Assembly: GCA_951406725.2 (NCBI GenBank)
Contig: OX597843.1
Span: 10,292,001-10,356,000, forward strand
DNA: 64,000 nt
Reading direction: 5' to 3'
DNA from: Octopus vulgaris
Lineage: Eukaryota
The number at the start of each line of letters is the position of its first letter. Position 1 is the stretch's first letter. A program made the position numbers and the translations under genes. Positions 1 to 64,000 of the stretch are shown here, one piece after another. The notes beneath the pieces were generated by a model. The model ran no database searches. It worked only from the letters and a program-made list of their open reading frames with translations, and had not been told where the DNA came from.

Positions 1-15582: not shown

Positions 15583-17380
15583 AACACCATCCTAACAACA
15601 CTACTTCTCCTGCTCTCTCCACACACATCTACAACATCCCTCTGTGCTACCACAACACTGTCCTAACAACATCCCACGACACTACTACAACACCGTCCTA
15701 ACAAAATCCCACGACATTACAACACCATCATAACAACATCCCACAACATTACTACAACACCATCATAACAACACCCCATGACACTACAACAACACCATCA
15801 TAACAACATCCAACAACACTACTACAACACCATCCTAACAACATCTCACAACATTACTACAACACCATCATAACAACACCCCATGACACTACAACACCAT
15901 CATAACAACACCCCATGACACTACTACAACACCATCCTAACAACATCCAACAATACCTCACAACACTGTTACAACACCATCCTAACAACACCCCACAAAA
16001 TTGCTACAACACCATCATAACAACACCCCATGACACTACTACAACACCATCATAACAACATCCAACAATACCTCACAACACTGCTATAACACCATCCTAA
16101 CAACACCCCCACAGCATTGCTACAACACCATCCTAACAACATCCCACAACACTACTACAACACCATCCTAACAACATCCCACAATACCTCACAACCCTAC
16201 TGCAACACGACCATAACAACATTATCTCTCCCACTCACTCCACACACATCTGCAACCACCCACAATACTGCTACAAAACTACCACAACACCATGCTAACA
16301 ACATCCCATGACACTACTACAACACCATCCTAACAACACTATTTTTCCCACTCAGTCTGCACACATCTACAACATCTCACAACACTGCTATAACACCCTA
16401 CAACACTACCACAACACCATCCTAACAACACTACTACAACACCAACCTAACAACTTCTCACAACACCTCACAACACTACTGCAACACCATCCTAACAACA
16501 CTGTCTCTCTCACTCAGTCCACACACATCTAAAACATCTCACAATACTGCTACAGCACCATCATAACAACATCCCACAACACTACAAGACCAACTTAACA
16601 ATTCCCACAACACTACTACAACACCATCCTAACAACATTCCACAACACTACTACAACACCATCCTAGCAACATCCCACAATACCTCACAACACAGCTACA
16701 ACACCATGCTAACAACGTCCCACAACACTACTACAACACCATCCTAACAACATCCCACAATACCTCAAACACAGCTACAACACCATCCTAACAACACCCC
16801 ACAACACTACTACAACACCATCCTAACAACATCCCACAATACCTCACAACACAGCTACAACACCATCCTAACAACAACCCACAACACCTCACAACACTGC
16901 TACAACACCATCCTAACAACACCCCACAACACAGCTACAACACCATCCTAACAACACCCCACAACACTACTACAACACCATCCTAACAACATCCCACAAT
17001 ACCTCACAACACAGCTACAACACCATCCTAACAACATCCTAACAACATCACAACACTACTACAACACCATCCTAACAACATCCCACAATACCTCACAACA
17101 CAGCTACAACACCATCCTAACAACATCCCACAACACTACTACAACACCATCCTAACAACATCCCACAATACCTCACAACACTGCTACAACACCATCCTAA
17201 CAACACCCCACAACACTACTATAACACCATCCTAACAACATCCCACAATACCTCACAACACAGCTACAACACCATCCTAACAACGTCCCACAATACCTCA
17301 CAACACTACTACAACACTATGTTTCCCACTCACTCCACACACATCCCACAACATTACTACAACACCATCCTAACACTATC
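15583..17380. repeat. C/A-rich minisatellite (~35/46-bp units, acaacaccatcctaacaacatcccacaacactact)
   Basis: Dozens of degenerate tandem units. Confidence 0.9.
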
Positions 17381-17694
17381 TCTCTCATTCACATCATACT
17401 GCAAAAACGGTCCCCAAGATGCCAAGTGCAACTTGTACCTGGTTGATATTGTGGATATAGGACGGTTAGGAACCAAGAAGCTAATATCTTCAATAGAGTA
17501 GCCCCAGGAATTTGCCTAAGGCATCAAACAGGTATTCATTTTAGAGAATTGTTCTCCCAACCTGTCTGGGATCCTTAGAGAATTTTCTTTTCTAGGTTGA
17601 AATTAGGAGACAAATACACCTGTGAGTTGTAGATCAGACATGAATATTGCTTGACTTGTATGTTGTCATATTTCTGTTGGAATACTCGGCCATC

Positions 17695-17908
17695 TCTTTT
17701 ACCCTTTTACTCTTTTACTTGTTTCAGTCATTTGACTGCGGCCGTGCTGGAGCACCGCCTTTAATCGAGCAACTCGACCCCGGGACTTATTCTTTTGTAA
17801 GCCCAGTACTTATTCTATCGGTCTCTTTTGCTGAACCGCTAAGTAACGTGGACATAAACATACCAGCATCGGTTGTCAAGCAATGCTAGGGGGACAAACA
17901 AACACACA

Positions 17909-17963
<55 letters not shown>

Positions 17964-18115
17964 GATGGGCTTTTTCAGTTTCCGTCTACCAAATCCACAC
18001 ACAAGGCATTGGTCGGCCCGGGGCTATAGTAGAAGACACTTGCCCAAGGTGCCACGCAGTGGGACTGAACCCGGAACCATGTGGTTGGTTAGCAAGCTAC
18101 TTATCACACAACTAC
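17695..18115 (-). mobile_element. SINE family A, near full length
   Basis: tRNA-like head, internal (TA)n, 3' tail ..ctgaaacaagtaaaagagtaaaag. Confidence 0.9.
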
Positions 18116-18119
18116 TCAT

Positions 18120-19118
18120 TGTTTCAATTAATTTGGGAAATAATGAAAAAATTTGCAAAAAAAATTTTGTCAGTATTAATATGGGATTTGGAACATGAAT
18201 TAACATGAAATTTTTGATGGAATTTTTTTAATTGAAATCATTTAAAAACTGAAAAATTCTATCATGGAACCAGATTGGTCTCAGGTGGGTCGGAATCAAA
18301 GGGATTAGGACAAACACGACGGAAAGATCTGGAAACTAAATCATGTGACGAGGATAATTCTGTTGAAATACACTCTCTCTTTTACTCTTTTACTTGTTTC
18401 AGTCATTTGACTGCGGCCATGCTGGAGCACCACCTTTTAGTTGAGCAAATCCACCCCGGGACTTATTCTTTGTAAGCCCAGTACTTATTCTATCGGTCTC
18501 ATTTGCCGAACCGCTAAGTGACGGGGACGTAAACACACCAGCATCAGTTATCAAGCAATGCTAGGGGGACAAACACAGACACACAAACATATACACACAC
18601 ATACATATATATATATATACATATATACGACAGGCTTCTTTCAGTTTCCGTCTACCAAATCCACTCACAAGGCTTTGGTCGGCCCGGGGCTATAGCAGAA
18701 GACACTTGCCCAAGGTGCCACGCAGTGGGACTGAGCCCGGAACCATGTGGTTGGTTAGCAAGCTACTTACCACACAGCCACTCCTGTACGTATGTATAAA
18801 TATTTTGTTTTAAAATGATCTACATTGAATCCTTTCATTAAAATTTTATGTTAATTTATATTACGAACACCAGCTTAATTAATAATGACAAAATTATTTT
18901 TCGAAATATTTTAATATTTTCAAAATTAATTTTAACAAACGCAGTGTATTTCAACAGAAATATCCTCGTCATATGATTTAGCTTCCAGATTTTTCCATCA
19001 TGTTTGTCTAAATCCTTTTGATTGCAACCCACCTGGGACCAACCTGGTGCCACGATAGAAATTTTCTGTTTTAAAACCTTCTATGAAATTATAAAGCATT
19101 CTATCAAATTAATTTCAT
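18120..19118. mobile_element. two oppositely oriented decayed DNA-element (MITE-like) fragments around a SINE A at 18375-18787
   Basis: 18240-18372 is the reverse complement of 18942-19075; related sequence at 34840-34995. Confidence 0.55.
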
Positions 19119-19119
19119 A

Positions 19120-19531
19120 CTCTTTTATTCTTTTACTTGTTTCAGTCATGTGACTGCGTTCATGCTGCAGCACCGCCTTTTAGTCGAGCAAATTGTCCCC
19201 AGGACTTATTCTTTGTAAGCCTAGTACTTATTCTATCGGTCTCTTTTGCCAAACGGCTAAGTTACGGGGACGTAAACACACCACCATCGGTTGTCAAGCG
19301 ATGTTGGGGGGGACAAACACAGACACACAAACATATACACATACATACACACATATATATGCATATATACGACGGGCTTCTTTCAGTTTCCGTCTACTAA
19401 ATCCACTCACAAGGCATTGGTAGGCCCAGGGCTATAGCAGAAGACACTTGCCCAAGATGCCACGCAGTGGGACTGAACCCGGAACCATGTGGTTGGTAAG
19501 CAAGCTACTTACCACACAGTCCACTCCTGCG

Positions 19532-19533
<2 letters not shown>
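19120..19533 (-). mobile_element. SINE family A, full length
   Basis: Matches the other family A copies. Confidence 0.9.
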
Positions 19534-19584
<51 letters not shown>

Positions 19585-19591
<7 letters not shown>

Positions 19592-20189
19592 AATATGAGA
19601 GAGAATCCACTATGTGGACGTTCTTACGCTAAAGATAGATCAGCAAGGGTCTCAACCACTAAGAATTGTTCTCAAGAAAAATTTAGCACACTATGAACGT
19701 AAGCGAGCAGGACAAATGAAAAATAACAAAAATATAGATTAACCCCATACAATTGTTTCACTGATAATAAATTATGCAATTTTACTTACACAATAAATCT
19801 ACAGATCATCAGTGATATTCGTCATAAAATATAATTTGTCGAACTGCACGCCAGATATCAACACGAGGTCAAAAATACGAGTAGTTCGGCCGATTATATT
19901 CACAGTTATATTCAAATGCCCTCGTTCTAGCGTGCCAAATTCCCGGAAATAAATACTGCATAAGTAATTCACTGCAGTAGTTAACGCTGGTTTGAGAACA
20001 TATTAATTTAGAATTAAAATCAAAATGAGGGTGAAAAAATTGGATATTAATTTAATAACATCAATTTAAACACCAGTGGTTTAGCACATAAAAAACTGAG
20101 ATTCAGTAAATATTATTAATACACAAATATGAGAGAGAATCCACTATGTGGACGCTCTTACGCTAGAGATAGATCTGCAAGGGTCTCAA
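19585..20189 (-). mobile_element. 534-bp unit plus ~70-bp terminal redundancy with an HHR-like motif
   Basis: atacacaaatatgagagagaatcc..caagggtctcaa at 19585 and 20119. Minus-strand tca-CTGATGA-t ctg..cag t-GAAA-caatt-GTA-tgg at 19745-19814. Abuts (TA)n. Confidence 0.65.
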
Positions 20190-20491
20190 TATATAACAAC
20201 AAAAAATCTATGTAGAGGAAATTACATCCTTATTTTAGAATTTACCATATAAACCCAACAATTGTTTCTATTGTATTAACATGTGTGTGTGTGTGGGGGG
20301 TAAAATATTGAAATTAATATTTCTGAAAATATATGTTAACACAATGTTATCAAGGTTATCCAAAATTAGAGAAATTCAAAGTGAACATATGAAATATTTC
20401 TAGCACACAAACACATATAAAAAGAACGCTTAGAAGGAATTCAATCTAAGACATTTCTGTATTCAACTAATGGTGTGTATATATATATGTA

Positions 20492-20524
<33 letters not shown>

Positions 20525-20574
20525 CTACCAAGCTCACTCATAAGACAATGGTTGACCACGGCTATAATATAGAG

Positions 20575-20793
20575 CAGTGGTTTTCAACCAGAGTTCCACG
20601 GAACCTTAGGGTTCCGCCAGTACAGTCCAGGGGTTCCGCAGGAAGTTACAAAACTGCTAAAATCGGCAGTAATTTTTAATTCTCCTGTGCAGATATGTGT
20701 GCATAAGACTATTAAATTATTGCACAGGGTCTCCTCGAGCCAGTGGTATGTTTCCCTGGGGTTCCGCTCCAGCAAAAAGTTTGAAAAGCACTG
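20575..20793 (+). mobile_element. hAT-type MITE (219 bp) with 8-bp TSD
   Basis: Terminal inverted repeats (TIRs) cagtggttttcaa / ttgaaaagcactg; TSD ATATAGAG on both sides; interrupts an old SINE A head. Confidence 0.9.
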
Positions 20794-21328
20794 ATATAGA
20801 GCATCATCTGATAATGTTCATGCAGTGGAATTGAACCCTTAACCATGTGTTTCAAAAGTAAACTTCTTAACCACACAGCTACGCCTAATTTGATAATTAG
20901 ATAAAAAAAAAATGAAATCAATACATTTGTAAAATACAATATCTATATTTTGTTGAGAGCAAAATCCTATGGTTTACTGACTTGTTACACTGCCAGGGGA
21001 TGTCTGGGTCAAATTAACCTGGACATTGCCTGACAGTATGAATTATGCTATACTCAATAAAACCTGAAGGACTGCTGGAAGAAAAAAAAGTGTCAAAACT
21101 ACTGTAACCTCCTGATCAACAGCCAATGAAGGGTGTATGCCACAGTGCAAGCTCTGTATCAAAATAGGAACTAAATGCTCGTTAATGTCAAATAAAGATA
21201 GAATGTGAATAAAATTAATGCACAAGTAATTGATGAAAGGTTTATTAAGGGCGGCATTATGAGTGGTGTAAAAAATAAATTATTGCCAGTTAGCATTCCA
21301 AACAAACACTATATTATATTATAGCAGA

Positions 21329-21743
21329 GTTGCTGCTGCTGTTGTTGTTGTTGTTGTTGTTGTTCTTGTTCTTGTTCTTCTTCCTCTTCTTCTTCTTCCT
21401 CTTCTTCTTCTTTCTCTTCTTCTTCCTCTTCTTCCTCTTCTTCTTCATCCTCTTCTTTCCCTTCTCCTTCTTCATCCTCTTCTTCCCCTTCTCCTTCTTC
21501 CTCCTTTTCTTCTTCTTCCTCTTCTTTTTCTTCTTCTTCTTGTTTTTGTTGTTGTTCTTCCTCCTCCTCCTTTTCTTCTTCCTCTTCTTCTTCTCCTCCT
21601 CCTCCTCCTTCTTCTTCTTCTTCTCTTTCCTTCTCCTCCTTCTCCTCTTCTTCTTCTTCCTCCTCCTTCCCCCTCTTCTTCTTCTTCTTCTTCTTCTTCT
21701 TCTTCTGCTTCTTCTTCTTCTTCTGCTTCTTCTTCTTCCTGCT
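21329..21743. repeat. (CTT)n microsatellite
   Basis: Direct reading. Confidence 0.95.
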
Positions 21744-21744
21744 T

Positions 21745-22072
21745 AGCCCTAGGTTTGACTATGATACAGCAGACATATGATCATACGTTTCCCAGTTGTA
21801 ACATTCTTGTCTTATAATTTTTCGAACACAAGGCATCTAAGAGTACATTATCTAATGTGTCCTTCCTTAAGGTTGCTGTTGTTTAGCCCCAAGTACACAT
21901 GATCTAACAAACCCATCAACAAAGACGTTCCAGTTGTGACCATCCAGTCATAGTATATCTTGGATTGCATTGACTATTGTGTTCTTCTTTCATGCTGGTG
22001 TTGTTGTTTAACCCCAGGTCAGCTCAGATCCAGTAGATGCATTCCAGCTGTGACCATCCTGCCTTTTATTCA
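21745..22072 (+). repeat. degenerate ~125-bp tandem repeat family (tttagccccagg..ccagctgtgaccatcc..ctacattatctaatgtgtcc)
   Basis: Also at 22890-23110 and, reversed, at 1900-2037 and 12800-13070. Confidence 0.6.
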
Positions 22073-22074
22073 GA

Positions 22075-22720
22075 TGGGTATTTGGCTCATGATTGTAAGG
22101 TCGTGAGTTCAATTCCTAGCAGCGTGCTGTGTCCTTGAGCAAGACACTTTATTCCACATTTTGCTCCAGTCCCACTCAGCTGGCAAAAATAAGGAGTACC
22201 TGTATTTCAAAGGGGCCAGCCTTGTCACACTCTGTGTTGTGCTGAATCACCCTGAGGACTACATTAAGGGTAGGTGTGTCTGTGGAGTACTCAGCCACTT
22301 TTATGCCAATTTCACAAGCAGGCTGTTCCGTTTACCAGATCAACTGGGACCCTGGTCGCCAAAGCTGATGACACATCAGGTTTTTTATATATATATAAAG
22401 TGCATGGCTTAGTGGTTGGAGCATCAAGCTTACAACCACGAGGTAGCGAGTTCGATTCCAGGACCAGGCTGTGTGTTGTGTTCTTGAGCAAGACACTTTA
22501 TTTCACATTTTGCTCCAGTTCACTAAGCTGGCAAAAATGAAGAGTACCTGTAATTCAAATGGGTCCAGCTTTGTCACACTCTGTGTCACACTGAATCACC
22601 TTGAAAACTACATTAAGGGTACACATGTCTGTGGAGTACTCGGCCGCTTGCACATTAATTTCACAAGCAGGCTGTTCTGTTTATCAGATCAACTAGGACC
22701 CTTGTCGTCATAACCAACAG
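22075..22720 (+). mobile_element. two SINE family D copies in tandem
   Basis: Each has a B box (gagttcaattcc / gagttcgattcc), ttgagcaagacact and a shared body. Confidence 0.8.
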
Positions 22721-23224
22721 GTTACTAGGTGACAGGTGACAGGTACTTTATTCAGACATAGCGTGTCTAGGAATTGAACCCTTAACCATGTACTTCAAAA
22801 GCAAGGTTCTTAACCACACAGCTATTCCTAATTTAAGAAAAGAAATTAAATCAACACATTTGCAAAGTAGAATATCTATATGGCTTGTAGTTGTGTTCCA
22901 GCTGTGACCATCCTGTCTTTTATTGTGGCATAGTGTATCTAGGACTCAACCACCTAATGTACACTTCCTTATTGCGTTCTTCTCATCATTAGTTTCGTTT
23001 AGCCCAAGGTTAGCACTGATCAAGCAGGCCTATGATCAAAGGCGTTCAACTGATGACCATCCCAATTTTGGGAGTGGGGTATCTAGGACTACATTATCCA
23101 ATGTGCCCATGTTATTTTCACTACAGTAGGCAGTAATTTGAAGGTGATTTAGCTGTTGTTTCTAGCAAGATGAGTTATCACATAGAGGCTCCCTTGTTGG
23201 TTCATGTTGTGAAGGACAACACTG

Positions 23225-23384
23225 TTGTCATTGTTGTTGTTGTGGTGGTGGTGGTGGAGGTGGAGGTGGTGGTGGTGGTGGTGGTGGTGGTGGTGGTGGT
23301 AGTGATAATGTTGGTGGTAGCAGTAGTGGGGGTGGTGCTAGCAATGGTAGTAGTGGTGGTGATGCTGGTGGTAGTAGTAGCAGC

Positions 23385-23480
<96 letters not shown>

Positions 23481-23547
23481 GGTGGTAGTAGTAGTAGTAG
23501 TGGTAGTGGTGGTTGTGTTGGTAGTAGTAGTAGCAGTAGTAGTAGTA

Positions 23548-23614
<67 letters not shown>

Positions 23615-23905
23615 CAGTAGTGGTAGTGGCAGCAGCGGTGGTGGTTGTGGTAGTGATGGTGTCGGTTGCAGTCGGGTGGGGTGATGTAGCTGCAGATGTT
23701 GTAGTTGTGTCTAATCAAAGTGTATTAAAAATACTTTGTACACTGGTATGACTCATTATGATGTATATTTATATACACCCACACATACGCCTAATATACA
23801 CGTACATATATATACATGCATATACATACATGCAGACACACACACACACATGCACGCACGTATAAACACATACACACCTGTATATATACATACATATATA
23901 TACAT

Positions 23906-23938
<33 letters not shown>

Positions 23939-24005
23939 CATATATATACATACATATACATACATATATATATATACATATATATATATAGAGACATATA
24001 CGTAC

Positions 24006-24036
<31 letters not shown>

Positions 24037-24060
24037 CATACACATATATATATACATGTA

Positions 24061-24108
<48 letters not shown>

Positions 24109-24230
24109 GTTTTTCATTTTATTTCATTTGATATATATATATATACATATCTATATACATACATATATATATATATATACACATATATATATACACATAT
24201 ATATATACACATATATATATATATACATAT

Positions 24231-24278
<48 letters not shown>

Positions 24279-24792
24279 GTACAGAGACAGACATATGTAT
24301 ACACATATATATGCATTCATATATACACACACACATTCCTAAACACACAATAAACATATATACGTGCACACACATATATACATACATATGCAGGACATAC
24401 ACATGTATCCATTACTGAAAAAAATATATACACAGACATATACACATATATATATAGATATACATACATATATATGTATATATATATATGTATATATATA
24501 TATGTATATATATATATGCACACATACATATACATATAGGCACATACACAAATACATACGTGCACAGACATATACACACACACACATACCTACACACAAA
24601 TACGCACACGCACACATGCTCACACACGCACACACACACACACATGCTCACACACACACACACACATCTCCTGTCTCTCATGCAAATTTTATTGGAACAA
24701 GGCGACACAGCTTAATTGATGAATAGTGTCGTTTCCATGGCAATGTCTCAGAATGAAAGGCAATTAATGATTTAATTATGATTGAAGTAATA

Positions 24793-24857
<65 letters not shown>

Positions 24858-24862
24858 TATCA

Positions 24863-24897
<35 letters not shown>

Positions 24898-24904
24898 TAA
24901 TAAT

Positions 24905-24944
<40 letters not shown>

Positions 24945-24967
24945 TATAATAATAATAATAATTATCA

Positions 24968-25008
<41 letters not shown>

Positions 25009-25010
25009 GT

Positions 25011-25076
<66 letters not shown>

Positions 25077-25156
25077 TATCATCATTATTATTATTATTAT
25101 TATTGCTGTTGTTATTTTTATTATTATTATTATTATTATCATTATTATTATTATTA

Positions 25157-25187
<31 letters not shown>

Positions 25188-25272
25188 CATCATGATCATG
25201 ATGATAATACTGATGATAATTATAATAATAATGACAATAATAGCAATAATTGTAATAATAATAATAATAATT
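23225..25272. repeat. (GTA/GTG)n, (TA/CA)n and (AAT/TAT)n microsatellite blocks
   Basis: Direct reading. Confidence 0.9.
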
Positions 25273-25609
25273 CTTTCTACTATAGGCTCTAGGCCTGAAA
25301 TTTTGTCGGAGCGAGATTGTCAATTATGATAATCTCTGTACTCAACTGGTACTTTATTTCAGTGATTCTGAAAGGATTAAAGGCAAAGTCGACTCCAACA
25401 GAATATGAACTCAGAACGTAAAAAGATGAAGGAAATGCCTTTAGACATTTTGTCCGGCATGCAAAAAATTCTAGCAGCTTGCCATTTTTAATAAAAGATG
25501 CAGTATCTGGAACTGGCTCTCATGTCTATGCCCTGATGCGGTACCAGGCAGTGGCTCTAAGTGGTTTCTAGTCTTAACTGATTTCCCAACTGTTGCCCTC
25601 CAATCTACA

Positions 25610-25850
25610 AGGGCATGTAGTGACGCTACTGTGGAAGTTTCAGCACACATGCGCAGAGTAGGATTACTTCTGGTAGGCCGCCGGAAGTTCCCTCATGCGC
25701 ATGCGCAGAAACTGCAACCTGCAAACGTAACCGCTAAATCGGCCCTTTTTCGGAGAGCAGCACTAACGAACGGACGTGACTAAAACTTCTCTCAGAGAAA
25801 ACCCTACGCATAGAGCAGCTCTCTTCAAAGCGGGAACGAAGACCGTATCT
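25610..25850. promoter_or_regulatory. CpG-rich patch with ETS and NRF1-type motifs
   Basis: CCGGAAGT at 25681-25688, TGCGCATGCGCA at 25696-25707 and a further catgcgca near 25650; motif match only. Confidence 0.3.
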
Positions 25851-25854
25851 TCTT

Positions 25855-26269
25855 GGCGGCGAGCTGGCAGAAACGTTAGCACGCTGGGCGAAATGCGTAG
25901 CCGTGTTTCATCTGTCGTTACGTTGTGAGTTCAAATTCCGCCAAGGTCGACTTTGCCTTTCATCCTTTCGGGGTCGATAAATAAAGTACCAGTTACGCAC
26001 TGGGGTCGATATAATCGACTTAATCCCTTTGTCTGTCCTTGTTTGTCCTCTCTGTGTTTAGCCCCTTGTGGGTAATAAAGAAATAGGTATTTCTTCTGCC
26101 AGTACGATCTGAGTTCAAATTCCGCCGAGGTCGACTTTGCCTTTCATCCTTTCGGGGTCGATAAATTAAGTACCAGTTACGCACTGGGGTCAATGTAATC
26201 GACTTAATACCTATGTCTGTCCTTGTTTGTCCCCTCTGTGTTTAGCCCCTTGTGGGTAATAAAGAAATA
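25855..26269 (+). mobile_element. SINE family B dimer with 14-bp TSD
   Basis: Full copy plus a head-less second unit; cgtatcttcttggc at 25844-25857 and 26270-26283. Confidence 0.9.
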
Positions 26270-26598
26270 CGTATCTTCTTGGCTCACCTGAGTGAACATT
26301 TGTGTACAGTCCTGTAGATTTGGCTGCCAGTTCGCCCTTAAGAAATATATATGTATATATTTTATCCGTGAACCTGAAGAATAAAGTACTATTTATTGTT
26401 ATCGAAGACAGCCAGATTTTTGGTTCCTTTTCTTCGACTTGTATGTGACAAGATAAGACCAGAGACCCCTCCACCAGCCATCTTATTACAGAGAAGGTTC
26501 ATTCTCCCTAAACATTTTTGGCACAAATTCCCTGGGAAAGAACACTTTGCACTTTGTGCTCACTTTCCTTTCTAACTGGAAGTTAAAAACGTCAATGC

Positions 26599-26661
<63 letters not shown>

Positions 26662-26702
26662 TAGATAGATGGATAGGTAAATAGATAGATAGATAGATAG
26701 AG

Positions 26703-26801
<99 letters not shown>

Positions 26802-26846
26802 TAGATAGATAGATGGATAGGTAAATAGATAGATAGATAGATAGAG

Positions 26847-26909
<63 letters not shown>

Positions 26910-27000
26910 TAGATAGATAGATAGGTAAATAGATAGGTAGGTAAATAGATAGATAGATAGACAGACAGACAGATAGATAGATACATAAACAGACAGACAG
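26599..27000. repeat. (GATA/GACA)n microsatellite
   Basis: Direct reading. Confidence 0.95.
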
Positions 27001-27156
27001 TGAGCTTCTGTACATTTTCTGTTTCCCAATTTCATTCATGTGGTACGGCTCAGCTGAAGGTTATAGTAGAAGAAACTTGCCTAAGGTATCAGTCAGTGAG
27101 AGGGAATACGAAGTTGCATCACCATGAAGCAAACTTTGTATTCATGCAGCCATATC

Positions 27157-27364
27157 TCTTTTACTCTTTTACTTGTTTCAGTCATTTGACTGCGGCCATG
27201 CTGGAGCACCGCCTTTAGTCGAGCAAATCGACCCCGGGACTTATTCTTTGTAAGCCTAGTACTTATTCTATCGGTCTCTTTTGCTGAACTGCTAAGTGAC
27301 AGGGACGTAAACACACCAGCATCGGTTGTCAAGCAATGCTAGGGGGACAAACACAGACACACAA

Positions 27365-27417
<53 letters not shown>

Positions 27418-27762
27418 TACGACAGGCTTCTTTCAGTTTCCGTCTACCAAATCCACTCACAAGGCATTGGTCGGCCTGGGGCTATAGCAGAAGACACTTG
27501 CCCAAGATGCCATGCAGTGGGACTGAACCCAGAACCATGTGGTTGTTTAGCAAGCTACTTACCACACAGCCACTCCTGCGCCTATTTATATACATATATA
27601 CGACAGGCTTCTTTCAGTTTCCGTCTACCAAATCCACTCACAAGGCATTGGTCGGCCCAGGGGCTATAGCAGAAGACACTTGCCCAAGATGCCACACAGT
27701 GGGACTGAACCCAGAACCATGTGGTTGGTTAGCAAGCTACTTACCACACAGCCACTCCTGCA

Positions 27763-27825
<63 letters not shown>

Positions 27826-28000
27826 CATACATATATATGACGGGCTTCTTTCAGTTTCCGTGTATCAAATCCACTCACAAGGCATTGGTCGGCCCGGGGC
27901 TATAGCAGAAGACACTTGCCCAAGATGCCACGCAGTGGGACTGAACCCAGAACCATGTGGTTCTTCAGCAAGCTACTTACCACACAGCCACTCTGCGCCT
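27157..28000 (-). mobile_element. SINE family A plus two extra tandem 5' modules
   Basis: Full copy 27157-27582; heads at ~27600-27765 and ~27838-28000. Confidence 0.9.
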
Positions 28001-28566
28001 ATCTGTACGTAATCAGCCTGAAAAACAGCTCAGAACTAAAATGATGCAGTATTAATAAAATTAAAAAAAAAAAAACCATCTATCCCAACCCAACCCTGAC
28101 CACCCACTAACAGGAAAACATTCCAGATATTCATCTGGTTTTACCTCTCCTCTTCATTAAATGTCAAACCTAACTGGCTAAATATCTCTTACGTCTAATT
28201 AATAAACATTTCCTGATCAACCACCGTCACAGGAAACTACTTAATAGGAATAATTGCAATTAAGTTACAGTTGCACAATAAAACAGGAAAAAGCATAATC
28301 GCATTGAAATCGAGCGAAAACTCACAGGAGTAAGTTGCTTGTGAAGAAACACAAATTAACGATCTCTTGATTAGTCCCACAATGATAAGGTAATTATTTA
28401 GATAATGAAATCTAGATGCAGAGAGTAAACAATATGTCGGAATGATAGAGCATAAGTTAAAATACAACTGATTTAATTACATTTCTTCCTTCTGAAGTAT
28501 GAAGAACAGGAGTGTCTCTAAACTAGGGAATCATATTTGGAAGTTAAATAAAAGTAGAGTTAAATA

Positions 28567-28731
28567 GGCGCAGGAGTGGCTGTGTGGTAAGTAGCTTGCT
28601 TACCAACCACATGGTTCCGGGTTCAGTCCCACTGCATGACACCTTGAGCAAGTGTCTTCTGCTATAGCCTCAGGCCGACCAAAGCCTTGTGAGTGGATTT
28701 GGTAGATGGAAACGGAAAGAAGCCTGTTGTA

Positions 28732-28735
<4 letters not shown>
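28567..28735 (+). mobile_element. SINE family A 5' module
   Basis: ggcgcaggagtggctgtgtgg..gaaagaagcctg. Confidence 0.85.
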
Positions 28736-28769
<34 letters not shown>

Positions 28770-28771
<2 letters not shown>

Positions 28772-28950
28772 CCGGAGTAAACACATAAATGTGAAACAAG
28801 GTGGAAAAAAGAGTACTCTAATACCAGTGGTAGAGTAATATGCTTTATTTAAAGCAGCAGAAAATTCAACAAAACCTGTTCTGTCCGATGAATGGCAACG
28901 GGAAACTCAGAGTAACAGGTTTTGTTGAATTTTCTGCTGCTTTAAATAAA

Positions 28951-28951
<1 letters not shown>
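28770..28951. mobile_element. fold-back element in (TA)n with a degenerate HHR at the centre
   Basis: Arms 28843-28880 and 28914-28951; centre ctgt-CCGATGA-atggcaacgg-GAAA-ctcaga-GTA-acag. Confidence 0.65.
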
Positions 28952-28987
<36 letters not shown>

Positions 28988-29396
28988 TGCAGGAGTGGTT
29001 CTGGGTTCAGTCCCACTGCATGGCATCTTGAGCAAGTGTCTTCCACTATAGCCTTGGACCAACCAAAGCCTTGTGAGTGGATTTGGTAGACGGAAACTGA
29101 AAGAAGCCCATCGTATATGTGTGTGTATACGTTTGTGTCTGTGTTTGGCATATATATATATATACCGGAGTAAACACATAAATGTGAAACCTGTCGTATA
29201 TATGTATGTATATATATATGCGTGTGTGTGTTCTGCTGGGGGGCTGCAGCAGACCCCAGTCTGATTTGGCATGGTTTCTACAGCTGGATTCCCTTCCTAA
29301 TGCCAACCACTCCGAGAATGTAATTAGAGCTTTTATGTGCCACCGGCACGGGTGCCATTTTCCTGACACCAGTATCCACCATGACTACGATTTCAC

Positions 29397-29433
<37 letters not shown>

Positions 29434-29749
29434 GCTGTGTGTGTGTGTGTGTGTGTGTGTGTACATAAATATACAAACAATTTGTGGAGGCTTCAAATCT
29501 CTCGGAGGGCAATTGCGCTATTCATTCTTTCGAGGGGAATAAAATAAGGTTTCAGTGATGTGCTGCGATTGATATAAATGACTATATCCCCCCTCCCCTC
29601 AAAACTGTTGGCTTCGTCGCTGAATGAGAATCAATTACTTATCTAAAGGTAATTAGCATTAAATGCAGCCGTGTTAATTATCTTACATAACGATCCTCAG
29701 AGCTCCATTGACGTTTCCTCCCACCCACACCCACTCGACCCGCTCACAC

Positions 29750-44575: not shown

Positions 44576-44919
44576 TATTAAGGGGTGGGGAATTCCCAAG
44601 AAAAAAACAAAAGGTGAAGACAGGTGTTGTAGACAACAAACAGATGTATTAGTTTAATGCTCAGGAAGTGAAAAAGCTTTTAATGTTTTGAGCCTACGCT
44701 CTTACACAGAAAGTAACACAGAAAGAAACAAGGAGAGAAAATAAAGTATGTGTAGTGGCTAGTGATCTATCTATCTATCACTCTATCTGTCTGTCTGTCT
44801 CTCTCTCTCTCATTCTCTCTCTTTCTATCTATCTATCTGTCTCTCTCAGCCTTGTGTTGCCAATAAAGAAACATATCTATCTATCTATTTATCTATATAA
44901 TCTTTTATCTTTCTTTAAT

Positions 44920-45298
44920 CTTTTACTTGTTTCAGTCATTTGACTGTGGCCATGCTGAAGCACTGCCTTTAATCGAGCAATTTGACCCCGGGACTTATTC
45001 TTTTGTAAGCCCAGTACTTATTCTATCGGTCTCTTTTGCCGAACTGCTAAGTTATGGGGACGTAAACACACCAGCATCAGGTGTCAAGGGGACAAACACA
45101 GATACACAAACATATACACACACACATACATATATATACATATATACGACAGGCTTCTTTCAGTTTCCGTCTACTCACAAGGCTTTGGTCGGCCCAAGGC
45201 TATAGTAGAAGACACTTGCCCAAGGTGCCACGCAGTGTGACTGAACCCGGAACCGTGTTGTTGGTAAACAAGCTACTTACCACACAGCCACTCCTGCG

Positions 45299-45300
<2 letters not shown>
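44920..45300 (-). mobile_element. SINE family A
   Basis: Matches the other family A copies. Confidence 0.9.
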
Positions 45301-45333
<33 letters not shown>

Positions 45334-45942
45334 TTTATGCTTTCTTCCCCTTATCTTCCTTTCATTTGTATGTGTATGTCAATGCATTTATGTCTATGTG
45401 TGTATGAGTATGGGTCCTTCTCTGTCTCCGTCTCTCTGTATGTGTCTGGGTATATATATATATATCTTTGATTCCTTTGCCCCCTTTTTCTTTTCTCTCT
45501 TTTCCTCTCACGTGACCGCTGGTCAACCAGCCTTTCGGCTTCTAATTAGCGCCACGAGAACATCGTTGTCGTCGTCTGCCAAAAAAGGCATTTTTTTCCA
45601 AATACGCCAGCTAAACTAAGTTGTACTGTCTTAGTAGTAAGACACCCACTGTTTTTGTCCTGTTATTACTATTATTGTTTTTTTGTATTCATATTCGTGT
45701 GGCATCGTCCGTTTTTCTGTCCTTGTTTCGTATACATTCGATCCTTTTTCCAAGAAATCTAATGCTCGTAGCTTAGTTTTTCCTTGGGGCTGGCCGGATC
45801 GGAGCGATCTCAAGATTAATCAGCCGAAATTGCGAGGATGATCCGGTTCTTGACTGAAGGCTTCAAATGTCACATCCGTGTTTTTTGTATCGTCTTCTAA
45901 ATGTTTTACGTTCTTGTCCCAGTTTGTATTTTTCTACATATA

Positions 45943-45980
<38 letters not shown>

Positions 45981-46081
45981 GAGTGTATTTTACCTTGTTA
46001 ACAATTAACACGGATAAATGAATGAAACATATGTAGAAAGTAAAAATTACTTGTTTAAACCTGCGTTAACTCCATTTTTTA

Positions 46082-46121
<40 letters not shown>

Positions 46122-46138
46122 TAGAGAGAGAGAGAGAG

Positions 46139-47000
46139 AGAGAGTGCGATGGGTAAACTGTCACCATTTTATAGTTTTAATTTCGCACATTGTTTTTGAT
46201 TTTGTCAACTACACAGCATAGTAGGGTCAGTAGGGCACCGTCTGTGAGAAAAACAGCATCATAACACATTTCACTCTGCCAGAAATTTGGAAGCATGCTG
46301 TGCTGCTTGGCATTCATGCCGGAAGCTCCAATACAAACATTTTGGAATGTTTGGGAGTCGATCTGAGGACAGTGCAATCTGAGAACATGTACCAAGAGTG
46401 ATAAAAAAATATATCTAGACAGCATTATGGTGTTTGGAGTGATCACATTATGCCTCCATTCATCTTCCCACATGGCCTCACACTCAACATGGAGGCCTAC
46501 ATCAAGTGCCTGGAGGAAGTTGTACTGCCCTGGGTCAAGAGGGTGGCTGCTGGAAGACCCTATGTCTAGTAACAGGACTCTGCACCATGCCACACAAGCA
46601 GGAGAACCCAGTCATGGCTGTTGGACAATTTCTGCAACCATATCACCCCTAACATCTGGCCACCTGACTCCCCAGACTGCAAACCCCTTGATTATCATGA
46701 GTGGATGGCAATTGAGCAAGAGACCAACAAAACTCCTTGTAACACCAGAGATGAACTGAAGGCAAGGATTATGACTGCATTGACCGACTTAAATAAGGAA
46801 ACCATCTAGAAGAGTTGCAGGAGATTCCGAAGTCATCTGGAGGCCATGACTGAAGCCAATGGCGATTTTATTGAATAAATTTATTCTTTAGTATTTCAAG
46901 ATATTCTTATGTAATTTTACTAAATATAAGTCAAAATGAGATGTCTGTGTTATTTTTCATTTGTGTGTAATTTAGACGACAGTTTATTCACCACACCCTC
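46139..47000 (+). mobile_element. internally deleted Tc1/mariner element, DD37D (maT-type) transposase pseudogene
   Basis: IMVFGVIT..MPPFIFPHGLTLNMEAYIKCLEEVVLPWVKRVAAGRPYV**QDSAPCHTSRRTQSWLLDNFCNHITPNIWPPDSPDCKPLDY..EANGDFIE*, with 37 residues between the second and third D. Degenerate TIRs gagtgcgatgggtaaactgtc / gacagtttattcaccacaccctc, with TA at the right end. Confidence 0.9.
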
Positions 47001-47069
47001 TATACATATATAACTTAGATATGTTTTAACCAATGAATGGCCCAGGCCATGTCTAACTTAATAGCACCA

Positions 47070-47116
<47 letters not shown>

Positions 47117-47192
47117 TATATTTATATGCTAGCATGGGAAGTGGATGTTAAACGATGATGATGATTTATATATATATATATGCATGTGTGTA

Positions 47193-47276
<84 letters not shown>

Positions 47277-47296
47277 TAGGTATATATATAAACAAG

Positions 47297-47342
<46 letters not shown>

Positions 47343-47750
47343 ATTATATTAAATTAGAGACAAAACCACTATTATGCAAATCAAACAAAGAAAGACTTAA
47401 GCCAATACATAAAATAATTTACATAAATTTAGAAATTTAACAATTATAAATAACCACTACTTATTTCAGCACATCTTAAAAGAAGGTTTTGAAACCACCT
47501 GAAGAATGTCTCAAAGATGTGCTGAAATAAGACATGAAACGATCGTAGTGGTTATTTATAATTGTTAAATTTCTAAATTTATATAAATTATTTTATGTAT
47601 TGGCTTAAGTCTTTCTTTGTTTGATTTGCATAATAGTGGTTTTGTCTCTAATTTAATATAATATAATATTTTACTATAAAATTAGATTCAATCCTAAATC
47701 TGATTTTTCCCTGTAAATTTGGATTTATTCCCTAATATTTATTATAATAT
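47343..47750 (+). mobile_element. fold-back element in (TA)n (~120-bp arms) containing an intact HHR motif
   Basis: Arms 47343-47460 and 47545-47665; same family as 61670-61980. Confidence 0.8.
47493..47553 (+). ncRNA. type I hammerhead ribozyme motif
   Basis: aaccac-CTGAAGA-atgtct..agacat-GAAA-cgatc-GTA-gtggtt. Canonical core, palindromic stem III ACGATCGT, predicted cut after A47547. Confidence 0.85.
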
Positions 47751-47811
47751 ATGATATATATATTATATGTATAAATTATTATTCTTCTTCTTATTATTAT
47801 TATCATTATTA

Positions 47812-47854
<43 letters not shown>

Positions 47855-47907
47855 GTTTAAATATTTGTTGTGCAAGATTTTTTATGTGAAGACGTGTGTT
47901 GAAACAG

Positions 47908-48332
47908 ATATTGTTATATTTCGGAATGGTCATTTTGCCAGTTTAGCCAATAAAAACACACGCACGATATATTTGGTGTTATTTTGCTTCAATGTTATTT
48001 ATTTTTTACATTAATCTTAATCTTATTTCAGCTAGAGTGTGTGTGTAATAAACAAGGATACAGATAATACTAGCATTGCTAGAAATAAGAGTAAAAAACG
48101 ACTCAAAAATACAAAATGGCTGACGGTTAGTAAGGAGAGACACAAATAAGAAAGAAGAAAACAAAGGACCACTGATACGGTCACAGGAGTGTGACAAAAG
48201 AACTCTGGCCGAAATAAGATTAAGATTAATGTAAAAAATAAATAACACTGAAGCAAAGTAACACCAAATATATATTGCGTTTGTTTTTATTGGCTAAACT
48301 GGCAATATGACCATTCCGAAATATAACAATAT
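47908..48332. repeat. inverted repeat (~125-bp arms) in (TA)n context
   Basis: 47908-48037 is the reverse complement of 48202-48332. Confidence 0.85.
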
Positions 48333-48718
48333 ATATATATAGTTAATCCAAACAAGAAAACACAGAAAAAAACACAGCAACGCGAGGACGTGGAACAATT
48401 AAAGTATTATTTGACGCTCAGGAAAGAAGGGAAGGAGGGTTTTTATATATATATATATATATATAAGTATATATATGTGTATGTATATATATTTCATTTT
48501 TGGATTTGGTTTGCAAGATTCTTTATGTTAGTTCGTGTGTTGAAGCATACTTTGTTGTGTCTGGGGAGAGTCATTTTCTTTTGGTGCCTTATAATTTAAC
48601 ACACACACCGGTAAAATTTCCACTTACTTCTGTTTTTATTTTTTTTTATTTTTAAAGAATTTTTAGATATAAAAAAGGAAATAAATGGAAATTTTACTGG
48701 TGAGTGTGTTAAATTATA

Positions 48719-48952
48719 AGGCAGCGAGGTGGCAGACACGTTAGCGCACCGGGCGGAATGCTTAGCGGTATTTCGTCTGTCGTTACGTTCTGAGTTCAAA
48801 TTCCGCTGAGGTCGACTTTGCCTTTCATCTTTTCTGGGTCGATAAATAAAAGTAGCAGTTATGCACTGGGGTCAATGTAATCGACTTAATCCCTTTGTCT
48901 GTCCTTGTTTGTCCTCTCTATGTTTAGCCCCTTGTGGGCAATAAAGAAATAT
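48719..48952 (+). mobile_element. SINE family B inserted into one arm of an inverted repeat
   Basis: tataaggca on both sides; host arms 48555-48620 vs 48690-48720 plus 48955-48990. Confidence 0.8.
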
Positions 48953-49456
48953 ATAAGGCACCAAAAGAGAATGACTCTCCCCAGACACAACAGTATATAT
49001 ATGTGTGTGTGAGTGTGCGTGTGTGTGTGCATGTACATGTGTGTGTGTGCATGTGTGTGTGTGCATGTGTGTGTTCATGTGTGTGTGTGTGTGTGTGTGT
49101 GCGTGTGTGTGTGCAATAAACAAGGATACAGATAATACTAGCATTGCTAGAAATAAGAGTAAAAAAAACGACTCAAAAGGCCACACAAAGCACAATCTCA
49201 TGAGTTGACAAAATGGAGGAAGCAAGAAATGGAGAAACTACCAATCACTAAGCATTTTGGCCAGCATGCTAACGATTCTGTGAGCTTGCTGCTTTATACA
49301 TTTTTTATATTAAGGGTTTTAGGTTTTTCTGCAAGGCCAACATGTCCGGAGAAGGGGAAAGTCAATAGCATCGACCCCAGTATTCAGCTGGTATTTATTT
49401 TTTTGAACCCGAAAGGATGAACGGCAAAGTCTACCTAATACAAACCAAAGTTAACA

Positions 49457-50141
49457 AATTCCCCATTAAAAATAGTTACAGCCTAAAGGGAGATAATTGA
49501 GAAAGACTTGAAAGTTAACATAAGATCGTAATCATGTAAAGTAAATATAATACATAATCCAGAATCCTTGTTCAGTACTGGACTGATCCCAAAATCTGAT
49601 CAGTTCATGCCAGTCATGAGGCCAAACATCACTGGAAGTTTCACCCAAATCCATCGAGCGGTTTTTGAGATATCTTGTCCACAGACAAGGAAACGAACAA
49701 ACAAACACCACTGAAAACAATACCTTCACTAAGGCAGAGGTAATAATAGGAACACTTGTAGCTTGCTCATGCTAAAATTGTTGCTCCATCTGGCACTAAT
49801 TCCCCATTAAAAATAGTTACAGCCTAAAAGGAGATACTTGAGAAAGACTTGAAAGTTAACATAAGATCGTAACATGTACAGTAAATATAATAAATAATCC
49901 AGAATCCTTGTCCAGTACCGGATTGATCCCAAAATCTGATCAGTTCATGCCAGTCATGAGGCCAAACATCACTGGAAGTTTCAGCCAAATCCATCAAGCG
50001 GTTTTTGAGATATCTTGTCCACGAACAAAGAAACGAACAAACAAACACAACTGAAAACAATACCTTCACTAAGGCAGAGGTAATAATAGGAACACTTGTT
50101 GCTTGCTCATGCTAAAATTGCTGCTCCATCTGGCACTAATT
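49457..50141 (+). repeat. 341-bp tandem duplication containing a Helentron/HINE-like end
   Basis: Units start at 49457 and 49798; motif aagtttca..aaatccatc..gtttttgagatatc..aaaacaataccttcactaaggcagaggtaat. Confidence 0.7.
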
Positions 50142-50399
50142 CACCCAATATGTTACACCTGTAATTAATTCATGAATAAACACTGCCACAGGTCACAAAT
50201 AGTCAAATGAGATTTGCTATAATTAATGTTATTTTAATTTGATAATTATTTTCACTTTGAAAATAAATATTCATCTCTTTTTGTAATAAATAATCCACAG
50301 AAAGAGAAGACAAAAAACGCCCTTTCTAGCAAGTAAGGTATCCTGTTAAGGGTCACCCCCTTTTGTGAATAAATATGTACACTATTTTATTTATATACT

Positions 50400-50945
50400 T
50401 ATTTCTTTACTACCCACAAGGGGCTAAACACAGACGGGACAAACAAGGACAGACAAACGGATTAAGTCGATTATATCGACCCCAGCGCGTAACTGGTACT
50501 TATTTAATCGATCACGAAAGGATGAAAGGCAAAGTCGACCTCGGCGGAATTTGAACTCAGAACGTAACGGCAGATGAAATACAGCTACGCATTTCGCCCG
50601 GCGTGCTAACGTTTCTGCCAGCTTGCCGCCTTTATTTATATACTAGCTGACCAAAGCCTTGTGTGTGGATTAGGCAGAAAGAAACTGAAAGAAGCCTGTC
50701 ATATATATGTATATGTGTGTGTGTGTGTGTGTGTGTTTGTGTATGTCTGTGTTTGTCCCCCCATCATCGCTTGACAACCGATGGTGGTGTGTTTACGTCC
50801 CCATAACTTAGCAGTTCAGCAAAAGAGACTGATAGAATGAGTACTAGGCTTACAAAGAATAAGTCCTGGGGTCGATTTGCTCGACTAAAGGCGGTGCTCC
50901 AGCATGGCCACAGTCTAATGACTGAAACAAGTAAAAGAGTAAAGA
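50400..50945. mobile_element. SINE B (-, 50400-50630) and 5'-truncated SINE A (+, 50648-50945)
   Basis: Match to the other family copies. Confidence 0.85.
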
Positions 50946-51349
50946 GTATGTATTAAAGAATCTCGTAAAGAAACTCGTTAAGCAAAACATTAATTTCCAA
51001 GAGTAGCAATGAAATTTAATGTCACTCCGCCGCTATGTGCAGCTGTGCAGGCATGTCAGAACCAGTGTTGCCATGTGTTGCAGCGTTGCCACATGTTGCA
51101 ACATTGCCATATGCACAAGATGGCAGATTAACCTTTTTTATATTTAATAATTTACAAAATAAGGGCAAAAGAAATATTCTAATGCCAAATATGCCGAAAA
51201 AAAGACAAAAATTGTCAATCATCATCATCATCATCATCGTACAGCTGGATGCCCTTCCTAACGCCAACCACTCCGAGAGTGTAGTGGGTGATTTTATATA
51301 ATTTATGCGTCTCGAAACAAACCGATAAAAATTTCTAAAAAATCCGTTA

Positions 51350-51410
51350 TTACCATATTGGTCCCAATTTCGGGGTTAATTCATAAGAATTTTCCCCTCT
51401 TCAGCGATAA
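51350..51410 (-). ncRNA. type I hammerhead ribozyme motif
   Basis: Minus strand: ttatcg-CTGAAGA-gggg aa aattc ttat gaatt aa cccc-GAAA-ttgg ga cca-ATA-tggtaa. Canonical core; all stems pair. Confidence 0.8.
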
Positions 51411-51944
51411 ATACGTGAGATATAAGTGAAATATTTACTCATACCCACGGAAAAAGCAAGCACCAAGTCCTGAGCAGACCTAAGTACCTCAAATATATCC
51501 AAAATAGAAAAATCTTCGGCACATCTTGAGACACATGTGATTCGAACTAGAAACTTTCACAGACTGAGAGGATCCGGAAGTGAACACTATTCAATTTATA
51601 ACTAATGTAGGATAAAATTTATTTTTTTAATATTTATTTATTATAATGGTATGCTTGTGTTTTTCTCTGTCACAACATATGTATGAGAAAGGAAGCTGAA
51701 TAAGGAAGGAAGGGGTGATGGCAAACGTGGTAGTGGGATGGTAAACATTCAACACTGAAAAGAAAAATCAAACAGTGTTTCAACTCTGATTATGTGTGTA
51801 TGTGTGCATGTAAAAGGGAAGTATGTGAATGTTTGTATGTGTGAACCGGCATCCTTTCAGCAGCAAATGATGATCAATGTTACATCTCAAAAGACAACCA
51901 CTAGATAACTTTGACAAGTGTATTAATTTGATTTACCATCCATA

Positions 51945-52406
51945 TCTATATATATAAAGCTGAAGTTGTCTGTGTTGGCAGGTTTGGTAGCCTTGAACTA
52001 ACACTATCTCCTCCGAGACCTTGCAGCGCAAGTTGACCAAAATTGAGAGTATGATAGAAGAAGGCTTACTCTTCATTCCGTAATAGATAAATTTCAAATC
52101 GGACCATGTTAACACCAAAAATTATTTACATCAAAAAGGGTCAACCAAAGCCTTGTGGGTGGATTTGGTAGACGGAAACTGAAAGAAACCAAAAATTATT
52201 TACATCAAAAAGGTACTTTTTTCTATGAAAATCCTTATTTTTTACGATGTTTTGACTGCTGTGTCGCTATTTTTCGGTGTATTTCAACCAGAAAAATGTT
52301 CACTTAAAGAGAACAATGAGCTACATAATGCAAAATTTTTACTTTTCAAAAATTCCAATTCTAAAGGGTCGAAACAAACCCGAGCAACGCCGGGCAACAC
52401 TGCTAG
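51945..52406 (+). mobile_element. non-autonomous Helitron
   Basis: A|TCtatatatataaagctg..cccgagcaacgccggg..CTAG|T. Confidence 0.75.
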
Positions 52407-52554
52407 TATATATATAAAATACTATGATTAGCTATCATTTTTGATGGCACAGGGCCAGCTAGTTATAAACTAAAACTTGTAAACCTTAGGTCTCGCAAAG
52501 CGGGACCTCCTAATGCAGGTCCCCGTAAAGTGAGGTATTACTGTACATAAATAT

Positions 52555-52970
52555 TCTCTTTACTCTTTACTCTTTTACTTGTTTCAGTCATTTGACTGCA
52601 GCCATGCTGGAGCACCGCCTTTAATCGAGCAAATCGACCCAGGGACTTATTCTTTGTAAGCCCAGTACTTATTCTATCGGTCTCTTTTGCCGAACCGCTA
52701 AGTGACGGGGACATAAACACACCAGCATCGGTCGTCAAGCAATGCTAGGGGGACAAACACAGACACACAAACACACACGCACATATATATATATATATAC
52801 ATATATACGACGGGCTTCTTTCAGTTTCCGTCTACCAAATCCACTCACAAGGCTTTGGTCGGCCCGGGGCTATAGTAGAAGACACTTGCCCAATGTACCA
52901 CGCAGTGGGATTGAACCCGGAACCATGTGGTTGGTAAGCAAACTACTTGCCACACAGCCACTCCTGTACC
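52555..52970 (-). mobile_element. SINE family A
   Basis: Matches the other family A copies. Confidence 0.9.
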
Positions 52971-54301
52971 TACATACACATACATAAGCATTAAGGAGGT
53001 TAAAGTGTATGATGCAGGATCTTTGTTGTGGATTCTTGAGCAAGTCACTCCACTTCATATTACTTCAGGTAACTCAGGTGTAAATGAGAACCAGCTGTGT
53101 GCTTGTGCAGCTCTCTCTCTCTCATTCTCCACTGCCACACCCTGGTTGTGTATGTGGGTCAAGGTGTGAGAGTTCACAGCAGGTCTGTGTCTATTCGCGC
53201 GACTACACAGGTGCTAAGAAAGCAGTTGACGAAAATTGTGTCATATCCAATCATGCATGACGATGGACAGTTCTCATACTTTATCTCTCTCTCATCGAAA
53301 TCGATCAACATCAACGGAAATTGCAGCTGTGGTACCAGTGCCAGTAGTACGTAAGAGAACCATCCGAACGTGGCCGTTGCCAGCGCCGCCTCAACTGGCC
53401 TCGTGCCGGTGGCACATAAAAAGTACCATCCGATCGTGGTCGTTGCCAGCCCCACCTGGCACCTGTGCCGGTGGCACATAAAAAGCACCATCCGATCGTG
53501 GTCATTGCCAGCCCCGCCTGGCACCTGTGCCGGTGGCATGTAAAAAGCACCATCCGATTGTGGCCATTTGCCAGCCTCGTCTGGCACATAAAAAGCACCC
53601 ACTACACTCACGGAGTGGTTGGTGTTAGGAAGGGCAATAAAGAAATAAGAAACTGAAAGAAACCTGTCAAATGTACATCCCTTTTTTTTGCTGGGCTCAA
53701 ATTTCATTTATGAACCCATGGAAAATGAACCTCCACCAACTATTCTATCCAGTGGCAGACTCGCCTGGTTGCTAGCTTGCCTGAAGGCAAGTGGGCCCCT
53801 GCGCCATATATGGGGGCCCATGTTAGTATCTAAGGGACCCATTCCCTCAAGTTTGAGAATTTATATACACACATGTATATATAAATACACACACACACAC
53901 ATACATGTACATATAACATTCTCACTCAAACAGACACATACATACACGTGCACACACACACACACACATATACACAAGTGTTTATTGCAAACAGATGGTG
54001 TAACATCCAACCCTCTTCCACGGGGAACAAAAAGTCAATAAATCCATACCAAACATGGGTGTAACTTATGAATTGTGGCATCGATCCCATTGCTTCACAC
54101 ACACCACACATATATAATTAGCCTTGTGAATTCTATACAGTCTAGAAGCCCATCTCATACATGTGTGTGTGTGTATCTGTATGTGTGTGTGTGTGAAGTC
54201 AGTGTTTGTGCGTTTGCATGTATAAACAATACTAACACACATTAAAAGCGATCTTGGTACTAACAAAGGAAATGCAGCTATAAGTTTTCAAAACTTTTAC
54301 T

Positions 54302-54845
54302 AGGACAAGATACTGTGATAGCCTGGGCTTCAGAGGTCCACGGTTCTTCAATATCCTCCCGAAGGATCTGAGAGACCTGCATGGGGTGGATGCAGATGTC
54401 TTTAACCCTTTAGTGTTCAGATTACTCTATCAAACATAATGCCTATTGATTCCCATTGATTTGAATTAATCATGCATTATCTCATATCTTCAAGATCTTG
54501 ATGGTGTAATTACTTAATGTAGAATAACATTGTAGGGTAGGTGTGAGGGCCTGGATCTGGTCAGTTTGAACATAAAACAGATTAAATATTTTGGCCAGAT
54601 AGAGCCGGTTTAAATACTAAAGGGTTAAAATAAAGCTGGACTTCTTCCTGTCAGGTGTCCCAGATGAACCAACTTCACGGCAGGAGGTGCAGATGAGGGC
54701 AGCTACATCAAACTCTCTCATGCACCAAATAGCAATTGCTAAAAAACATTCGTGAAGTAAAATCATGTAGCAACACCGAATGGCAGTGCCCCAGCATGGC
54801 CACGGCTCGTGAGCTGAAACTAGATACAAAAATACAAAAAAAAAT
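54302..54845 (+). pseudogene. 3' end of a CR1-group LINE, split by a piggyBac MITE
   Basis: Removing 54406-54628 restores RTRYCDSLGFRGPRFFNILPKDLRDLHGVDADVFKIKLDFFLSGVPDEPTSRQEVQMRAATSNSLMHQIAIAKKHS*, followed by a stem-loop and A-rich tail. Confidence 0.75.
54406..54624. mobile_element. piggyBac-type MITE (219 bp)
   Basis: TTAA TSD at 54402-54405 and 54625-54628; TIR ccctttag/ctaaaggg. Confidence 0.9.
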
Positions 54846-55687
54846 ACACATCTATACATGTACACACACCACAAATCTGTATACACACAAACACACACAT
54901 ATACACATACATACATAGCTATCTATAAATTGCTATACACTGCGAGCCCCATGCTAGTAGGGTGTTAAGAGCACCATCCGAGCTTGATCGTTGCCAGAGC
55001 AGCTATCTGGCCTCCGTGCCGGTGGCACATAAAAGACACCATTCGAGCATGATCATTACCAGCATCGCCTTACTGGCACCTGTTGTATATATATACAACA
55101 CCGAGTGTTGTGAGTGTTTATTGAGCGAAACACCTAAAGCCCCACGAGGCTCCGGCAGGGGGTGGCGAACCCTGCTGTACTCTTTCGCCGCAACTTTCTC
55201 TCACTCTTTCTTCTGTTGGCCTGCTCACTTAGCCAGCAGGGTGGCGTCATTTAAAGGCTAAGACAATGCGAAGCGCATTGTGACCAGCGATGTGTAACAA
55301 CATCTGATAGCCTGGTCGGTCACGGTGATCACGGTGATATATAATGTGTGTGTGTATGTATGTAAAGGGTAAAGACCCCTTTAGACACGTATGACCATGG
55401 GATCACACCTAGAATTTCCCATCCAATGCACAAGACAAGGCAAGGTTGTTTTATCGAAGACTAGTTGTCAGTCATGCATACCAGCCTCCTCCTCTCTGTG
55501 CCACCGATGTTATCCAAGGGAAAAACAAAGGGGCTGTTACAGTATGGCACCAGTGACATCGCAACTCATTTCTACAGCTGAATGAACAGAAGCAATGAGA
55601 AATAAAGTGTCTTGCTCAAGAACACAACACACAGCCTGGTCAGGAATCGAACTCACTATCTCATGACTGTGAGCTAATGCTCTAACC

Positions 55688-56262
55688 CAGTGCTTTTCAA
55701 ACTTTTTGCTGGAGCGAACCCCAAGGAAACATTCCACTGGCTCGAGGAACCCCTGTGCAATAATTTAATAGTCTTATGCACACATATCTGCACAGGAGAA
55801 TTAAAAATTACTGCCGATTTTAGAGTTTTGTAACTTCTTGCGGAACCCCTGGACTGTACTGGCGGAACCCTAAGGTTCCGCGGAACCCTGGTTGAAAACC
55901 ACTGCCCTATATATTCAGCCAGTCAGGTATCCCTAGTTTCCTGTTGCACTGCCTGGACAGTTTGATCTCTTTTTAGCCCTACCCATTTGTGTTCAGAGCA
56001 GTATGCCTGTATCGAAGTTGATTTTGTGAATCCCCTATATCAGTGCTTTTCAAACTTTTTGCTGGAGCGGAACCCCAAGGAAACATTCCACTGGCTCGAG
56101 GAACCCCTGTGCAATAATTTAATAGTCTTATGCACACATATCTGCACAGGAGAATTAAAAATTACTGCCGATTTTAGAGTTTTGTAACTTCTTGCAGAAC
56201 CCCTGGACTGTACTGGCGGAACCCCTGGACTGTACTGGTGGAACCCTGGTGGAAAACCACTG
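55688..56262 (-). mobile_element. composite of two hAT MITEs (55688-55904, 56041-56262) around a 136-bp passenger
   Basis: Outer TSD CTCTAACC, inner duplication CCCTATAT; inserted in a SINE D head. Confidence 0.9.
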
Positions 56263-56432
56263 CTCTAACCATTGAGCCATCTGAATGCTAAAGTGTTAAA
56301 TTTCTTCCATTTTATATGTATCAACATGGGAATTCTCATTACATATTCGCACCACAGAATCAAAATTATAAAAGGGTGGGAAAAAAAAATTCACTGCTTT
56401 TATTTTATTTATTTTACATAAAAATAACTCCC

Positions 56433-56666
56433 TTTTACTCTTTTACTTGTTTCAGTCAGTTGACTGCGGCCATGCTGGAGCACCGCCTTTAGTCAAGCAA
56501 CTTGACCCCGGGACTTATTCTTTGTAAGCCAAGTACTTATTCTATCGGTCTCTTCTGCCGAACCACTAAGTGACGGGGACATAAACACACCAGCATCGGT
56601 TGTCAAGCAATGCTAGGGAGACAAACACAGACACACAAACATACATGCACGCACACACACACACAT

Positions 56667-56715
<49 letters not shown>

Positions 56716-56886
56716 TATATACGACAGGCTTCTTTCAGTTTCCATCTACCAAATCCACTCACAAGGCTTTGGTCGGCCCGAGGCTATAGTAGAAGACACT
56801 TGCCCAAGGTGCCCAGCAGTGGGACTGAACCCGGAACCATGTGGTTGGTAAGGAAGCTTCCTTACCACACAGCCACTCCTGCACCT
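56433..56886 (-). mobile_element. SINE family A
   Basis: Matches the other family A copies. Confidence 0.9.
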
Positions 56887-57162
56887 AATTAATTTAGTTT
56901 TTTTTTATTTTTTCCTGTCCTCTTCTCATCTCATTATTCCATTTGTATCCAAACCAGGAACAGATTCCTGGTTGCCATTTTTTTTTTGTGTTATTTTCTC
57001 CTGCAGATGTGGGTAACACACCACTTTCAAATTGGTCAATTAGTGCACTAATTACATAATGATGTTATATTCAATTGAAACAGATGTTAGAAGTCTAATT
57101 AAATCATTGATTACATGTGAAATTAATGCTTTTCTGCTTTTTATTCACACATACACACGTGC

Positions 57163-58221
<1,059 letters not shown>

Positions 58222-58712
58222 TTGTTGAAGCCCTTGCGGAAAATAACAGCTGAAACTAAGTTAGTACATGGGTAATTATTTTATTTCGTATATTTTTCAC
58301 TTGTTTATTGCTATGGTTTTGTGTTGAGTTTGATCTGAGAACATAATCTTTTGTGGTGAATGACGATTTGACGTCTATATCTAGCATGTTGACTGTCCAC
58401 TTTTCGTGTTCAGTCCTTAATTGGTATATATAAATATTTTAATCTTCGGATTCTTTTTAATATGCTAGACCACTGGTCTTAATTGATAAATATCAATTTC
58501 TACCCTTAATTAATTTTATATAAATAAATATGTTCTCTAACCGATAAATTAACTGCTGCTAATTATTAGCTGCAGGCTAGTTTTCTCGGGTTTCAACGCG
58601 CCAAAGTAAAGGCATTTGAAAGATATATTCAAATGTAATAGGCTGAACTCCATGCACGCGATATTTCGGTATCGTGTTTGCATCTAGTCCAGCAAATTAC
58701 ATTTATAACGGA

Positions 58713-58777
58713 CCATGCTGATGATGGCTGCAGTTTTCCTTGCGGAAAATAACAGCTGAAACTAAGTTAGTACATGG
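58713..58777 (+). ncRNA. type I hammerhead ribozyme motif
   Basis: ccatg-CTGATGA-t-ggctg cag ttttcc ttgc ggaaaa taa cagct-GAAA-ctaagtta-GTA-catgg; predicted cut after A58772. Confidence 0.85.
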
Positions 58778-59219
58778 GTAATTATTTTATTTCGTATATT
58801 TTTCACTTGTTTATTGCTATGGTTTTGTGTTGAGTTTGATCTGAGAACATAATCTTTTGTGGTGAATGACGATTTGACGTCTATATCTAGCATGTTGACT
58901 GTCCACTTTTCGTGTTCAGTCCTTAATTGGTATATATAAATATTTTAATCTTCGGATTCTTTTTTAATATGCTAGACCACTGGTCTTAATTGATAAATAT
59001 CAATTTCTACCCTTAATTAATTTTATATAAATAAATATGTTCTCTAACCGATAAATTAACTGCTGCTAATTATTAGCTGCAGGCTAGTTTTCTCGGGTTT
59101 CAACGCGCCAAAGTAAAGGCATTTGAAAGATATATTCAAATGTAATAGGCTGAACTCCATGCACGCGATATTTCGGTATCGTGTTTGCATCTAGTCCAGC
59201 AAATTACATTTATAACGGA

Positions 59220-59284
59220 CCATGCTGATGATGGCTGCAGTTTTCCTTGCGGAAAATAACAGCTGAAACTAAGTTAGTACATGG
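59220..59284 (+). ncRNA. type I hammerhead ribozyme motif
   Basis: Identical to 58713-58777. Confidence 0.85.
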
Positions 59285-59725
59285 GTAATTATTTTATTTC
59301 GTATATTTTTCACTTGTTTATTGCTATGGTTTTGTGTTGAGTTTGATCTGAGAACATAATCTTTTGTGGTGAATGACGATTTGACGTCTATATCTAGCAT
59401 GTTGACTGTCCACTTTTCGTGTTCAGTCCTTAATTGGTATATATAAATATTTTAATCTTCGGATTCTTTTTTAATATGCTAGACCACTGGTCTTAATTGA
59501 TAAATATCAATTTCTACCCTTAATTAATTTTATATAAATAAATATGTTCTCTAACCGATAAATTAACTGCTGCTAATTATTAGCTGCAGGCTAGTTTTCT
59601 CGGGTTTCAACGCGCAAAGTAAAGGCATTTGAAAGATATATTCAAATGTAATAGGCTGAACTCCATGCACGCGATATTTCGGTATCGTGTTTGCATCTAG
59701 TCCAGCAAATTACATTTATAACGGA

Positions 59726-59790
59726 CCATGCTGATGATGGCTGCAGTTTTCCTTGCGGAAAATAACAGCTGAAACTAAGTTAGTACATGG
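59726..59790 (+). ncRNA. type I hammerhead ribozyme motif
   Basis: Identical to 58713-58777. Confidence 0.85.
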
Positions 59791-60235
59791 GTAATTATTT
59801 TATTTCGTAGATATTTTTCACTTGTTTATTGCTATGGTTTTGTGTTGAGTTTGATCTGAGAACATAATCTTTTGTGGTGAATGACGATTTGACGTCTATA
59901 TCTAGCATGTTGACTGTCCACTTTTCGTGTTCAGTCCTTAATTGGTATATATAAATATTTTAATCTTCGGATTCTTTTTTTAATATGCTAGACCACTGGT
60001 CTTAATTGATAAATATCAATTTCTACCCTTAATTAATTTTATATAAATAAATATGTTCTCTAACCGATAAATTAACTGCTGCTAATTATTAGCTGCAGGC
60101 TAGTTTTCTCGGGTTTCAACGCGCCAAAGTAAAGGCATTTGAAAGATATATTCAAATGTAATAGGCTGAACTCCATGCACGCGATATTTCGGTATCGTGT
60201 TTGCATCTAGTCCAGCAAATTACATTTATAACGGA

Positions 60236-60300
60236 CCATGCTGATGATGGCTGCAGTTTTCCTTGCGGAAAATAACAGCTGAAACTAAGTTAGTACATGG
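60236..60300 (+). ncRNA. type I hammerhead ribozyme motif
   Basis: Identical to 58713-58777. Confidence 0.85.
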
Positions 60301-60743
60301 GTAATTATTTTATTTCGTATATTTTTCACTTGTTTATTGCTATGGTTTTGTGTTGAGTTTGATCTGAGAACATAATCTTTTGTGGTGAATGACGATTTGA
60401 CGTCTATATCTAGCATGTTGACTGTCCACTTTTCGTGTTCAGTCCTTAATTGGTATATATAAATATTTTAATCTTCGGATTCTTTTTTTAATATGCTAGA
60501 CCACTGGTCTTAATTGATAAATATCAATTTCTACCCTTAATTAATTTTATATAAATAAATATGTTCTCTAACCGATAAATTAACTGCTGCTAATTATTAG
60601 CTGCAGGCTAGTTTTCTCGGGTTTCAACGCGCCAAAGTAAAGGCATTTGAAAGATATATTCAAATGTAATAGGCTGAACTCCATGCACGCGATATTTCGG
60701 TATCGTGTTTGCATCTAGTCCAGCAAATTACATTTATAACGGA

Positions 60744-60808
60744 CCATGCTGATGATGGCTGCAGTTTTCCTTGCGGAAAATAACAGCTGAAACTAAGTTA
60801 GTACATGG
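60744..60808 (+). ncRNA. type I hammerhead ribozyme motif
   Basis: Identical to 58713-58777. Confidence 0.85.
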
Positions 60809-60958
60809 GTAATTATTTTATTTCGTATATTTTTCACTTGTTTATTGCTATGGTTTTGTGTTGAGTTTGATCTGAGAACATAATCTTTTGTGGTGAATGA
60901 CGATTTGACGTCTATATCTAGCATGTTGACTGTCCACTTTTCGTGTTCATCCTTAATT

Positions 60959-61054
<96 letters not shown>

Positions 61055-61090
61055 TGGGAAAGTTGGTGTGTGAAAGCACGTGGTTGGATG

Positions 61091-61404
61091 TATAGAAAAT
61101 AGAAAAGAGCGAAAAAACTACAGAAGGCTTGTTTTATAAGGTTAAAGAATATATTTAAGTCGTTATGTGAGAAGAATGTTATAAAATTTTTCAAATAGTA
61201 ACATACATGCAGTGTGACATGACACGATGTAGGTAAAGATATTTGAGAAATTTGAAAAGTTAACAGGAAACCAGTAATTTCTTCAAAAACTATGTTACTG
61301 TATGAAAAATTTTATAACATTCTTCTAACATAACGACTTAAATATATTCTTTAACCTTATAAAACAAGCCTTCTGTAGTTTATCACTCTTTTCTATTTTC
61401 TATA
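61091..61404. repeat. inverted repeat (~113-bp arms) between (TA)n tracts
   Basis: 61091-61204 is the reverse complement of 61291-61404. Confidence 0.85.
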
Positions 61405-61669
61405 TATATATATATATATATACCCAAGAAAAAAGCAACAAGAATGGATTAGTAGTTTAGTACAATTGTTTCATACTAAGAGCAATTTTATTTGAAGCTG
61501 CAAATATTGCAGCAAATGCTTTTTTCTTGGTTATAATCACCCCACATTATTTTATAGTTAATACCATAAAGAATTCTGGTGCATCTAAGTAAAGTACCAC
61601 ATTCATTTGAATTCATTGGAATTCACTTGAATCTTAATTGTTTTTGCAGAATTTATATATATATATATA

Positions 61670-61971
61670 TAATAAATATTAGGGAATGAATCCAAAATTA
61701 CAGGGAAAAATCAGATTTAGGGTTAAATCCAATTTTATAGTAAAATATTATATAATATAATTCGAGACAAAACCACTATTTTAAAATCAAACAAGGAAAG
61801 ACTTAATCAATACATAAAATTTTAATATAAATTAAATAAACCGCCACTACAATTGTTTCCTGTCTGCTACTGACATTCTTGTAGTGGCGGTTTATTTAAT
61901 TTATATTAAAATTTTATGTATTGATTAAGTCTTTCCTTGTTTGATTTTAAAATAGTGGTTTTGTCTCGAAT

Positions 61972-61980
<9 letters not shown>
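61670..61980. mobile_element. fold-back element, same family as 47343-47750, with an HHR 3' half at the centre
   Basis: Arms ~61751-61852 and 61879-61980; minus-strand GAAA-caatt-GTA-gtggcgg. Confidence 0.75.
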
Positions 61981-62016
<36 letters not shown>

Positions 62017-62019
62017 TGC

Positions 62020-63925
<1,906 letters not shown>

Positions 63926-64000
63926 TATATATATATATATATAACATAGTAAATAGGGTAATAAAAAATAAATTATTATTATCAGTGACCCAGCACAAAA

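What the first reader, a model, noticed from the sequence alone, without database searches (positions are those of the whole stretch)
55680..56270. Cointegrate-like hAT MITE composite with nested TSDs
Seen: CTCTAACC-[MITE]-CCCTATAT-120 bp-CCCTATAT-[MITE]-CTCTAACC, with both MITEs in the same orientation. Removing the whole structure restores a SINE D head. Neither MITE has matching TSDs on its own sides. Inference: either a MITE plus flanks was tandemly duplicated and then moved as a composite capturing 128 bp of host DNA, or a small circle was fused in by recombination or replicative transposition. The latter is unexpected for a cut-and-paste hAT.
Basis: partly seen in the sequence, partly recalled or inferred. 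Interest (0 to 1): 0.7.

Follow-up and report, generated by a model that had tools for sequence, protein, structure and literature searches.

The report
Twin mini-transposon carrying its swapped flanks
In an animal genome (likely an octopus), two copies of a small jumping element enclose that element's own former right and left neighbouring DNA in swapped order, and the pair likely arose when one insertion was duplicated together with its flanks and then likely jumped as a single 575-base unit, a layout known from maize transposons that would let tiny non-coding elements carry host DNA to new places.

Summary
Contigs of public runs show that the 136-bp passenger is chimeric: 53 bp of the right flank of a donor MITE insertion, a 10-nt filler, then 73 bp of its left flank. 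The donor's right side appears in 4 of 5 runs and its left side in 2 of 5; both adjoin the MITE. A diverged MITE-free paralogue reads left flank, single CCCTATAT, right flank. The predicted permuted donor therefore exists and carries the MITE, which argues against a replicative cointegrate with a MITE-free circle. The same junction lies in 5 of 5 runs (4 organism labels) at about 1-6 times single-copy depth, with sequence variants. Best reading (0.45): 353-bp tandem duplication at the donor, then cut-and-paste of the dimer by its outer ends. Rivals: one-step sister-end alternative transposition (0.2), or repair or circle recombination into a resident MITE (0.25). The layout matches maize Ac/Ds Composite Insertions, but comes from one insertion, with arms about 100-fold shorter, in an animal. 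No whole genome or spanning read was available. The scan's notes showed no such case on other DNA.

The parts
55680..55687 (+). Outer target site, left copy (CTCTAACC; native to the SINE head; TA at positions 4-5)
55688..55904 (+). MITE copy 1, 217 bp, imperfect 15-nt TIRs (13 of 15), 8-bp subterminal hairpin at 55862-55881, lacks one base that the other two window copies have (alignment column 29)
55905..55912 (+). Inner TSD, copy 1 (CCCTATAT): the right-hand TSD of the donor insertion
   Evidence: records carrying MITE end + this 8-mer in 4 of 4 runs
55905..55957 (+). R-prime: first 53 bp of the donor's right flank, TSD included
   Evidence: contigs match to 55957 (55954 in X1) and go on with other DNA in 4 of 4 runs
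55958..55967 (+). 10-nt filler at the new junction (end-joining-type scar; template not identified)
   Evidence: lies between the two donor breakpoints; no significant local template
55968..56040 (+). L-prime: last 73 bp of the donor's left flank, TSD included
   Evidence: contigs join at 55968 from other DNA in X1 and X17 (2 of 4); the X17 one runs on to 56044
56033..56040 (+). Inner TSD, copy 2 (CCCTATAT): the left-hand TSD of the donor insertion
56041..56262 (+). MITE copy 2, 222 bp; a 22-bp subterminal unit is duplicated in place of the hairpin arm; right TIR 12 of 15
   Evidence: (D5)
56263..56270 (+). Outer target site, right copy (CTCTAACC)
   Evidence: X15 and X2 contigs over 56242-56420
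55566..56280 (-). Host tRNA-type SINE interrupted by the composite (approximate limits)
20575..20793 (-). Solo copy of the same MITE with its own perfect TSD CTCTATAT (control; not part of the composite)

Best explanation
The insert is two copies of a hAT-type MITE enclosing the right and left flanks of one donor insertion in swapped order, and it likely formed when a 353-bp segment holding that MITE was duplicated head-to-tail at the donor and the resulting dimer was then likely cut out by its outer ends and pasted into a SINE head, making the new CTCTAACC duplication. Steps: (1) a MITE inserted at the donor and duplicated CCCTATAT (donor-with-MITE shown by contig paths; pre-insertion state shown by a diverged paralogue); (2) a segment from 73 bp left to 53 bp right of the element was duplicated by an end-joining or template-switch event leaving a 10-nt filler (junction shown; that it happened in place at the donor is inferred); (3) a Buster/Charlie-type transposase supplied in trans used the 5' end of the first copy and the 3' end of the second (inferred from the outer TSD with TA at 4-5); (4) the junction then multiplied, by further jumps or by unequal exchange between the two MITEs (multi-copy state suggested by depth and variants; route unknown).
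For: Permuted donor: loose ends behind 55954/55957 in 4 of 4 runs and before 55968 in 2 of 4 runs. Donor carries the MITE: all listed records upstream of R-prime match the MITE end at 55896-55904, and depth is roughly conserved across the shared nodes (X1 316 in / 341 node / 375 out; X15 110/129/116; X16 28.5/31/25; X17 11/14; left side X1 365 into 382, X17 16 into 19). MITE-free paralogue: X17 record 23 matches 56006-56040 at 30 of 35 and continues with the first 7 letters of R-prime (about 1e-4 by chance). Junction contig depth is 4.8-5.8 (X1), 2.1-2.8 (X15), 3.5 (X16), 3.5 (X2), 1.2-1.6 (X17) times that of donor or flank contigs, with variants at 55996, 55998, 56005, 56014, as expected if the dimer spread as a unit. 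Tandem duplications of similar size are common here: four with units of 332-506 bp in 64 kb, enough to enclose about 1.2% of random 233-bp inserts. All 3 window TSDs have TA at 4-5 (about 0.001 by chance), the TcBuster preference (PMC3499496, passages). Movement of two direct elements as one macrotransposon is stated for Ac/Ds in PMC4270019 (Discussion read).
Against: No dimer or array at the donor was shown and no second outer TSD was seen: contigs break at every MITE. The multi-copy signal could be arrays at one locus, and contig depth is a rough measure. The left donor flank was not seen in X15, X16 or X2 and the right donor flank not in X2. MITE1 and MITE2 are close to the family majority sequence (table 3), so their likeness does not prove common descent from the donor copy; passenger-versus-donor divergence (5 of 114) and MITE1-versus-MITE2 (4 of 205) do not differ significantly (p = 0.29) and do not separate the models. 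The base-rate count left out the 361-bp and the 154-208-bp arrays and a 686-bp spacing, and is from one window. No transposase was found (0 Pfam hits in 27 of 117 frames scanned).
Confidence: 0.45

Rival explanations
1. One-step alternative transposition: after replication the transposase paired the 5' end of the donor MITE on one sister chromatid with the 3' end on the other (hybrid element insertion) and inserted them into the SINE head while each was still attached to its flank; the two arms broke or stopped re-replicating after 53 and 73 bp and were end-joined. This is a miniature Composite Insertion and is semi-replicative; later copies moved as a macrotransposon.
For: Gives exactly this anatomy in one event: maize Composite Insertions hold the donor's flanks in switched order, fused at a new end-joined junction and bounded by an 8-bp TSD (PMC4270019, sections 9 and 11 read). 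[quoted passage not shown] The filler fits end-joining of two broken ends. Other MITE-end > short spacer > MITE-start joints occur in the family (table 5c).
Against: Maize arms are 4.8-18.9 kb and come from two separate elements; both arms stopping within 75 bp is a narrow outcome. No reciprocal damaged donor allele was seen. The second spacer type sits in a repetitive target and is explained as well by double insertion.
Confidence: 0.2
2. Break repair at a resident MITE: a solo MITE already sat at CTCTAACC; a break in it was repaired from the donor copy, synthesis ran past the donor's ends into both flanks (or switched template from right flank to left flank), and the ends were joined with filler.
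For: Short tracts and filler are typical of aborted gap repair (recalled); gap filling is the route reported for most single-copy animal Pack-TIRs (PMC8277862, passages). Read by eye, the donor has a shared TTCTTTT motif next to both breakpoints (loose ends).
Against: Only one locus can be the origin, so if the 2-6 copies are dispersed most of them still moved as a unit. Two ends invading the same template would normally anneal within the MITE (recalled). No solo allele was shown (contigs cannot show one).
Confidence: 0.15
3. A 353-bp circle holding the donor MITE and its flanks, closed by end-joining, integrated by homologous recombination into a resident MITE at CTCTAACC.
For: Permuted order and one end-joined junction are what a circle gives; 353 bp is in the size range of dinucleosomal small circles (recalled).
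Against: Needs a crossover over about 217 bp of homology; gives one copy, so further amplification is still needed; no direct evidence of a circle.
Confidence: 0.1
4. True cointegrate: the MITE at CTCTAACC transposed replicatively into a MITE-free 128-bp circle.
For: The nested TSD pattern has the form of a cointegrate.
Against: The chromosomal donor itself carries the MITE at the same CCCTATAT (records and depth flow), so the inner TSD predates the dimer; no MITE-free joint was listed in 4 of 4 runs.
Confidence: 0.03
5. Assembly chimera: a solo MITE at CTCTAACC was joined through the repeat to a passenger-bearing dimer from elsewhere.
For: No record spans a whole MITE; the left outer junction was not among the rows shown.
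Against: MITE1 and MITE2 differ at several places; the assembly resolves a nearby 506-bp array at over 99% identity; the inner junctions and the right outer junction are each seen in other runs.
Confidence: 0.05

Closest known systems
Maize Ac/fAc Composite Insertions (Zhang et al. 2014, PMC4270019; passages and sections 9 and 11 read)
   Same: hAT ends on the outside, 8-bp TSD, interior made of the donor's own flanks in switched order, fused at a new end-joined junction; the authors call the product a potential macrotransposon.
   Different: Maize: two separate elements in reversed-ends orientation, arms of 4.8-18.9 kb, single alleles recovered with twin deletions. Here: both inner ends carry the TSD of one insertion, two complete non-autonomous copies, arms of 53 and 73 bp, an animal genome, junction shared by 4 organism labels at about 1-6 times single-copy depth.
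Ac/Ds macrotransposons (Huang and Dooner 2008; not read, seen only as cited in PMC4270019, PMC3744419 and PMC2775673)
   Same: Two elements in direct orientation move with the DNA between them and get one new TSD.
   Different: There the two elements are independent insertions with different inner TSDs and a colinear interior (recalled); here the inner TSDs are identical and the interior is permuted.
P-element hybrid element insertion (as described in PMC2775673 and PMC3744419, passages)
   Same: Ends of the same insertion on two chromatids cooperate and each copy keeps one old and one new TSD.
   Different: Described products are flanking deletions, duplications and inversions, not a short self-contained insert.
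Animal Pack-TIRs (Tan et al. 2021, PMC8277862, passages) and grapevine Pack-MITEs (PMC2817404, passages)
   Same: A TIR element carries 100-300 bp of host DNA; some hAT cases are multicopy.
   Different: Cargo lies inside one element and comes from another locus; here it lies between two whole elements and is the element's own flanks.
Tandem dimers by double insertion (McGurk and Barbash 2018, PMC5932611, passages)
   Same: Head-to-tail DNA-transposon dimers (hobo, P) that can expand into arrays.
   Different: Their junction is a single 8-bp TSD and equals the outer TSD; here it is 136 bp with its own, different TSD at both ends.

Membership tests
hAT-superfamily MITE | 8-bp target site duplication | tested here: met
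   solo copy 20575-20793 with perfect 8-bp TSD; outer and inner 8-mers; feature from PMC3942097 passages
hAT-superfamily MITE | short TIRs (10-25 bp), small non-coding body, high copy number | tested here: met
   15-nt TIRs at 13 of 15 and 12 of 15; MITE bins hundreds to thousands of times deeper than unique flank; no Rfam match within the insert
hAT-superfamily MITE | cognate hAT transposase sharing the ends | not testable with these tools
   no genome held; 0 Pfam hits in 27 of 117 window frames
Buster/Charlie group of hAT | target consensus nnnTAnnn | tested here: met
   3 of 3 window TSDs; consensus of 48-62 flank contigs before the MITE start has TA at 4-5 in the 3 runs listed (table 7); consensus from PMC3499496
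Buster/Charlie group of hAT | transposase falls in the Buster clade | not testable with these tools
   no transposase sequence in hand
Composite Insertion (maize Ac/Ds type) | interior = donor flanks in switched order fused at a new junction | tested here: met
Composite Insertion (maize Ac/Ds type) | bounded by element ends and a new 8-bp TSD | tested here: met
Composite Insertion (maize Ac/Ds type) | made from two separate elements in reversed-ends orientation | tested here: not met
   both inner ends carry the same CCCTATAT, and a paralogue shows left and right flanks adjacent around one copy: one donor insertion
Composite Insertion (maize Ac/Ds type) | origin by transposition-coupled re-replication (reciprocal twin allele) | not testable with these tools
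   ancient germline event; no reciprocal product seen
Macrotransposon (two direct elements moved as a unit) | one new TSD around the outer ends | tested here: met
Macrotransposon (two direct elements moved as a unit) | same dimer at a precursor locus or at several loci with different outer TSDs | tested here: inconclusive
   junction depth 1.2-5.8 times donor or flank depth and sequence variants, but loci not resolved
Replicative cointegrate (IS26/Tn3 type; features recalled, PMC4471558 seen as search listing only) | two direct copies, each between one old and one new TSD | tested here: met
Replicative cointegrate (IS26/Tn3 type; features recalled, PMC4471558 seen as search listing only) | the fused-in DNA was element-free before the event | tested here: not met
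   donor flanks adjoin the MITE; no MITE-free joint in 4 of 4 runs; contigs do not prove absence
Pack-TIR / Pack-MITE | cargo inside a single element, between its two TIRs | tested here: not met
   two complete elements, four ends
Double-insertion tandem dimer | junction is one TSD equal to the outer TSD | tested here: not met
   136-bp junction with a different 8-mer

The most novel reading that the evidence does not exclude
A single cut-and-paste MITE insertion can copy itself semi-replicatively in an animal germline: the transposase pairs ends from two sister chromatids, the attached flanks break off after tens of bases and are end-joined, and the product is a self-contained twin element that carries its old neighbourhood, spreads as a new composite family across several species, and is one of several such TSD-bounded dimers this family makes, seeding satellite arrays.
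Probability: 0.2. Interest if true: 0.65.

Novelty: new variant of a known kind. Interest (0 to 1): 0.42.

Why it matters
It is a clean natural case in which the history of a composite can be read from four target-site copies and checked against its donor. If the dimer is dispersed, it shows that 200-bp non-coding hAT elements can transduce their own flanks on both sides and found new composite families in an animal, a route apart from Pack-TIR gap filling. If the one-step route is right, the maize Composite Insertion pathway works from one element and outside plants, and a census of such dimers in one genome would make it testable. The cargo is about 118 bp of non-coding DNA, so no direct effect on the host is claimed.

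Tried and rejected
No whole genome is held for this window, so donor, copies and outer TSDs could not be mapped. The donor flanks are not in the window (0 matches for two motifs with up to 2 mismatches), and the passenger has no second copy in it. Exact-pattern scans found nothing: passenger motif in metagenome contigs; MITE motif in metagenome, prokaryote and viral contigs. Rfam: no match within the insert; 12 weak matches on nearby microsatellites, all far below gathering score. Pfam: 0 of 27 frames. ARAGORN: no tRNA gene. Template for the filler: best local matches are 7 nt, expected by chance; rejected as evidence. The six columns shared by MITE1 and MITE2 against the solo copy first looked like shared ancestry, but one search lists no alternative letter at the substituted places at 10% or more, and the indel column is polymorphic in the family, so they are not diagnostic. 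Lack of cover is not counted as absence: right flank not covered in X1 and only partly in X16; donor-left not seen in X15, X16, X2; donor-right not seen in X2. A natural 128-bp tandem repeat as target was rejected: the passenger is chimeric and no unit-to-unit joint was listed. Scan notes: nothing by sequence, by words or nearby.

Full report
Observation. The window reads CTCTAACC (55680-55687), MITE1 (55688-55904), CCCTATAT (55905-55912), 120 bp, CCCTATAT (56033-56040), MITE2 (56041-56262), CTCTAACC (56263-56270). The insert between the outer 8-mers is 575 bp and the repeat period 353 bp. Two chance matches of 8-mers would have a probability near 7e-10. A solo copy at 20575-20793 has its own perfect TSD. 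Taking out the insert and one outer 8-mer gives a sequence colinear across the junction with another SINE copy in the window (83% over 137 columns) and restores a tRNA-type A box and B box on the minus strand (patterns recalled). The organism is probably an octopus: this rests on recalled SINE motifs and on unchecked scan notes for the same genome, not on a test of mine.

The element. The ends are imperfect 15-nt inverted repeats (13 of 15 in MITE1, 12 of 15 in MITE2). All 3 TSDs in the window have TA at positions 4-5 (about 0.001 by chance), and the consensus of 48-62 flank contigs before the MITE start has it too in the 3 runs listed (table 7). That is the TcBuster preference (PMC3499496, passages); 8-bp TSDs and short TIRs mark hAT elements (PMC3942097, passages). 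No transposase was found in 27 of the 117 frames of 120 aa or more, so the family label rests on ends and target sites. MITE2 differs from MITE1 by one base present at column 29, a substitution at column 157, a duplicated 22-bp subterminal unit in place of a hairpin arm, and one TIR substitution.

The passenger. No whole genome was held, so I laid contigs of 5 of the 24 listed public runs: X1, X15, X2, X16 on 55450-56420 and X1, X15, X16, X17 on 55896-56049. In one search, contigs of 4 of 4 runs match the passenger up to 55957 (55954 in X1, whose loose end begins with a one-letter variant of the same three bases) and then go on with the same unrelated sequence. In 2 of 4 runs (X1, X17) contigs come from unrelated sequence and join the passenger at 55968. 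So the passenger is 53 bp of one place, 10 nt found in neither, and 73 bp of another. In X2 depth over 55945-56010 equals that of the single junction contig, so neither donor side was seen there. Counted over both calls: donor-right 4 of 5, donor-left 2 of 5, fused junction 5 of 5 runs, under 4 organism labels.

The two places are the two sides of one insertion. Every listed record upstream of the 53-bp piece carries the MITE end and CCCTATAT, and the X17 donor-left record runs through CCCTATAT into the first 4 letters of the MITE. Depth is roughly conserved across the shared nodes, which it would not be if the donor paths bypassed the MITE: right side X1 316 in, 341 at the node, 375 out; X15 110, 129, 116; X16 28.5, 31, 25; X17 11 and 14; left side X1 365 into 382, X17 16 into 19. 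Two X1 figures come from depth bins, not listed records (3 of 28 records were not shown). No joint from 56040 back to 55913 was listed in any of the 4 runs. One X17 record (536 nt) matches 56006-56040 at 30 of 35 and continues with the first 7 letters that follow the other CCCTATAT (about 1e-4 by chance): a diverged, MITE-free relative of the donor site with left and right flanks adjacent around a single 8-mer. That left flank, MITE and right flank lie on one molecule is inferred, since no contig spans the MITE.

Copy number. The junction contig is 4.8-5.8 (X1), 2.1-2.8 (X15), 3.5 (X16), 3.5 (X2) and 1.2-1.6 (X17) times as deep as donor or flank contigs of the same run. Variants occur at 55996, 55998, 56005 and 56014; one X1 record is identical to the window over 55997-56046, another X1 record and the X17 junction contig share the 56005 and 56014 changes. 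This suggests a small family, but contig depth is a rough measure and cannot tell dispersed copies from arrays. The right outer junction is present at single-copy depth in 2 of 4 runs (X15, X2); the left one was not among the rows shown.

Mechanism. Shown: one donor insertion, its flanks swapped and fused with filler, a new family-type TSD outside. Inferred: how the dimer first formed and whether it arrived here as a unit. I put 0.45 on duplication at the donor followed by transposition of the outer ends. The window holds four other tandem duplications with units of 332-506 bp, enough to enclose about 1.2% of random 233-bp inserts (the 361-bp and 154-208-bp arrays and a 686-bp spacing were left out as likely retroelement-related), and the family is abundant. 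The one-step route (0.2) pairs ends from sister chromatids, as in hybrid element insertion (PMC2775673, PMC3744419, passages), and end-joins two short arms. Repair from the donor copy (0.15) or recombination of a 353-bp MITE-bearing circle (0.1) into a resident MITE give the same layout. MITE1 and MITE2 are both near the family majority, and 5 of 114 versus 4 of 205 differences do not separate the models (p = 0.29). A cointegrate with a MITE-free circle (0.03) needs an element-free donor. An assembly chimera (0.05) is not excluded without a spanning read.

Comparison with what is known. Maize Ac/fAc Composite Insertions have this anatomy: donor flanks switched and fused at a new junction, element ends outside, 8-bp TSD, potential macrotransposon (PMC4270019; passages and sections 9 and 11 read). 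They come from two separate elements and have arms of 4.8-18.9 kb, so this works like one but fails that membership feature. Pack-TIRs (PMC8277862, passages) and Pack-MITEs (PMC2817404, passages) hold cargo inside one element. Double-insertion dimers have a single TSD as junction (PMC5932611, passages). Passages of an Octopus repeat annotation (PMC13282606), an Arabidopsis long-read study (PMC12312487) and a Drosophila preprint (10.1101/2025.10.28.685065) described no such dimer. Nine searches listed no animal or MITE case with the element's own flanks permuted, judged from titles, abstract starts and the passages named; the library lacks most subscription papers and I opened no supplements, where repeat libraries might list such a composite.

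Verdict. Real, and better understood than at first reading: a twin hAT MITE around its own swapped flanks, shared by several related organisms. It is a new variant of a known kind. The most surprising reading offered is disfavoured, while a semi-replicative origin from one element stays open at about 0.2. Interest 0.42.

Noticed in passing
table 5c, joints from window 55904 to 55687 (runs X15, X16): Another head-to-tail dimer type of the same MITE: a 33-bp spacer that begins and ends with AGTTAGAC (TA at 4-5; first copy with one change in X15) and holds a third copy inside. Depth 347 in X16 (single-copy contigs about 5-8) and 103 in X15 (about 30-40): likely an array or amplified dimer of variable copy number; double insertion into a repetitive target would explain it.
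   Followed up: no
tables 5 and 5c, joints from window 55904 to 56044 (X1) and to 56050 (X15, X2, X16): Further MITE-end to MITE-start joints with other short spacers; in the X1 one the two terminal 8-mers agree at 6 of 8. 60 joints and 75 spacer rows were not shown.
   Followed up: no
window 20575-20793 (-): Solo copy of the MITE with perfect TSD CTCTATAT, 96% identical to MITE1.
   Followed up: yes
window 55862-55881 and 56197-56246: MITE1 has a perfect 8-bp hairpin near its 3' end; in MITE2 one arm is replaced by a second copy of the 22-bp subterminal unit, as slippage at a hairpin would give. The X15 and X2 contigs at the right junction start 21 bases inside the MITE, like those at the inner junction, which hints that this change is private to the window's haplotype.
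   Followed up: partly
window 57293-60973: A unit of about 490-506 bp occurs twice in one orientation (57293-58217) and 5.4 times in the opposite orientation (58232-60973, over 99% identical), forming a large imperfect palindrome; the unit holds CTCTAACC and an 89-bp piece of a dispersed repeat.
   Followed up: no
window 1-2037 and 10894-12939: A 2-kb block occurs twice at 98.5%, the first copy ending at the 100-N gap (2038-2137): likely a haplotype overlap at a scaffold join. Each copy holds a 361-bp unit repeated 2.3 times, the size of the retrozyme-like monomers in other scan notes (not tested).
   Followed up: no
run X17, record 23 (matches window 56006-56040): A diverged MITE-free paralogue of the donor site, which suggests the donor lies in an older repeat or duplication.
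   Followed up: partly
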